64,000 bases of DNA from contig CAVRZA010000011.1 in assembly GCA_963725665.1 (NCBI GenBank), positions 606,935-670,934 on the forward strand, in the 5' to 3' direction. Positions 1 to 64,000 of the stretch are shown here, piece after piece. Source of the DNA: an uncultured Actinomycetes bacterium. Its GTDB lineage: Bacteria > Actinomycetota > Thermoleophilia > UBA2241. Made by a program: the position numbers and the translations under genes. The number at the start of each line of letters is the position of its first letter. Within the stretch, counting starts at the first letter, position 1. Under the pieces are notes generated by a model that worked only from the letters and a program-made list of their open reading frames with translations, did no database searches and was not told where the DNA came from.

Positions 1-388
1 GCTCCGCCGCCTCGAGAGCGGCGTCGCTTGCGCCACGAAGGACGGCGAGCTCGGCGAGCAGCTCTTCCTTCTCGGCCTCGGTCTGCTCGAGGCGCGCGCG
101 CAGATCCTCGATCTCCGCGTCCTTCTCCTTGAGCGCGAGCCAGAAGGCGTCGCTCCTTCGCTTCGTCTCGCGTCCGTTCGCGGAAGCCGGCTGGTCGCCG
201 TCGGCCATCGGCATCTCCACGGCGGGCGACCGGCTCGAGCGTGACTGGCTGCAGAGGGAGCACAGGAGCACCTCGTCGCCGTCGTCTGCGATCATCCTCT
301 GAGTCCACTCGCCGGCGAGGAGCGTGCGTCCGCACGAGGCACAACGGGTCTCGTCGGCAGGTTCTCTCTTGCGACCGAAGGGCCACAT
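1..388 (-). CDS. Zinc-ribbon plus coiled-coil protein (runs off window start)
   Basis: Not in ORF track. Manual translation from ATG 388: MWPFGRKREPADETRCASCGRTLLAGEW...LLCSLC...LALKEKDAEIEDLRARLEQTEAEKEELLAELA. Two CxxC pairs, then a heptad-rich helix. Confidence 0.7.
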   Translation of the reverse strand, partial: MWPFGRKREPADETRCASCGRTLLAGEWTQRMIADDGDEVLLCSLCSQSRSSRSPAVEMPMADGDQPASANGRETKRRSDAFWLALKEKDAEIEDLRARLEQTEAEKEELLAELAVLRGASDAALEAAE

Positions 389-443
389 GGTGTACCCCCG
401 TGGTGTCGGATGGGATGGCAGCCCGGGGGCTGCAAGGTTGCCG

Positions 444-452
444 ATTATAGCA
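444..452 (-). promoter_or_regulatory. Extended -10 promoter (TGCTATAAT) for the gene starting at 388
   Basis: Perfect TGnTATAAT on the minus strand about 55 nt upstream of the ATG. Confidence 0.6.
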
Positions 453-508
453 CGGAGGATCGTCGCCGAGACGCGCCGCTGAGCCCCTGGCCACCGGCTC
501 GCTCTGCG

Positions 509-1690
509 TCAGGGGACAAGCTCGTAGACGCTGCCTGAGAGCGAGACCAGGTAGAGCTCGCCCGAGGCGTCGCGGCCGAAAGACGAGATCTGCGTCACCT
601 GCCGCGAGACGGGAGCCTCCGCGACGCGGCCGCCGGGCCCCTTCATCATCCAGACTCGCCCGGAGCAGAAATCGGCGAAGAGGTAGTAGCCCGCCAGGGA
701 GGGGATGGCGTTGCCGCGATAGACGTAGCCTCCGGTCACAGCGCAACCCTGGGTGTGCGCGTACTCGAACACCGGGAACTTGAGTCGCGCACGGTCTATC
801 GGCTGCTGCTTGTAGACGTGATCGCCCTCGTAGTAGCTCCAGCCGAAGTTGGCGCCCGGCGGTGTGCCGGCCTTGAGGAAGTCGACCTCCTCCCATCTGT
901 CCTGGCCCACGTCGCCGATCCACAGGTCGCCGTTCGCCGGGTCGAACGAGAAGCGCCAGGGGTTGCGCAGGCCGTAGGCGTACGTGTCGACGCGGGTCGG
1001 GGAGCCCCCGACGTCGAGGCGCAGGATCTTGGCCAGACGCACGCGCAGGTTCTGCCCGTAGTCGTGGGGGTCGCCCTCGCTGCCGCCGTCGCCAAGCCCT
1101 ACGTAGAGCCTGCCGTCGGGTCCGAACTGGAGCTGCCCGCCGTTGTGGTTCGCGTAAGGCTGGTCCACGGTGAGGATCACCTTGCGCGTCGCGGGGTCGA
1201 TACGGTCGGGCTCGCTCTGGCTCGCGGTGTAGCGCGCCACCACGGTGTCACCGGCGACGTCCGTGTAGTCCACGTAGATGCGGCGGTCGGTCGCGTAGGT
1301 GGGGCTGAAGGCGAGCGAGAGGAGACCCTGCTCGGTCGCGGTACTCACCTCGGCAGTGAGGTCGAGGAAAGGCGTTGCGCGCAGGGTCCCGTCCCTGATG
1401 ATGCGGATCGTGCCGCCCCTCTCGACGATGAACAGGCGGTGCGTGTCGCCCGGCGGAGAGGCGACGTAGACCGGCTGCGACAGACCCTGCGCGACCGGCT
1501 TGAGCACGAACTCGGGCGAGGCGGCGGGGGCGGGCGCGGAGGACACGGGCGAAGTGGTTCCCGCCGCCGGCGAGGATGACTGCGCGCTGGAGGGGCTTCG
1601 TGCGGGCTGGCCGCAGGCGGAGACGAGGGCGGCCAGCGCGACCGCGGCCAGCAGACCCAGGCCAAGCCGACTGCGGCGGCGGTTCTTCAT
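509..1690 (-). CDS. PQQ-dependent sugar (glucose/sorbosone) dehydrogenase family lipoprotein
   Basis: Motifs EQGLLSLAF, NHNGGQLQFGPDGRLYVGLGDGG, GLRNPWRFSFD, IGDVGQ. Signal peptide with lipobox LVSAC from ATG 1690. Confidence 0.9.
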   Translation of the reverse strand: MKNRRRSRLGLGLLAAVALAALVSACGQPARSPSSAQSSSPAAGTTSPVSSAPAPAASPEFVLKPVAQGLSQPVYVASPPGDTHRLFIVERGGTIRIIRDGTLRATPFLDLTAEVSTATEQGLLSLAFSPTYATDRRIYVDYTDVAGDTVVARYTASQSEPDRIDPATRKVILTVDQPYANHNGGQLQFGPDGRLYVGLGDGGSEGDPHDYGQNLRVRLAKILRLDVGGSPTRVDTYAYGLRNPWRFSFDPANGDLWIGDVGQDRWEEVDFLKAGTPPGANFGWSYYEGDHVYKQQPIDRARLKFPVFEYAHTQGCAVTGGYVYRGNAIPSLAGYYLFADFCSGRVWMMKGPGGRVAEAPVSRQVTQISSFGRDASGELYLVSLSGSVYELVP

Positions 1691-1739
1691 CGGGCGCCGG
1701 CGAGAGTTCTCAGTGCACGTGCGCCGAGAGTCCGAGCCG

Positions 1740-1985
1740 TCAAAGCTCCGCCGGCGCCTCGTACTCGAGGTCGTCGTCTTCGGCGCTGGCGATGAGTTCC
1801 TTGGCGAGCGCCAGGTCCTCGCGGGGCACAAGCACGTCGATCTCTCCGATCCCGGCCACGCCGGGGTAGACCGACTGCACACCGCCGTCGCGCAGGACGA
1901 CGTCGATGCCGGCCGACTCGAGCATGCCCTTGATGATCGACGCGAGCCCGATGTCGGGTGCTGTGGTGGCTACGCTGAGATCCAT
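1740..1985 (-). CDS. DUF2007 (putative signal-transducing) small protein
   Basis: Pattern A.IIKGMLESAGI...IDVLVPREDLALAKELI. Confidence 0.75.
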   Translation of the reverse strand: MDLSVATTAPDIGLASIIKGMLESAGIDVVLRDGGVQSVYPGVAGIGEIDVLVPREDLALAKELIASAEDDDLEYEAPAEL

Positions 1986-2159
1986 ACTCCACCCCCGTCT
2001 GTCGTTCGTCGCCGCACGCTCTCCGGCGTCGTGCCCTTTCGCCTCCAGTATACCGCCGCTCCCCGTGAGTACCCGCCGAGAGCGGCAGGCACTCCTCGAC
2101 GTTTGCCTCCTGGTCGTCCATACCGCAGCGGTGCCCCTCGGCGGCCAGGCCGGAAGCTT

Positions 2160-3005
2160 TCAGTGCCTCATGCTGCGCAGCAGCTCCATGTTCTGCTCAT
2201 CAGGTCCGTGGCCGTCGAAGCCGGGGACCTCGGTGATGCCGGGAAGGTCGTCGAACGCCGGATGGTTCACGATCGTGGCCATCGACGCGAGCCCGAGCCG
2301 GCCCTCGCCGATGTTCTCGTGCCGGTCCACGTTCGAGGCGAGCGGCGTCTTGGAGTCGTTCAAGTGGAGCATGACGAGGCGCTCGAGGCCGGCGGCCGCG
2401 TCGAGCGCCTCGAGCGCCTCGTCGAGCCCCGCGCGCGTGGCGATGTCGTAGCCGGCCTCGTAGAGGTGCGCCGTGTCGAGACAGAGGCCGAGCTTGGGGT
2501 CGCGGCCTACGCAGTCGATGATGGCTGCCAGGTCCTCGAAGGTGCGCCCCATGGTGCCGCCGGCGCCGGCCGTGTTCTCGAGCAGAACGCGCACGTTCGA
2601 GTCGGCGCACTCCTCGAGTGCCTTGCCGAGGGCGTCAGCCACCCGCGTGAGCCCGTCGTCGAAGCCCGATCCCTGGTGGGAGCCGACGTGGGTGACGATC
2701 GCCTCCGCCCCGAGCTGCTCGGCGGCCACGACCGCGCCCACGAGCGACTCCACCGACTTGCGGTAGAAGTCCTCGTTCGACGTCGCCAGGTTGATCAGGT
2801 AGATGGTGTGGATGACGAGGAAGCGGATGGCGGACGCGCCGCGCTCCTCACGGAAGCGCGCCGCGTCCGCCTCCTTGTAGAGCATCGGCTTCCAGGTGCG
2901 AGGACTGCCGGCGAAGAACTGGATCGCCTCGGCGCCGAGGCGCCGGCCGTTGTCGATAGCGCTCCACACGCCGCCGCTGGCCCGAACGTGCGCTCCCAGG
3001 TACAT
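2160..3005 (-). CDS. nfo: Endonuclease IV (AP endonuclease family 2)
   Basis: LGAHV, VLLENTAG, LCLDTAH, HLNDSK, DRHENIGEG motifs. AAGGAG RBS before ATG 3005. Confidence 0.95.
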   Translation of the reverse strand: MYLGAHVRASGGVWSAIDNGRRLGAEAIQFFAGSPRTWKPMLYKEADAARFREERGASAIRFLVIHTIYLINLATSNEDFYRKSVESLVGAVVAAEQLGAEAIVTHVGSHQGSGFDDGLTRVADALGKALEECADSNVRVLLENTAGAGGTMGRTFEDLAAIIDCVGRDPKLGLCLDTAHLYEAGYDIATRAGLDEALEALDAAAGLERLVMLHLNDSKTPLASNVDRHENIGEGRLGLASMATIVNHPAFDDLPGITEVPGFDGHGPDEQNMELLRSMRH

Positions 3006-3110
3006 GGTCGTCTCCTTGTGCCGTGACACGGCCAGTGTACCTTGGGGAACGACAGCGCTTCACGACTCGCCCCGTCGGCGACGGAGCTCGCAATCGGGGG
3101 ACGTGATCGA

Positions 3111-4982
3111 CTAGTCGGCCGGCGAACTAGCGGACGGCGTGGGGCTGGCCGATGGCTCGCCGTCGGAGCTGAGGCGATAGAGCGTCACGATGCCGGTGCG
3201 CGAGGGCGCTTTGCCCCCGACCAGGATCCGCCCCGCGTCTGCGACACGAAGGAGCAGTCCGGGCGCTGCCGCGCGCTCGCCCAGACGCACCGCGTCCTTC
3301 TGCGCGAGGTCGAACGCCCACAGCGCGCCGTCCGCCCCCTCGTAGAGCAGGTACCCGTCGGCGAACCAGGGTGAGGACAGTCCGCCCCCGAGAAGGTAAC
3401 GGTTTCCGGCGGGATCGCGGGCGATGAGTGATCCGCTCGCACTCTCATCTGCCGCTGTGCTCGTGCTCTGGATCCAGGCCATCCAACCGGCCTCGGCGGC
3501 GAAGGCGGCGACCGTGCCGCGCGGGGCCAGTACGACGCGCACCTTGGAGAGCCGCCTGCCCGTCTGCAGGTCGAGGTTGACGAAGCTGTGCGACGAGCTC
3601 CGCCAGAGCACGACCTCATCGTCGTCGACAGTGAAGACGGGGCGATCCACCGACCTGGCGAGGGTCGTGAGGCGCCCGTTCGAGAGGTCGGCGCTCATCA
3701 GCGCCCAGACCGGGCGTGGCCGTGCTGTGGTGACCGTCGCGGATCCCTCGGAGGCAGTCGGCTCGGAGACGCTCCCCTTCGCGGTCGCGGCCGGCGCCGG
3801 TGTCTCCGACAACGAGGCCGGAGAGGCGGCAGCGCCCCCTTCTGCGGCCCCCTCCGTCGGCGTAGCAGTCACGGTCGGCGTTGGCGACGGGGACGCACTG
3901 GGTGCGGTGGACGGCGTCGTGCTCGTCGTGGCTGACGGCTCTGGCGAGGGCGTGACCGCCGTGGCGGTCGGCGCCGGCGACGGCGAGGCCGGCGGCGGCT
4001 GCGACGAGGCGGCGGAGGGCGCGTCGTAGACGACGCGCTCCCCACTGACCGCGAACGTGAACGGCCCGGCGGCCTTGAGGGCTGCCGTCGGCGCGGCGCG
4101 GCGCTGCGCGACGAGCCGCGCCTGTCCGAGGGCGGGCCCGTCGAGGATGCGGGACGCGTAGAGCCCGTAGGCGGGGCCGTCAGAGGTCGAGCCGCTCTCC
4201 TGCCAGACGACCCAGTTGTCGGAGACGCGCACGCCGTCGATCTTCCACCCCGACCGGGCGTGGGCCGGCCGCGTCACCAGGCGGCTGACCTTGCCGCTCG
4301 CGAAATCGAGGACCGCCAGCGACTTGGTGGCGGCCGGTTTGGCGGTGGCGGGTGTGGCGAGCACGGCAAAGCGGTCGCTGTAGTCGCGCACCGCCAGATG
4401 GCGCGGGATGCGGTACTGCAACAGGGCGACCTCGGGGACGTCGCGGGTGGCGGCGACCGGGGTCGCGGATGGCCCCGTCCGACCCGATCGCGTCGCCAAG
4501 ATCGCACCGACCGTGGCCACGACGGCGATCGAGGCGGCGACGGCGGCGACGCGCAGCCAGGTGCGCGCGCCGCGGCGGCGGGCGGCGCGCGCGAGCAGCG
4601 AGGCGACCACGCCCTCCTGCTCGCGCGCACCGCCCGCCGCCGCGATGTTGGCCACGAGACGGTTGTAGAAGCCCTCACTAAGCTCGGGGACGGGCAGTCG
4701 TGCGAGCTCTTCGCCGAGCGCCGCGTCGCGCGCCTCGACGGGAGTGGCCTCAGGCACAGCGCCCAGCGCGGCGGCGCTCGTTTCGTCGGTCGTCTCAGCC
4801 TCGGCAGAGGCCAACCGCTCGCGTCCCCCGGCGTCGGCCGCGATGTTGGCCACGAGACGGTTGTAGAAGCCCTCACTAAGCTCGGGGACGGGCAGCGCGT
4901 CGAGCGCCTCGGCGAGGCGCAGATCGCGCTGCCCGTCGCGCTCCAGGCGCTCGCGGCCCATCTCGTCGTCTCTCTCGCTCAC
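3111..4982 (-). CDS. Putative anti-sigma factor: duplicated N-terminal motif, one TM helix, extracytoplasmic beta-rich domain with Ser/Thr/Pro linker
   Basis: GTGA overlap with upstream ECF sigma. TM segment VAAVAASIAVVATVGAILA. LPVPELSEGFYNRLVANIAA occurs twice. Confidence 0.7.
   Translation of the reverse strand: MSERDDEMGRERLERDGQRDLRLAEALDALPVPELSEGFYNRLVANIAADAGGRERLASAEAETTDETSAAALGAVPEATPVEARDAALGEELARLPVPELSEGFYNRLVANIAAAGGAREQEGVVASLLARAARRRGARTWLRVAAVAASIAVVATVGAILATRSGRTGPSATPVAATRDVPEVALLQYRIPRHLAVRDYSDRFAVLATPATAKPAATKSLAVLDFASGKVSRLVTRPAHARSGWKIDGVRVSDNWVVWQESGSTSDGPAYGLYASRILDGPALGQARLVAQRRAAPTAALKAAGPFTFAVSGERVVYDAPSAASSQPPPASPSPAPTATAVTPSPEPSATTSTTPSTAPSASPSPTPTVTATPTEGAAEGGAAASPASLSETPAPAATAKGSVSEPTASEGSATVTTARPRPVWALMSADLSNGRLTTLARSVDRPVFTVDDDEVVLWRSSSHSFVNLDLQTGRRLSKVRVVLAPRGTVAAFAAEAGWMAWIQSTSTAADESASGSLIARDPAGNRYLLGGGLSSPWFADGYLLYEGADGALWAFDLAQKDAVRLGERAAAPGLLLRVADAGRILVGGKAPSRTGIVTLYRLSSDGEPSASPTPSASSPAD
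4639..4895. repeat. Perfect 59-bp direct repeat (4639-4697 and 4837-4895)
   Basis: gccgcgatgttggccacgagacggttgtagaagccctcactaagctcggggacgggcag occurs twice, 198 bp (66 codons) apart. Confidence 0.95.
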
Positions 4983-5632
4983 GGCTCGTCGCTCCTGGTC
5001 GTCGTGCGCGTCGAGGTGGTGTAGTCGGCAGCCTGCAAGGTCGCGCGCAGGGTGGCGCGCGCGTGCGAGAGGCGCGAGCCGACGGTGCCGGCCGGGATCC
5101 CCAGGACCTCTCCGGCGGTGTCGTAGTCGAGGCCCTCCTGATCGACGAGGAAGACCACCACACGCTGGTCGGGCGGCAGCGTCGCAAGGGCGGCGGCCAG
5201 ATCGTTGCGCGCGGAGATCACATCGGCCGTGTCGGGCACGTGCTCGTCGGGCTCGGGGAGCTCACCGTCGATCGAGAGGAGCTCGCGGCGCTGCTTGTGA
5301 AGCTGAGTGACGCACGTGGTGAAGACGATGCGACACAACCACGTGCCGAGGGCGGCGTCACCGCGGAAGCTGGGGAGTGCGCGGTAGGCCTTCAGGAAGG
5401 CTTCTTGGAGGGCGTCCTCCATGGCCTCTTGGCTACCGACGACGCGGTAGGCGATCACGCGCAAGCGGTACTCGTAGTGACGGACGATGGCGGCGAAGGC
5501 TTCGGCGTCGCCGCGCTGCGCGGCGGCGACGATGGTGGGACTGATCTCGCCGGATCGCTCGCCCACGCGCACTCTCCGCACGTAGCTCCTGCCGTGACGC
5601 CCGAGCGGCGCCGAGGCGACCGCCTCCATCAT
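4979..5632 (-). CDS. ECF RNA polymerase sigma factor
   Basis: Region 2 DALQEAFLKAYRALPSFRGDAALGTWLCRI. Region 4 LPPDQR...LGIPAGTVGSRLSHAR. Confidence 0.93.
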   Translation of the reverse strand: MMEAVASAPLGRHGRSYVRRVRVGERSGEISPTIVAAAQRGDAEAFAAIVRHYEYRLRVIAYRVVGSQEAMEDALQEAFLKAYRALPSFRGDAALGTWLCRIVFTTCVTQLHKQRRELLSIDGELPEPDEHVPDTADVISARNDLAAALATLPPDQRVVVFLVDQEGLDYDTAGEVLGIPAGTVGSRLSHARATLRATLQAADYTTSTRTTTRSDEP

Positions 5633-5775
5633 CCTCCCTCTTCAGCCTCGGCGCCACCAGCCGCAGGCACCCCACGAACGGGTTCCCGCCGCCTCGATGT
5701 CACGACCCGCGGGAACAACGAGGGTTAGACAACGCGAGGGAGGAGATCCTTCGCCGACCCGGTCACGGAGCGACC

Positions 5776-6093
5776 ATGAGTGACGAGAGCCGAAAGCCGG
5801 ACTTCAAGACCGAGTCCCAGGGCTTCGACGAAGAGAACCGCGGCCTGCACGAGTGCATGCAGTGCGGCGCGAGCATATCGGCCAGCTCCGAGTTCTGCCG
5901 CCTGTGTGGCGCCGAGCTGAGCGGCGGCGGCTGGGAGGCGGGAGCCTCGTCTAGGCGGAGAGCACCCGGGTCCACGAACCTGCCGCCTGGGTCGTCGCCG
6001 CCCAAGCCTCCTCTCGACGAAGACACGGTGCCGTATCGAGTCCTTCCCGTCGGCCTTCGCCTGGTACATGAGCTGGTCCGCCTGGTCGATTAG
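5776..6093 (+). CDS. Small zinc-ribbon protein (true end probably near 5955)
   Basis: CMQCGASISASSEFCRLCGAEL. GGAG RBS. The 3' part overlaps the convergent GGDEF gene. Confidence 0.6.
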   Translation: MSDESRKPDFKTESQGFDEENRGLHECMQCGASISASSEFCRLCGAELSGGGWEAGASSRRRAPGSTNLPPGSSPPKPPLDEDTVPYRVLPVGLRLVHELVRLVD

Positions 6094-6898
6094 CTCGTCG
6101 ACGGAGGCTGGCGGCCGCTCGAAGGTCGCGAGCCCGATGCAGCATGTCATGGGGTAGCTGGTTTGCCCCGCGGCCTTTTGAAAGGCCTCGTGACTCGTCG
6201 CATGACAGGCGCCGCATCGACTCGCCCCCGTCTCCGGCATGAGGATGGCGAACTCGTCGCCACCGAGACGGGCGACTGTGTCGACCGACCTGACCGTCGC
6301 CCGAGCCACGCTCGCCATCGCCTGCAGCACGCGGTCTCCTTCGGCGTGACCGCGAAGGTCGTTGACGAGCTTGAAGTCGTCGATGTCGATGTAGGCGAGC
6401 GATAGATGCGTGACCATAGCGGCGACTGCGCTCGATCTCTCCGGCGACACAGGCTGCGAAAGGCACGCGAGTTCGCCAGACCGGTCAGGTCGTCCGTGAG
6501 GGCCAGCTCCTTCTGCTGCGCTACGAGCATCTGGACTCTCTCGATCAGGTACAGGACCACGCAGAAGAGCGCCAGCCGCACCAGGGCGTTCCACGAGGCG
6601 ACGAGTGCGGACTGGTGCCTGAAATGGGCCTCGTAGGCCTCGGCGGGCACGGTCGCGACGGCCGCCACAGCGACGATGAATCCGTACATCGTCGAGCGAG
6701 TCAGCCAGGCGACCATGATGACGGGAAGTAGGTAGATGACCGACAGCGACACCTCGTACCGGTGGCGAAGTCCGCCCAGGCGATGGCGGCTACCATGGCA
6801 AGCCCAAAGAGGAGGATGCCCTTGCGGGGCAGCTCGCCCAAGTGTTGCGCCAGATCGCCCATCCGAAGCCGAGGCGCCGGTTTCGAGAGCGCGTTCAT
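5951..6898 (-). CDS. Membrane-bound diguanylate cyclase (GGDEF), split by about 3 frameshifts
   Basis: Pieces in three frames: TM helices; TDDLTGLANSRAF; IDIDDFKLVND..GH..GD; ARLGGDEFAIL; ADQLMYQAK. End approximate. Confidence 0.85.
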
Positions 6899-6991
6899 GT
6901 GCCCGGGTATCGGCGGGCGACGAGGGCGCTTGAGGGGAAGTGTTCGTTAGAGAGGTGCGGCCTCAGGGACCGCCAGACGGGGCGTATGAAG

Positions 6992-7067
6992 TGGTGCCCC
7001 CAACGGAATTCGAATCCGTGCTGCCGGCTTGAAAGGCCGGTGTCCTAGGCCGCTAGACGATGGGGGC
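6992..7067 (-). tRNA. tRNA-Glu (TTC)
   Basis: GCCCCCA acceptor stem, anticodon arm CCGGC-CTTTCAA-GCCGG, TTCGAAT T-loop, encoded CCA. TATACT -10 box at 7088-7093. Confidence 0.97.
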
Positions 7068-7280
7068 ACGCGCTGACTCAGGCAGGGAGTATACCCGACG
7101 GCAGGGCCGCTGCTCGACGCGGGCGGTGGGCCATGCGCGGCGCCCTTTCGGCTGCGCCAGCTCCGGCGCTGCTTGTCGGCCGCGCCGCGCGCCGATAGCC
7201 TGCCATCGACAAGGTGGTGCATCGTTCTGTGACCCTATGTGTGCGCGGCGACACGCACGCGGCGACGGAGGAGACGGAGC

Positions 7281-8692
7281 ATGACGGAGGGCTCGACAGC
7301 GGAGAGTGCGCGCGGCCGCGGCGGCGAGCGCCGCGGCAGCCAAGACGTCGCGCGGATGCGCGAGCGGGTCGCCGCGGTGCTCCCCGCCGTGCGCCGCGAC
7401 CTGGAGCGTCTGGTACGCATCCCGTCGATCGCCTTCGAGGGCTATCCGCAAGAGCCGGTACGCGGGCGGCCGCGGCGGTGGCGGAGCTGGTCGCCGCGGC
7501 CGGCATACCCGGTGTCGAGCTGCGTGAGGTCGCGCCCGACCCGCCGATGGTCTACGGCGTCAAGGAGGGACCGCCCGGAGCGCCCACGGTGCTCCTCTAC
7601 GCGCACTACGACGTGCAGCCGGCCGGTGATGAACGCGACTGGAAGAGCGATCCGTTCGAGCCGGTCGAGCGCGAGGGGCGTCTGTACGGGCGCGGAGCGG
7701 CCGACGACAAGGGCGGCATAGCCGCCCACCTCGGCGCGCTCCGCGCCTTGGGCGACGAGCTCGGGGTCGGCGTCAAGGTGCTCATCGAGGGAGCGGAGGA
7801 GGCCGGCTCGGCAGGTCTCGACCGGCTTCTGTGCGAGCACCCCGAGCTCGTCGCAGCCGACGCCATCGTCGTCTGCGACCTGGGCAACGAGAGGCTCGGC
7901 GAGCCCACGATGACGACGTCGCTGCGCGGTATAGCCGTGCTCGACGTCGAGGTGGCGACGCTCGCCGAGCCGACCCACAGCGGCTCGGGGGGCGCCGCTC
8001 CCGACGCTCTCATGGCCCTCATCCGTCTGCTCGACACACTCCTCGATGAGGAGGGTGACGTCGCCGTGCAAGGGCTCGCGCGCGTGCCGTATCGTGGCGT
8101 CGAGATCCCGGAAGAGAAGTACCGTGCCGACGTGGGCGTGCTCCCGGGAGTCGATCTCATCGGGAGCGGGAGTGTCGGCGACCGGGTCGCCGGCGGTCCG
8201 GCGATCAGCGTGATCGGCATGGAGACGCCCGACATCCGCAGCGCGCGCAACATCATCATTCCCGTCGCCCGTGCTCGCGTGAGCGTACGTCTCGCGCCGA
8301 CGCAGGACCCCGCCGAGGCGCGAGCGCTCGTCGCGCGCCACCTCGAGGAGCACGTCCCCTGGCACGTCGGGCTCACAGTCACGGAGGGTGAGATCGGCCG
8401 AGGCTACCTGGCCGCCAGCGGCGGGCGCGTCCACGACCTGGCGCTGCGGTCGCTACAAGACGCCTACGACCGTCCGGTGAGCGAGGTCGGCGAGGGGGGA
8501 TCGATCCCGCTCGTGGCGGGGTTCAACGAGGCTGCTCCCCAGGCCGAGATCGTGCTCATCGGTGTTGCCGACCCCGCCTCGCGGGCCCACGCCGCGAACG
8601 AAAGCCTTGATCTCGGCGAGCTCGAGCGCACGACCGTTGCCGAGGCCTTGATCCTGCAGCGGCTCGCCGAAGCGAGCGACATCGACACGTGA
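7281..8692 (+). CDS. M20/M25/M40 family metallo-dipeptidase (one frameshift near 7460)
   Basis: DLERLVRIPSI in one frame, then YAHYDVQP, YGRGAADDKG, EGAEEAGS, GGSIP, AHAANES. Confidence 0.9.
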
Positions 8693-8778
8693 CTCGAGCG
8701 ACCCGCACACAGGGGCACAACGACGGCGACATCTGAGCGCCGACACCCCACCGACGAGCGACCCCGGGAGGTCCCGCA

Positions 8779-9885
8779 GTGAAGTACGTCCGCATGGCGA
8801 TGGAGGAGGAATCGCCGGAGCAGTTCGGCTATGAGCGCATCAAGTACAACCTGTCGGAGAGCTCCGTGCGCGACCGGTCGTTGGGGGAGCTCGGCATCGA
8901 CCTCGATGATCTGGTGCTCTTCTACGGCGACCACGAGGGGCACCCGGGCCTGCGCGAGATCGTCGCGGCCGCGAGTGGCGTCGACGAGCACGAGGTGCTC
9001 GTCACCGCCGGCGCGGCCGCCGCTCTCTTCATCATCGCCACGACGCTGCTCGGCAAGGGCGACCACCTCGTCGTGTTGCGTCCGAACTACGCCACCAACA
9101 TCGAGACGCCGCGCGCCATCGAGGCGGACATCACATGCATCGACCTCAGCTTCGACGACGGCTTCACGATCGACGTCGACCGCATCGTCGCCGAGATCAC
9201 GCCGCGCACGAAATACGTGAGTGTCACCGTGCCGCACAACCCCACCGGCCAGATGGTCACGGAGACCGACCTGCGTCGTCTGGTGGCCGCTGTGGAGAGC
9301 GCCGGCTGCCGTCTTCTCGTCGACGAGACCTACAGGGAGATGACCTTCGGCGAGCCGCTGCCCGCGGCGGCGTCGCTGAGCACGCGGGCCGTCAGCGTCT
9401 CCTCGCTCTCGAAGACGTACGGCATCCCCGGCATCCGCATCGGTTGGCTCCTCTGCAAGGATCCCGACCTCATGCGCACGTTCCTCGCGGCGAAAGAGCA
9501 GATCGGCATCTGTGGCAGCGTCGTCGATGAGGAGATCGCCTATCAGGCTCTGCGCCAACGGGACGTGTGGCTGCCAGAGCTCAATGCGCGCATCGAGAGT
9601 GCGCTGGGCGTCGTGCGCGAATGGATCGCGCACGAGGACCGGATGGAGTGGGTCGAGCCGCGCGGCGGCGTCGTGAGCTTCCCGCGCGTCAGGCCCGATG
9701 CCGGTGTCGATCTCGACGAGTTCTACCGTGTGCTGACCGATGAATACGGGACGTACGTGGGGCCAGGACATTGGTTCGAGCAACCGCGCGCCCATATGCG
9801 CGTGGGGTTCGGCTGGCCGACGCTCGACGAGTTAAGTGGGGGTCTCGCGGGAATCTCCGCGGCGCTGCAGGCCGCAGCTCGGTAG
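8779..9885 (+). CDS. PLP-dependent aminotransferase class I/II
   Basis: PHNPTG, VDETY, SLSKTYGIPGIRIGW motifs. Confidence 0.92.
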   Translation: MKYVRMAMEEESPEQFGYERIKYNLSESSVRDRSLGELGIDLDDLVLFYGDHEGHPGLREIVAAASGVDEHEVLVTAGAAAALFIIATTLLGKGDHLVVLRPNYATNIETPRAIEADITCIDLSFDDGFTIDVDRIVAEITPRTKYVSVTVPHNPTGQMVTETDLRRLVAAVESAGCRLLVDETYREMTFGEPLPAAASLSTRAVSVSSLSKTYGIPGIRIGWLLCKDPDLMRTFLAAKEQIGICGSVVDEEIAYQALRQRDVWLPELNARIESALGVVREWIAHEDRMEWVEPRGGVVSFPRVRPDAGVDLDEFYRVLTDEYGTYVGPGHWFEQPRAHMRVGFGWPTLDELSGGLAGISAALQAAAR

Positions 9886-10710
9886 CCGCCCGGCCGACCG
9901 GCGGTGAGTCATGGGTGATCGGGAGGTGCGTCGCGCCGGCGGCGCGCATCGGTGGCGCTGAGTGCGTGACCGATCAGATGTGGTCTACCGTCGCTGTCGT
10001 CGGTAGCTACAGTCTCGGCGCGTAGCCGTTCCCGCCGGCAAGCTTCTTGAGCGCCTCACGATGTCTCGTCAACTCCGAGATGAGTCGCTCGATCTCGAGC
10101 GTGCCCTCAGGATCGTCGGTCAGTCTGCACCTGAGCCGCTCGAGATCGTCAAGCAGGCGGTCGGTCCCGACGATAGGCGCATGGTCGCCTTCCCACACTT
10201 CCACTCCGGCCCCCCTTTGGCCTGATGGCGGCCATTGTAGCTGTGCTTGCGCGTCTTCAGAAGGGCTGCGGCCGTTGTTCCGTAGCCAGGGTGGGAGACT
10301 CCGTAGTCGACGTACTAAATTCCTCGGTGAGAATCCCTGCTCAGGGCGAAGTGCATGGCCTCTTGGCGGCGCGTAGCGTCTCCGCGGGTGGACACGGTGG
10401 CGGCAGATGCCTCCCGTCAAGCGGCGGCTAGCGAGTGCGCCGAGTCCGGGTGTCTGCTGGCCGTGGACGGTGGGCCGCACAAGGAGCCCTGACGACCGCG
10501 GGGCCGAAAGGGACGGCCGCGCTGCTCGCTTACGTCTGCAGGCGCATCAGCGTCGAGTCGTAGTAGATCGTCATGCGCACGACTTGGCCGCCTCGCCCTC
10601 CATGACCGTCGCTCCCGGCAGGGCCAGCTCCACGCCGGTCGAGAAGGCCCGTCCTTGCCCTGAAGTCGGACGGGCCGGCCGGGGGGTGCAAGGCTGCATG
10701 CAGGACCTTA

Positions 10711-10786
10711 TGGTGGGCCGCACAGGGATCGAACCTGTGACCTTGGGATTAAAAGTCCCCTGCTCTACCGACTGAGCTAGCGGCCC
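10711..10786 (-). tRNA. tRNA-Lys (TTT)
   Basis: GGGCCGC acceptor stem, AGCTCAGTCGGTAGAGC D-arm, CTTTTAA anticodon loop, GGTTCGATCCC, CCA. TGGTACACT extended -10 at 10798-10806. Confidence 0.97.
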
Positions 10787-10988
10787 CCGGCCGGTGAAGT
10801 GTACCACCGGACCATCCCGTCGAGCTGGGTTGCAGTTGCGCCGCGACGGCACGGTGGTAGCGTTTGGCTGCAGCAGGGATCGCTTGGGGGAGTCCTCTCG
10901 CGACTCGCACGGCCGCCACGCTCGGCTGCGAGGCCGTGGGCAGGGCGGTCCCAACGGGGTGCAATCGGGGGCGACCAAGGGGGGGATC

Positions 10989-12837
10989 ATGACGAACCGA
11001 TGGAACAATGTGCGGCGAGTAGCCCTGCTCGCTGGCGCGGTGGCCGCGCTCACGGCCCTCACCGGAGGCCTCATCGTCTCGCGTGCAGCTGCGGCAAGTC
11101 AGTCTCCGGCGGCGAGTTCTTCAGCGACCACCGGCAAGGTGATGCTCAAGATCGGGTGGATGGAGTCACCCGACAACATGAACCCGTTCATCGGCTGGAG
11201 CAACAACGTCTACGAGATCTACGGCAACGAGTACCTGCGCTTCGTCGAGCGGGACACAAAAACTCTGAAGCCGGGCAGCAAGGGTGTCGCCAAGAGTTGG
11301 GAGGTCTCTCCCGACGGCCTCACGTGGACCTTCCACATCAACAAGGGGATCACCTGGCACGACGGCACGCCGCTGACGGCCGACGATGTCGCCTTCACCT
11401 TCAACTACATCGTCGACAACAACATGCCGCTGCTCAGTACTGCCACCAACAACATCAAGAAGGCCGTCGTCGTCGATCCCTACACGGTGAAGATCATCTG
11501 CACGCGACCCAAGGCGAACATGCTTTACGCGTGGATGATCATCCTGCCCAAGCACATCTGGTCGAAGCTGCCGCCTGATTTCGCGGGCAGCAAGTTCCAG
11601 AACCCGCCGCCCATCATCGGCAACGGTCCCTGGCAGGTCGTCGACTGGAAGCGTAACGACTTCGTCCGGCTGGTCGCGAGGAAGGATTTCTACCTGGGGC
11701 CGCCCAAGATCGATGAGCTCCTCTTCGTCGTCTACCAGAACGCCGATTCGATGGTCGAGGACCTCAAGTCGGGCAACCTCGACGCGGCCTACCTCTTCCC
11801 GGCAGCCCAATACGAGCCGCTCAAGAACACCGCCGGTGTCGCGCTCGAGAAGTACACCTGGTTCAACTGGGACTACCTGGCCTTCAACTGCTACACGGGC
11901 AAGTCACACGGGAACCCGGTGCTGCGTGACCAGCGCTTTCGCGCCGCGCTCGAGTACGCGGTCGACCGCACGCAGATCGTCGACGTCGCCTACAACGGCT
12001 ACGCGATCCCGGGCTACACCTTCATGCCGCCCGGCGACTGGAAGGACCCCGACTACAGCTGGCAGCCCCCCGACGGGGTGCGCCGCGACTTCGACCTCAC
12101 CAAGGCCAACCAGCTGCTCGACCAGGCCGGTTACGCCGACAGCGACGGCGACGGCATCCGCGAGTACAAGGGCAAGGACATCGTGCTGCGCCTGTGGGCC
12201 AACAACGCGTCTCCGGAGAGCCAGCGCGCCTCCAAGCTCATCGCCGGCTGGTTCCGCCAGGTAGGCGTGGGGACCAGGCTCGCGGTCTACGACGACGGCG
12301 TCTACTTCGCCCGCGTCTGGAACTACGACGGCAACACGTTCGCGCCCGACTTCGACATGTACCTCTGGCAGTGGGACGGCTACTTCGACGCCGGCCAGAC
12401 GCTCGACTGCTTCACCAGCGCGCAGATCGAGTACAACAACGAGCTTGCCTGGTCGAACGCGGAGTTCGACCGGCTCGACGCGGTGCAGAACAGGACGCTC
12501 GACCCGTACCAGCGGGCCGAGGTGATCAAGCAGATGCAGCAGGTGATGTACCAGGATGCGCCGGTCATCGTGCTCAGCCATCCCTACAAGCTGGGCGCCT
12601 ATCGCACCGACAAGTGGCAGGGCTGGGAGCCCTCCGACTACGGCAGAGGGCCTGTTTTCGCCGGCCAGATCAACCCGTGGGCGTACTACACCCTGCAGCC
12701 CAAGACGGCTACGGCGGCTGGGGGCGGCACGAGCTCGACCTTGACCGTCGTCATAGTCGTCAGCCGCGGTCGTCGCTGCGGTTGCGGCCTTCTTCCTCGT
12801 GCGGCGCGGGAGGCGCGGACGGGCCGAGGAGGAGTAG
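10989..12837 (+). CDS. ABC transporter substrate-binding protein family 5 (OppA/DppA-like) with C-terminal TM anchor (frameshift near 12762)
   Basis: AKSWEVSPDGLTWTFHI..GITWHDGTPLTADDVAFT and IGNGPW. Alternative frame gives ..AAVVAAVAAFFLVRRGRRGRAEEE* ending at 12837. Confidence 0.9.
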
Positions 12838-13026
12838 GCGGTCAGGCCTGGCCGATACCGGAGTTGACGGTGGGGCGCACCAGGCTGATGCCGGACTGAC
12901 TACGGTCGTGGGTCGCCCGGCAGCAGCGCGTGGAGCACGTGGTCGTTGCTCGCTGTACCGGACCCGTGCCGAGGGTGCAGGGGAGGTAGTCGGCGTCGGC
13001 GATCAGTACAGACGACGGGGCGAGCC

Positions 13027-13509
13027 TTACCATGGGGCACTCCACCACGAGCGGTGATCCTTGACGGTCACAAGCCAGGTGCTGCCCTTCCGGGCATCAC
13101 CTTGACCGCGTAGGCGCCGGGGACCAGGTCGTTGAAGCTGGAGCGTCCCGGAGCTCTTGAGCTCCTCTGTCACTCTGAAGCCACGAGGATGAGCGGCATC
13201 CGGTGGGACCGTCGCGTGGTCCGCGCTGAGCCGGATCCTGACCGCTTGCGCCACGCCCGGCGACACCTGCTCAGCGTCGATCCGCAGCTCGCCTCCCGTA
13301 CGGACCCACAGAACGCTGGCTCTTGAGGTCTCGACCGACCCGACGTCGACCCACTTGGGGACGACGGCCCAGACGGTCACCCCAGCTATGACGCACAGTG
13401 TCCCGATGATGAGCCACTTGAAGGCCCGCCACGACAGCTTCGCCCCTTCGTCGCTTGCGGACGTTCCTTCGGCGTACTTGCCGGCCTTGCCGAACTCGGT
13501 ACCGCTCGT
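13027..13509 (-). CDS. Hypothetical membrane-anchored protein
   Basis: Open frame extends upstream of the listed ORF through a TM helix (WLIIGTLCVIAGVTVWAVV) to an ACG 5 nt after GGAGG. Confidence 0.5.
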   Translation of the reverse strand, partial: TSGTEFGKAGKYAEGTSASDEGAKLSWRAFKWLIIGTLCVIAGVTVWAVVPKWVDVGSVETSRASVLWVRTGGELRIDAEQVSPGVAQAVRIRLSADHATVPPDAAHPRGFRVTEELKSSGTLQLQRPGPRRLRGQGDARKGSTWLVTVKDHRSWWSAPW

Positions 13510-13530
13510 GGCGGCCTCCGATCGGGACCG

Positions 13531-15072
13531 CTAGTGCAGGAAGTGGCGCCGGCTGGTGAAGACGAGCGCGGCGCCGTGCTCGTCGCAGGCGTTCACGACA
13601 TCGTCGTCACGCTTCGAGCCCCCGGGCTCCATGAAGGCCATGATGCCGTTCTCCATGGCGAGCTCGGGTGCGTCCTGGAAGGGGAAGAACGCGTCGGAGC
13701 CGATCGAGGCGCCCTTGAGGTCGCCGCGCGCCTTCTCGATGGCGATACGCGTCGAGTCGACGCGGCTCATCTGCCCCGCTCCGACGCCCAGCGTGGCCAG
13801 GTTCTTGGCGATGACGATGGCGTTGGACTTGACGTGTTTGGCCACGCGCTGGGCGAAGATCAGGTCGCCCCACTCGGCCTCGGTCGGGTGGCGCTTGGTC
13901 ACGACTTTCATCTGGTCGCGCTCTTCGATATCGGTGTCCTTGTCCTGCACGAGCACGCCGCCCAGGACGCGTTTGTAGTCCATGTCGCCCGGGTTCATCT
14001 GGCGACGCTCCTTGTCGACCAGGATGCGGATGTCAGCCTTCTTCGTCAGGATCTCGAGCGCGTCGGGGTCGAAGCCGGGTGCGAAGAGCACCTCGATGAA
14101 CAATTCCGCCATGCGCTCCGCCGTCTCGACGTCGACAAGGCGGTTGACGGCGATCACCGAGCCGAAGGCGCTCACGGGATCGCACTCGTAGGCCTTCTCG
14201 TAGGCGCTGCCGAGCTTGTCCCCGAGGGCGCAGCCGCAGGGGTTGTTGTGCTTGATGATGACGCAGCAGGGCAGAGCGAACTCGCTGGCGATGGCGCGCG
14301 CGGCGTTCAGGTCGTAGAGGTTGTTGAACGAGAGCTGCTTGCCGTGCAGCTGGGTGACGCGCGAGAGGAGGTGGCGCCTGGCGCCGACCTCGGCGTAGTA
14401 GGCCGCGCGCTGGTGCGGGTTCTCGCCGTAGTTGAGGTCCATGACCTTCTCGTAGTCGCGCAGGATGTGGCCGGGGAAGTCACCCTCGGTCTCGCTGAAC
14501 CAGTTGGCGATGACGGTGTCGTAGTGCGCCGTGCGGTGAAAGGCCTTGGTCGCCAGAGCGCGCAGCGTCTCGATCTTGAGCTCGCCCCCGCCGGCCTTGA
14601 GCTCCTCGAGGACGGGTTCGTAGTCCCCGGGGTCGGTGACCACGGCGACGCCGGCGTGGTTCTTGGCCGCCGCCCTGATCATCGTCGGCCCACCGATGTC
14701 GATGTTCTCGATGACGACCTCTTCGGTGACCCCGCGGCGGCCGGCTACCTCCTCGAAGGGGTAGAGGCTCACGACGACCATGTCGATGGGTTTGATGTCG
14801 TGTTCGGCGATCGTGCGCATGTGCTCGGGCACGTCGCGCTTGGCGAGGATGCCGGCCTGCACCTTCGGGTGCATGGTCTTGACCCGTCCGTCGAGCATCT
14901 CGGGGAAGCCGGTGACGTCTTCGACCAGCGTGACGGGGATGCCGGCTTCACTGAGCGTGCGGGCGGTGCCGCCCGTCGAGATGATCTCGACGCCGAGGTC
15001 GGTGAGGCCGCGGGCGAACGTCTCAAGACCGCGCTTGTTGAACACAGAGATGAGGGCACGCTGGACCTTCAC
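13531..15072 (-). CDS. purH: Bifunctional AICAR transformylase/IMP cyclohydrolase
   Basis: RALISV, STGGTA, GRVKTMHP, IDIGGP, YGENPHQ, HVKSNAI, GAGQMSR, SDAFFPF. Confidence 0.98.
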   Translation of the reverse strand: MKVQRALISVFNKRGLETFARGLTDLGVEIISTGGTARTLSEAGIPVTLVEDVTGFPEMLDGRVKTMHPKVQAGILAKRDVPEHMRTIAEHDIKPIDMVVVSLYPFEEVAGRRGVTEEVVIENIDIGGPTMIRAAAKNHAGVAVVTDPGDYEPVLEELKAGGGELKIETLRALATKAFHRTAHYDTVIANWFSETEGDFPGHILRDYEKVMDLNYGENPHQRAAYYAEVGARRHLLSRVTQLHGKQLSFNNLYDLNAARAIASEFALPCCVIIKHNNPCGCALGDKLGSAYEKAYECDPVSAFGSVIAVNRLVDVETAERMAELFIEVLFAPGFDPDALEILTKKADIRILVDKERRQMNPGDMDYKRVLGGVLVQDKDTDIEERDQMKVVTKRHPTEAEWGDLIFAQRVAKHVKSNAIVIAKNLATLGVGAGQMSRVDSTRIAIEKARGDLKGASIGSDAFFPFQDAPELAMENGIMAFMEPGGSKRDDDVVNACDEHGAALVFTSRRHFLH

Positions 15073-15194
15073 GAGGGACTCCTTTGTCGGCGTGGCTCGG
15101 CGCGAGTCTATAGGGTGGGACTGCGGCGGTCGAGGGGGGTCGTACTGAAGGTCGCGAGGGTACCAGCGCCGCCTCGCCGGGCGGCTGCGGTCGG

Positions 15195-15629
15195 CTATGC
15201 CGAGCGCTCGACCTTTGGCGATTGGTCGCGAGCTCCCCGCGCCAGGACGAACCCGAGGAGCCCGGCGCCGACCAGCACGACCCCCGCGACGAGCCACGGT
15301 CGGGGGTCGGGGTACTGGTCGGCGCCGCTCGCCGTTGCAGTGTGCCAGTACACCGTGCCGGGCCCCTTGCGGTTGAGCCAGGCGATGACGAGGGCGACGA
15401 CGCCGGCCCCGCCGAGAAGTCCGAACGCGGGGCGGTGGAGGCGTCGCGCGGCGGCCAAGACGATGAGCGCGACGACCGCCGCAAGCCCGAACATGGGGCC
15501 TGGCCCGAGCCAGCTTATGCTGCCCAAGGCGACCATCGCACCGGCTGCAGCCCAGGCTGCGAACTGCCACCAGTCGCCGGACGTCGGGCGGGTAGGTGTC
15601 GAACGATGTGTGGCAGTCTGCGTCGTCAC
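15195..15629 (-). CDS. Hypothetical integral membrane protein (about 4 TM)
   Basis: GTG 15629 after GAGG. Four hydrophobic segments. Confidence 0.65.
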   Translation of the reverse strand: MTTQTATHRSTPTRPTSGDWWQFAAWAAAGAMVALGSISWLGPGPMFGLAAVVALIVLAAARRLHRPAFGLLGGAGVVALVIAWLNRKGPGTVYWHTATASGADQYPDPRPWLVAGVVLVGAGLLGFVLARGARDQSPKVERSA

Positions 15630-15723
15630 AGAGCGACCTCTGAGCTTGGATGGTGTTCCTCGGGTAAGTGTACCGCGCTCGGTGGTGCTGTGAACGGACG
15701 GTCGGAGGGCCGACGGCGGGCGG

Positions 15724-16783
15724 TCAGCCGAGGCGGGCGACGCGCTCGCCGCGTACGCTCGTCCGGGCCTTGGCGGAGGCCTCGGCGAGCGCGTCGCCCG
15801 CCTCGGCCACGATGCCGACGACCGCCGCCGCCTTGTCGCGCGGCTTGAGCTTGTCTCCCGGCTTCGGCTTTGGCCAGCAGGCGCACGGCGTCGATGACGG
15901 CCTCCCGCCCTCCACGGGCGAACGACTTCGCCAGGTCGATGGTGGGCGCGACGTCGGCGCTGGCGGCGGCGAACTCCGCCGCCGCCAGCGCGTAGGCGTT
16001 CCCGTTGAAGCTCAACGCGACGCCGCCCTCGTCGCGCACGGCGTTCAGGGCCGGTACGTCGGTGATGGAGTCTCCCACGTACATCACGTTCGCCAGCGTC
16101 GTCTCGTTCTCGGCGGCGACCTCGAGCAGCTCGGTGAGCTTGGCGCCGCCGCCGATGGGACGCACCTCGTCGAGCATCCGGCCGCTCTCGAGGCCCTCCA
16201 TCGCGTACCAGAAGAGCTGGTTGAGCTCGCCCACGGTGCGCTGGTCCCGGGGCGAGAGGTCGGCCATAGAGGTCGCTCCCTCTGGGATGTCGATCACCGG
16301 GCGCGCCAGGATCGCCAGCGCCTGCTCGCGCAGCCACTCCTTCTCTCCTTGGGGCATGCGCCGGGCGTCGAGGGTCACGTCGGTGCAGCGTACGTGTTCG
16401 AACGGGAAGCGCGTCACGTCGCAGAGCGCGCGCAAGTAGGGCGTGTACGAGGTCGAGATGACGTAGGCCGGCAGCAGAGGCGTGAGCTCATCGATCAGCT
16501 TCAAGACGCCGGGGACGAGGAGGACGTTCTCGGCGCTGAACTGCTCGACCTCCTCGTCGCTGACCTCGTAGGCGAGCAGGAACGGCGGCAGCAAGCGCAG
16601 TGTGTCGCCGGCGTTGTAGCCGGGCCGCTGCTCGACGTCGGCGAGAAAGTCGTCGTAGCGCGACAGGCGGGCGAAGAGCTCGTCCCCCGCGGGGATGAAG
16701 CGCTCGGCGATCTCGAGGGCGTTGTCGTTGCGCGAGAGGGGCCCCTCGCAGTCGGTGACGAAGATGCGGCGGATGTGGTTCAC
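15724..16783 (-). CDS. HAD-superfamily hydrolase, EhaR/AF1437-like (frameshift near 15880)
   Basis: FVTDCEGP (motif I variant), VISTSY (II), GGGAK (III), YVGDSITD (IV). C-terminus ..VRGERVARLG* lies in another frame. Confidence 0.8.
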
Positions 16784-16784
16784 C

Positions 16785-17663
16785 CTACGACCTCGCTCTG
16801 AGCTCCCCCTCGACGAGGGCCGTGAGGTCTACCGGCAGGTCGAGCGGCGCACCCGTGTCGGGGTCACGAGCGTACACCACGCCCGCGTCCGCGCACAGGT
16901 CGCCGAGCACGAACTGCCTCACGGTCTGGTAAAGGAGCGGGATCTCGCGCTCCTCGCCGCGGCGGCGGATCTCGGCGAAGAGAGGCTCGGCCTCGCCCTC
17001 GGCGTCGCTGACGCCGTCGAGGCCGAGCCTCTCTTCTTTGGCCAGATACTCCCGCCAGAGCGCGTCCCACTCGTCGCCCCTGATGGGGAAGCGGACGAGG
17101 GCGATCGCCGGCCCGCGGTCGAGCTCAGCCGTCGCCAGGTGCATCATCGCCCCGGTCTCGGCGGCGCGGGCGCGAAGGAGCTCCCAGATGACCTCCTGCC
17201 AGGTTCCCGTTGGTCCGCCGGGGAGCGCCGGGTGGAGGTTGAGGAGCGGGTAGCGGGCGCACATCTGGGGGCTCGCGATGAGCATGTAACCGGCCAGCAC
17301 GAGCACGTCGAGGTCGCGGAACTTCAGCTCCCACATGACCTCGTCGTGGAACTGTTCGCGCCAGAGCGTGCGGCAGGCTACCGGGTCGACGTCGCAGTCG
17401 CTCAGCCGCTCCCGCCAGCGCCGCCGGCTGGCCGTGCTCGAGATCGCCGCTACATCGAACCCGAGGCCCTGGGCGGTCTCGAGGAAGCGGTCGCTCGCCT
17501 CGCTCTCGCCGGGCTCGCGGTCACAGAACACGCAGGCGATGTCGAGAGGCAGCCCGTCTGAGGCGGCGCGGCGCACGACCTCTTCGAGGAGGCGCCGCGC
17601 CGCCACGTCGCGTCCGGTCGAGAGCCAGCCGATGCGCGCCGGTCCGCGCTCGGGACGGATCAC
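16785..17663 (-). CDS. purN: Divergent PurN-like formyltransferase
   Basis: VLAGYML, LNLHPALP and ELDRGP keep the catalytic Asn/His/Asp. Atypical N-terminus IGWLSTGRD and a C-terminal insertion. Confidence 0.75.
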   Translation of the reverse strand: MIRPERGPARIGWLSTGRDVAARRLLEEVVRRAASDGLPLDIACVFCDREPGESEASDRFLETAQGLGFDVAAISSTASRRRWRERLSDCDVDPVACRTLWREQFHDEVMWELKFRDLDVLVLAGYMLIASPQMCARYPLLNLHPALPGGPTGTWQEVIWELLRARAAETGAMMHLATAELDRGPAIALVRFPIRGDEWDALWREYLAKEERLGLDGVSDAEGEAEPLFAEIRRRGEEREIPLLYQTVRQFVLGDLCADAGVVYARDPDTGAPLDLPVDLTALVEGELRARS

Positions 17664-18649
17664 CGTCCAGCCTCGCCCAGCGCGCGCTCGTCTGCGACTC
17701 GCGCGCGCCATTGCTCCTCGCTCGGGTAGGTCGACCGGCCGATCCCGGTGATGCCTTGAGAAGCGGCCCAGGCGGCGAGGTGGCCGGCCGCTTCGAGGCC
17801 GAGACCCTCCAAGAGGCCGCCGATGAACCCGGCGGCGAACAGGTCGCCGGCGCCGGTCACATCGACGACCTCCGCGGGGTGGGGCGGCACGTAGAGGTCG
17901 AGTCGCTTGCCGATGATGCGCGCTCCCCGCGCGCCCATCTTGCAGACGACGAGGCCCGTGCCGACCTTGAGCAGGAACTCGACCGCCTCGTGTGGCTGGA
18001 GTCCGCAGAGCAGCCCGAGCTCGCTCTCGGTGGCGAACACGAACGAGGCGCGCTTGAGGAACGGGATGAAGCTCTTGACGCCACGGCGGGCGTAGATCTC
18101 GCCGGGGTCGAACGCGACCTCGACCTCGCCCGGTAGGCGCTCGAGCAGGCGGAGCTGGGTCTCGAGCGGCTTCTCGCCCACGAACGAAGAGAAGTAGGCG
18201 TAGCGCGTTGTCGGCGCGTGTCGCGGAAGGTCCTTCACGTCGAACTCGTCGTTGGCCCCCGGCCAGACGAAGTTGCGGCGCTCGCCGGCGTCGTCGAGGA
18301 GGATGTAGACGCGCCCGCTCACGCCGGCTCGGCGCACGTAGCGGCCATCGACCGCGCCCAGCTCGTGGAGGAGGAACTCGCCCGTGGCGTCCTCGCCCAC
18401 CCGTCCCATCATGGCGACGGAGAACCCCATGCGGCCGAGGGCGTAGGCGGCGTTGGCCGCCTGTCCACCGCCCGACTGTCGGGGCTCGAGGTAGGCCACG
18501 GCGTCGTCGATGAACTGTCGCAGCTCCTCGGTGAGGCTCTGCTCGGAGCCCGGCGGCGGCAGCTCGCCCCACAGCGGGAAGCTCGCCGGCAGCCGGTAGA
18601 TCAGGTCGAGGTTGAGCGCCCCGCAGCCGACGAGGTCGTACGATCTCAC
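17660..18649 (-). CDS. PfkB/ribokinase family kinase
   Basis: GALNLD, GGQAANAAYALGRMG, GRVGED, VVDVTGAGDLFAAGF. Confidence 0.92.
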   Translation of the reverse strand: MRSYDLVGCGALNLDLIYRLPASFPLWGELPPPGSEQSLTEELRQFIDDAVAYLEPRQSGGGQAANAAYALGRMGFSVAMMGRVGEDATGEFLLHELGAVDGRYVRRAGVSGRVYILLDDAGERRNFVWPGANDEFDVKDLPRHAPTTRYAYFSSFVGEKPLETQLRLLERLPGEVEVAFDPGEIYARRGVKSFIPFLKRASFVFATESELGLLCGLQPHEAVEFLLKVGTGLVVCKMGARGARIIGKRLDLYVPPHPAEVVDVTGAGDLFAAGFIGGLLEGLGLEAAGHLAAWAASQGITGIGRSTYPSEEQWRARVADERALGEAGR

Positions 18650-19701
18650 AGCGCCAGCTCGCCTCGGTAGCACACCACGTCTCCGCCGTCGCGCCGCACG
18701 ACCTCGCCGACGACGCGCGCGGCGAACCCACCGCGCTCGATCACGTCGAGAGCCTTGAGCGTCTGTCCGACGGGCAAGATGACGACCATGCCGAGGCCGC
18801 AGTTGAAGGTCCGCAGCATCTCGTCACGGCTCACGCCGAGGCTGTGGAGCCAGGGGAAGACCGGCGGCGGGGTCCAGCTCGAGAGGTCGATGAGCGCGCC
18901 GAGCCCTTCGGCCACGGCGCGCCCGACGTTGTCGGGAAAGCCGCCGCCGGTGATGTGCGCCGCGGCGTGCACCTCGCAACCGTGTCCGAGGTCGTGCAAC
19001 ACGGGGCTGTAGATGGCCGTCGGCGTGAGGAGCACCTCGCCGACGGTCCGCTCGACATCGGTGGTGAAACGGTCGCCGAGGCCGATCGCGTGGTCGCGCA
19101 GCAGCGCGCGCACCAGGGAGAAGCCGTTCGAGTGCAGTCCGGTCGAGTCGATGCCGACGAGCGCGTCGCCCTCGCGGACGTTCGCCGGCCCCCAGAGCTC
19201 GTCCTTCGCGGCGAGACCGACGGCGAACCCGGCCATGTCAAAGTCGCTGTCGTCCTTGAAATGGCCGGGATGCTCGGCGGTCTCGCCGCCCAGCAGCACG
19301 CAGCCGGCCCGCAGGCAACCCTCGTCGACGCCGGCCACGAGCTCGGCCACCTGCTCGGGGTCGACCTTGCCGATCACGAGGTAGTCGAGGAAGAAGAGCG
19401 GCACGGCGCCGACGGCGGAGACGTCGTTGACGCTCATCGCCACGAGGTCGATGCCGACCGTGTCCAGGCGGCCCATCTCCCTGGCGATGAGCACCTTCGT
19501 GCCCACGCCGTCGGTCCCGGCCACCAGCACAGCGTCCTTGATCGGCGGCAGCCGCATCACGCCTCCGAAGCCGCCGATGCCCTCGACCACCAGTGGGTGT
19601 CGCGTCGAGCGCAGACGCTCCTTGAGCAGACGCACGGCTTCGTTTCCGGCCGCGATATCGACGCCGGCGTCCTTGTAGGTGAACCCGTGATCCTCGCTCA
19701 T
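18646..19701 (-). CDS. purM: AIR synthetase
   Basis: YKDAGVDI, TDGVGTK, GGETAEHPG, GLHSNGFSL, HITGGG, TFNCGLG. Confidence 0.98.
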   Translation of the reverse strand: MSEDHGFTYKDAGVDIAAGNEAVRLLKERLRSTRHPLVVEGIGGFGGVMRLPPIKDAVLVAGTDGVGTKVLIAREMGRLDTVGIDLVAMSVNDVSAVGAVPLFFLDYLVIGKVDPEQVAELVAGVDEGCLRAGCVLLGGETAEHPGHFKDDSDFDMAGFAVGLAAKDELWGPANVREGDALVGIDSTGLHSNGFSLVRALLRDHAIGLGDRFTTDVERTVGEVLLTPTAIYSPVLHDLGHGCEVHAAAHITGGGFPDNVGRAVAEGLGALIDLSSWTPPPVFPWLHSLGVSRDEMLRTFNCGLGMVVILPVGQTLKALDVIERGGFAARVVGEVVRRDGGDVVCYRGELAL

Positions 19702-19935
19702 CGTCCCCGTGCGCCTCCCGGAAGGGATGCCGCACTCGCCCGGCGGCGAAGCGGCGAGAGCCATTCTACGGCACGAGAGGCGCCTGCGGCGCAACAAGCG
19801 ACCTTGGCGTGCCTCGTCGTGCAGCCGAGTCCGGCAACCTGTTGTGGGCATCAGCGAGTGAGCGGGCGGCGTGGACGCCACCGGCGTCGTCTGAGAGGCT
19901 AGCGACCGCGAGGCCAGAGACGGGAGGGAGGACTC

Positions 19936-20926
19936 ATGGGAACAGAGCAGATGGCACGCACGCGACGCGCGCGCCGCGGCGGATCGCCTGCGCGCGGTCG
20001 CCGATATCGTCGCGGCGCCGGACTTCGTGCGTCCGCACCTGGGGTCCTTCTACGAGCCCGACGACCTGACGCTGCTCGAGGCGCTCGGCGCCGGCGAGCG
20101 GCCGGTCGGCGATCTGCTCGCGGAGTTGCCCGCAGTGACGCCTGAGGGTCTGCGCCGCGCCCACCGCCGCGCCGTGATCACCCTCTCGCAGCGACGCCAC
20201 GAAGGCCGCCGCCGCCTCCTTCTCCGACCGCTTCGAAGCGTGGATCGTCTTCGAAGGCTGGAGGGATCTGCCGGCCTCCGTGCGCGAGCGCCTCGCGGCG
20301 TGGGACCTCGACAAGTACGTCGAGGAGATCAGAGAGCCCGTCGCGCAGATGGCCGCTGGCCGCAGGCCCAAAGAGGGCACCGGCAACGACACCTTCGTCC
20401 TGCTGGACGAGGCCGAGGCCATCGTCAGGGAGGCGAAGAGGGTGTTCGTCCGGCCCTGCTCCTGCCGCCGCATCGCGCAGACCTGCGACAAACCGGTCGA
20501 CGTCTGCCTGTGGATGGACGAGGACGAGCGCGACGAGGGCTGGGAGATCTCACGCGAGCGCGCGATCGAGATTCTGCACGAGGCGGACGGGGCCGGTCTC
20601 ATGCGCACCGCCAACGACGCCGACACCGCGGCCGCCACCTGGATCTGCTGCTGCTGCCCCGACTGCTGCTACCCTCTCCTCGCCGGCCGAGCGTCTGGGG
20701 GCCGCCGACGTCTATCCGACCCGCCGCTACCTCGCCGCCCTCGACGACGATGCCTGCACGCGCTGCGGCATCTGCGTGCGGCGCTGCCCCTTCGTGGCCT
20801 GGAGCCTGCTTGGGAAGGGAGAAGATCGAGTGCTGCGTCTGGAGGAGCTCGAGTGCCGCGGCTGTGGCGTGTGCGCCACGGGCTGTCCCGAGGGCGCGAT
20901 CACGATGATGAAGCGGCAGGCGGTGA
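19936..20926 (+). CDS. 4Fe-4S dicluster ferredoxin-domain protein (several frameshifts; end approximate)
   Basis: PCSCR..TC..PVDVC, ICCCCPDCC, then CTRCGICVRRCP and CRGCGVCATGCP across frames. Confidence 0.75.
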
Positions 20927-20967
20927 GCGGCACTTCCCTGCAGTCTCGCCCACGTCCGGGAGTCGAC

Positions 20968-21963
20968 ATGAGCGTGCTCTCGAGAGTGATCGACGCCGGC
21001 CGCGACTACCGCAACCCCCTCGACGAGGTCGAGGACGGGCTGTTCGTCGGCACTCGGCGCCCGCAATGCCAAGCTCACCCAGTTCTGGGTCCTTCTGGTC
21101 CTCGCCAGCGTCATCGCGGCGGGCGGTGTCGTCGGCGGATTCGACGCCGGCAGTGATCGGAGCCATGATCGTCGCGCCGCTGGCCACCCCCATCTACGGC
21201 GTGGCGCTCGCTACCGTCGTCGGGTCGCGCCGCCATCTGCGCGACGCGCTGCTCCTGCTGGCGTCCGGCATCGTCGTCAACATCCTGCTGGGCATGCTGG
21301 TGGGTCTGGTCACCTTCGACCGCGTGCCGCTCGAGGCCAACCCGCAGATCACCGGTCGAACGGCGCCGACCGTGCTCGACCTGGCGCATCGCCGTCGCGG
21401 TCGGCGTCGCGGGCTGCTTCGCCCTCGTGCGCCGCGACGTCGTCAACATCCTGGCCGGAGTCGCCATCGCCATCTCGCTGGTGCCGGTGCTGGCCGTGGT
21501 GGGCATCACCCTCGGCTCGGGCCGCCTCGACCTGGCGTGGGGCGCCCTCGTCCTCTTCCTCACCAACGCCGCCGCCATCATCGTGGCCGGCGTCGTCGTG
21601 TTCACGGCCGCCGGCTACCAGCGCGACGCCGCCGCGCGCGGGGCGCGCGTCGGGCGTCGCGCCAGAGTGCTCGTCGCCGTCCTCGTCATCGCCCTCGTCA
21701 TCCCCCTCAGCGTGGCCTCAGTCCGGACCTATCGCTCCGAGCGCTGGGTGAGCGCCACCGAGGCGGCGACCGAGCACTGGGTCGCCGGCACGGACTGGCA
21801 GGTGACCGGCGTCCACGCCGTGGGCGACGACATCGTCGCCAGCGTGATCGGCGGCGGCGAGCCGCCGCCGATCGAGGTCCTTCGCGCGGACGTGCGACGC
21901 TCGGTGCCGGCGGGGGTGACGGTCAGGATCGTCGAGGACAGCGGAAGGACGGTCGAGCTCTAG
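20968..21963 (+). CDS. DUF389 family membrane protein (about 3 frameshifts)
   Basis: DSTPAVIGAMIVAPL, ITGRTAPTVLDL, GVAIAISLVPVL, LFLTNAAAI. Confidence 0.85.
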
Positions 21964-22021
21964 GAACGCAGCGCCGACGAGCGCTGCGGCGGCCCTGGGC
22001 TTCGTCAGCGCTGCGGCGTCT

Positions 22022-23512
22022 CTATTCCTGCGGCGTCCGGCAGCTGTCGCGCAGGGAGTCACCGCAGGCATCGCCCCAGTCGTCTTTGCGCTTGCCGTGC
22101 TCCCCTCCGGCTTCGAAGCGCAGCTTGGTGAGAGCCAGCTCGTCCGGGACCTCGATGGGGTAGTCGCAGGTGAAGCAGGCGCGGCAGAACTGCGACTCCG
22201 GCAGCCCGGTGCTCTCCTGTAGGCCGGCGAGCGTGAGGTAGTGCAGTGAGGTGGCTCCCACGTGGCGGCGGATCTCCTCGATGGAGAGGTTGGCGGCGAT
22301 CAGCTCCGCCTTGGTCGCCATGTCGATGCCGTAGAAGCAGGGGCAGGTGATCGGCGGGGAGCTGACGCGCAGGTGCACCTCGCGCGCGCCGGCCGAGTAC
22401 AGCATGTCGACGAGCTGCCCGGTCGTGTTGCCGCGCACGATCGAATCGTCGACGACGACGAGGCGCTTGCCGTGGATGGTTTGCTGCAAGGGGTTCAGCT
22501 TCATGCGGATGCCGAGCTGGCGCAGGTGCTGGTCGGGCTGGATGAAGGTGCGGTAGACGTAGCGGTTCTTGATGAGACCCTCGCCGAACGGGATGCCGCT
22601 CTCGCGGCTGTAGCCGATCGCGGCCGAGATGCCGGTATCGGGCACCGGTATGACGAGGTCGGCCTCGACCGGCGCCTCCATGGCGAGGTGGCGGCCCATC
22701 TCGATGCGGCACTCGTGCAGGTTGCGGCCCAGCATGACGGAGTCGGGCCGTGCGAAGTAGATGAACTCGAAGATGCAGAGGGCGGGACGCGCTCCGGGGA
22801 GCTCGACGCGCTCGCTGCGCACCCCGCCTGGGTCGGCAAGGACGATCTCGCCGGGGTCGATCTCGCGCACGAAGCTCGCGCCCACGATGTCGAGGGCGCA
22901 GGTCTCGCTGGCGATGATGGGATCGCCTTCGAGGTCGCCCAGGCAGAGCGGGCGCACGCCGTAGGGGTCGCGGAACCCGACGAGGGCGTCGGAGGCGAGC
23001 ACCGTCGCCGAGAAGGCGCCGCGGATCTTCTCGACGGCGGCGCGCACGGCGGCCTGCAGGTCGCCCTGGGCCTCGTGGGCGATGAGGGCCGTGATGACCT
23101 CGGTGTCGGTCGAGGAGGAGAACTTGACGCCCTGCGCGCGGAGCTCGTCGCGCAGGGCCGTCGTGTTGACGAGGTTGCCGTTGTGCCCGAGGGCGATCGT
23201 GCCCCCGTTGCGTCGGCGCACGAAGGGCTGGGCGTTCTGCCACGCCGTCGACCCCGTGGTCGAGTAGCGCACGTGGCCGATCGCCATCTGCCCGCTGAGA
23301 CTGGTCAGCGTCTGCTCGTCGAACACCTGCGCGACGAGCCCCATCTCCTTGATCACCGTGATCTGACCGTCGTCGGAGACGGCGATCCCGGCGCTCTCCT
23401 GACCGCGATGCTGCAGGGCGTAGAGGCCGAAGAAGGTGAGCCGGGCCACGTCGCGCTCGGGCGCGACGACCCCGAAGACGCCGCAACTGTCGTGTAGGCG
23501 TTCGCCGTGCAT
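22022..23512 (-). CDS. purF: Amidophosphoribosyltransferase
   Basis: Propeptide then CGVFG, LQHRGQE, GHVRYST, HNGNL, VVDDSIVRG, Fe-S cysteines CRAC. Confidence 0.98.
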   Translation of the reverse strand: MHGERLHDSCGVFGVVAPERDVARLTFFGLYALQHRGQESAGIAVSDDGQITVIKEMGLVAQVFDEQTLTSLSGQMAIGHVRYSTTGSTAWQNAQPFVRRRNGGTIALGHNGNLVNTTALRDELRAQGVKFSSSTDTEVITALIAHEAQGDLQAAVRAAVEKIRGAFSATVLASDALVGFRDPYGVRPLCLGDLEGDPIIASETCALDIVGASFVREIDPGEIVLADPGGVRSERVELPGARPALCIFEFIYFARPDSVMLGRNLHECRIEMGRHLAMEAPVEADLVIPVPDTGISAAIGYSRESGIPFGEGLIKNRYVYRTFIQPDQHLRQLGIRMKLNPLQQTIHGKRLVVVDDSIVRGNTTGQLVDMLYSAGAREVHLRVSSPPITCPCFYGIDMATKAELIAANLSIEEIRRHVGATSLHYLTLAGLQESTGLPESQFCRACFTCDYPIEVPDELALTKLRFEAGGEHGKRKDDWGDACGDSLRDSCRTPQE

Positions 23513-23514
23513 GG

Positions 23515-25791
23515 CTAACCGAGGCGGGCGGGGAGCGATTCGTAGGCGGCGAGGAGCTCGTCGACCGGCAGGTCGACGAGCTCCTCGCCGCCGGACGTGA
23601 TGCGCAGCCGCCCGCCGGCATCGACGCTGCCGAGCACGGCGAGCGGCACGATGCCCTCGCCGTCGTCCGCCACCAGGGCGCGCAGCTCGGCGAGCCGCTC
23701 GGGGGCGCAGGTGACGACGATGCGCGACGGGCCCTCGCCGAAGAGCGCGATGTCGTCGCGCATCGTCGTCTCGAGGACGATCGCGGCGCCCCTGGCCGGC
23801 GGCGGGGCCGCCGTCTGGGCGCCGCCGGTCACGCCCGAAGCGAGACAACACTCGGCCAGGGCGACGCCGAGGCCGCCCTCGGCGCAGTCGTGCGCCGACT
23901 TCACGGCGCCTGCGGCGATGGCCCGCCGCACGACTCGTTGCAGCGCCTTCTCGAGGGCGAGATCGACGTCGGGGACGCGTCCCTCGACGCGCCCGAAGCG
24001 GCGCTTCTGGTACTCCGAGCCGTCGACGGCCGCCGTGTCGAGCGGTCCGAGCAAGACGACGGCGTCGCCGGCATCCTGGAACCGTTGGTCGACGCGTACG
24101 CTCACATCGTCGATGACGCCCAGCATGCCGACCATGGGCGTGGGGTAGATGGCGTTGCCGAAGCTCTCGTTGTAGAAGCTGACGTTGCCGCTCACGACGG
24201 GAGTCTCGAGCGCCTCGCACGCCTCGGCCATGCCCTCGACCGCCTGCTCGAAGGTCCAGTACATCTCGCCCTTCTCGGGGTTGCCGAAGTTGAGGCAGTC
24301 AGTGACGGCCACGGGCAGCGCTCCGGCGCATGAGAGGTTACGCGCCGCCTCGGCCACGGCCGCCTTGGCGCCGCGGTAGGGGTCGAGGTAGCAGTGGCGC
24401 CCGTTGCAGTCGTTGACGAAGGCGATGCCCCTCGGCGTGCCCTTGATACGGAGCACGGCGGCGTCGGAGCCGGGGATCTGCACGGTGTTGGCCTGCACGA
24501 TGTAGTCGTACTGCTCCCAAGCCCAGCGCTTGCTGGCGATGTTGGGGGCGGCCAGCAGCTCGAGGAGCGCGGCGCCCAGGTCGCGAGGCGCCGGGTATGC
24601 GCCGTCGGTCACCGCCACCGGCTCGTCGGCCAGGTACGGCGGCTTGACCGACGGCGTACGGATCACCGGCGCCTCGTCGGCCAGGCGCCGCGCGGGGATG
24701 TCGGCCACGCGCTCACCGTGCCAGTAGATGCGCAGCATCTTCGAGTCGGTGACCTCGCCGATCACCGTGCAGTCGAGGTCCCAGCGGTCGCAGACCTCGC
24801 GCACCGCCTCGAGCTGGGCCGGCTCGACGATCGAGAGCATTCTCTCCTGGCTCTCCGAGATCATGATCTCCCAGGGTTCCATGTCGGCCTCGCGCAGGGG
24901 CACGCGGTCGGCGTGGATATCGAGCCCCACCATGCCCTTGCTGGCCATCTCGGAGGAGGAGGAGGTGAGCCCGGCGGCGCCGAGGTCCTGCATGCTGACG
25001 ACGAGGCGCCGATGCAGGAGCTCGAGGCAGGCCTCGATCAGCTTCTTCTCGGTGAACGGATCGCCGACCTGCACCGAGGGGCGCTTCTCCTCGAGGGTCT
25101 CGTCGAACTCCTGGCTCGCCAGCACCGAGGCGCCGCCGATGCCGTCGCGGCCGGTCTTGGAGCCGATGAGCACGACGCGATTGCCGGGTCCGCTGGCGAT
25201 GGCGCGTACGATCTGGTCGGTGCGCAGCAGACCGGCACTCATCGCGTTCACGAGGCAGTTGCCGGCGTAGCTCTCCTCGAAGTACACCTCGCCGCCCACC
25301 GTGGGGATGCCGAGGCAGTTGCCGTAGAAGGCGATGCCGCCGACAACGCCGTCGAACAGGAAGCGCTGGCGGACGTTCTCGTCGCCCTCGATCTCGCCGA
25401 AGCGCAGGGAGTCGAGGCTGACGCAGGGCCGCGCGCCCATGGTGAAGATGTCGCGCACGATGCCGCCCACGCCGGTGGCGGCGCCCTGGAACGGCTCGAC
25501 CGCCGACGGGTGGTTGTGGCTCTCGACCTTCATCGCCACCGCCCAGCCGTCGCCGACGTCGATGATGCCGGCGTTCTCGCCCGGTCCCTGCAGGATGCGC
25601 GGGCCGCTGGTCGGAAAGCGCTTGAGGATCGGCTTGGAGTGCTTGTAGCTGCAGTGCTCGCTCCACATGAGCGAGTAGATGGCGAGCTCGACATACGTCG
25701 GCTCGCCACCCTGGATGCGGCAGATATGCTCGTACTCATCGGGGGTGAGCCCGAGCTTGACGGCGGCCTCTAACGTGGCCCGCTCGCTCAT
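23515..25791 (-). CDS. purL: FGAM synthase subunit PurL
   Basis: WSEHCSYK, ESHNHPS, DLGAAG, SESQERM, LNFGNP, SGNVSFYN. Confidence 0.98.
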   Translation of the reverse strand: MSERATLEAAVKLGLTPDEYEHICRIQGGEPTYVELAIYSLMWSEHCSYKHSKPILKRFPTSGPRILQGPGENAGIIDVGDGWAVAMKVESHNHPSAVEPFQGAATGVGGIVRDIFTMGARPCVSLDSLRFGEIEGDENVRQRFLFDGVVGGIAFYGNCLGIPTVGGEVYFEESYAGNCLVNAMSAGLLRTDQIVRAIASGPGNRVVLIGSKTGRDGIGGASVLASQEFDETLEEKRPSVQVGDPFTEKKLIEACLELLHRRLVVSMQDLGAAGLTSSSSEMASKGMVGLDIHADRVPLREADMEPWEIMISESQERMLSIVEPAQLEAVREVCDRWDLDCTVIGEVTDSKMLRIYWHGERVADIPARRLADEAPVIRTPSVKPPYLADEPVAVTDGAYPAPRDLGAALLELLAAPNIASKRWAWEQYDYIVQANTVQIPGSDAAVLRIKGTPRGIAFVNDCNGRHCYLDPYRGAKAAVAEAARNLSCAGALPVAVTDCLNFGNPEKGEMYWTFEQAVEGMAEACEALETPVVSGNVSFYNESFGNAIYPTPMVGMLGVIDDVSVRVDQRFQDAGDAVVLLGPLDTAAVDGSEYQKRRFGRVEGRVPDVDLALEKALQRVVRRAIAAGAVKSAHDCAEGGLGVALAECCLASGVTGGAQTAAPPPARGAAIVLETTMRDDIALFGEGPSRIVVTCAPERLAELRALVADDGEGIVPLAVLGSVDAGGRLRITSGGEELVDLPVDELLAAYESLPARLG

Positions 25792-25846
25792 GGCCGCGTC
25801 CTTGCCGGCGGCGCCGGCGTGCCGGTCGCCTCTCGCGCCACGCGCT

Positions 25847-26590
25847 TCACGCCCGCACCGTCCGCTGTGCTCGCTCCACCAGCGCGTCGACCATCGACTG
25901 GAAGAAGTGGCGGCCGTCGACGCCTCCGGCGACGGCCGCCTCGACCGAGTTCTCGGGGTGCGGCATCATGCCGAACACGTTGTGCGTCTCGTTGCAGACG
26001 CCGGCGATACCGTCGAGGGCGCCGTTGGGGCTTGACGAGCCGGCCATCGTGCCGTCGGGTTCGCAGTAGCGCAGCACGACCTGGCCGTTCGCCTGCATGT
26101 GCGTCAGGGTCTCGGGGTCGACGCGGTAGTTGCCCTCGTTGTGCTTGACCACGATGCGCAGCACCTCGCCCTCGCGGCAGGTCGAGGTGAAGGGCGTGTC
26201 GGCGTTCTCGACGCGCAGGTTGACGTAGCGGCAGACGAACTTGAGACCGGTGTTGCGGATCAGCGCTCCCGGCAGCAGGTGCGCCTCGCAGAGGATCTGG
26301 AAGCCGTTGCAGATGCCCAGCACGAGGCCGCCGCCGGCGGCGAAGTCGGCCACGGCCTGCATGATGGGGCTGAAGCGCGCGATGGCGCCGCAGCGCAGGT
26401 AGTCGCCGTACGAGAAGCCGCCCGGCAGGACCACGGCGTCGACGGCGCGCAGATCGGTGTCCTTGTGCCAGAGGTAGACGGGCTCGGCGGCGGCGAACGT
26501 GCCCACAGCGTGGTGGGCGTCGGCGTCGCAGTTGGAGCCGGGAAAGACGACGACGCCGAAGCGGAAGGGGTGCTCGCTTGTGTCGCTCAC
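25847..26590 (-). CDS. purQ: FGAM synthase glutaminase subunit
   Basis: FPGSNCD, PGGFSYGDYLR, GICNGFQ, MMPHPE. Confidence 0.98.
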   Translation of the reverse strand: MSDTSEHPFRFGVVVFPGSNCDADAHHAVGTFAAAEPVYLWHKDTDLRAVDAVVLPGGFSYGDYLRCGAIARFSPIMQAVADFAAGGGLVLGICNGFQILCEAHLLPGALIRNTGLKFVCRYVNLRVENADTPFTSTCREGEVLRIVVKHNEGNYRVDPETLTHMQANGQVVLRYCEPDGTMAGSSSPNGALDGIAGVCNETHNVFGMMPHPENSVEAAVAGGVDGRHFFQSMVDALVERAQRTVRA

Positions 26591-26663
26591 GGACGTCCTT
26601 GGGTCGGGGTCGGGCCGACTCGCTGATTCTTGGAGGCTCGAGTGCGTGACGCGGGCGCGGCGC

Positions 26664-26930
26664 TCACCGGTCGTCGATGGCGAAGGTGAAGTCTTCGATG
26701 ATCGGGTTGGCGAGCAGCTTGCGGCACATGGCGTCGATCTCGGCCCGCGCCGCCTCGGGTTCGGCGCCGTCGGTCACCTCGAGATCGAGCTCGATGAACT
26801 TGCCCACGCGCACCCCGGAGACGCCGTCGAAACCGAGGGCAGGGAGGGAGCGCTCGATGGCCACGCCTTGGGGATCGAGGATCCCTTTCTTGGGGGTGAT
26901 GTAGACGCGGACGTGCATCGGCTTGCTCAC
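26664..26930 (-). CDS. purS: FGAM synthase subunit PurS
   Basis: ILDPQG, VRVGK, LLANPIIE. Confidence 0.97.
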   Translation of the reverse strand: MSKPMHVRVYITPKKGILDPQGVAIERSLPALGFDGVSGVRVGKFIELDLEVTDGAEPEAARAEIDAMCRKLLANPIIEDFTFAIDDR

Positions 26931-27083
26931 GTTGTAACGCTACCGGATGGAAGGGACGAAGTCCACGCCGAGGGGGCGTTCTGGCGTCCGTTCGACAGCT
27001 CGGGGTGAAACGGCAGGGCGAGAGGGCGGCGGGTGCTCCGAAGAGCGCCCGCCGCCCCGCCATGACGCCTGCGGCAAGGACAT

Positions 27084-27122
27084 AAAGGGGAGGGCCGCCT
27101 CGTCGAGGCGGCCCTCCCCTTC
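27084..27122. terminator. Intrinsic terminator hairpin after the multicopper oxidase
   Basis: Perfect 18-bp arms AAAGGGGAGGGCCGCCTC / GAGGCGGCCCTCCCCTTT, 25 nt past the stop. Confidence 0.85.
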
Positions 27123-27146
27123 TCGTGCGTGTGCCCTACGTTGGCC

Positions 27147-29120
27147 CTACTTCACGACCATGAACGGTCGCATCATGTCGTTTTCCTCGTGCTCCAGGAT
27201 GTGGCAGTGGTACACCCAACTGCCGAAGCTCCCGGTCTTCCAGTTGAAGTCCAGGAGGGACGTCGCGTTCAGCGTGAACTTGGCCCTCGTCCACGTCACA
27301 TAGCCCGGCGGGGCCTTCACGGTGTCCTTGTAGCCCATCTCTTCCGGGGCCGGCGGGAACTCAGGCCCTTCTAGGTAGGGGAACCCGGACGAAAGAGATA
27401 CCCCGGTAACGTTGGGCTTGGGGTGTAGGGGGTCATTCCGTCCAGACTCGACATAGGCGGCCCAATCCGTCTTGTAGTCTTCGACCCCTTCGACTACGTC
27501 TTCTGTGCCCTGAACGTCTCGGAACGCCTGCCGCTTCACGACCTGGACCGCCACCAGGTGCGGGTGCATCGGGTGAGCGTCCACGGTGAGGTTGATCCAC
27601 CGCCACGTCTCGGTCGTGCCGGCCTTGATGATGTCCGTCGTCGGGTCCGTGAAGTGGTAGCCGTTGAGCAGCACCTCGCTCGGCACCAACTCCTCAGGGT
27701 CGAACCCCGGAACCATAGTCTCCTTGGCCACGACATCCCGCGGCGGAAGACCCGGCGTTGCGGCCAGACGAGCGACGGCCGGCAGCTTCAGAGCAGCAGG
27801 AGCCACGGTAGCGTCGATACCGGCCAGTGGCTGGTTGACCTTGATCTTCATGAGGTCGGTCACAGAGGGAGCGTCGCCATCCGGATAAGGCTCGTTGGCG
27901 TCGTTGGTCATCATGACCACCGGGGTTTCCCCCACCACCGGGCTTTTCGCCAGACGGAAGTCCACGATCACGTCGTAGCGCTCGCCGGGGGCGATCAGGA
28001 GGCTGGTCTTTGCCACCGGAGCGGGTAGAAGACCACCCTCGGACCCAATGACATAGAAGGTGAGGTCCTTCACCCCATCATTGAAGTGCAGGTTGTAGAA
28101 GCGGGCCTGCGAGCCGTTCAGGAGGCGCAGCCGGTATCTCCTGGGCTCGGCATTCAAGTAGGGATAGGCCTTGCCGTTGATCACCGGGGTGTCGCCGAAG
28201 AACTCCGGAACCCATACCGGGTGAATGGCGCTGATGCCTTCGGTCGGATAGAAGAGCGTGCCATTCTCATTGACGTCGGGGGTGTCAGGGTCATCGTCGT
28301 TGAACTGCTTGTCCTGGATCACCAGCGGCAGGTGGTACTTGCCGTAGCCGGCCGGGACCTTCTGAACATGCTTGATCAACTTGCCATACTTGTCCTTGTC
28401 GGGGCCGTTGACTGTGATCGTGCTGCCGTTGTCGACGTTGTCGAAGAGCAGGTAGCCCGCGGCCAAACCGAGATAGGGCTTGAACCGCGTGGCCCCCATC
28501 GTGTGGTCGTGGTACCAGAGCAGCGTCGCCGACTGGTCGTTCATGTAGGTGAAGGTCTTGGTGACGAAGTCCTCACCATGCTTCCCATCGGCAGTCCACC
28601 ACTGCATGGGTGTCCCATCGAAGCGCGCCGCGGTGTGCCCGCCGTGGAGGTGTGGGATCGCAGCGCCCGGGGGCACTGGCGTGACTCCAAACTCATTGAC
28701 TCCTCCAAACCCCGGCGCGCCGCCGATGGTGGGGTCGATGGCGTTCTTCAGTGGGAAGGCGTCGAGGGCAGTGGGAAGGTTGTTGACCCATTTGACCACC
28801 ACGGGCCGGCCCGTTTTCGCCACGATCGTCGGGCCGAGGAGGACGGGGTCCTTCCCGGGCTGTCCGTAGGTCCAAACGGTAGCCGGACCCAGGCTGGAGT
28901 TGAACGTGTGCTGGCTGGCCCGCATGTCGATCACGTAGTAGTCGGCCCACCCCGAGTAGAGCGGGTTGAACGTCTCCGTTGCCACAGGCGGAACGGGCAG
29001 CGCATCTGCCCACTTGGCCATCGGCGGGCTCTGAGCGTAGGCTGGGGCACTTATCCCCATGAGGCCGACGCCCGTCAACACCGCGATGACGATGGCGAGA
29101 CTGAGTCTCCTTGGTCTCAT
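27147..29120 (-). CDS. Secreted multicopper oxidase (CotA/bilirubin oxidase-like)
   Basis: All four Cu motifs: HLHG, WYHDH, HPMHPH, HCHILEHEENDMM. Signal peptide ending AYA. Confidence 0.95.
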   Translation of the reverse strand: MRPRRLSLAIVIAVLTGVGLMGISAPAYAQSPPMAKWADALPVPPVATETFNPLYSGWADYYVIDMRASQHTFNSSLGPATVWTYGQPGKDPVLLGPTIVAKTGRPVVVKWVNNLPTALDAFPLKNAIDPTIGGAPGFGGVNEFGVTPVPPGAAIPHLHGGHTAARFDGTPMQWWTADGKHGEDFVTKTFTYMNDQSATLLWYHDHTMGATRFKPYLGLAAGYLLFDNVDNGSTITVNGPDKDKYGKLIKHVQKVPAGYGKYHLPLVIQDKQFNDDDPDTPDVNENGTLFYPTEGISAIHPVWVPEFFGDTPVINGKAYPYLNAEPRRYRLRLLNGSQARFYNLHFNDGVKDLTFYVIGSEGGLLPAPVAKTSLLIAPGERYDVIVDFRLAKSPVVGETPVVMMTNDANEPYPDGDAPSVTDLMKIKVNQPLAGIDATVAPAALKLPAVARLAATPGLPPRDVVAKETMVPGFDPEELVPSEVLLNGYHFTDPTTDIIKAGTTETWRWINLTVDAHPMHPHLVAVQVVKRQAFRDVQGTEDVVEGVEDYKTDWAAYVESGRNDPLHPKPNVTGVSLSSGFPYLEGPEFPPAPEEMGYKDTVKAPPGYVTWTRAKFTLNATSLLDFNWKTGSFGSWVYHCHILEHEENDMMRPFMVVK

Positions 29121-29419
29121 CTTCTCCCCTCTTCCTCTCGCCGACCGGGCGCACCCCATGTGCCCCGGTCCTCGGTCGGCGAGACAGGGAAAACCTACCA
29201 ATCAAGTCCGCATTCCAAGTAGACCGTTCTACGTGTCTTCGAGTGGACGGATGTCATACTCGCGCGCGGGGCTGAGCATGAAGCCGGAGGGACGTTGCCT
29301 TAGTTGACAACGAAATCGGGGCGGCGCGCTGATCTCTCGATCAGCGCGCCGCCCCACCGAAGCTACACGCTAAGGGTGGGGCCGCGGCCGCTCGGCGGCC
29401 GCGGCGCCCGAACACTCCG

Positions 29420-29818
29420 TCAGGCAGCGTGCTTCTCTGCCTGCTTGCGCAGGTGCTCACCGATCTCGTCGGTCTGGCGGCGGAACTCGCTGATGTCGAA
29501 CTGCATCCCGTGCAGGTAGGTGCTCCACTTCTGCGTCTCGCTCGCCATCCGGCGCGCCTCCTCCAGCTGGCCGCTGGTCGACCCCATCATCTCGGTCGCG
29601 CTGTGATGGAAGTAGCTGCAGTACGGGCAGTGGATGGCGGCAGCCACCGCGTACCCGATGAGGTGCTTCTCCCGAGCCGTGAGCTCGGTGTCTCCCAACT
29701 GGAACTCTTTGAACGTCTCCCACTCGCGCTCGAGCTGCGCGTCGGGGAGCGGCTTGAAGAACTCCGGGACTTGTCCCAGGGTCTGCTCGATCTCGGTCTC
29801 GACGTCGCGACGACCCAT
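29420..29818 (-). CDS. AhpD-like / carboxymuconolactone decarboxylase family protein
   Basis: REKHLIGYAVAAAIHCPYCSYFH. GAGGAGG RBS. Two GC hairpins follow the stop (about 29316-29410). Confidence 0.88.
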   Translation of the reverse strand: MGRRDVETEIEQTLGQVPEFFKPLPDAQLEREWETFKEFQLGDTELTAREKHLIGYAVAAAIHCPYCSYFHHSATEMMGSTSGQLEEARRMASETQKWSTYLHGMQFDISEFRRQTDEIGEHLRKQAEKHAA

Positions 29819-30006
29819 CGTTCCTCCTCTGAGGATTTGCCAGACCTGACCGAACCCGGCTGCGGCTGTGGAGCCGCCGCCGTGGCTCGTCCTACTCATG
29901 CCACGTAGGCTGGCTTGAGTCTTCCGTGAGACGTCGATCGCCTACCCGTTAAGGATCGGCTCGGTTTGCAGGGACCGTCGGCGGCAGCCTTCGCCGGACG
30001 CCAGCG

Positions 30007-31815
30007 TCACGCGCCGACGTAGCGTGTGATGAACTCTACGGTGCGGCGGTCGTAGTCGATGCGGTGCGCGAAGCCGCTGATCTCGTGCCCCTCGTCGGGG
30101 TAGACCACGGCCTCGCACGCGACGTCCCGGGCGCGCACGCGCTCGACGACCTGGCTGATCTGGGTCGGCGGACAGCGCGGGTCGTTGGCGGCGGCCAGCA
30201 GGAGTAGGGGCGCTTTGAGGCAGTCGAGGTGGTTGATGGGCGAGTAGTACTCCAGGCGAGCCCTGTCCTTCTCGTAGTCGCCCGAGTTCTCGCGGTCCCA
30301 CCAGCGCAGGTCCTCGCGCACGGCTTGATCGGTCTGGGCGTCGATGAAGTCGAAGAAGGGCACACCTGCCACACCGCAGCAGAAGAGGTCGGGGAACTGC
30401 GTGAGGCAGGCCATCGTCATGAAACCGCCCCAGCTCCTTCCGGTGACGGCGATCCTGGCCGGGTCGCAGCCCAGCGAGACGAGGAAGGCGTGGGCGCCGG
30501 CGCAGTCCTGTACCTCTCCCTGGCCCACGAGGTAGCGGTTGGCGAGCTGCCAGGTGCGGCCGTAGCCGTCGCTGCCGCGGTAGTTGGGATGGAGAACGAC
30601 AAACCCGGCGTTGACGAAGGCCTGGCGCAGGGGGTCCCACTCGTTGGAGTGGTGCCACGTGGGACCGCCGTGGACGATCACGACTGCTCCCCCGTTGGGT
30701 TGTTCGGGCTCGCACAGCAGCCCCGGTACGTCGGCGAGGCGATCGAGACTGCGGTAGCGCACATGACGTCCCGAGACGAACGGGTAGCCGGCAAGCTCCG
30801 CTGGGAGCGAGAAAGTGAGCTGGGTGACGCTACCGTCGTCGAGATCGATCCGGTAGAGATCGTCGGGGCCGCCGGGGCCGCTGTGGACGACCAGCAGCGC
30901 GTCGCCCGTCGGAGTGAACGCGGGCCGATAGTGGTTGCCCGGGCCGACGTCTAGTGAGCGCAGGGCGCCGGTGGGTATGTCGAGGAGTCGTAGCGACGTC
31001 TCGGCTTCGTGATCGGTCAGAAAGGCGACCAGCGTGCCGTCGGGCGAAAGGGCAGGATGATGCGCGTCGCGGTCGCCCCGCCAGAGCCACGTCACGGCGT
31101 CGCGCTGGACGTCGTAGGCGCCGATCGCGGGATGCTCGAAGGGGCCACCCGAGAAGACCAGGCTGCGTCCGTCGGACGACCAGCAGGGCTGTGACGCCAG
31201 GAAGGCGTCGCTGCCGCCGACGGCGCGCAGCGACGCCGATCCGACGTCGAAAACGAAGACCGCCGTATCTTGCCCCCTGGTGTCGGACTCGAAGGCCAGC
31301 AAGGAGCCGTCGGGTGACCAGAGGGGCGAGTGATCGTTGGCGTAGTGGTCCGTGATGAAGCGGACGTGCGCGGCCTCGGCCTCCGCTTTGGCCGGCATGA
31401 GCGCGGCCTTGTAGCTCTCGCCGTGCTGGGCCGCCAGCGCGATGGTGGACCCGTCGGGGGAGAGGGAGAAGTCGGGCAGGGGCGAGAAGCCTGGGGAGTC
31501 GGGCAGCAGGTTCTCGAGCGCGCCGTCGATGAGTCGGAAGCGGTAGATGTCGTAACACTCACTGCCCTTGTCGTCGCGCGCGAAGTAGACCGAGGTGCGG
31601 TCGGGCGAGAACAAGGGGCAGAGACAGGCGTCGGGCACGTCTACCAGATGCCGCGGCTCGGTCTCGCCGCGGCTGTCGACGGTGTAGACCTGCCAGTCCC
31701 CGTCGCGATACCAGACGAACGCGACCGTCCTGCCGTCGGGAGAGACCGCGAACGGCCTGTAGTCGCTTTCTACGCGCGGTATCGTCGAAAGCCGTTCGAT
31801 GAGCTGTCGACTCAC
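30007..31815 (-). CDS. S9 family serine peptidase (beta-propeller plus alpha/beta hydrolase)
   Basis: WSPDG-type repeats, VHGGP, NYRGSDGYG, GRSWGG, NDPRC, DEGH. Confidence 0.93.
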   Translation of the reverse strand: MSRQLIERLSTIPRVESDYRPFAVSPDGRTVAFVWYRDGDWQVYTVDSRGETEPRHLVDVPDACLCPLFSPDRTSVYFARDDKGSECYDIYRFRLIDGALENLLPDSPGFSPLPDFSLSPDGSTIALAAQHGESYKAALMPAKAEAEAAHVRFITDHYANDHSPLWSPDGSLLAFESDTRGQDTAVFVFDVGSASLRAVGGSDAFLASQPCWSSDGRSLVFSGGPFEHPAIGAYDVQRDAVTWLWRGDRDAHHPALSPDGTLVAFLTDHEAETSLRLLDIPTGALRSLDVGPGNHYRPAFTPTGDALLVVHSGPGGPDDLYRIDLDDGSVTQLTFSLPAELAGYPFVSGRHVRYRSLDRLADVPGLLCEPEQPNGGAVVIVHGGPTWHHSNEWDPLRQAFVNAGFVVLHPNYRGSDGYGRTWQLANRYLVGQGEVQDCAGAHAFLVSLGCDPARIAVTGRSWGGFMTMACLTQFPDLFCCGVAGVPFFDFIDAQTDQAVREDLRWWDRENSGDYEKDRARLEYYSPINHLDCLKAPLLLLAAANDPRCPPTQISQVVERVRARDVACEAVVYPDEGHEISGFAHRIDYDRRTVEFITRYVGA

Positions 31816-32177
31816 GTGCCCTCCGTCTGCTCGGCGCACGCCCCTTTGGGCGTGTCTCCCAGCGACCAACGATATCCGAGCGTGCGGCCGGGCACCAAGC
31901 GCCCCTTCTCTCCACCGTGTGCGTGCCGACCTCCTACCGCGCGCCCGCCGGCCTGCGACTCCGGGTGGATGACGATCGCGGCGCCGGGGGAGCGGCGCCG
32001 CGGGCGGTTCCACCCCAGGTATGACGACAACCCGGGCGCGAGGCTCTAGCATGTGTCGTGCCAAGACGATGTGACGCCCGCGGCGCCGCTCCTCCGGCGC
32101 CCCGTCATCGGACCACGGCCCCCGTTTCTCCTCTCGCGACCACGATCCACCGGTCGACGTCCAGTGGAGGTCCATCC

Positions 32178-32906
32178 ATGCCCGCCGCTTCGCGCCCTCA
32201 GCGATCGCTCCACCCTGCCCCGCAGCCGTGCCCGTCGGGCGCGGCCTCCTACGATCCCTCCACCCCCACCCTCCTCGCACGGGCCGGCGCCTCTCTCCCC
32301 CAGGGCGCCGGCCCACCCTCCCATCGCAACCGCCTGCCGGCGCTGCTCGACGAGCTCGACGAGCTCGTCGCCCCACACGCTCGCCTCGCCGTCGAGCAGC
32401 TCGGCTATCGAGTGCTGCCGGCGCGCGAGATGTCCTCCGGTCCCGGTGCAGCCGCGCCGATGACAGACGGCCTCGCGGCGCGGTTCGTCGGCGCCCATGG
32501 ACTCGACGCCGTCGCCAGCTGCCGCCTCAAACATCGGATCGGGCTCGCGGAGCGGCAGACCGCCTTCACGGTCGTCTACGTCGTGCGCGACGAGGTCGTG
32601 GCCGCGCTGCATCGGTTGCATCACTGCGCCGACGTGGTCGTTGTTCTGCGGCGCACGGCGGCAGGCCCGCAATTCCACCACGTGCCGTGGCCATCGCTCT
32701 TCGAGCACGCGGGGGTGACGGCGCGCGAGGCCGACGTGCTCGCGCTGCTTTTGGCCCGGCGCACCAACGCCGAGATCGCGCAGACACTCGTGGTCTCGCC
32801 GGCCACGGTCAGGGCTCACTGCCGCTCCGTCTTCTGCAAGCTCGGCGCCGGCGGTAGGCGCGATCTCTGGGCGCGCTTCAGTCATCTCGAGGGATGCGTG
32901 GCCTGA
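32178..32906 (+). CDS. LuxR-type HTH transcriptional regulator
   Basis: C-terminal VTAREADVLALL..RTNAEIAQTLVVSPATVRAHCRSVFCKLG. Start uncertain. Confidence 0.8.
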   Translation: MPAASRPQRSLHPAPQPCPSGAASYDPSTPTLLARAGASLPQGAGPPSHRNRLPALLDELDELVAPHARLAVEQLGYRVLPAREMSSGPGAAAPMTDGLAARFVGAHGLDAVASCRLKHRIGLAERQTAFTVVYVVRDEVVAALHRLHHCADVVVVLRRTAAGPQFHHVPWPSLFEHAGVTAREADVLALLLARRTNAEIAQTLVVSPATVRAHCRSVFCKLGAGGRRDLWARFSHLEGCVA

Positions 32907-32986
32907 TGACGGTGATCCTGCAACAGGGCGCCGCGTACCGTGTAGCGCAAGCCCTGGAGTGGTCTGACTTCGGCTACGCCGACCGG

Positions 32987-34483
32987 CTACGGCTGGATGT
33001 GGATGGGCATGCCCACGGCGACCAAGGCGAACATGTTCTCGACATCCCACATATGCATGCGGATGCAGCCGTGTGAGGCGTGGGTGCCGATCGAGTAGTC
33101 GGAGGGGGTGCCGTGTATGCCCACGCCGGGTGCGCTGGTGCCGATCCAGCGCGTGCCGACGGGATTGCCGGGACCCGGCGGGATGGGCTCGAGCCCTGTG
33201 GCCCAGGGCGAATCGGGCGGGATCCACGTGGGGTTCATGATCATCGACACGATGTAGTAGTCGCCCGTCGGCGTCGGATAGGCTGGCTGGCCGACCGCGA
33301 CGGCGTAGGTCTTGACGAGCTTGCCATCCTTGTAGAGGTAGAGGCGGCACTCCGAGAGGTCGACCACGATGCGTCCACTCAGGGCGCCCACCACCCGCGG
33401 TCCCACGACGCCATCGGGCTCCATGGCCATGCGCGTCTCGAACCGCTTGACGGCCTTCAGGGTCGCGGCGTCGAGCACGCCCGTCGTCTTGCGGTGCAAA
33501 AACCCCGCCTTGCGCAACTTGCGCTGCAGCTCGCGTACGTCCTTGCCCCTGGCACCGGCCGTAAGGGTGGCGTCACCGAGCTTCTCGGTCGTGTCCACCA
33601 GCACGTTCTGCTCGCTCGTGGCGACGTTGTGGCCAGAGTCGACCGCGACGACGGTGATCGAGTGCTCGCCGTCCGTCAGGTGCTCGAGGCGGACCTTTAT
33701 GGGGCGCCGGCCCGAGCGGCGCAGCACAGCTTCGCCGTCGACGCGAACGGTGACTCGCGGTGCCTTCACCGGGTCGCTCGCCGTGACTCTCAGCAGCGGT
33801 GTGTTGGTGCGCAGCGTCGCAGGCAGCTCGACTACGAAGAGCTCGGGGGGGTGGGCGTCGACGGTGAGCATCGCGGCGAGGTCGGTGGCATTGCCGGCCG
33901 CGTCGCTCGAGACGACGCGCAGGCGGTCGCTGCCGTCGCGCGCGTCGAGCGCCACGCTGAAGCGGCCGTCGGGGCCAGCCGTCGTCGCTGCAGTCGCCGG
34001 TCCGCGAGCGACCGAGACCTCGGCGCCGGCTTCGGTCTCTCCGCCGACAACGAGGGGCGACGAGGTGGCCACGCGGGCGAAGGCCGGAGTCGTGACCGTG
34101 AGCGGCGGGGCGACCGTGTCCACGGTGAAGCGCCACGTCTTGCTCACTCGCCGGCTGAAGACGTTGAGGCTCGTGCCGGTGAAGCGCACAATGTGGCTGC
34201 CGTCGCCCAGTGGGCCGGTGCTTAGCGTGACCTGGTCGCCGTCCCGGCCGATCCCCGACACGGGCGTGCCGTCTACGGTGATCTCGACTTCGCGCAAACG
34301 ATCGAGGCCGGGGATCCTGACGCTCACCGCCACGGTCGAGTCGCGCGTGTAGGCGCCCGATGAGGGCGTCACGGCCGAGATGCGCGGCGCGGTGACCAGC
34401 TCGTAGGCCGCGAAGGCGGCGAGAGCCAGCGCAGCGGTCAGCGCGATGAACAGGTAGCGATGTCGGGCGAAACCGGCGGCCAT
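32987..34483 (-). CDS. L,D-transpeptidase with Ig-like and peptidoglycan-binding domains
   Basis: IGIHGT-like ..SHGCIRM catalytic motif, PTPTG, PG-binding GKDVRELQRKL..DGVVGP, N-terminal TM. Confidence 0.93.
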   Translation of the reverse strand: MAAGFARHRYLFIALTAALALAAFAAYELVTAPRISAVTPSSGAYTRDSTVAVSVRIPGLDRLREVEITVDGTPVSGIGRDGDQVTLSTGPLGDGSHIVRFTGTSLNVFSRRVSKTWRFTVDTVAPPLTVTTPAFARVATSSPLVVGGETEAGAEVSVARGPATAATTAGPDGRFSVALDARDGSDRLRVVSSDAAGNATDLAAMLTVDAHPPELFVVELPATLRTNTPLLRVTASDPVKAPRVTVRVDGEAVLRRSGRRPIKVRLEHLTDGEHSITVVAVDSGHNVATSEQNVLVDTTEKLGDATLTAGARGKDVRELQRKLRKAGFLHRKTTGVLDAATLKAVKRFETRMAMEPDGVVGPRVVGALSGRIVVDLSECRLYLYKDGKLVKTYAVAVGQPAYPTPTGDYYIVSMIMNPTWIPPDSPWATGLEPIPPGPGNPVGTRWIGTSAPGVGIHGTPSDYSIGTHASHGCIRMHMWDVENMFALVAVGMPIHIQP

Positions 34484-34604
34484 AAGTCCAGTATCGGCAC
34501 GGGCAGGTCGCTGCTAAGGATACAGGATGCGTACCTTTAGACGCCCGGTCTCATCGTTTGGTTGCCGGGGGAGGAAAGCGAGCGCACGCGCCTAAAGGGA
34601 GTAT

Positions 34605-35378
34605 ATGGAGGACTCCGTACTGCGACGCCTTCTCGACGAACTCGCCGCCGGGCGCTGCTCGGTCGACGAGGTCGTCGCCGACCTAGAGCGGCACGGCCTG
34701 AGTGAGGTCGGCGACTTCGCGCGCCTCGACCTTGGCAGGCGCCGGCGCACTGGCGTCCCTGAGATCGTCTTCGCCGCCGGCAAGTCGGTCGATCAGCTCG
34801 CGGCGATCGTCGCAGCCTTTCTCGAGCATGCCGACTCGGTGCTTTGCAGCAAGGCCAGCCCTGAGCAACACGAAGCCGTTGTCGCTGCGGCTCTTGGTGA
34901 GGCCGAGTACGACCCGCGCTCCCACGTGCTCGTGGTCCGGCGGCGAGGCGCGACGAGGCCCGAGACCTCGGGCCTCGTCGGTGTTCTCGCCGCCGGCACC
35001 GCCGACGTGGGCGTCGCCGAGGAGGCGGCAGCCGTGTGCCGGGAGATGGGCGTCGCGGTGGCGACGGCCTACGACGTCGGCGTCGCCGGCGTGCACCGTC
35101 TGTCGCGTCCGCTCGGCGATATGGTCGCGCGCGGCGCCGCGGCAGTGGTCGTCGCGGCGGGGATGGAAGGAGCTCTGCCCTCAGTCGTGTCGGGGCTCGT
35201 GGGCGTTCCTGTGATCGGATTGCCGACGTCGACCGGCTACGGCATGGGCGGCAAGGGGGAGGCGGCCTTGCTCGCCATGCTGCAGAGTTGCTCGCCGGGC
35301 CTCGTTGTCGTCAACATAGACAACGGTGTCGGAGCGGGAGTCACGGCCGCTCTCATCGCACGAGGGAGGGAGCCATGA
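34605..35378 (+). CDS. larB: Nickel-pincer cofactor biosynthesis carboxylase LarB (PurE-like)
   Basis: RRRRTGVPEIVF, AGTADVGVAEE, DVGVAGVHRL, AGMEGALPSVV, PTSTGYG, VNIDNG. Confidence 0.9.
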   Translation: MEDSVLRRLLDELAAGRCSVDEVVADLERHGLSEVGDFARLDLGRRRRTGVPEIVFAAGKSVDQLAAIVAAFLEHADSVLCSKASPEQHEAVVAAALGEAEYDPRSHVLVVRRRGATRPETSGLVGVLAAGTADVGVAEEAAAVCREMGVAVATAYDVGVAGVHRLSRPLGDMVARGAAAVVVAAGMEGALPSVVSGLVGVPVIGLPTSTGYGMGGKGEAALLAMLQSCSPGLVVVNIDNGVGAGVTAALIARGREP

Positions 35379-35830
35379 CTGACCTCGCGTTCGTCTTTCG
35401 CGATCGGCGCGACGAGGTGACGCGCCGCTGGACGGCCTATCTCGAGAGCGCCGTCAGCGACGACTACCGCGAGGTCCTCGAGAGCCCCATCGGCGCGCGG
35501 TTGGTGCGTAAGACGCTCGAAGACCTCCTGTCGTACAACGATGCCGAGGACTACCAGGCGGCAGCCGCGCTGCGCCAGATCGGCGATGAGGCCGCCGTCG
35601 AAGCCGGGCGCCGCGCGACTCTCGGCTTCGAGCTCACAGATCTCCTCTCGGCCCGGCAGGCATTACGCGCGGCCCTCTGGGACGTGCTTCTCGACGCCCT
35701 TGTGATCGGCGACCTGCCGTCACCGGGTGAGACGCTGGAGCAGATGAAGCGTATCGACCACTTCCTCGACGCCCTCATGCTCGCGGAGGTCGGTGGGTAC
35801 CTCGCGGGCCGAGCCGACGACGCCGGCTGA
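35375..35830 (+). CDS. RsbRD N-terminal-like helical domain protein
   Basis: ATGA overlap with larB. RDEVTRRW...GRRATLGFELTDL pattern. Confidence 0.6.
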   Translation: MTDLAFVFRDRRDEVTRRWTAYLESAVSDDYREVLESPIGARLVRKTLEDLLSYNDAEDYQAAAALRQIGDEAAVEAGRRATLGFELTDLLSARQALRAALWDVLLDALVIGDLPSPGETLEQMKRIDHFLDALMLAEVGGYLAGRADDAG

Positions 35831-35981
35831 CGAAGAAGGGTCGGCGGCCGCCGGTCGGGAAGGAGGGCGGCCTAGCCGCCGGCGGGGTCGACCGGGCATC
35901 GGGTGGACCGAGCGCCCGCCTGCCGCTACCCTCTCATCAAGGACCAGCGCGGCCGAGAGCTGGCCATGGGGGAGGTACAGC

Positions 35982-37259
35982 GTGAGGAGCGGGAACGAGC
36001 GACGCCGTCTGGGGCTGGGGGGCGTGCTCCTCTGCCTTCTGCTGGGGGTGCTGCTCGCGACGCCTGCCGTCGCGTCGGCGACCATCCAGACACGGATCAC
36101 ATCGATCCTGAACGCCTATCACCTCGCGGGCTCGAGTACCGGGGTGCGCGTGTTCGATCTCGATGCGGGGCGCGCCGTCTACGCGCGCAACCTGAAGGCG
36201 CGGCTGCGCCCTGCCTCCAACATGAAGCTCGTCACGTCCGCGACGGCGCTTGCCAGATGGGGGCCCGACTACGTGTTCAAGACGGAGCTCTACGTTGGCC
36301 GTGGAGGACCGGATGCGAACGGGATCGTGCATGGCAACGTCTACCTCAAGGGCTACGGCGACCCCAGCCTCTCGACACCCTGGTTCCAGCGCAACGTCCT
36401 GCACATCACCACCTCGAGCGTCACCCACTTCGTGACGGCGCTGCAGACTCTCGGGGTCACGAAGATCGCGGGGCACGTGGTCGGCGACGACAGCTACTTC
36501 GACGCGCAGCGAGCGGTCAGCAACTGGCGGCCAGGCATGACCGAGTGGTGCGGGCCGCTCTCGGCGCTGTCGGTCAACGAGGGCTACAACAAGGGCAGCC
36601 GCGTGGGGAACCCTCCCTTGTTCGCCGCACGTACGGTGACCCGCCTCCTCGAAGAGGCCGGCATCGACGTCACCGGCGGGCCGTGGGCGCGCGGGGTATC
36701 GAGCACAGCGACCCTGGCCTACACGGAGTACTCGGCGCCGCTCGCCGTCATCGTTGCGGCTATGAACAAGCCAAGCGACAACTTCTTCGCCGAGGAGCTG
36801 ACGAAAGGGCTGGGCAAGGCGTTCGGTCGCGGAGGGACGACGGCGGCCGGCACGGAGGTCTCGAGCGCCTTCCTGCGCTCGCTGGGCGTGCCGACGTCGG
36901 ACTTCCGTTTGAGGGATGGGTCGGGGCTGAGCTACGAAGACTGGCTGACGGCCCGCTGCGTCAGCGTGCTGCTGCGCAAGGCGGCTGGTAGCGAGTGGTT
37001 TCTCTACTACCGCGGCTCTCTGCCGATAGCGGGCCGTGACGGCACCCTGAAGGACCGCATGCGCGGCACCGCGGCCCAGGGCAACGTGAGGGCCAAGACG
37101 GGGACCCTCAACGTCTCGAGCTGTCTCTCGGGCTATGTGACCAACGCGAAGGGACGGAGCCTGGTCTTCTCGCTCCTTATGAACGGCTCGCCTCTGAACA
37201 TCGACGCGGCCCACCACGCCCAAGACGCGATCGGGGTCGCGCTGGCCAAGTCCCAGTAG
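35982..37259 (+). CDS. dacB: D-Ala-D-Ala carboxypeptidase/endopeptidase (PBP4, S13)
   Basis: PASNMK (SxxK), SDNFFAE (SxN), AKTGTL (KTG), DGSGLS. GGAGG before GTG. Confidence 0.93.
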   Translation: MRSGNERRRLGLGGVLLCLLLGVLLATPAVASATIQTRITSILNAYHLAGSSTGVRVFDLDAGRAVYARNLKARLRPASNMKLVTSATALARWGPDYVFKTELYVGRGGPDANGIVHGNVYLKGYGDPSLSTPWFQRNVLHITTSSVTHFVTALQTLGVTKIAGHVVGDDSYFDAQRAVSNWRPGMTEWCGPLSALSVNEGYNKGSRVGNPPLFAARTVTRLLEEAGIDVTGGPWARGVSSTATLAYTEYSAPLAVIVAAMNKPSDNFFAEELTKGLGKAFGRGGTTAAGTEVSSAFLRSLGVPTSDFRLRDGSGLSYEDWLTARCVSVLLRKAAGSEWFLYYRGSLPIAGRDGTLKDRMRGTAAQGNVRAKTGTLNVSSCLSGYVTNAKGRSLVFSLLMNGSPLNIDAAHHAQDAIGVALAKSQ

Positions 37260-37325
37260 TCGCAGCGGCGCCGGCGGCGGAGCGAAAGCTCGATAGCCCG
37301 GCGCCGTTCTACCGTCGCGAGAGCC

Positions 37326-38246
37326 TCACGTCCACCGGCGGCGCACCCACCCTACGACGTCACGCGCAGTGCGCCGCCACGACGCCTGCGAGTCGCGTTG
37401 GGCCGTGGCGACGGCCTCGTCGAGGGCAGCCGTCTCGCGGCCGTCGTCCAACGGCCGCACGACGGCCGCCCCCAGCCCGGCGTGCTCTGCCGCGATCGTC
37501 AACATATGGTCGGCGAGCCAGGCGTTTCGGGGCAGCACCGGGCCGTGGAGGTAGGTGGCGAAGACGGTCCCCGCCCGCGCTCCCTCCGTGCCGTCTTCGC
37601 CGTTGTTGCCGTGACCGACGAGCACTCTCCCGAGCGGTTCGAGCTCGCCGAGGTAGGTGCGGCCGCCGTGGTTCTCGAAGCCGGCCAGGCGTTCCACGCG
37701 CCCGCCAACGGAAGCCTCGGCGACGACGTTGCCGATGAAGCGGTCGCGGCGCGCCACGGTCTCCAGGTCGAGGAGGCCGAGGCCCTTGATCTCGCTCCCG
37801 TCGGCGGCCACGTAGCGACGGCCGAAGAGCTGCAACCCGGCGCACACGGCGAGCACCGCGGCGCCGCCTTGGGCGACCTCCTCGAGCCAACGGCGGCGGG
37901 CGCGGAGGTCGTCGCCGATGGCGTTCTGGACGCGGTCCTGCCCGCCGCCGACGAAGAGGAGGTCGCAGGCGGCCGGCGCCGCCTGGCCCAGCTCGACCTC
38001 GTCCCAGTGGAGCGGGATGCCGCGCCATTCCGCGCGGCGGCTCAAGGTGATCACGTTGCCGCGGTCGCCGTAGGTGTTCATGGTCGTGGGGTAGAGGTGC
38101 ACGGCGTGGATGGCGCCGTCGGGCGCGACGCCGTCCGCGCGGCCGTGCTTCGCGTCGCGCCTGTTGTAGCCTGAGCCGACTCCGCCCGCACCGCCGCCGC
38201 CCATCGCGCCGCCCACGCCGCCGATCGCGCCGCCCACGCCGCCCAT
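37326..38246 (-). CDS. gatD: Lipid II isoglutaminyl synthase glutaminase subunit (CobQ-like)
   Basis: MNTYGDRGN, GGGQD, AVCAGLQL, GFENHGG, TYLHGP. Adjacent to murT. Confidence 0.9.
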   Translation of the reverse strand: MGGVGGAIGGVGGAMGGGGAGGVGSGYNRRDAKHGRADGVAPDGAIHAVHLYPTTMNTYGDRGNVITLSRRAEWRGIPLHWDEVELGQAAPAACDLLFVGGGQDRVQNAIGDDLRARRRWLEEVAQGGAAVLAVCAGLQLFGRRYVAADGSEIKGLGLLDLETVARRDRFIGNVVAEASVGGRVERLAGFENHGGRTYLGELEPLGRVLVGHGNNGEDGTEGARAGTVFATYLHGPVLPRNAWLADHMLTIAAEHAGLGAAVVRPLDDGRETAALDEAVATAQRDSQASWRRTARDVVGWVRRRWT

Positions 38247-38250
38247 CCTC

Positions 38251-39645
38251 CTACCCGGCTCGCCGTTCGGCGGCCAGGGTGACGCGCACCTCTTCGAGCG
38301 CCGTGTAGGTCGGCAGCACGTCGATATCGCGGTGACCCCGCTCGAGCGCCAGCGCGAGGCCGTCCTCGAGGCGCGCGGTGCTGAACAGCCGTTCCTCGTC
38401 GACGCCGGCGTACTTGAGCCGCAGCGCCATGCCGGCCTCGCGCTGTCCGCAGGCCACCACAGTCCGCGCCGATGGCAGCAGGCTCTCGAGGTCTGCGTCC
38501 CAGATCCATGAGATGTCGCGGCCGTCGGCGACGTTGTCGTTGAGCACGAAGACGAGCGCGCGGTCGCCCTGTTGCGCCGCCAGGGTGCGCAGGGTCTGGT
38601 TCATCCCCGCGGGGTTCTTCACTAGGCCGACGCGCACCGTGGCGCCGCGATAGGTGTAGGAGCTGGCGCGGCCGAAGACCGGTCGGTAGGTCGACAGGTC
38701 GGCGAGAGCCGTCGGCAGCGGCACGCCCAGCCTCCCGACGAGCCCGCAGGCGGCGAGCGCGTTGTAGACGGAGTGCATCCCGGGCACCGTGAGCGAGAGC
38801 TTGCAGCGCTCCTCCGGCGCGGGCGAGCCGTGGACGAGCGCGCTCACCTGGGCTGAGGAGAGGAGCAGATCGCGTGCCTCGAGGTCACGCGGGGGCCGTG
38901 CGAAGTCGCAGCGCCGGCAGCCGTAGTCTCCGAACTGCGACAGCCAGCGGGTGCGGTAGACGAGGAGCTCGCCGCAGGCCGGGCAGACGACGGCGTCGCT
39001 GACCTCGCGGTCTGGGACCGACGCCGTCGTCTCGCCGGGTTCGAGGCCGTAATACAGCGTCTCGAGACCCGACGAGCGGGCGACGTGGGCCACGAGCGGG
39101 TCGTCGGCGTTTGCGACCAGCACGGTGCCCTCGAGCTGGCGCAGGGCGTCGAGCCAGCCTTCGGCTAGCCGGTCCACCTCGCCGTAGCGGTCAAGTTGGT
39201 CGCGGAAGAGGTTTGTGAGCACGACGACCCGGGGCGCGCCCAGCGCCGCGACCGCGCGTGGCACGATGGCCTCGTCGGCTTCAAGCAAGGCGAGGGACGC
39301 ACGCCCCTGGGCGGCGAACGCGGAGGCGATGCCCGAGAGCAAGTTGGCGCCCTCGACGTTGTGGACCAGCGAGCGGCCGCGGGCGCGCAGCACGTGGGCC
39401 GCCATCGCCGCCGTCGTCGTCTTGCCGTTGGTGCCCGTGACGAGGACGAACCCCTCGGGCAGCTCGGCGGCGCGGTCGTGCAGGAAGCTGGCCGAGATCA
39501 GGTTGGCCACCTTGCCCGGCAGGGTGCTGCCCCGGCCCGAGCCCGTCGCCTTGATGGCAGTCGCGGCGCCCTTAGCGGCGGCCTGCGCTACTCTGTCTCT
39601 CATCGTCGGCATCGTCTGTGACGGCGCTTGGGGCGCCGCCGCCAT
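38251..39645 (-). CDS. murT: Lipid II isoglutaminyl synthase MurT subunit
   Basis: TGTNGKTTT, NLFRDQLDRYGE, CPAC..CRRC zinc finger, KNPAG, DGRDISWIWD. Confidence 0.93.
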   Translation of the reverse strand: MAAAPQAPSQTMPTMRDRVAQAAAKGAATAIKATGSGRGSTLPGKVANLISASFLHDRAAELPEGFVLVTGTNGKTTTAAMAAHVLRARGRSLVHNVEGANLLSGIASAFAAQGRASLALLEADEAIVPRAVAALGAPRVVVLTNLFRDQLDRYGEVDRLAEGWLDALRQLEGTVLVANADDPLVAHVARSSGLETLYYGLEPGETTASVPDREVSDAVVCPACGELLVYRTRWLSQFGDYGCRRCDFARPPRDLEARDLLLSSAQVSALVHGSPAPEERCKLSLTVPGMHSVYNALAACGLVGRLGVPLPTALADLSTYRPVFGRASSYTYRGATVRVGLVKNPAGMNQTLRTLAAQQGDRALVFVLNDNVADGRDISWIWDADLESLLPSARTVVACGQREAGMALRLKYAGVDEERLFSTARLEDGLALALERGHRDIDVLPTYTALEEVRVTLAAERRAG

Positions 39646-40138
39646 AGTCTCTCACGAACGGAGGAACGCCCCCAGGGCGACGGATTCCTTGCAGGCTGAA
39701 GACCGGCGGCGGCGTGTGCAGGCGGGCCGCCGTGACGCCGGGAACGAACGGCTCTTCTTCCGGTAGCCGGTATCCGACACGCCGGTATCCGACACGGCTG
39801 AGGGGCTGGCCGACTCGGTGGGTAGGGGATTCACTCGAGAGTGTGTGGGAAGCAAGGCCAGCCCCTCACGTACCCGGCGGGCTGCTGGGAGTTGTCACAG
39901 GCGACCAGCCCGCCGCGCCGCCTGCGCATCTCCGTGTTTGTGCATCCTCAGATGGTCCCACCCCAGTCCGGACGTGTGCGCGTTTCCGTCACACGACACT
40001 TGTCCACGCCTTGAAGTGGGGAAACCGCCGTGCCGCTGGAGCGGCGCGAGGCGAGGCGCGGCGAGGCGAGGGCGGCGCGAGGCGAGGCGCGGCGGGGGCA
40101 TACGCATCGAGGAACCCGCCGCGCCTCGTCTCGCGCCG

Positions 40139-40306
40139 CCGGACGCGCTCCTCGCGTCGTACCCACCACGCGGAGCGCTCGTCGTCGGCGAAGTGAGGCA
40201 GTCGGTCGGGCCAGGTGCATCGCCGGCGTCGGCGCTCCCAAGGAGCCCGTCCTCCTCCCTATCGGTTCAAGTGACGGGTTCGATTAGAGGAATGGGCGCG
40301 CCTCGG
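40139..40306. ncRNA. Candidate structured non-coding RNA (rod-shaped, 6S-like topology)
   Basis: Ends pair (GACGCGC/GCGCGCC, TCCTC/GAGGA, TCGTACCC/GGGTTCGA) around an inner ~18-bp stem GGAGCGCTCGTCGTCGGCGA/TCGCCGGCGTCGGCGCTCC. No credible ORF. Family not established. Confidence 0.4.
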
Positions 40307-40415
40307 CCGAACGTACTGCGCAAGTCCCGCCGGGGACAGGCGTTCCCGGCGGATCCGTCGGCAGCCCGCGAGAGACGGTTTCGCGTCGTGTCGGCGGCGG
40401 CTACACTAGCCCGCG

Positions 40416-41489
40416 ATGATCGACTTGGGTCTCATGTTCGGAGGGCGCTCGGCGGAGCACGAAGTCTCCGTCGCTTCGGCACGCTCTCTCTACGGCGTGC
40501 TCGACCGTGACAAGTACAACATCATCCCCATCGGCATCACGCGCGACGGCGCGTGGGTCAGGCCGCTCGACGTCGACCTCGCTCTGCGCGATGGGCTCGG
40601 CGGCGTCGCCGTCGAGCCCATCGCCCTCAACCCCGATCCCACCAAGCCCCCCTTGCTCGTCGGCGAGGAACGTCGCGCCGTCGACCTCGACGTCGTCTTC
40701 ACCGTCCTGCACGGCACCTACGGAGAGGACGGCACGGTCCAGGGCGCGCTCGAGATCGCGGACGTCGCCTACACCGGCTCGGGTGTGGCGGCCAGCGGGG
40801 CTGCCATGGACAAGGGGATGATGAAGAGCCTCTTCGCCGCCGCGGGGCTGCCGCAGGTGGACTATCTCGTGCTGCGCGACGCGGGCTACGACGAGGCCGC
40901 CGCGGTCGCGCAGGTCGAGGCCGGCTTCGACTACCCCGTGTTCGTGAAGCCGGCGAACCTCGGCTCGAGCGTGGGCATCACCAAGGCCCACGACCGTGAA
41001 GAGCTCGTCGAGTCGTTGCGGCTCGCCTTCCGCTACGATCGCAAGATCGTCGTCGAGGCGTTCGCCGACGCGCGCGAGATCGAGTGCGCCGTGCTCGGCA
41101 ACGACACACCGCTGGCCTCGTTGCCGGGCGAGGTCATGCCCGTCAACGAGTTCTATGACTACGAGTCCAAGTACACCGACGGGATGATGTCCTTCGCCAT
41201 CCCCGCCGATCTTAGCCGGGAGCAGACCGATGAGGTGCGCGCCCTCGCCGCCGCCGCCTTCAGGGCTGTAGACGGCGCCGGGTTCGCGCGCTGCGATTTC
41301 TTCGTCTATCGGGACGAGGGCCCGGTGCTGGTGAACGAGGTCAATACCACGCCCGGGCTCACCGACATGAGCGCTTTCCCCAAGCTGTGGGCGGCGACCG
41401 GCGTGCCCTACGCCGAGTTGGCCGACCGCATCGTCTCCCTGGCCCTCGAGCGCCATCGCGCGAAGGGCTCGCTGCTCACGTCGCGCTAG
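40416..41489 (+). CDS. ddl: D-alanine--D-alanine ligase
   Basis: GGRSAEHEVS, LHGTYGEDG, VKPANLGSSVG, FYDYESKY, NEVNTTPG. TACACT 8 nt before the ATG suggests a leaderless transcript. Confidence 0.97.
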   Translation: MIDLGLMFGGRSAEHEVSVASARSLYGVLDRDKYNIIPIGITRDGAWVRPLDVDLALRDGLGGVAVEPIALNPDPTKPPLLVGEERRAVDLDVVFTVLHGTYGEDGTVQGALEIADVAYTGSGVAASGAAMDKGMMKSLFAAAGLPQVDYLVLRDAGYDEAAAVAQVEAGFDYPVFVKPANLGSSVGITKAHDREELVESLRLAFRYDRKIVVEAFADAREIECAVLGNDTPLASLPGEVMPVNEFYDYESKYTDGMMSFAIPADLSREQTDEVRALAAAAFRAVDGAGFARCDFFVYRDEGPVLVNEVNTTPGLTDMSAFPKLWAATGVPYAELADRIVSLALERHRAKGSLLTSR

Positions 41490-41605
41490 ACGCGACATTC
41501 ACTGCCTGCGGCCTCCGTCGTCGCGTCGCCTGCTCGACGGTTAACGCGCCCCGACTGTCGCCGCAGCGCCTGCGGGCGGCCGGCCGCCGGCGGCGTCGTC
41601 GCGTG

Positions 41606-42016
41606 TCAGTAGGTGTAGTTGCTCGAGGAGACGGCGGGCTGCAGAACCTTCTGGGCCCAGGTCCCGACCGCGGGGAAGCTGCTGACGTAGTGGAAGAGGT
41701 AGGTGTGGGCCGGACGCGTGGCGGTCACGGTGTAGTAGGTGCTGTCCTCCAAGTGCTCGGCCTTGAACGCCACGAACGTTGAGCCGCTCGCGGCGACCGC
41801 GCGTTCGGCTTCATGCCTGGCCGCGGCGTCGTTGTGAGTCTCGCCGTAGATGACGGCTGCGGCCAGTGCCGCCTGGTGTGCGTCATCGGCGGCTTGGCGA
41901 CGGTTGTCGAACACGGAGTGTGCGTCGAGCAGCACGACGAAGATGATCATGACGATGACGAACACCTTCACGGACTCGCGGATGAAGCCGTCCTGCCCGC
42001 CTAGTCGTCGGAGCAT
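41606..42016 (-). CDS. Hypothetical membrane protein, Tad/Flp pseudopilin-like N-terminus
   Basis: Basic leader, DG-F, hydrophobic helix, then A..AALAAA pattern. Confidence 0.5.
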   Translation of the reverse strand: MLRRLGGQDGFIRESVKVFVIVMIIFVVLLDAHSVFDNRRQAADDAHQAALAAAVIYGETHNDAAARHEAERAVAASGSTFVAFKAEHLEDSTYYTVTATRPAHTYLFHYVSSFPAVGTWAQKVLQPAVSSSNYTY

Positions 42017-42214
42017 CTTCCCTGCCTTGTCGCGGGTCTCTGGGCGATGTATCGGCTGGCGTGGCCGATGTGTTTACGCCTTTTTGTGCTCCGCTGCGGA
42101 GAGAGGAGGCTGCGGGGCAGGCAATCGGGCCGCTCTCGGCCGGCAGGAGCGGGTGCGCGCTAGCGCGCCGGGCAGGGATCGGCGACGGCGCCACCGGGCG
42201 GGATCGAGCCCGGC

Positions 42215-43492
42215 CTACGCCGTTTCGGGCTCGCCGGTCACACGGACCAGCACGACGGCGGCATCGTCGGCGAGCTTGCCGCCGGCGAAACGCTCGACGT
42301 CATCGAGGAGGCGCTCGAGGAGCTCCGGGGCCGGCAGGCCCTTGAGCTCCTCGAGCGCCTCGTTCATGCGCTGGTCTTCGTAGAAATGCCCTTGGCCGTC
42401 GCGGGCTTCGGACACGCCGTCGGTGAAGAAGAGCACCGCATCCCCCCGCTGCAGCTCGACGCGCTCGGGTGCGTAGGGGTCGGGTTCGAAGGCCGGTGCG
42501 ACGCCGGCGGCGGGGCCCGCGAACAGCAGCGGTCGCTCGATACCGCCCTCGCGCAAGACGAAGGGCGCCGGATGACCGGCGCTGGCGAAGGTGAGCGTGC
42601 CGTGGTCGATGTCCAGGAGAGCGAGCTCGAGCGTGACGAAACGCGACTGGGGCAGCTCCTCCTGTGGCTCGCGCTCGGTGCCCACCTGGAGCTCGAGCAC
42701 GTTGTTGGTCCCGGCCACGGCCTCGCCGACCCGGGGCGGCCAGCGTGACGCGGCGATCGCCCTCAACGTGTGCTTGGCCGTGATGGCGAGGGTCGCCGCC
42801 GCGATGCCCTTGCCCGAGACGTCGCCGATGGCGACGGCGACGCTGCGCGGGCTGAAGCTGAAGACGTCGACGAAGTCACCCCCGAACTCATCGCGATAGC
42901 GGCACACGGCGGCGACCTCGACGCCCTCCGGAAGGCTCTGTGGCTCGGTGATCAGCGCCGCACGCAGCGTGCCGGCGACGCTGCCGGCATCGCCGCTCAG
43001 CTCGCCGAGGCGGATGACGGCGTGCCGGGCGACGACGTTGAGCAGGCGCACGTCGCCCGGCGAGTACGGTTCCGGCTTGTTGCCCACCTCGAGGAAGCCG
43101 AGCGTCATGCCGGCGTCGTCGACGAGCGGCACGCAGGCGAACGACGTGAGTCTGAGCAGGTCCGTCGCCTCGCTGAGGCCGTCCGCCGTCTCGGGCAACG
43201 AGTTGCAGACAAGGGGCTTGCCCGACTGGCAGACATGGCCCGGCGCGCCCCTGCCAAGGTCCCACGAGATGGGACGGCCGATCCATCCGGCTTCGGTGTC
43301 GAACCAGCCGTCGGTCGTCACCCGGTCGGGCGCGGCGAGTCCGGCCATGCCGCGTGCCGAGGCGGTGACGAGGCAGGCGATCTCCGTGGCGCCGCGCAGA
43401 ACCTGCTCCCCGTCTGAAGCTAGGTGCAGGGTCTCGAGGCGCTCCAACGTCGAGAGGAGCGCAGGGAGCGTGAACGGGGACACGCTCATCAT
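42215..43492 (-). CDS. GAF-domain PP2C/SpoIIE (RsbU-like) phosphatase
   Basis: GAF (FACVPL..GFLEVGNK), GGDFVD, IGDVSGKG, SAGHP, FTDGVSE, DDAAVV. Confidence 0.92.
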   Translation of the reverse strand: MMSVSPFTLPALLSTLERLETLHLASDGEQVLRGATEIACLVTASARGMAGLAAPDRVTTDGWFDTEAGWIGRPISWDLGRGAPGHVCQSGKPLVCNSLPETADGLSEATDLLRLTSFACVPLVDDAGMTLGFLEVGNKPEPYSPGDVRLLNVVARHAVIRLGELSGDAGSVAGTLRAALITEPQSLPEGVEVAAVCRYRDEFGGDFVDVFSFSPRSVAVAIGDVSGKGIAAATLAITAKHTLRAIAASRWPPRVGEAVAGTNNVLELQVGTEREPQEELPQSRFVTLELALLDIDHGTLTFASAGHPAPFVLREGGIERPLLFAGPAAGVAPAFEPDPYAPERVELQRGDAVLFFTDGVSEARDGQGHFYEDQRMNEALEELKGLPAPELLERLLDDVERFAGGKLADDAAVVLVRVTGEPETA

Positions 43493-43587
43493 GCCGCGAA
43501 CGGGGAGACGACCATGGAGGAGTGTTCGGCTCGGCCTCTTCTATCCCTGCAGGGCACGGAGGGGCGTCGCGGACGACCTCGGCGCCT

Positions 43588-44127
43588 TCAGCCGGAGCGG
43601 CGTATGGTGAAGCCGCTGAGCACGGCCTGGATCAGGGTCGCGACGAGGCAGAGGGTGATGCTCAGCGTGAGCGAGAACCCGACGCCGTAGGTGAGCACGG
43701 CGATGACCCCCGCCCAGAGCAGCGTGCGCGGCAGGAAAGAGCGCACGAACTTGCGCCGGAACCCGAGCCAGGCGAGACGACGGCCGACGGCGGGGGCCGT
43801 CGTCTCGTCGTCGAGGCGGCTCTCGGCGCCGCGCACGTCGTCCGAGAGGTCGGCTCCCTGCTCGTCGAGCAGCCGACACTGCAGCTCGATGCCCGCGTTC
43901 TGCCTGAGGAAGAGCCGCTGGCTGCGGGCGTAGAAGGCGAGCAGGGTGAGGAAGCGGTCGTCGGCCGACAGGCGCGAATCGGCGAGCGTCACCTCGAGGA
44001 AGAGGCGCGTCTCGCGGTGATCGTACTTGACCCGGCACGTCCAGGCTTTGCGAGGGAAGAAGCCGCCGACGAAGCGGTCGAAATCGGCAGGCATCTCCTC
44101 GACGTATTGAGGATCGATCTCCGCCAT
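43588..44127 (-). CDS. Hypothetical protein with two C-terminal TM helices
   Basis: GAGGAG RBS, typical codon usage, hydrophobic C-terminus. Confidence 0.7.
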   Translation of the reverse strand: MAEIDPQYVEEMPADFDRFVGGFFPRKAWTCRVKYDHRETRLFLEVTLADSRLSADDRFLTLLAFYARSQRLFLRQNAGIELQCRLLDEQGADLSDDVRGAESRLDDETTAPAVGRRLAWLGFRRKFVRSFLPRTLLWAGVIAVLTYGVGFSLTLSITLCLVATLIQAVLSGFTIRRSG

Positions 44128-44271
44128 GTCGCTCCTCTGTCAACTCGCCAGCATCAGTACCGATTGTACTCCCGCGCGCTTCGGCACGGGCGCTCCGCCG
44201 GACGATTCCATAGCCAGGGGAGTGCACGCGGTGCGCCTTGGGGGCCCGCAGAACCGAGTAGACTAGCGCCG

Positions 44272-45382
44272 ATGCCCGCACCCCTCGTCCTCGACGTCGT
44301 CGGCAACCGGCCGCAGTACATCAAGGCGGCCGTACTCTCACCGCGGCTGCGCCGGGTCGCGCGTGAGGTCCTGCTCGACACCGGACAGCACTACGACCAC
44401 GAGCTGGCGGGGCTCTTCTTCGATCAGCTCGCGCTGCCCGAGCCCGACATCGCACTGGGCGTCGGCTCGGGCACGCACGCCGAGCAGACGGCCGCCATGC
44501 TGTCTGGGGTCGAGCGCGCCCTGCTCGAGGTGAAGCCCGACCTCACACTGGTCTACGGCGATACGAACTCGACGCTGGCGGGAGCGCTGGCGGCGGCGAA
44601 GCTCGGCGTGCCCGTGGCGCACGTCGAAGCGGGTCTGCGCTCCTTCGACCGCGCGATGCCTGAGGAGGTCAACCGCGTCGTCGCCGATCACCTCGCCGCA
44701 CTTCTGTTCTGTCCCACGGAGGCTGCGGTGGGCAACTTGCGCGCCGAAGGCATCACCGAGGGCGTGCACAAGGTCGGCGACGTGATGTTCGACCTGGCGC
44801 GCGAGGCGCTGACGGCCGAGATCGAGGCGGCTGTGCTGCGAGCGCCTGGGGGTCACGCGGGGGGGCTACGTCTACGCCACCCTGCACCGCGCCTCGAACG
44901 CCGACTCGCCGGCACACCTGGCCAGCCTGTTGGGCGCGCTCGCGGCGGCGGGTGAGCCAGTCGTCTTGCCGGCTCACCCACGCACCGCGGCGAGCATCGA
45001 GAGGTTCGGTCTCACCGGGCTCGCAGCGGCGTGGCCGCCGCGCGAGGGCGCCTCCCGTGGCGCCGGTCTCCACGTCGTCCCGCCGGTCGGTTACCTGGAG
45101 TCCCTGTCGCTGGTGAAGAACGCGCGCGTCGTCGCCACTGATTCGGGCGGCCTGCAGAAGGAGGCCTACTTCTTCGCCACGCCGTGCGTGACGCTGCGCG
45201 ACACGAGCGAGTGGGTCGAGACCATCGAGAGCGGCTGGAACGTGCTGGTCGGGGCCGACGGCGATGCGCTCGCCCGCGCCCTCGCCGCGCCGCCGCGCGG
45301 CGCGAGCCACCCGCCCTTCTACGGCGAGGGCGACGCCGGCGAGCGCATCGCCGCGATCGTCGCCGCCTTCGCGGGCGGGTAG
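44272..45382 (+). CDS. wecB: Non-hydrolysing UDP-GlcNAc 2-epimerase (WecB/WbpI-like), frameshift near 44838
   Basis: GNRPQYIK, TGQHYD, YGDTNST, HVEAGLRS, ATLHR, TDSGGLQKEA. Confidence 0.92.
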
Positions 45383-45508
45383 AGGAACGCGGCTCGCGGG
45401 TAGGGCGCGGGGGCGGCGCTACCCGCGGGCGATAGGATAGAATCCCGTGCTTGGTGTCCCCATCGTCGCACGCGCTGGTGTTGGCCGCGCGAGGGAGGAG
45501 TCCGTCAG

Positions 45509-46774
45509 GTGAAAGTGGCCGTGATCGGCCTCGGCTACGTCGGTCTGCCGCTGGCGCTGGTGTTCGCCGGCGCCGGCGTCTCGGTCGTCGGCATCGAGGC
45601 GGATGAGTCGCGCTGCGACGAGATCAACGCCGGGCGGAGCTACATCCAGGACGTCGCCGGCGAGGATCTCGAGCGGGCGGTCGGGCAGGGCTTGATCCAC
45701 GCCACTCCCGACTACGCCGCGGTCGCCGACTGCGACGCCGTCATCATCTGCCTGCCGACGCCACTGAACGCCAACCGCGAGCCCGATCTCGGCATCGTGA
45801 TGCAGGGGACGGGAGAGCTGGCCGGGCACCTGCGGCGCGGCCAGCTCGTGACCCTCGAGTCGACGACCTACCCGGGCACGACGAGGGAGGTGCTCGCGCC
45901 CATCCTCGAGGAGGGCTCGGGTCTCAAGGCCGGCGTCGACTTCTTCCTCGCCTTCTCGCCTGAACGCGTCGATCCCGGGCGCACCGACTTCACCACCAAG
46001 ACGACGCCCAAGGTGATCGGCGGCCTGACGCCCGCCTGCACGGCCAGGGCGCTCGAGATCTACGGCCGCGCCATCGACCAGTTGGTGCCGGTCTCCACGC
46101 CCGAGATCGCCGAGATGACCAAGCTGCTGGAGAACATCTTCCGCAGCGTCAACATCGCCCTCGTGAACGAGCTGGCGATGCTCTGCGACCGCATGAAGAT
46201 CGACATCTGGGAGGTCGTGGAGGCGGCGGCCACGAAGCCGTTCGGCTTCATGAAGTTCCAGCCCGGCCCCGGCCTCGGCGGTCACTGCATCCCCATCGAC
46301 CCCTTCTATCTCTCGTGGAAGGCGCGCGAGTACGACTTCTGGACCGAGTTCATCGAGCTGGCCGGCAAGGTCAACGAGAACATGCCCTACTTCTGCGTGC
46401 AGAAGGTCCACCACGTGCTCAACACGCGTGGCAAGAGCCTCAACGGCGCCAAGGTGCTCGTGCTCGGCGTGGCCTACAAGGCCGACATCGACGACCTGCG
46501 CGAGTCGCCGGCCCTCAAGGTGATCCGCCGCCTGCAGGAGCACGGCGCGCTGGTCGACTACCACGACCCCCACGTGCCGTCGCTGCGTGGGTTCGAGCTG
46601 CACTCCGTGGCCCTCGATAAGGGCGCCGGCATCGGCGCCTACGACGCGGTGGTCATCGTCACCGCGCACAGCGCCGTCGACTACCGCGAGGTCGTCGAGA
46701 AGGCCCAGCTCGTGATCGACCTGCGCAACGCGACGGCGGGCATGCCGGGCTCCGGCAAGGTGTGGAAGCTCTAG
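45509..46774 (+). CDS. Nucleotide-sugar dehydrogenase (WbpA/WecC-like)
   Basis: GLGYVGLP, ESTTYPGTT, SPERVDPG, GGHCIP, DLRESP. Confidence 0.93.
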   Translation: MKVAVIGLGYVGLPLALVFAGAGVSVVGIEADESRCDEINAGRSYIQDVAGEDLERAVGQGLIHATPDYAAVADCDAVIICLPTPLNANREPDLGIVMQGTGELAGHLRRGQLVTLESTTYPGTTREVLAPILEEGSGLKAGVDFFLAFSPERVDPGRTDFTTKTTPKVIGGLTPACTARALEIYGRAIDQLVPVSTPEIAEMTKLLENIFRSVNIALVNELAMLCDRMKIDIWEVVEAAATKPFGFMKFQPGPGLGGHCIPIDPFYLSWKAREYDFWTEFIELAGKVNENMPYFCVQKVHHVLNTRGKSLNGAKVLVLGVAYKADIDDLRESPALKVIRRLQEHGALVDYHDPHVPSLRGFELHSVALDKGAGIGAYDAVVIVTAHSAVDYREVVEKAQLVIDLRNATAGMPGSGKVWKL

Positions 46775-46789
46775 GAAGGTGAGCGACGC

Positions 46790-47830
46790 ATGACCAGCGA
46801 TGCCATCCGCGTCGGGGTGGTCGGCCTCGGGTATTGGGGGCCGAACCTGGCGCGCAACTTCGACCGCCTGCCCGGCGTCGAGCTCGCCTACTGCTGCGAC
46901 CTGGTCGAGGTCAACCTCGCCAAGGCGCGCGCACAGTTCCCGCGCGCGACCGCGACCGCCGACCTGGGCGTGCTGCTGGGCGACCCCAGCCTCGACGCCG
47001 TCGTCGTGGCGACCTCGGTGCCGACGCACTACGAGATCGGCCGCGCCGCGCTCGACGCCGGCAAGCACGCCCTCATCGAGAAGCCGATGGCCTTGCGCGC
47101 CGCCGACGCGGAGGAGCTCTGCGCGCTTGCCGCGGAGCGCGGCAAGATCCTCATGGTCGGCCATCTGCTCGAGTATCACCCCGGCGTGCGCAAGGTGAAG
47201 GACCTCATCGAGAGCGGCGACCTGGGGACCGTCTTCTACGTGTACGCGAACCGGCTCAACCTGGGCAAGGTGCGGGCCGACGAGAACGCTCTGTGGAGCC
47301 TCGGCCCGCACGACATCTCGGTGGTCAACTTCCTCACCGGCGAGGAGCCGATGGAGGTCAGCGCCCGCGGCGAGTGCTATCTGCAGGCGGGGGTCGAGGA
47401 CGTCGTCTTCGGCTACATCAAGTACCCGTCGGGGGTCATCGGCCACCTGCACGAGAGCTGGCTCGACCCCCACAAGTCGCGCAAGATCACGGTCGTCGGC
47501 TCCGACAAGATGGTCGTCTTCGACGACATGGAGACCGACCGCAAGGTCACCGTCTACGACAAGGGCGCGGTGGTCCCCGAGTATCAGTCCTACGGCGAGT
47601 ATGTGAGCCTGCGCTTCGGCGACATCCACATCCCTCGCATCGCCAACGACGAGCCCCTGCGGCTCGAGTGCGAGCACTTCGTCGAGTGCGTTCGTGAGGA
47701 CAAGCAGCCGGTGAGCGACGGCCAGGACGGCCTCAACGTGGTGCGCGTGCTGGAGGCGATGCAGCGCTCGCTGCGCGACGGCGGCGACCCGGTGAAGATC
47801 ACGGAGCTCGGCAAGGCCGCCGAGCGCTAG
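46790..47830 (+). CDS. Gfo/Idh/MocA oxidoreductase (WbpB-like)
   Basis: GLGYWG, IEKPMA, LGPHDIS. Operon context. Confidence 0.88.
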   Translation: MTSDAIRVGVVGLGYWGPNLARNFDRLPGVELAYCCDLVEVNLAKARAQFPRATATADLGVLLGDPSLDAVVVATSVPTHYEIGRAALDAGKHALIEKPMALRAADAEELCALAAERGKILMVGHLLEYHPGVRKVKDLIESGDLGTVFYVYANRLNLGKVRADENALWSLGPHDISVVNFLTGEEPMEVSARGECYLQAGVEDVVFGYIKYPSGVIGHLHESWLDPHKSRKITVVGSDKMVVFDDMETDRKVTVYDKGAVVPEYQSYGEYVSLRFGDIHIPRIANDEPLRLECEHFVECVREDKQPVSDGQDGLNVVRVLEAMQRSLRDGGDPVKITELGKAAER

Positions 47831-47832
47831 CC

Positions 47833-48543
47833 GTGCTGACCGCCTCCGACCGCGGACCAAACCTCCTTCTCGGCGCCGGCGTCGTCGTCGGCAAGGACGT
47901 CACCTTCGGCGCCAACGTCGTGGTCCACGACGATACCGTCATCGGCGACGGCTGTTTCATCCAGGACGGCGTCGTGCTCGGCAAGGTCCCGTCGCTCTCG
48001 CCGCGGTCGACGGCCAAGCGGGGGCAGCTCGAGCCGCTGCGCCTTGGAGACGGCTGCGTCGTGTGCACGAACGCCGTCGTCTACCGCGGCACGAGCCTGG
48101 GCAAGGGCTGCATCATCGGCGACCTCGCCAGCGTGCGCGAGCGCTGCGAGCTGGGCGAGTCGGTGGTGGTCGGGCGCGGCACCTGCGTCGAGATGGAGAC
48201 GACGATCGGCGCCTTCACCAAGATCCAGTCGAACTGCTACATCACCGCCTACATGCTCATCGAGGACCACGTGTTCATCGCCCCCAACGTCATGACGACC
48301 AACGACAACTACATGGGGCGCACGGAGAAGCGCTTCGCTCTCGAGAAGGGACCGACCATCCGCCGCGGGGCTCGGGTCGGCGGCGGCTCGGTCTTGCTGC
48401 CGGCCATTGACATCGGCGAGGAGGCCTTCGTCGCCGCGGCGTCGCTGGTCACCCGCGACGTGCCGCCGCGCACACTGGTGATGGGCACGCCGGCCAAGGT
48501 CGTGCGCGGCGTGCCCGACGAGGAGCTGCTCGAGAACCAGTAG
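47833..48543 (+). CDS. Hexapeptide-repeat N-acetyltransferase (WbpD-like)
   Basis: Left-handed beta-helix repeats, VFIAPNVMTTND, VTRDVP..GTPA. Confidence 0.9.
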   Translation: MLTASDRGPNLLLGAGVVVGKDVTFGANVVVHDDTVIGDGCFIQDGVVLGKVPSLSPRSTAKRGQLEPLRLGDGCVVCTNAVVYRGTSLGKGCIIGDLASVRERCELGESVVVGRGTCVEMETTIGAFTKIQSNCYITAYMLIEDHVFIAPNVMTTNDNYMGRTEKRFALEKGPTIRRGARVGGGSVLLPAIDIGEEAFVAAASLVTRDVPPRTLVMGTPAKVVRGVPDEELLENQ

Positions 48544-48738
48544 GCGCAGCGGCGGCTCCGCCGCGCACCCTTCCGCCGGCGCACAGAGCGCGCTCCGAAC
48601 GCCGCATGCCTGCCCGCGCCCCCTGCCGAGTCGAGAGCGGCTCCCATGAGGGTGCTCCAGTAAGGGCGTGTCGCCCTCCGACGGTGCTCAGCGTACTGAG
48701 GGCGACTTTGAGCCTCCAGCCGGCTTAGTACGCGACTC

Positions 48739-48767
48739 TTGCACTCTGTCGGGTGAATCCATACACT
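48739..48767 (+). promoter_or_regulatory. Sigma-70-type promoter for the permease
   Basis: TTGCAC-N17-TACACT. Confidence 0.6.
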
Positions 48768-48886
48768 CGCGCCGAACACAACGCCTCCGCTTCTAGACCG
48801 AGGAGGGTGCCCGTGACGTGAGGTGAGAGCCGGCGTAACGGAAGCGCGTCGGAGCCACCGGCGCGTCACTCGCGAAGGGGGGCCCT

Positions 48887-50590
48887 TTGTCCGATCCCTC
48901 TCATCAAGAACACCACCGCCACATGTTCCATGACGAGATGGACGCGCAGCACAAGCGCGACATGGAGCAGCTCGCGCAGTTCGGCTACAAGCAGGACCTG
49001 CGCCGGTCGCTCGGGTTCTTCTCCAACTTCGCCATCGCCTTCAGCTTCATCTCGGCGACCAACGGCTTCTACGCCCTGTTCTACTACGGTCTCGACGTCG
49101 GCGGCCCGGCCGGTCTCTTCTGGGCCTGGCCGATCGTCGTCTTCGGGCAGTTCATGGTCTGTCTCGTCTTTGCCGAGGCGGCGTCTCACTACCCGCTCGC
49201 GGGCGACGTCTACCAGTGGGCCAAGCGTTTCATGGGCGGAAGCTATGCCTGGTTCGCGGCGTGGGCGTTCGCCTGGGCGCTGCTGGCGACCATCGCAGCC
49301 ATCGCGTTCGGCGCGGCGCCCATCGCATGCAGCTTGTTCGGCTGGGACGCGAGCAGCACCTCGAACCTCTTCCTGATCGCGCTCTTCTTCACCCTCGCGC
49401 CGATGGTCCTCAACATGTATAGCGTGAAGATCGCCGCGTTCTTCAACAACATCGGTACCGTCACCGAGATCATCGGTCTGGTTGTCATCTCCATCGCCTT
49501 GTACATCGCGGTCATCTTCGGCAAGGGCGACCACCAGAGCATCGGTGTGATCTTCGACACCGGGGGCACGTCGGTCGGGCATGCCTGGGGCTACGGTGGG
49601 GCCTTCCTGGCCTCGATGCTGACCTCGGCCTGGGTGCTCTACGGGTTCCACGCCGCCGGCGGCCTCGCCGAGGAGACCGTCAACCCGACGCGCTCCGTGC
49701 CGCGGGCCATGATCTTCGCCGTGGGCCTCACGGCGATCATCAGCGCCTTCTGGCTCTTCGCCATGGTGCTCGCCATCCCCGACGTCGCAAAGACGCAAGC
49801 CGAGGGGACCAACGCCATCGCCTACATCTTCGACGCCCACTTCTCCAGGTGGGTGACCGACCTGTTCCTGGTCGCGGTGCTGACGGCCATCTTCGTCTGC
49901 TGCCTGGCGGTCCAGGTGGCCACCACGCGCCTCCTGTTCGCCTACGGCCGCGACAAGATGATCCCCGCCTCGCGCTTCTTCGGGTTCGTCTCGCTGCGCA
50001 CCAAGACCCCCCTCCTCTCGGCGCTGTTCGTGGCGGTCGCGACGATCGGGGTCCTCATCTACGTGAACCTCGGGGGCAGCGACCCGTTCATCGCCATCGC
50101 CCGCGTCACAGCTTGGGCGACAGCGGGTACCTACGTCGTCTATCAGATGGTGGTCTTTGCCTCCATGCTGGCGCGCTCGCGTGGCTATCCGAAGGAACGG
50201 GCCTACTTCAACCTGGGCTCGTGGGGCTGGCCGGTCAGCATCATCGGGTTCGTCTACGGCGTGTTCATGATCATCAACCTGTCGTGGCCGCGTACACCGA
50301 CTGCAGCCTGGTACGACAACTACCTCGTGATCTTCTCGATCGCGATGGTCTTCGCGTTGGGTGCCATCGTGTACTTCATCCAGCGGGCTCGTGGCGTCGA
50401 CCTCGGCGCGACGATCCACGAGCTGGTGGAGGCGCCTGCGGAAGAGGCCGCCATGCCGGGCCCGGTCGGGGCGACGGCTGTCCGCGAGCCAGGCGCACTC
50501 GAGACGTCCGTCGATCAGGCGCCCGGGCCGGGCCCGGTCAGCTTCGACCCGCCGGGCGGGCCGCCAACGCCGGGCGGGCCGCAGACGTAG
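48887..50590 (+). CDS. APC family amino acid/amine permease
   Basis: GYKQDLRRSL..FSNFAIAFS, GGPAG, YPLAG, LAEET, about 12 TM helices. Confidence 0.93.
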   Translation: MSDPSHQEHHRHMFHDEMDAQHKRDMEQLAQFGYKQDLRRSLGFFSNFAIAFSFISATNGFYALFYYGLDVGGPAGLFWAWPIVVFGQFMVCLVFAEAASHYPLAGDVYQWAKRFMGGSYAWFAAWAFAWALLATIAAIAFGAAPIACSLFGWDASSTSNLFLIALFFTLAPMVLNMYSVKIAAFFNNIGTVTEIIGLVVISIALYIAVIFGKGDHQSIGVIFDTGGTSVGHAWGYGGAFLASMLTSAWVLYGFHAAGGLAEETVNPTRSVPRAMIFAVGLTAIISAFWLFAMVLAIPDVAKTQAEGTNAIAYIFDAHFSRWVTDLFLVAVLTAIFVCCLAVQVATTRLLFAYGRDKMIPASRFFGFVSLRTKTPLLSALFVAVATIGVLIYVNLGGSDPFIAIARVTAWATAGTYVVYQMVVFASMLARSRGYPKERAYFNLGSWGWPVSIIGFVYGVFMIINLSWPRTPTAAWYDNYLVIFSIAMVFALGAIVYFIQRARGVDLGATIHELVEAPAEEAAMPGPVGATAVREPGALETSVDQAPGPGPVSFDPPGGPPTPGGPQT

Positions 50591-50734
50591 TCACTCGACC
50601 CGCCCGAGCCCTTCCCGGGGTTGCGGGCGGGACCGGGCGGGGCGGCGCCGTTACGGCGCCGCCCCGCCCGTCTGCCACACAGCGGCTCTCGCCGCGTCGG
50701 CGGTGAGCGGCCGCGACGCCAAGGAGGTAGAGGC

Positions 50735-51083
50735 ATGGAGATGCAGCTCTTCCCGGCAGCCGCCATCGCCACCGAGCCGCTCGACGTCGGACCCACCAGC
50801 AAGCTGAGCCTCGTGGACGTGGTCGCGCGGCCGCAGGGCGCCGCCTTCACCGCCGGCGTCTGCGAGGTCTTCCCCGGCGACGCCGTCGACTTCGACTACG
50901 ACGGCGACGCGGCCGTCTGCTACATGCTCGAGGGCGAGATCACGCTGCGTGAGGGCGATGAGACGCAGGCCGTTCAGGCCCGGCGACGTCGTCTACATCC
51001 CGCAGAAAGAAGGGCTCGTCGTCTACTGGAGCACCGAGTCGTACGGCAAGTTCTTCTACGTGACCTACCCACACTGGCGCTGA
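50735..51083 (+). CDS. EutQ-like cupin (frameshift near 50970)
   Basis: YMLEGEITL then PGDVVYIP...FFYVTYPHWR* in a second frame. AGGAGG RBS. Confidence 0.75.
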
Positions 51084-51277
51084 TAGCCGGTCGGGCGGCG
51101 TGCCTGCGGGCACGCCGCCCGACCCCGCGGCGGGGCGGCGCCTCAACGGCGCCGCCCCGCCGCTTTCGTTTGCCTGAGGGAACACTAGGGCCAAATGCGG
51201 CGTCACGGGGCGCGGAAGCAGGGCAACGAGCCGTGCGACGTGGGCCCGCCTCACGCTGTATCGACAGAGGGTGACTT

Positions 51278-52030
51278 GTGGAGGAGAACGAGAACGGCAC
51301 CGTCGAGAGCGGCACCGTCGAGGACCGCGCCGTCGCGAACGGCACCGTCGAGAAGCCTCCAGTTCGCCTCAGCCGGCGCTGGTTCCTGGTGCTGGGCGCC
51401 GGCCTCGTCGCCGGCGTGACCGGCATGTCGCGTTTCGTCGCCGCGTGTGCCGGCGCGGTCTCAGGCGGCGCGACCTCGAGTGCGAGCGGCGCAACGTCGA
51501 CTCGCGTGCCCGACTTCTCGGGGCGCTTCCCCGTCCTCTACGTCGAGAACGAGGTGCCGACGGTGCGGCCCGAGCAGTGGGTCGTCGAGGTCGCCGGACT
51601 CGTCGAACAGCCGCTGAAGATCGACCATCAGCGCTGGACGACGCTGCCGCGCCTCACCTACACGAAGGACTTCCACTGCGTCGAGGGCTGGAGCGTCGAT
51701 AACGTCGACTGGAGCGGCGTCCGCGTCTCGGAGGTGCTGGCCCTGGCGAAACCCCTCCCGGCCGGCAAGTTCGTGAACTTCGTCGCCTACGGGGGGACCT
51801 ACACCGACGATCTCACGATGGCCGAGGCGCTCGCCGCCGACACCCTGCTCGCCGACACGGCCGAGGGCGTGGCGCTGGCGCCGGAGCACGGCGGTCCCGT
51901 GCGGCTCGTCATCCCGAGCCAGCTCGGCTACAAGAACGTCAAGTGGGTGGTGCGGCTGGAGGTCACCGCCGAGCGCCACAAGGGCTACTGGGAGCAGCGA
52001 GGGTACTCGGTCGAGGCGCCCGTCACCTGA
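51278..52030 (+). CDS. Molybdopterin oxidoreductase, sulfite oxidase/MsrP-like, Tat signal
   Basis: SRRWFL Tat motif, DFHCVEGWS, EHGGPVRL, YKNVKW, GYWEQRGY. Confidence 0.9.
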   Translation: MEENENGTVESGTVEDRAVANGTVEKPPVRLSRRWFLVLGAGLVAGVTGMSRFVAACAGAVSGGATSSASGATSTRVPDFSGRFPVLYVENEVPTVRPEQWVVEVAGLVEQPLKIDHQRWTTLPRLTYTKDFHCVEGWSVDNVDWSGVRVSEVLALAKPLPAGKFVNFVAYGGTYTDDLTMAEALAADTLLADTAEGVALAPEHGGPVRLVIPSQLGYKNVKWVVRLEVTAERHKGYWEQRGYSVEAPVT

Positions 52031-52032
52031 AG

Positions 52033-52296
52033 CTAGGTCAGGCCGAAGAAACGCCGCAATCGGGCGCGAAGGCCGCGCGGCGCTCTACCCTTGTCGCCGA
52101 TCTCCTCGGCGTGGCTGTTCCACGACTCGTCGGGCGCCTCCCAACGCTCGTCGGCGTCGACGGGCGCGTGCAACTTGTCCGCTTTGAGACGCACGCGCCC
52201 GGCGAAGCCGCCTGACGCAGCGCTGATGCCCGACCACTCCGGCTCGGTACTCTCGGCCGGCGGCTTCTCGGGGTTCACACCATGTGGCTCGTCCAT
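52033..52296 (-). CDS. Small hypothetical protein
   Basis: GGAGGAGG RBS before ATG 52296. No recognisable motif. Confidence 0.45.
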   Translation of the reverse strand: MDEPHGVNPEKPPAESTEPEWSGISAASGGFAGRVRLKADKLHAPVDADERWEAPDESWNSHAEEIGDKGRAPRGLRARLRRFFGLT

Positions 52297-52602
52297 CGCT
52301 CGTGCCTCCTCCGGCAGACGCTGGCAGCCATCATCATCCTGCGCAGGCAGATGGAAGTCCACGCTGTCGAGGACGGCATTGTCGCCGCGGCCGATCATGT
52401 CCGGCGGATGATCGATTCGCGGCGTGCAGCGGCGGTGTCGGGCAGTAGCGGTGTGAAGTCACCCTGAGGGAGCGAGCGCGCCCGTTTCGGCGGGCGCGTT
52501 CTGAAGCACAACAAGAGGCAGTGTCCGATGCGAGCCCGCCATGACGAGGCGGACGGACGCGTTGGCGGACGGACAGCCAGGCGCGGGCTCGCTATCCGTT
52601 TC

Positions 52603-54126
52603 ATGACGAGGAGCTTCCAGTGGACCGACCAGAGTCGAGACAGGGATCCGCGACAGCGCCGCGGACCAAGCGGCAGGGGCGTAACGGCGGACGCCGGCGG
52701 CAACGGCCGCGGTCCGCGAGAGCAGGCCGGCGACAAGCGTGGCCGGCGCGAACACGCCGGCCCCGAGGGCGCTTCGCCAGACGGGCGGGCAAGCCTCTCG
52801 CGCGAGCAGCTCGAGCGGTTCGACGAGACGTTCGCCGCCGATCCCAAGAACATCCTCGCTCTCAACGCCGTCACCGGTGGCAAGCTGCAGCAGGTGGCGC
52901 GCAGCCGTGAGGCCGTGATCCGCGCCGAGCGCACCTTCTCGCACGTGGTCAAGACCGCCGAGATCACCGATCAGAAACAGAGCGGGCGCTGCTGGATGTT
53001 CGCCGGCCTCAACGTCTTGCGCGTCGAGGCCATGAAGCGGCTCAAGGTCGAGCAGTTCGAGTTCTCGCAGAACTACCTCATGTTCTACGACAAGCTCGAG
53101 AAGGCGAACTTCTTCCTCGAGACGGTCATCCGGACGGCGGACGAACCGACCGATGGGCGCCTCATCAGCTTCCTGCTCCAAGATCCGATCCAGGACGGCG
53201 GACAGTGGGACATGTTCGCCAACCTCGTGCGCAAGTACGGCGTGGTGCCCAAGAGCGTCATGCCCGAGAGCGAGTCGAGCAGCTCGTCGATGGCCATGAA
53301 CGGCGCCGTGCGCGCCAAATTGCGCGAGTACGCCGCCGAGCTGCGTCGCCGGCACGGCGAGGGCGAGCCAGAGAGCGGCCTGCGCGAACGCAAGGCGGCC
53401 ATGCTGGAGACGATCCACCGCATGCTGACCATCACGCTGGGAGGCCCGCCGCGCGAGTTCGTCTGGCAGTGGCGCGACAAGGACGACGAGTTTCACCGCG
53501 ACGGCACGATCACTCCCCAGGAGTTCTACGAACGCTACGTCGGCTTCGACCTCGACGCGTTCGTGAGCCTCATCAACTGCCCCACGCCCGACAAGCCCTT
53601 CGCGCGCCTCTACACGGTGCAGTACCTGGGCAACGTCGAGGGCGGCGAGTCGATCCGCTATCTCAACGTCGACATCGAGACCTTCAAGCGAGCCGCCGTC
53701 GAGCAGCTCAAAGAAGGCGCACCGGTGTGGTTCGGCTGCGACGTCGGCAAGATGATGGAGCGCGACCTGGGCATCCTCGACCGCGAGCTCTACGACTACG
53801 AGCTCGTCTTCGGCACCGCGTTCACGGCCGACAAGGCGGAGCGCGTCGAGTACGGCCACAGCGTCATGACGCACGCCATGGTGCTCACCGGCGTCGACCT
53901 CGACGACGAGGATCACCCCACGAGGTGGAAGGTCGAGAACTCCTGGGGCGAGAAGTACGGCGAGAAGGGCTTCTTCGTCATGAGCGACCGCTGGTTCGAC
54001 GAGTACATGTTCGAGGTCGTGATCGAGAAGAAGTACCTGCCCGAGGAGCTGTTGTCAGTCTTGGCGACAGAGCCTATCGTGCTGCCGCCCTGGGACCCGA
54101 TGGGGTCGCTGGCGCGCTCACGGTAA
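52603..54126 (+). CDS. pepC: Aminopeptidase C / bleomycin hydrolase (peptidase C1B)
   Basis: DQKQSGRCW, DGGQW, MTHAM, ENSWG, PWDPMGSLA. Confidence 0.96.
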   Translation: MTRSFQWTDQSRDRDPRQRRGPSGRGVTADAGGNGRGPREQAGDKRGRREHAGPEGASPDGRASLSREQLERFDETFAADPKNILALNAVTGGKLQQVARSREAVIRAERTFSHVVKTAEITDQKQSGRCWMFAGLNVLRVEAMKRLKVEQFEFSQNYLMFYDKLEKANFFLETVIRTADEPTDGRLISFLLQDPIQDGGQWDMFANLVRKYGVVPKSVMPESESSSSSMAMNGAVRAKLREYAAELRRRHGEGEPESGLRERKAAMLETIHRMLTITLGGPPREFVWQWRDKDDEFHRDGTITPQEFYERYVGFDLDAFVSLINCPTPDKPFARLYTVQYLGNVEGGESIRYLNVDIETFKRAAVEQLKEGAPVWFGCDVGKMMERDLGILDRELYDYELVFGTAFTADKAERVEYGHSVMTHAMVLTGVDLDDEDHPTRWKVENSWGEKYGEKGFFVMSDRWFDEYMFEVVIEKKYLPEELLSVLATEPIVLPPWDPMGSLARSR

Positions 54127-54252
54127 GTCTGACGGGAGTTTCACGAGGCGGGGGGGTGGCGGGCCGCGAAAGCGGCCCGCCACCCCCGCAGCATATCGGC
54201 CGAAGCGGAGACGTGGGACCCGACCGTCAAGGTCGCGCGAGCGAGCGGAGGG

Positions 54253-54783
54253 TCACGCGAGCAGAGCGAGTATCTCGCGTTGGGAGGAGGCGTCGGCATC
54301 CTTCTGATCGATGGCGAGATTGACCTGCATGTTCGTCCTCGCCAGGGCCATGAGATCCTCGTCGATGGCATAGCTCTTCTGCTCTCGCAGCCAATCCAAC
54401 ACTCTCGCCAGGCGCCAGATGGTGGGTCTGCCCTCGTGCACGGGCGCCGGAGCGGGGGCTTTGCAGTCGAGGATCAGCTTCCTGACGTTCTGCCGCGAGA
54501 CGTGCAGCAATTCGGCAACGTCGGTCAATCCGACGAAGTCGGGCGATGCCTCGGTGAGCGCTGTCTCTGGAAGGGCGTGCCTGACGTCGGCGATCCCGCT
54601 CAGGACCGCGTCCATGGCGGAGTCGGCCTCACGAATGAAGCTGAGCGCGATGCGCCCCCTCTGCCCGATCCCGACGATGGCGTCGTCGCAGCCGCGGTCG
54701 CCGAGCCGCTCGACGCAGTCATCGATGTCGACATCCGGTGACGGCAGCGCGAACTTCAGGGCGAACTCGTAGTGCTTCACCAT
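54253..54783 (-). CDS. Putative antitoxin / DNA-binding protein (HicB-like N-terminus plus HTH)
   Basis: C-terminal VGLTDVAELLHVSRQNVRKL HTH. Starts 1 nt after the small upstream gene. Confidence 0.65.
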   Translation of the reverse strand: MVKHYEFALKFALPSPDVDIDDCVERLGDRGCDDAIVGIGQRGRIALSFIREADSAMDAVLSGIADVRHALPETALTEASPDFVGLTDVAELLHVSRQNVRKLILDCKAPAPAPVHEGRPTIWRLARVLDWLREQKSYAIDEDLMALARTNMQVNLAIDQKDADASSQREILALLA

Positions 54784-54784
54784 C

Positions 54785-55048
54785 TCAGTCCTCTTGCTCC
54801 TCCTGCACCCGCAGGCAGCCGTCTATGACCCGCCTGATCTGTCTGGCGTGATTCTCGGGCACCTTGGGAGTGCCCCAGATGATGGTGATGCAGTACTCAC
54901 CACAGCGACACTCGGGGTCGTTGTGGGGGCAGTACATCTTGCCCCATCCGTGTGCCCGTGGACCGAGAAGCTCGATGCGCCATCCATGTCTCTCTGCGTA
55001 CCGCAAGGCTTCTTCGATCCGAGCATCGGGATGGCGCCTTCGTGACAT
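54785..55048 (-). CDS. Putative HicA-like toxin, Cys-rich
   Basis: 87 aa: EALRYAERHGWRI..AHGWGKMYC..WGTP. AGGAGG RBS. Confidence 0.6.
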   Translation of the reverse strand: MSRRRHPDARIEEALRYAERHGWRIELLGPRAHGWGKMYCPHNDPECRCGEYCITIIWGTPKVPENHARQIRRVIDGCLRVQEEQED

Positions 55049-55065
55049 GCGCCCCCTCCTATCCG

Positions 55066-55103
55066 AGTATCGGCAGGAGAGGAGAGGTTGTCAAGTGACA
55101 ACC
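55066..55103 (-). promoter_or_regulatory. Promoter with operator palindrome
   Basis: TTGACA-N17-GATACT on the minus strand. GGTTGTCA-ag-TGACAACC (55086-55103) overlaps the -35. Confidence 0.8.
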
Positions 55104-55291
55104 ACTCGCCTTGCCCTTCCTGCCGTTCCATGACCCGCGGCGCCTATTCGCGAGAGTACGCCTCAGCGAAAGCCGAGTCCTGGGTCATAAAGAGCGATTC
55201 GGTTGACGTATGAATGGGAAGCGGTCGGGTTGATGCAGAAGACGTCACTCGCATCCGGCGAGGGGACTGCAGGGAGAAGTGACCAACACGG

Positions 55292-55338
55292 GAGGGCGGG
55301 GGCGCGGGGGCCGTGTCGGCCCCCGCGCCCCCGCCCCG
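55292..55338. terminator. GC-rich hairpin directly after the anti-sigma stop
   Basis: gggcgggggcgcgggggccg / cggcccccgcgcccccgccc inverted arms. Confidence 0.65.
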
Positions 55339-56916
55339 TCATGGGTTCCACTCTGTCAGCGAGTTGGCCACCTGCAGCAGCTCGCTGCGCGTCAGGTCGC
55401 CGTCGACGAGGAACTCTCTCTCGCCCGTGTTCACGATCAGCATCGGTGGCTTCTCGTAGGTGACCGAGACCTGCGCCGTGGAACCGGCAAGCTGGCCCGC
55501 GGTCAACGTGATGCTCTCGGACGATCCGTCGGCGCCGACCGACATGATGCCGTCGGCGCCTCCCCATGTCCTTACCTGGTCTCCGAGAGCGTGGGTGGCG
55601 ACGACGAACGTGTCGAACCCGCGCCGGTAGACGAGGGTGAGGCCCCTGTCGGCAGAAACCTGCGATCCCGTGTTCGAGCTCCAGGGCTTCTTCGCCTGGC
55701 AGACCACGGCCGCAAGGTGGTAGCCCGCCGGCAGCAGCGTCGGGATGAGCGGGCTGTAGTCCATCTTTCGTGTCGCCCAGCCAAGCGAGCCCGGACGGTA
55801 GCCGCTGTCGATGGTCGTCGTCACAGCTCCTGCCGGCGGGGATTGAGTGAAGAGGCCCTCGGCCTTGGGGGCGTTGAAGACGAGGTTCTCGAGCCGCTCT
55901 ACGCGCGTCAGGATCCCGTCGTGCGACGAGGCGAGCCTCACCGGGATGCCCGTCTGCTTGTCGATGACGATCGCCAGGTCTTGGAGATTTGAGGGAGCGC
56001 TCGGCTGGGTTGTGGCGGCTGGCTGCGGCTCGGGCGCGGGCCCGGTGAGCTGCCAGGCCGCACGTCCCTGATAGGTCACGTCTGCGACGCTGAAGCCCGG
56101 CGCCCCCTCGTCAAGGATGCCGCGGACGTACGTGCCGAGCATGTGGTTGAGGCGCGCGAACGGGTCGGAGGGGCTGCCTGGTAGGTCGTTGGCGCCGCTG
56201 TACACGGTGTACGACGAAGCTGTCCCCGGTCGTTCGACGAGCTCGCACACGGTGTTCGAGCGGCTGTCCACGGTGGTGACGAAGTGGCTTCCCTGGGCCG
56301 TGTCGCCGCCTTCGATGCGCAGGTCGCCCTGCGCCGTCAGAACGAACCTCAAGCGCATCTCGACAGCCGTGCTCGGCGAGGCGTCAGCCAACGCGGGCTC
56401 TGCGTCGCCCAAGGCCGCGAACTGGGCCGGGCTCTCGTTCACCTGTCGAGCGGCGGCACCGGTGATCACAAGGTCGCCCTGAAGGGTTGTGGTGGAGGCC
56501 ATCGCCTCGTCCATCTTGGCGCGCGCGGCGGCGACGCTCGGGGCCGGCCCGGTGACCGTGGTCGCACCGGGCAGGCCGATGAGGACGACGCCCAGCGCGA
56601 AGGCGGCCGCTACGGCGGCCGCTACGGCGAACCGCAGCCGCCGCCCGCCCCACCAGCGCCGCGCCGGCCGGCGCCGCCACGGGGCGCGCCTCGGCGTCTG
56701 CGTCGTCGAGGCGCGCCATCAGGTTCGTCATGAAGCTCGGGTCCGGCGGCGGCACGGGCGCCGCCTTGACCGGCGCCCACAGGGTCCGGTCGTCGGGCTC
56801 CTGCGTCGGGCTGCCCTCGTCTTCCGCGTCGGGCGTGCGACCCACGTCGTCTGCCTCGGGCGGACGGCCCATGTCGTCCTCGTCGAACGGCGGATGGTCG
56901 CGTCGCGTTCGTCCAT
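55339..56916 (-). CDS. Putative anti-sigma factor with TM helix and LolA/RseB-like extracytoplasmic region (frameshifts near 56885 and 56660)
   Basis: Follows ECF sigma. APVPPPDPSFMTNLMARL, TM FAVAAAVAAAFALGVVLIGL, then TYQGRAAW, IDKQTGIP, PTLLPAGY, LTRSELLQVANSL. Confidence 0.7.
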
Positions 56917-57580
56917 CAGATCCCCCCGGTCCTCGCCCGAGTCGGTCATGCGGGCCCTGCGTTCCTCGAGAGCCTTGCGTAGCTTGGTCCTGGCGGCGGC
57001 CATGCGTGAGGCGACCGTACCCACCGGCACCTCGAGGATGTCCGCCGCCTCCGCGTATTCGAACCCCTGCACGCCGACTAAGAGCACCGTCGCCCGCTGC
57101 TCCGGGGGCAGGGTGTGCAGGATCTCAACGACGGCGTGCGTGTCGCCGACGGCGTCGGCCGGATCGTCGTCGAAGACCCGTTCGTCGACCGGCAGTTCAC
57201 CGTCGGCCGTCAGCGTCACTCGTCCTCCCCGGCGCAGGTGGTCGAGGCAGGTGGTGTAGGTGATGCGGTAGAGCCAGGTGCCGAGGGCCGACTCCTCGCG
57301 AAAGGCAGGCAGCGCCTTGTAGGCCTTGACGTAGGCGTCTTGCAGCGCGTCGTCGGTGAGGTTCGCGTCCCTGAGTAGATGGAAGGCCAGGGAGCGCAGA
57401 CGTGCGTCGTAGTGCGTGACGATGGCGGCGAACGCGGCGTGGTCGCGGCGGCGCGCGGCCAGCAACGTCAACTCGTCGATCTCGCCTCGCTGCTCGTGCT
57501 CGTCCAGCTTCGTCTTCCCTCGCGCGAGGGCGCCGGCGAGGATGCCTGTTGCGCCGGCGCCACGCCGCGATGGTACACGA
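56916..57580 (-). CDS. ECF RNA polymerase sigma factor (ends approximate, frameshifted)
   Basis: DALQDAYVKAYKALPAFREESALGTWLYRI and LPPEQR..VPVGTVASRMAAAR. Confidence 0.9.
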
Positions 57581-57742
57581 GTGAACGGAGCGGTGGATAC
57601 GACCGGCGCGTACAGCTTGACCCTCCGTGACGACTCTGGAGCCCACCGGCGGGCCCGTCCCTCCGCCAGCTTAGACGGAGGCGCGCGCGCGGCGTTATCG
57701 AGCGCGGGGCAGAGGGGACTTCGCGCGCGCTGACCTCTTGCC

Positions 57743-59060
57743 CTAAGGGCTTTTGGGCTTGAGCGAGTTGGCGACCTGCCAGAACTCGTAGGGCAGGAGG
57801 TCGCCCGAGAAGCGGGCGACCTCCTGCCCGTCCTCGACGAAGAGGCCCGGACCCACGAACTCGAAGGTGCCCTGCGCGCCGCCGTAAACCCATGTGCGCG
57901 CCGGCTGCCCCGCGAACGGCCCGTGGTCGAGGTCGCGCGTGCGCAGACCCGCGAACTCCTCCCACTGCGGAGTCATGCCGAAGGGCGCCGTCTGCAGTCG
58001 CAACTGGTAGGACTCGAGGCCATCGCGATACACGAGCCACAGGTCAGTCGCCAGCCCGAAGGATCCATGGCGGCCCGTCTGCGCCGTCGCGACCTGCGAC
58101 AACTCGAAGCCCGACAGCGTGAAGGTGGGGAGGAGCGCCGTCACGCCCGCCAGGGTCTCCGCCTCGCCCAGGGAGACGAAGTGAAAGAGGCCCTCTGTGG
58201 TGGCGGCCACGCCGGAGGGTTCGGAGGTGTCGAAGGCGCTCCGCGGTACGTCGGCGTTCGGCGTGAGGTCGCCGTACTCGATCTCGGCCCGCCAGCCGTC
58301 GGCGAAGGCGAGCGTCATAGTGCTTGTGAGTCCGGTAGCCTGATCGACGACCAGGCGTTCGCTCGACAGCACGCGACCCGTGGGAGGCGACGGCCAGGGG
58401 ATCGGCACGGTCGTCGCCCACACCGCCCGGCCGCCGCTCGTGCTGCCGGCGATCGCGGCGTTCCCCTGCGCCGCGAGGGCCGCCCGCGCGGTCGAGGCAA
58501 ACTCGGGAGCGAGGGGTCCGAGCCCCTGGAGATCCTCGGTGCCGGGCAGCACGGCGAAGCTGGGCACGTCGGTCTGGACGGTCCAGCGATCGGCGGGCGA
58601 GGGCCGGCGCAAGAGGCGAGCCCGACGGCAGAGGCTCCAGCATGCCCGTCGACGGCTGCACCGTGGCCGGCTCCCAGGAGCGCGTCGCGAGCGTGTGGTC
58701 GTCGGCGTTGTAGATCAGAAGCGAGCGCCGGTACTGCGTCGCGCTCGCTCGCACCGGGAGCCGCCGCCACTCGGTCTCGAGGCGGTAGTCGCCGCGCGAC
58801 GTCGCGGCGAACGAGAAGGCGTACGTCTGTGTCCCCAGGGTGGTGGTGAGGCGCACGACTCCGCGGCCGGTCATGCTGTCGGCCGCCCTCAGCGCCGCGT
58901 TCATCGTGGCCGCGAGCTCCGCCGCCGTCGTGTCGCGTCGCGTCGGCGCATGGGATCCGGAGGAACCGCAGGAGCCCACAAGCCACGGGACCAGCAGCAC
59001 CGCCAGCGCGGCGAGAAGCGTGGATCGGGCGCGGCCCACCATTCGCATGGTGTGCGGCAT
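57743..59060 (-). CDS. Lipoprotein paralogous to the extracytoplasmic part of the neighbouring anti-sigma (frameshift near 58615)
   Basis: Lipobox LVGSC. Blocks GGRAVW, VDQATGL, LLPTFTLSGF, LVYRDG, GDLLPYEFWQVANSL. Confidence 0.7.
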
Positions 59061-59080
59061 CGTGCTACCCGTGGCGGTCG

Positions 59081-60422
59081 CTAGCGGCCCGCCTCGACCG
59101 GCAGGCGATCGTGGAAGAAGACCGCCTCCCCCACGGGACGCAGGCAATGCGGCATCGCGACGGCCTGGCAGTAGCAGCCGACGCCGACGATCGCCAGCAC
59201 GTCGCCCTCCCGCGTCGGCGGCAGGGGGTAGTCCTCGGCGAACAGGTCGGGCGCCTCGTTGATGTGTCCCGAGACGGTCACGCGCTGCGTGCGCGGCGCG
59301 TCGGCGGCGGTGCAGTGGACGAGCTCGACGAACTCGCCCCAGACGAAGCGCAGCGGCATGACGTTAAAGCCGGCGGCGAGGCCGACGAAGGTCGTGCCGA
59401 GCCGCTCTTCGACGGTCACGACCTCGGCCAGCAGCACGCCGGCGTGCTTGTTGAAGAACTCGCCCGGCTCGGTGCCGACCGTCACGCCGAGCGGCCCCAG
59501 ATGCCGCGCCAGACTCTGTGCCCAGGCGTCGAGGTCGAGCGGGCTATCGCCCTCCTGCAGCGGCGTGCCGAGGCCGCCGCCGGTGTTGACCTCCTCGATC
59601 GGGCAGCCCGCATCCTGCAGCCGGCGCACCATTGGGGCAGCCTTGGCTACCGCGGCGTCGAATGCCGGCAGGTCCTCGTCGAGCAACTGGTGAGCGAGGT
59701 GGAAGTGGACGGTGTCGATGGTGAGGTCGTGTCGCCGCGCCACCGCGAGCGCGTCGTCGAGCTGCTCGGGGTAGATGCCGAACTTCGTCGGCTTCTCGCC
59801 GCTGTAGACACCGAAGCGCAGCTCGTCAGTGGGCGAGGAGCCGACCGGCACGTAGGCGTGGGCGGCGCCGGCCCGGGGGTTCACGCGGATGCCGACGCGA
59901 CCCCCGGGCCGGCGCCGCCCGAAGCGCTCGAGCTGCGTCAGCAGATCGACGTTCACGTGCACGCCCGACGCCAGGACGGCGTCGAGGTCGGCGTCGCTGA
60001 GGTTCGTCCCCGTGAAGCTGATCTCGGAGGGCAGCCAGCCGTTGGCGAGGCCGTGCTGCACCTCGCCCGGCGAGCAGACGTCGAGCCCGACACCGCTCGC
60101 GAGCCCCCGCCGCCGCCGCTCGCGCCGCCGCTCGCCTCATCGCCTGCGCCCAGCGCCCTCACGGCGGCCAGGATCTCAGGCTCGCGCTGCGCCTTGAGCG
60201 CCAGTCTGACGCGGAAGCGCAGGCCGCTCGCGGCCAGGGCGCGTTGCACGGCTCGGATCTGCTCCACGACGTGCTCGACGTCGTAGACGTAGAGGGGGCT
60301 GCCGTGCTCGCGCACGAGCTCGTCGGCGTCGCGCCCGGCGATGAGCAGGCGGCCGTCGCCGGATCTCGAGACCGGGTCTCACCCACCAGGTCCGGGGACT
60401 CGTCTCGTCGGCGCCACGCCAT
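59081..60422 (-). CDS. Diaminopimelate decarboxylase-like PLP enzyme (fold III), about 2 frameshifts
   Basis: HGSPLYVYD, LALKAQ, LDVCSPGE, IRVNP, KFG, HFHL, GGGLG, EPGEF. Confidence 0.85.
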
Positions 60423-60623
60423 CCTGCTCCTCCTTCGCCCACGTTGAGCTGCCGGCTGCGCCGACTTCGTCCGAGCGGGACCGCAGCGCTGAGCAGCGGT
60501 GCAGTCAATGCTACGGAGCCAGACCGCGGGGAGGCAAATCAGGCCCGACCACACAACGTCACCCTGTGATGTATTGATGATATGATGCGTGCAACCCGAT
60601 ACTCCTGGACCATGGAGTGCATC

Positions 60624-60944
60624 ATGCGCACCACGCTCACCATCGACTCGCAGGTGCTGGCCGAGTTCAAGAAACAGGCTGCCGAGACGCACCGCACGCT
60701 CAGCGGGCTCATCGAGGCCGCGCTGCGCGAGCATCTGGCACGGCAACGCGACGTCGCCAGCACCAAGCCCCTCGAGTTTCCCATCGTCGGCGGGAGCGGG
60801 CTTGCGCCGGGAATAGACCCTGCCAGCAACGCCGCGCTGCTCGACTTCGTCGACGAGGCCGACGGCGTCTACGAGCGCTTCCGCCCGGGAGGCGGCAAGG
60901 CGGCCGGAAGCGGCCCTTCTCGGCGGCGCACACACGATGAGTGA
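60624..60944 (+). CDS. VapB-type ribbon-helix-helix antitoxin
   Basis: MRTTLTIDSQVL..RTLSGLIEAALR..GLAPGID. Confidence 0.85.
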   Translation: MRTTLTIDSQVLAEFKKQAAETHRTLSGLIEAALREHLARQRDVASTKPLEFPIVGGSGLAPGIDPASNAALLDFVDEADGVYERFRPGGGKAAGSGPSRRRTHDE

Positions 60945-60965
60945 CGGCGTCTAGAGCGCCCGGTC

Positions 60966-61395
60966 TTGCTGCTCCCCGACGTCAACGTGCTGATCAGCGC
61001 GCACCGCGCCGATAGCCCGTTGCACGAGAGCTGCAGAAACTGGCTGCGCTCGGTCTACGCAGGCGACGAAGCCTTCGCGCTCTGCGCGCCGGTCCTGATC
61101 GGGCTCGTGCGCATCCTGACCCACCCGCGGGTCTTTGCCCCGCCCGACACGCACGACCAGGCGTTCGCCTTCGTGGACTCTCTGCTCGGCCACCCCAACG
61201 CGGTCCTGCTCAACCCGGGCCGCGACCACGTGCGGCTCTTCGAGGAGCTCTGCCGAGCGTGCTGATGCGCGCGGCGACCTTGTCACCGACGCGTACCTGG
61301 CGGCCCTGGCCATCGAGACGGGAGCGGTGCTCGTGAGCGCCGACCGCGACTTCGGCCGTTTCCCAGGTCTGCGCTGGCGCCGACCGTTCGACTGA
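60966..61395 (+). CDS. VapC PIN-domain toxin (frameshift near 61255)
   Basis: LPDVNVL, RILTHPR, DAYLAALAIE, SADRDF. Confidence 0.9.
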
Positions 61396-61597
61396 AGCGG
61401 GATGGCCTTCCCCATCGGCGGCAGACGTCAACTCCGTTCCCCGTGATCAGCGTTGACGGCCAACCAGGACGACGAGGTACGGTGGTGGTTGGCGATGCGC
61501 GCCTGCTGTCACGGCTGCGTCGGTCGCTTGGCAGCCTGTCACGATACGACTTCGGTAAACTGGCGTGTCTGAAGACAGCGAAGCGCTGGCAGGCTGC

Positions 61598-61738
61598 GTG
61601 AGGCTCTTCGAGCACCCCGACTTCATGACCATCATGATCGCGACCGGCGAGCACTTCGGCAGGCGGCCCCAGTTTGCAGAGAAGGACTACTACGTCACCG
61701 AAGCACTACGCGCGGTGGCTACGCGCTACGGGGAGTGA
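61598..61738 (+). pseudogene. Truncated AbiEii/AbiGii-type nucleotidyltransferase toxin N-terminus (46 aa)
   Basis: Below ORF cutoff. VRLFEHPDF...PQFAEKDYYVTEALRAVA..* carries the EKDY motif and stops before the KGGT motif expected next. Confidence 0.7.
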
Positions 61739-61772
61739 GGGAGGGGCGCCGCAGTCTCCCCCGCCCTCAGTG

Positions 61773-61801
61773 TTGACGCCAGTTAGCATATCCGCTAACC
61801 T
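61773..61801 (+). promoter_or_regulatory. Promoter with operator (leaderless transcript)
   Basis: TTGACG-N17-TAACCT. GTTAGC-atatcc-GCTAAC at 61782-61799. ATG 5 nt after the -10. Confidence 0.8.
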
Positions 61802-61806
61802 TCGCA

Positions 61807-62133
61807 ATGCCGTACTCCGTCGAGTACTTCAACGAGCGCGTCCTCGCTGAGATCGAACGGTGGCCGGTCGGCGTGCTTGCCGACTACGCGCGGCTCGTCG
61901 AGTTGCTCATGGAGTTCGGCCCGGACCTGCACATGCCGCACTCGCGGGCGCTGGGCGGCGGCCTCTTCGAGCTCCGCCCTCATGGCCGCGAAGGCATCGG
62001 TCGGGCCTTGTACTGCTATCTCGTCGGTGAGCGGGTGGTCGTGCTCCACGCCTTCATGAAGAAGACGAAGGCGACGCCAAAGCAGGAGCTGGTGATCGCC
62101 CGCCGCCGGATGAAGGAGGTCCGTCATGGCTGA
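61807..62133 (+). CDS. RelE/HigB-family (Gp49-like) toxin
   Basis: MPHSRALGGGLFELR, RALYC, VLHAFMKKTKATP. Confidence 0.92.
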   Translation: MPYSVEYFNERVLAEIERWPVGVLADYARLVELLMEFGPDLHMPHSRALGGGLFELRPHGREGIGRALYCYLVGERVVVLHAFMKKTKATPKQELVIARRRMKEVRHG

Positions 62134-62485
62134 GCGCGAGTACCGCCCGGTTGCCCACGACCACGACGAGTTCCTCGAGCGGGCCATGAGGCGCAAGGGC
62201 TTCGCCGCCGCCTACGCCGAACGCGCCGACGAGTACGAGCTCGTGCGCGAGCTGCTTGCCGCCCGCGCCCAGGCCGGACTCACCCAGGAGCAGGTCGCCG
62301 CGTGCATGGGCACGACCAAGAGCGCGGTCTCGCGGCTGGAAGGCATCGGCAAACACTCGCCGTCGGTGGGCACCCTCAAGAAGTACGCGCGGGCGGTGGG
62401 GTGTGAGGTGGAGATCCGCCTCGTCCCGTCTTCTCGCCCAACAACGGCATCCACCCGACGGTCGCTGCGTGGCTGCGGGGGATGA
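62126..62485 (+). CDS. XRE-HTH antitoxin (HigA-like)
   Basis: GLTQEQVAACMGTTKSAVSRLE, PSVGTLKKYARAVG. Confidence 0.92.
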   Translation: MAEREYRPVAHDHDEFLERAMRRKGFAAAYAERADEYELVRELLAARAQAGLTQEQVAACMGTTKSAVSRLEGIGKHSPSVGTLKKYARAVGCEVEIRLVPSSRPTTASTRRSLRGCGG

Positions 62486-62516
62486 CGGCAGCGTTGTGCC
62501 TGACCACTGGTGTCGC

Positions 62517-62545
62517 TTGACCATATGTCAGTTCTGACATAGACT
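62517..62545 (+). promoter_or_regulatory. Promoter with operator
   Basis: TTGACC-N17-TAGACT. TATGTCAG-tt-CTGACATA at 62524-62541. Confidence 0.82.
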
Positions 62546-62553
62546 CCTGTCTG

Positions 62554-62776
62554 TTGAGGCGCAGCGCCGACAAACCGCTCGTGTGGCTGCATGGGGAGGT
62601 TCGCACCCCGCCGCTCACGGCGGCCGCTCGTGTGGAAGCTGGCGTACATCGATGCCGATGCGATCATCGTGGCGGGGGTGTTCGCCAAGAAGACGCGGGC
62701 TACCCCCAGGTCGGTAGTCGATGCATGCCAACGCCGATTGCGCCTCTACGATGCGATCGCGGGCGAGAAGGAGTGA
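62554..62776 (+). pseudogene. RelE/HigB-family toxin with internal deletion and frameshift
   Basis: N-terminal DKPLVWLHGEVRTPP..ARVEAG joins out of frame to C-terminal IDADAIIVAGVFAKKTRATP. The central MPHSR..ELR block is absent. Confidence 0.8.
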
Positions 62777-62781
62777 GCGCG

Positions 62782-63099
62782 ATGGACGAGGCCAAGAGGG
62801 ACCGACTGGCGGCCGCCGGCTGGCGGAGCGGCGAGGCGGCCGACTTCCTCGAACTGACGGAAGAGGAGGCGGCGTTCGTCGAGCTCAAGCTCGCGCTGGC
62901 CGACTACCTGCGCGAGTTGCGCACGCAGAACTCCTGGACCCAGTCGCAGGTGGCACGCCGGCTCGGCTCGAGCCAGTCGCGGGTCGCCAAGATGGAGGCT
63001 GCCGACGCCTCTGTCTCGCTCGATCTGCTGGTCAAGTCGCTTCTCGCCCTCGGAGTGTCGCGCAGCGAGGTCGGCCGCGTGATCTCGAAGGCGGCTTAG
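62782..63099 (+). CDS. XRE-HTH antitoxin
   Basis: FLELTEEEAAFVELKL, WTQSQVARRLGSSQSRVAKME, VSLDLLVK. Confidence 0.9.
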   Translation: MDEAKRDRLAAAGWRSGEAADFLELTEEEAAFVELKLALADYLRELRTQNSWTQSQVARRLGSSQSRVAKMEAADASVSLDLLVKSLLALGVSRSEVGRVISKAA

Positions 63100-63325
63100 C
63101 AGCGTCACCCACCTGACAGTCGCTGCAGCTTAGACGAAGTGGGGGGTGTTGGGTTCTGCCAGGCCGTTCTACCGCGCGTCTCCGGTCCGTTGACGCGCTG
63201 TCGTCGATAGCGTACGAGTAGGAAGAAGGCACAGGCGCCGCCCAAAACGGTGTTAGTGACAACAAGACTCTCGCTCCATGGATACATTGGTGGTACTGTT
63301 ACTCGTATCATAGGAGGTATCGTCA

Positions 63326-63601
63326 ATGGCAACAGTGCCCGATATCGTGCCCATCTCCGACCTGCGCCAAGACGCTGCCGGCGTGATCAAGCGTGCCGCC
63401 ACGTCGCACGAGCCCGTGTTCATCACGCAGCGCGGCCGGGCCGCCGCCGTCATGGTCAGCGCGCAGACCTACGAGCGCACCCAGCACGAGCTCGAGATCC
63501 TGCGACTCCTGGCCCGCGGCGAGGCTGAGATCGAAGGCGGCAGCGGCTACGACCTCGACGTCGTGCTGGCCGCGGCCGACGAGCTGCTCGGCAGGCCTTG
63601 A
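63326..63601 (+). CDS. Phd/YefM antitoxin
   Basis: IVPISDLRQ, EPVFITQRGRAAAVMVS. AGGAGG RBS. Confidence 0.92.
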   Translation: MATVPDIVPISDLRQDAAGVIKRAATSHEPVFITQRGRAAAVMVSAQTYERTQHELEILRLLARGEAEIEGGSGYDLDVVLAAADELLGRP

Positions 63602-63930
63602 GGCGCAAGGTCGTCTTCACGCCGGCCGCCCGGGCGCAGTTCCTCGCGGCCCTTGCCTACATTCGCGCCGACAACCCCGCGGCCGCGGCCGCCCTGCGTG
63701 AGCAGGCCGCGGCCTCGCTGTCTCGTCTGCGTGACTATCCCGAGTCCGGTCGCGTGCTGCCCGAGTTCCCCGACTTGCCCTTCCGCGAGGTCGTGGTCGC
63801 GCCGTACCGCTTCTTCTATCGCCTCAAGTCCGATGCGGTGTGGATCGTGGCCGTGTGGCACTCGGCGCAGCTGCCGGGCGACCCGGAGGGTGAGGCGCGC
63901 GGACCCGTGAGTGATCTGAGGAAGGCATGA
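63598..63930 (+). CDS. RelE/ParE toxin
   Basis: YIRADNPAAA, YPESGRVLPE, REVVVAPYRFFYR, IVAVWH. TTGA overlap with the antitoxin. Confidence 0.92.
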   Translation: MRRKVVFTPAARAQFLAALAYIRADNPAAAAALREQAAASLSRLRDYPESGRVLPEFPDLPFREVVVAPYRFFYRLKSDAVWIVAVWHSAQLPGDPEGEARGPVSDLRKA

Positions 63931-64000
63931 GGATAGCCGTCACCGGCGGCGCCGGCTTCATCGGGTCGCACCTCGTCGACGCGCTCGTTGCGGCCGGTCA
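63927..64000 (+). CDS. NAD-dependent epimerase/dehydratase (runs off window end)
   Basis: MRIAVTGGAGFIGSHLVDAL Rossmann motif. ATGA overlap with the toxin stop. Confidence 0.88.
   Translation, partial: MRIAVTGGAGFIGSHLVDALVAAG

Follow-up and report, generated by a model that had tools for sequence, protein, structure and literature searches.

A PurN-like protein, an AF1437/EhaR-type HAD protein and a PfkB-family kinase as a probable module for the third step of purine synthesis

A divergent PurN-like formyltransferase, an AF1437/EhaR-type HAD-superfamily protein and a PfkB-family kinase, encoded side by side in the purine operon of a soil actinobacterium, probably represent a bacterial, folate-type form of a widespread module that replaces PurN or PurT at step three of purine synthesis (GAR to FGAR). 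We infer this activity from conservation, gene order, exclusion of PurN, naturally occurring fusions and preserved catalytic residues. An earlier note on this DNA had described the three genes as tightly coupled inside the purine operon, and their recurrent order and joint presence or absence bear out a unit that is conserved, inherited together and linked with purine synthesis. The note had proposed for them an undescribed route of salvage, repair or bypass. As an option beside a normal pathway this proposal was abandoned, because the genome contains no canonical PurN or PurT and exclusion of PurN was seen among 41 genomes of the class Thermoleophilia and 51 of Bathyarchaeia, which makes GAR formylation itself the most likely role of the unit.

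Organization of the locus

The window, that is, the whole stretch of 64,000 nucleotides analysed here, carries on its minus strand, in this order, purQ (25847-26590; NF002957, 321 bits), purL (23515-25791; NF002290, 992 bits), purF (22022-23509; TIGR01134, 527 bits), a gap, purM for AIR synthetase (18646-19701; TIGR00878, 368.3 bits against a cut-off of 236.35), the gene of the PfkB/ribokinase-family kinase (17660-18649, 329 aa; PF00294, 121.6 bits), the PurN-like gene (16785-17663), the HAD gene (15724-16783, start at 16783) and a canonical purH for AICAR formyltransferase/IMP cyclohydrolase (13531 to about 15114, start approximate; NF002049, 709 bits against a cut-off of 402). The neighbours of the trio are pur genes, and no hydrogenase genes were found in the purine operon that holds it. 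The sequence was read at each junction: the purM stop and the kinase start share GTGA at 18649-18646, the kinase stop and the PurN-like start share GTGA at 17663-17660, and the PurN-like stop TAG (16787-16785) is followed by a single base (16784) and the HAD start GTG (16783), exactly the tight coupling of the four genes that had been described. The order purM-kinase-PurN-like-HAD was conserved in all 12 fetched genome regions from the same bacterial family and in 30 of 33 loci labelled Thermoleophilia or Actinomycetota, the three misses having an upstream flank of less than about 1 kb.

The PurN-like protein

The PurN-like protein carries the Formyl_trans_N fold (PF00551, 46.1 bits vs 26.1) and scored 57.3 bits with TIGR00639, below the curated equivalog cut-off of 150.1, whereas canonical PurN proteins of sister genomes scored 182-229 bits. 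When the protein was aligned with two canonical PurNs from its own bacterial family, residues N142, H144 and D182 were invariant, as they were across 46 variant PurN-like sequences. The first loop reads GWLSTGRD in place of the G(V)LISGSGSN or G(V)LISGSGTN of those two canonical proteins, and its G17, R18 and D19 were invariant in the variant clade; retention of N/H/D and alteration of the loop to STGRD, both claimed before, were thus visible in the alignment. The Gly/Ser-rich first loop of PurN (SGxGSN type) is said to bind the 5'-phosphate of GAR. The AF2 model had a pLDDT of 94.4, and in a Foldseek search the top 17 ranks among the matches listed were PurN GAR transformylases, with TM(target) values of 0.59-0.78 and E-values of 1e-12 to 1e-9.

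With PurN (TIGR00639; e.g. PDB 1cde and 3auf) the window protein shares the fold, the Asn-His-Asp set and the place in the purine operon, in a genome that needs GAR transformylase activity. It differs by STGRD instead of SGSGSN/SGSGTN, by two insertions and a C-terminal extension, by its length (292 aa, compared with 184-229 aa for the matched solved PurNs), by a changed motif after the catalytic His (LPGGPTGTWQEVIW) and by its constant companion, an AF1437-type HAD protein to which it is sometimes fused. It is presumed to be the catalytic GAR formyltransferase.

The HAD protein and the kinase

The HAD protein matched AF1437 of Archaeoglobus fulgidus (PDB 1y8a), a structural-genomics protein of 2005 that has no assigned function, over residues 7-277 (E 2.2e-28, 30% identity). 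The AF2 model of residues 1-300 (pLDDT 96.6) superposed on 1y8a with TM values of 0.83/0.79 and an rmsd of 2.4, and the next structural matches were phosphoserine phosphatases. Both proteins share the same cap and a D-x-E-G-P first motif, which reads DWEGP in AF1437 and DCEGP in the window, so that the D+2 position is Glu, not Asp. The motifs quoted earlier were recovered from the translation; among 50 sequences the core residues D11, E13, K215, D238 and D242 were invariant and S110-T111 nearly so. Many homologues are named 'energy-converting hydrogenase A subunit R' by JGI, which, together with the 1y8a match, agrees with the earlier placement in the AF1437/EhaR family.

The kinase has a PfkB domain with a catalytic GAGD-type motif (TGAGD in the translation), and its best NCBIfam matches were ribokinase (TIGR02152, 96.3 bits against a cut-off of 299.65) and ribose-1-phosphate kinase (NF053626, 91.3 against 330). 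In each of five module-bearing genomes of other phyla, the best match of the window kinase lay inside the module; the window kinase is thus orthologous to that of the HAD-formyltransferase-kinase modules. A PfkB-family aminoimidazole riboside (AIR-riboside) kinase is known in Salmonella and acts on the riboside of a purine intermediate, the type of activity proposed here. The similarity is weak: PDB 1tyy, 1tz3 and 1tz6, which we take to be structures of the Salmonella enzyme, matched the window kinase at 50 bits, under the 65 bits of ordinary ribokinases. We know of no HAD or formyltransferase partner of the Salmonella enzyme.

Distribution and exclusion of PurN and PurT

In a profile search of the source genome (97.5% complete), neither PurN nor PurT scored above the curated cut-offs; purD is present, and the only two Formyl_trans_N genes are an Fmt-like gene on contig 8 and the PurN-like gene of the trio. 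Among 41 genomes of the class Thermoleophilia, the PurN-like and HAD genes were present together in 22 and absent together from 19, and a canonical PurN above the cut-off was found in 18 others with zero overlap, leaving one genome (76% complete) with neither the pair nor a canonical PurN. One genus has the pair in three genomes and a canonical PurN in two, and the locus of the latter two is purM-kinase-purH, which indicates that the PurN-like and HAD genes were lost jointly. On comparative grounds, these two genomes have lost the pair and regained a canonical PurN, with the kinase still standing between purM and purH. The retained kinase orthologue, at 58-61% identity like its kin, is evidently of value without the other two proteins. 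The genome counts given here include relatives and are therefore not independent samples.

PurN or PurT above the cut-off was likewise found in none of the five module-bearing genomes of other phyla, for which completeness is not given. In a sample of 51 Bathyarchaeia genomes, the HAD gene was present in 22, a PurN above the cut-off in five (none of them with HAD) and a PurT-like gene in nine, one of which also has HAD. The 38 purM-positive Bathyarchaeia comprise 20 with HAD, eight with PurT-like only, four with PurN, four with weak PurN-like matches only and two with nothing. The PurT-like matches score below the curated cut-off, so their GAR-formylating function is likewise only putative. 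The genome with both HAD and PurT-like and the two purM-positive genomes that lack any candidate count against the module reading.

Module variants and fusions in other lineages

The earlier note had named a lack of co-occurrence in other genomes as grounds for refutation, but the three genes occur together in at least five phylum-level groups; the genes are adjacent, and the HAD and kinase are orthologous across lineages (EhaRST type). Among 47 non-Thermoleophilia genome loci, a PurN-like gene lay within 1.5 kb of HAD in 11 and an Ftr-like gene in 31, and a kinase lay within 5 kb of HAD in 37, most misses being short contigs. The HAD and kinase pair stands beside a PurN-like gene in Thermodesulfobacteriota-labelled and Methanomassiliicoccales genomes, where the trio is isolated from other pur genes, and the Bathyarchaeia order is purF-purD-HAD-Ftr-like-kinase-purQ/L/M. 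Natural fusions join PurN-like to HAD (P0289 and P0391) and an ATP-grasp domain with a weak PurT-like match to HAD (P0333, P0340 and ORFs of 964-970 aa in L120 and L123). In six to eight metagenome loci the order is purF-purD-HAD-kinase and a formyl-transfer gene is missing from the vicinity, which also counts against the module reading.

These distributions bear on the alternative that the PurN-like protein is a fast-evolving, self-sufficient GAR transformylase and that the HAD protein and kinase are unrelated housekeeping or salvage passengers, such as a nucleotidase and a riboside or ribose kinase. The PurN fold and N/H/D set, the kinase that outlives its partners in two genomes and the match to the Salmonella AIR-riboside kinase structures would fit it. 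We regard it as improbable, in view of the agreement between HAD and PurN-like in 41 of 41 genomes, the two PurN-like-HAD fusions, the occurrence of the same HAD family next to purD in other phyla, beside or fused to two unrelated formyl-transfer folds, and the trios that stand apart from other pur genes. Still less probable is that the trio acts on another substrate (AIR, AICAR, another aminated ribose compound or a cofactor precursor) and a different enzyme formylates GAR, as the transferase-less loci and the hydrogenase-linked Methanothermobacter homologues described below might suggest; against this, module and PurN do not occur together in either of two separate lineages, nor, with one exception, do module and PurT-like in Bathyarchaeia, where the module lies exactly between purD and purQ/purL, and purH, which serves the other formylation step, is canonical in the window.

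Proposed mechanism

In the module reading preferred here, the PurN-like protein would be the catalyst and would probably move a formyl group from 10-formyl-tetrahydrofolate by its retained Asn-His-Asp set; the HAD protein would be an obligate partner that comes and goes with the formyl-transfer enzyme and is sometimes fused to it, and the kinase the usual third member. The parts played by the two partners can be assigned only tentatively. It is possible that the HAD protein strips the 5'-phosphate from GAR, the riboside is formylated and the kinase restores the phosphate, a net ATP-driven formylation. It is just as possible that the HAD protein acts while bound to the transferase, as a subunit that handles phosphate or presents the substrate, and that the kinase only recovers escaped riboside; some other role for both takes up the remaining probability. 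The intact catalytic residues of the HAD protein and the invariant Arg-Asp in the loop said to hold the 5'-phosphate in PurN would speak for dephosphorylation, formylation and rephosphorylation, the sequence that the earlier note had suggested for a pathway intermediate, and retention of the kinase in the two genomes that lost its partners speaks against an obligatory three-step cycle. The canonical purH implies that 10-formyl-THF is in use, so no problem of donor supply would explain why a plain PurN would not do, a further point against the module reading.

PurT, which is formate- and ATP-dependent, spends one ATP per formyl group, the same net cost if the HAD protein and kinase bracket the formylation, and some organisms carry this HAD family fused to a distant PurT-like ATP-grasp. 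The PurT fold, however, is unrelated to that of the window transferase, and PurT is absent from the source genome. In the riboflavin pathway a HAD phosphatase removes a phosphate midway and a kinase restores one later, a precedent, by analogy only, for dephosphorylation, transformation and rephosphorylation in a nucleotide-derived pathway.

Relation to EhaR, EhaS and EhaT

In the part of the literature available to us, EhaR, EhaS and EhaT are encoded by the last three genes of the Methanothermobacter eha operon, EhaS is annotated as Ftr(-like) and EhaT as ribokinase(-like), the homologues are co-transcribed with the hydrogenase operon and not with pur genes (PMC3087415), and the eha proteins are regarded as subunits of the hydrogenase, with no assigned role. 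They correspond to the present trio as a same-family HAD protein, a formyl-transfer homologue and a ribokinase-like kinase. The two sets differ in that EhaS has the Ftr fold and the window transferase the PurN fold, and in that EhaRST sit with hydrogenase genes, which the window operon lacks; a trio of EhaRST type with an Ftr-like member also occurs inside Bathyarchaeia purine clusters.

According to the accessible portions of two reports, purN and purT are absent from purine-making Archaeoglobi, four Methanobacteriales species and M. kandleri (Brown et al. 2011; PMC3261824), and the GAR formyltransferase of such archaea was still called 'unidentified' in 2022 (PMC9012536). The trio is a testable candidate for this gap of purine makers with neither purN nor purT. 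The wider proposal, which we consider rather unlikely as a whole, is that a HAD protein, a formyl-transfer enzyme of variable fold and an EhaT-type kinase are the missing GAR formyltransferase system of Archaeoglobi, Methanobacteriales, Methanopyrus, many Bathyarchaeia and several bacterial lineages, working by a riboside route. GAR would be dephosphorylated, the riboside formylated and the product rephosphorylated to FGAR, a route not described for purine synthesis, and the formyl source would be the C1 carrier of the organism (formyl-THF, formyl-methanofuran or formyl-H4MPT) or formate plus ATP. If true, the riboside route would be a new variant of the textbook pathway, and the presence of ehaRST with the Eha hydrogenase would be explained by replenishment of a formyl pool drained for biosynthesis. 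The module points to a function for AF1437 and for EhaR, EhaS and EhaT, the three 'hydrogenase subunits'. It would change both the pathway annotation of Thermoleophilia, Bathyarchaeia and Methanomassiliicoccales MAGs otherwise scored as lacking step 3 and the withdrawal of formyl units from the C1 pool in metabolic models.

Frameshift in the HAD gene

The HAD gene is interrupted by a one-base frameshift in this assembly, which the earlier note had overlooked. Its span, 16783-15724, measures 1060 nt and is no multiple of three; the table-11 ORF extends to 15626 with an Arg-rich tail, and the C-terminal tail of the family (consensus FRKxVRGExIGxLG), with a TGA at 15726-15724, is present in the DNA in another frame. 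Compared with contigs of relatives about 94-95% identical, the window has one surplus base near 15879 (15879-15887), as seen in three of four sequencing runs examined, from two studies. If real, the frameshift would deprive this strain of the conserved tail, and the gene might be a recent pseudogene in a decaying trio, which is highly improbable given the relatives without the extra base, the purD of the same assembly, which likewise matches in two frames, and the split matches in pur genes of several other long-contig MAGs, all of which suggest assembly indels. Elsewhere the HAD gene is undamaged, with 88-90% identity to P0122.

Distribution of the HAD gene and its neighbours

The HAD family to which the protein encoded between purM and purH belongs accompanies, and is sometimes fused to, formyl-transfer enzymes of three unrelated folds. 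The genomes concerned have no PurN and mostly no PurT, and the pair lies next to purD or within a purine operon. Species genomes were scanned with an alignment of the HAD family, the best 80 of 570 relatives' loci were used, and neighbours were identified by tblastn, with a formyl-transfer gene accepted within 1.5 kb of the HAD gene and a kinase within 5 kb. Grouped by their labels, all 33 loci of Thermoleophilia/Actinomycetota (one of them titled Deltaproteobacteria) carried the PurN-like gene and 30 the kinase. Each of these two genes was found at 7 of the 8 loci from Thermodesulfobacteriota/Deltaproteobacteria/Pseudomonadota, at both loci from Methanomassiliicoccales and at the single locus from Bipolaricaulota, and the one locus titled 'uncultured bacterium' had the PurN-like gene and no kinase. 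At the 35 loci from Bathyarchaeia the partner was an Ftr-like gene (31 loci), which is homologous to formylmethanofuran:H4MPT formyltransferase (358 bits), with the kinase at 27 loci; the gene order there was purF-purD-HAD-Ftr-like-kinase, followed by purQ/purL/purM on the opposite strand. Misses were mostly contigs that ended too early, and the kinase was not found at three loci with enough flank (L076, L077 and L100). When the window kinase was used as query, its best match was the module's own kinase in all five module-bearing genomes of other phyla, and no PurN or PurT above cut-off was found in any of these five. A gene-neighbourhood check across bacteria and archaea had been proposed in the earlier note, and the HAD gene was indeed found with a formyl-transfer gene and a kinase in several phyla; the trio it described is real and conserved.

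Some loci showed further features. L041 (JBLMXT010000089.1), titled Deltaproteobacteria, had the Thermoleophilia-type order purM-kinase-PurN-like-HAD with 54-69% identity to the window proteins, and its bin label may be wrong. At three loci labelled Thermodesulfobacteriota, where the trio stands outside other pur genes, an AI-2E family transporter (PF01594) directly follows kinase-PurN-like-HAD (L080:9069-10139, L096:8987-10132 and L105:3997-5064). In Bipolaricaulota, a PNP_UDP_1 nucleoside phosphorylase gene (L071:1017-1817, minus strand) adjoins HAD, PurN-like, kinase and purH.

Fusions and other architectures

The search of representative proteins gave 580 clusters, and three long proteins stood among the 150 listed. 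Of these, P0289 was a fusion of a full-length PurN-like variant (40% identity to the window PurN-like protein) with the HAD, and in P0333 and P0340 the HAD was joined to an ATP-grasp region of ~590 aa that matched the PurT type weakly. P0391 was a further PurN-like plus HAD fusion. P0390 (682 aa) was left out of the fusion count because it had no PurN-like match and its C-terminal part resembles antisense read-through.

Metagenomes were scanned with HADs of the DWEGP type, and 80 loci were kept. An Ftr-like gene adjoined the HAD gene in 55 of them, 36 of which also had purD and the kinase; an ATP-grasp gene was adjacent or fused to it in 7-8, including ORFs of 964-970 aa. A further 6-8 of the 80 had the order purF-purD-HAD-kinase, and a formyl-transfer gene was not found nearby. 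At loci L130-L137, purF-purD-HAD is accompanied by a kinase gene in the other orientation, and the flanks of 8 kb contain no gene for formyl transfer; L130 is surrounded by unrelated genes (for ABC exporters, a beta-CASP nuclease and a 2-oxoacid:ferredoxin oxidoreductase). No further purine or C1 genes were found among the neighbours of the ATP-grasp-HAD ORFs or of the purF-purD-HAD-kinase loci.

PurN and PurT in the window's genome, its relatives and Bathyarchaeia

Neither PurN nor PurT had a match at cut-off in the window's own assembly, which is 97.5% complete, and only two Formyl_trans_N genes are present in it, one Fmt-like and located on contig 8, the other the PurN-like gene of the window. 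A missing purD as the reason for the module was ruled out, since purD is present in the assembly.

The class was sampled with 41 genomes, comprising the window's own, 24 of the same family and 16 from six other families. The PurN-like variant was found in 22 of them, 21 at an E-value of 1e-60 or better, the remaining match being fragmented and coming from a genome of 51% completeness, and the HAD was present in the same 22. Canonical PurN scored above cut-off in 18 genomes with zero overlap with these 22, and one genome (76% complete) had neither. A single genus is divided, with the PurN-like and HAD pair in three genomes and canonical PurN in two. Because the locus in both of the latter genomes reads purM-kinase-purH, the PurN-like and HAD genes were removed jointly. 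Of the 41 genomes, 24 have the kinase orthologue, among them both canonical-PurN genomes of the divided genus, where its identity of 58-61% is like that of its kin. Since the relatives are not independent, this complementarity is taken to reflect a few replacement events and is not treated as statistics.

Among 51 Bathyarchaeia genomes, 22 had the HAD. PurN scored above cut-off in five, none with the HAD, and PurT-like matches of 175-302 bits, all under the curated cut-off, were found in nine, one with the HAD. The 38 purM-positive genomes divided into HAD (20), PurT-like only (8), PurN (4), weak PurN-like only (4) and none of these (2).

Characteristics of the three proteins

Against the PurN equivalog model, whose cut-off is 150 bits, the PurN-like protein reached 57 bits, and it passed Pfam Formyl_trans_N; its predicted model (pLDDT 94.4) had PurN structures as first matches, at TM(target) 0.59-0.78. 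Alignment with two canonical PurN proteins of sister genomes bore out both features read earlier from the sequence, namely a retained catalytic set (Asn142, His144 and Asp182) and an altered first loop, STGRD where the canonical proteins have SGSGSN or SGSGTN. The Gly-Arg-Asp of this loop was invariant in 46 variant PurN-like sequences. Unlike canonical PurN, the protein carries two insertions and is extended at its C-terminus, and the motif beyond the catalytic His differs.

The earlier assignment of the HAD to the AF1437 family was confirmed, AF1437 of Archaeoglobus fulgidus being the sole match among solved structures (E 2e-28). The predicted HAD model (pLDDT 96.6) was superposed on 1y8a at TM 0.83, and its next structural matches were phosphoserine phosphatases, ThrH and MtnX. 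The HAD looks catalytically competent because its core residues are conserved; the D+2 position is Glu, a residue that occurs there in at least one true HAD phosphatase. The kinase is a ribokinase-like PfkB protein with a GAGD motif and scored far under every curated equivalog cut-off. A special tie to the Salmonella AIR-riboside kinase was dropped, ordinary ribokinases being more similar. The predicted complex of the PurN-like protein and the HAD (ipSAE 0.00 and 0.00, mark 0.32) speaks neither for nor against pairing.

Proposed function

Purine synthesis in some archaea has a gap at the same step. In Brown et al. 2011 (PMC3261824), purN and purT are recorded as not found in two Archaeoglobi, four Methanobacteriales species and M. 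kandleri, and M. thermautotrophicus is given as a purine prototroph; the four species, there called 'Methanomicrobiales', are Methanosphaera, two Methanobrevibacter and M. thermoautotrophicus. Chadwick et al. 2022 (PMC9012536) still call the enzyme unidentified. The JGI name for the window HAD family is 'energy-converting hydrogenase A subunit R'. For EhaS and EhaT, PMC3087415, in which they are annotated as Ftr and ribokinase, was the one relevant paper in the openly accessible main texts searched; within these texts nothing was found on the function of EhaR or AF1437/1Y8A, for glycinamide riboside only two human-disease papers came up, nothing on function for GAR formylation via formylmethanofuran or in Methanobacteriales or Archaeoglobus, and no paper joining the HAD family, the Eha names and the archaeal GAR-formylation gap. 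The bacterial operon ties in with this question about how archaea make purines and allows it to be tested directly.

From gene content and neighbourhood, we infer that GAR is converted to FGAR by the module and that the transferase type matches the C1 carrier of each host, in which case the common partner would have to relate to the shared substrate GAR/FGAR rather than the formyl donor. Two mechanisms agree about equally well with this. In the one proposed in the earlier note, the HAD would take off the 5'-phosphate, the transferase would then formylate the riboside and the kinase would put the phosphate back. This is compatible with the invariant Arg-Asp in the first loop of the PurN-like protein, the counterpart of the loop that binds the phosphate in PurN, and with the Bathyarchaeia order purD-HAD-transferase-kinase. 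In the other, the HAD would act on the transferase in the manner of a subunit that handles phosphate or presents the substrate, with the kinase only rescuing escaped riboside; the fact that the kinase persists where the PurN-like and HAD genes have been lost fits better with this mechanism, or with an added salvage role. Neither accounts for why a plain PurN would not do here; 10-formyl-THF is available in the host, as its canonical purH shows. The earlier interpretation was right in spirit and over-specified the chemistry, and 'bypass' understates the route, which would be the main one, as the genome has neither PurN nor PurT above cut-off.

Locus layout and the HAD frameshift

The window (GC ~0.70) belongs to a Thermoleophilia-like actinobacterium, judging by how its closest protein relatives are named. 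The purine operon lies on its minus strand, with purQ at 25847-26590, purL at 23515-25791 and purF at 22022-23509, followed after a gap of ~2.3 kb by purM (18646-19701), the PfkB kinase (17660-18649), the PurN-like gene (16785-17663), the HAD gene (from 16783) and purH (13531-about 15114). The junctions had been read exactly: GTGA stands at 18649-18646 and 17663-17660, and the PurN-like TAG and the HAD GTG are separated by one base, 16784. The flanking genes, for a multicopper-oxidase-like protein (27147-29201, minus) and an oligopeptide/nickel-type ABC substrate-binding protein (10794-12899, plus), have no relation to purines.

The HAD gene had been ended at a TGA at 15726-15724, which is present but out of frame with the first 300 codons, a frameshift that was missed. 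The family has a conserved C-terminal tail (consensus FRKxVRGExIGxLG), which in the window stands at 15724-15790, out of frame with the N-terminal 300 codons. Comparison with the closest homologues placed one surplus base just past the AVR codons, at ~15879-15887. We lean towards an assembly indel, because these homologues continue in frame throughout; because the base at 15879 is absent in 3 of the 4 sequencing runs compared, from 2 studies, whose contigs belong to ~94-95% identical relatives and not to the same strain (best share of sampled words in any run 0.26, less than half); because the purD of the genome, outside the window at G000:C6:549262-550525, was matched by its model in two frames, one after the other (positions 1-325 and 311-424), which suggests another 1-base indel of the same assembly; and because several further long-contig MAGs have split pur genes. 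A strain-specific pseudogene is a possible alternative. In nearly all members of the family, bacterial and archaeal, the terminal Leu-Gly of the tail forms the very last residues.

The distance between HAD and purH in relatives is ~0.2 to 5.8 kb. In the window, a frame at 15195-15590 (minus), the tail of an ORF at 15195..16337, lies between the HAD stop and purH and would encode a small, strongly hydrophobic protein with several A/V/L/G runs that resemble membrane helices.
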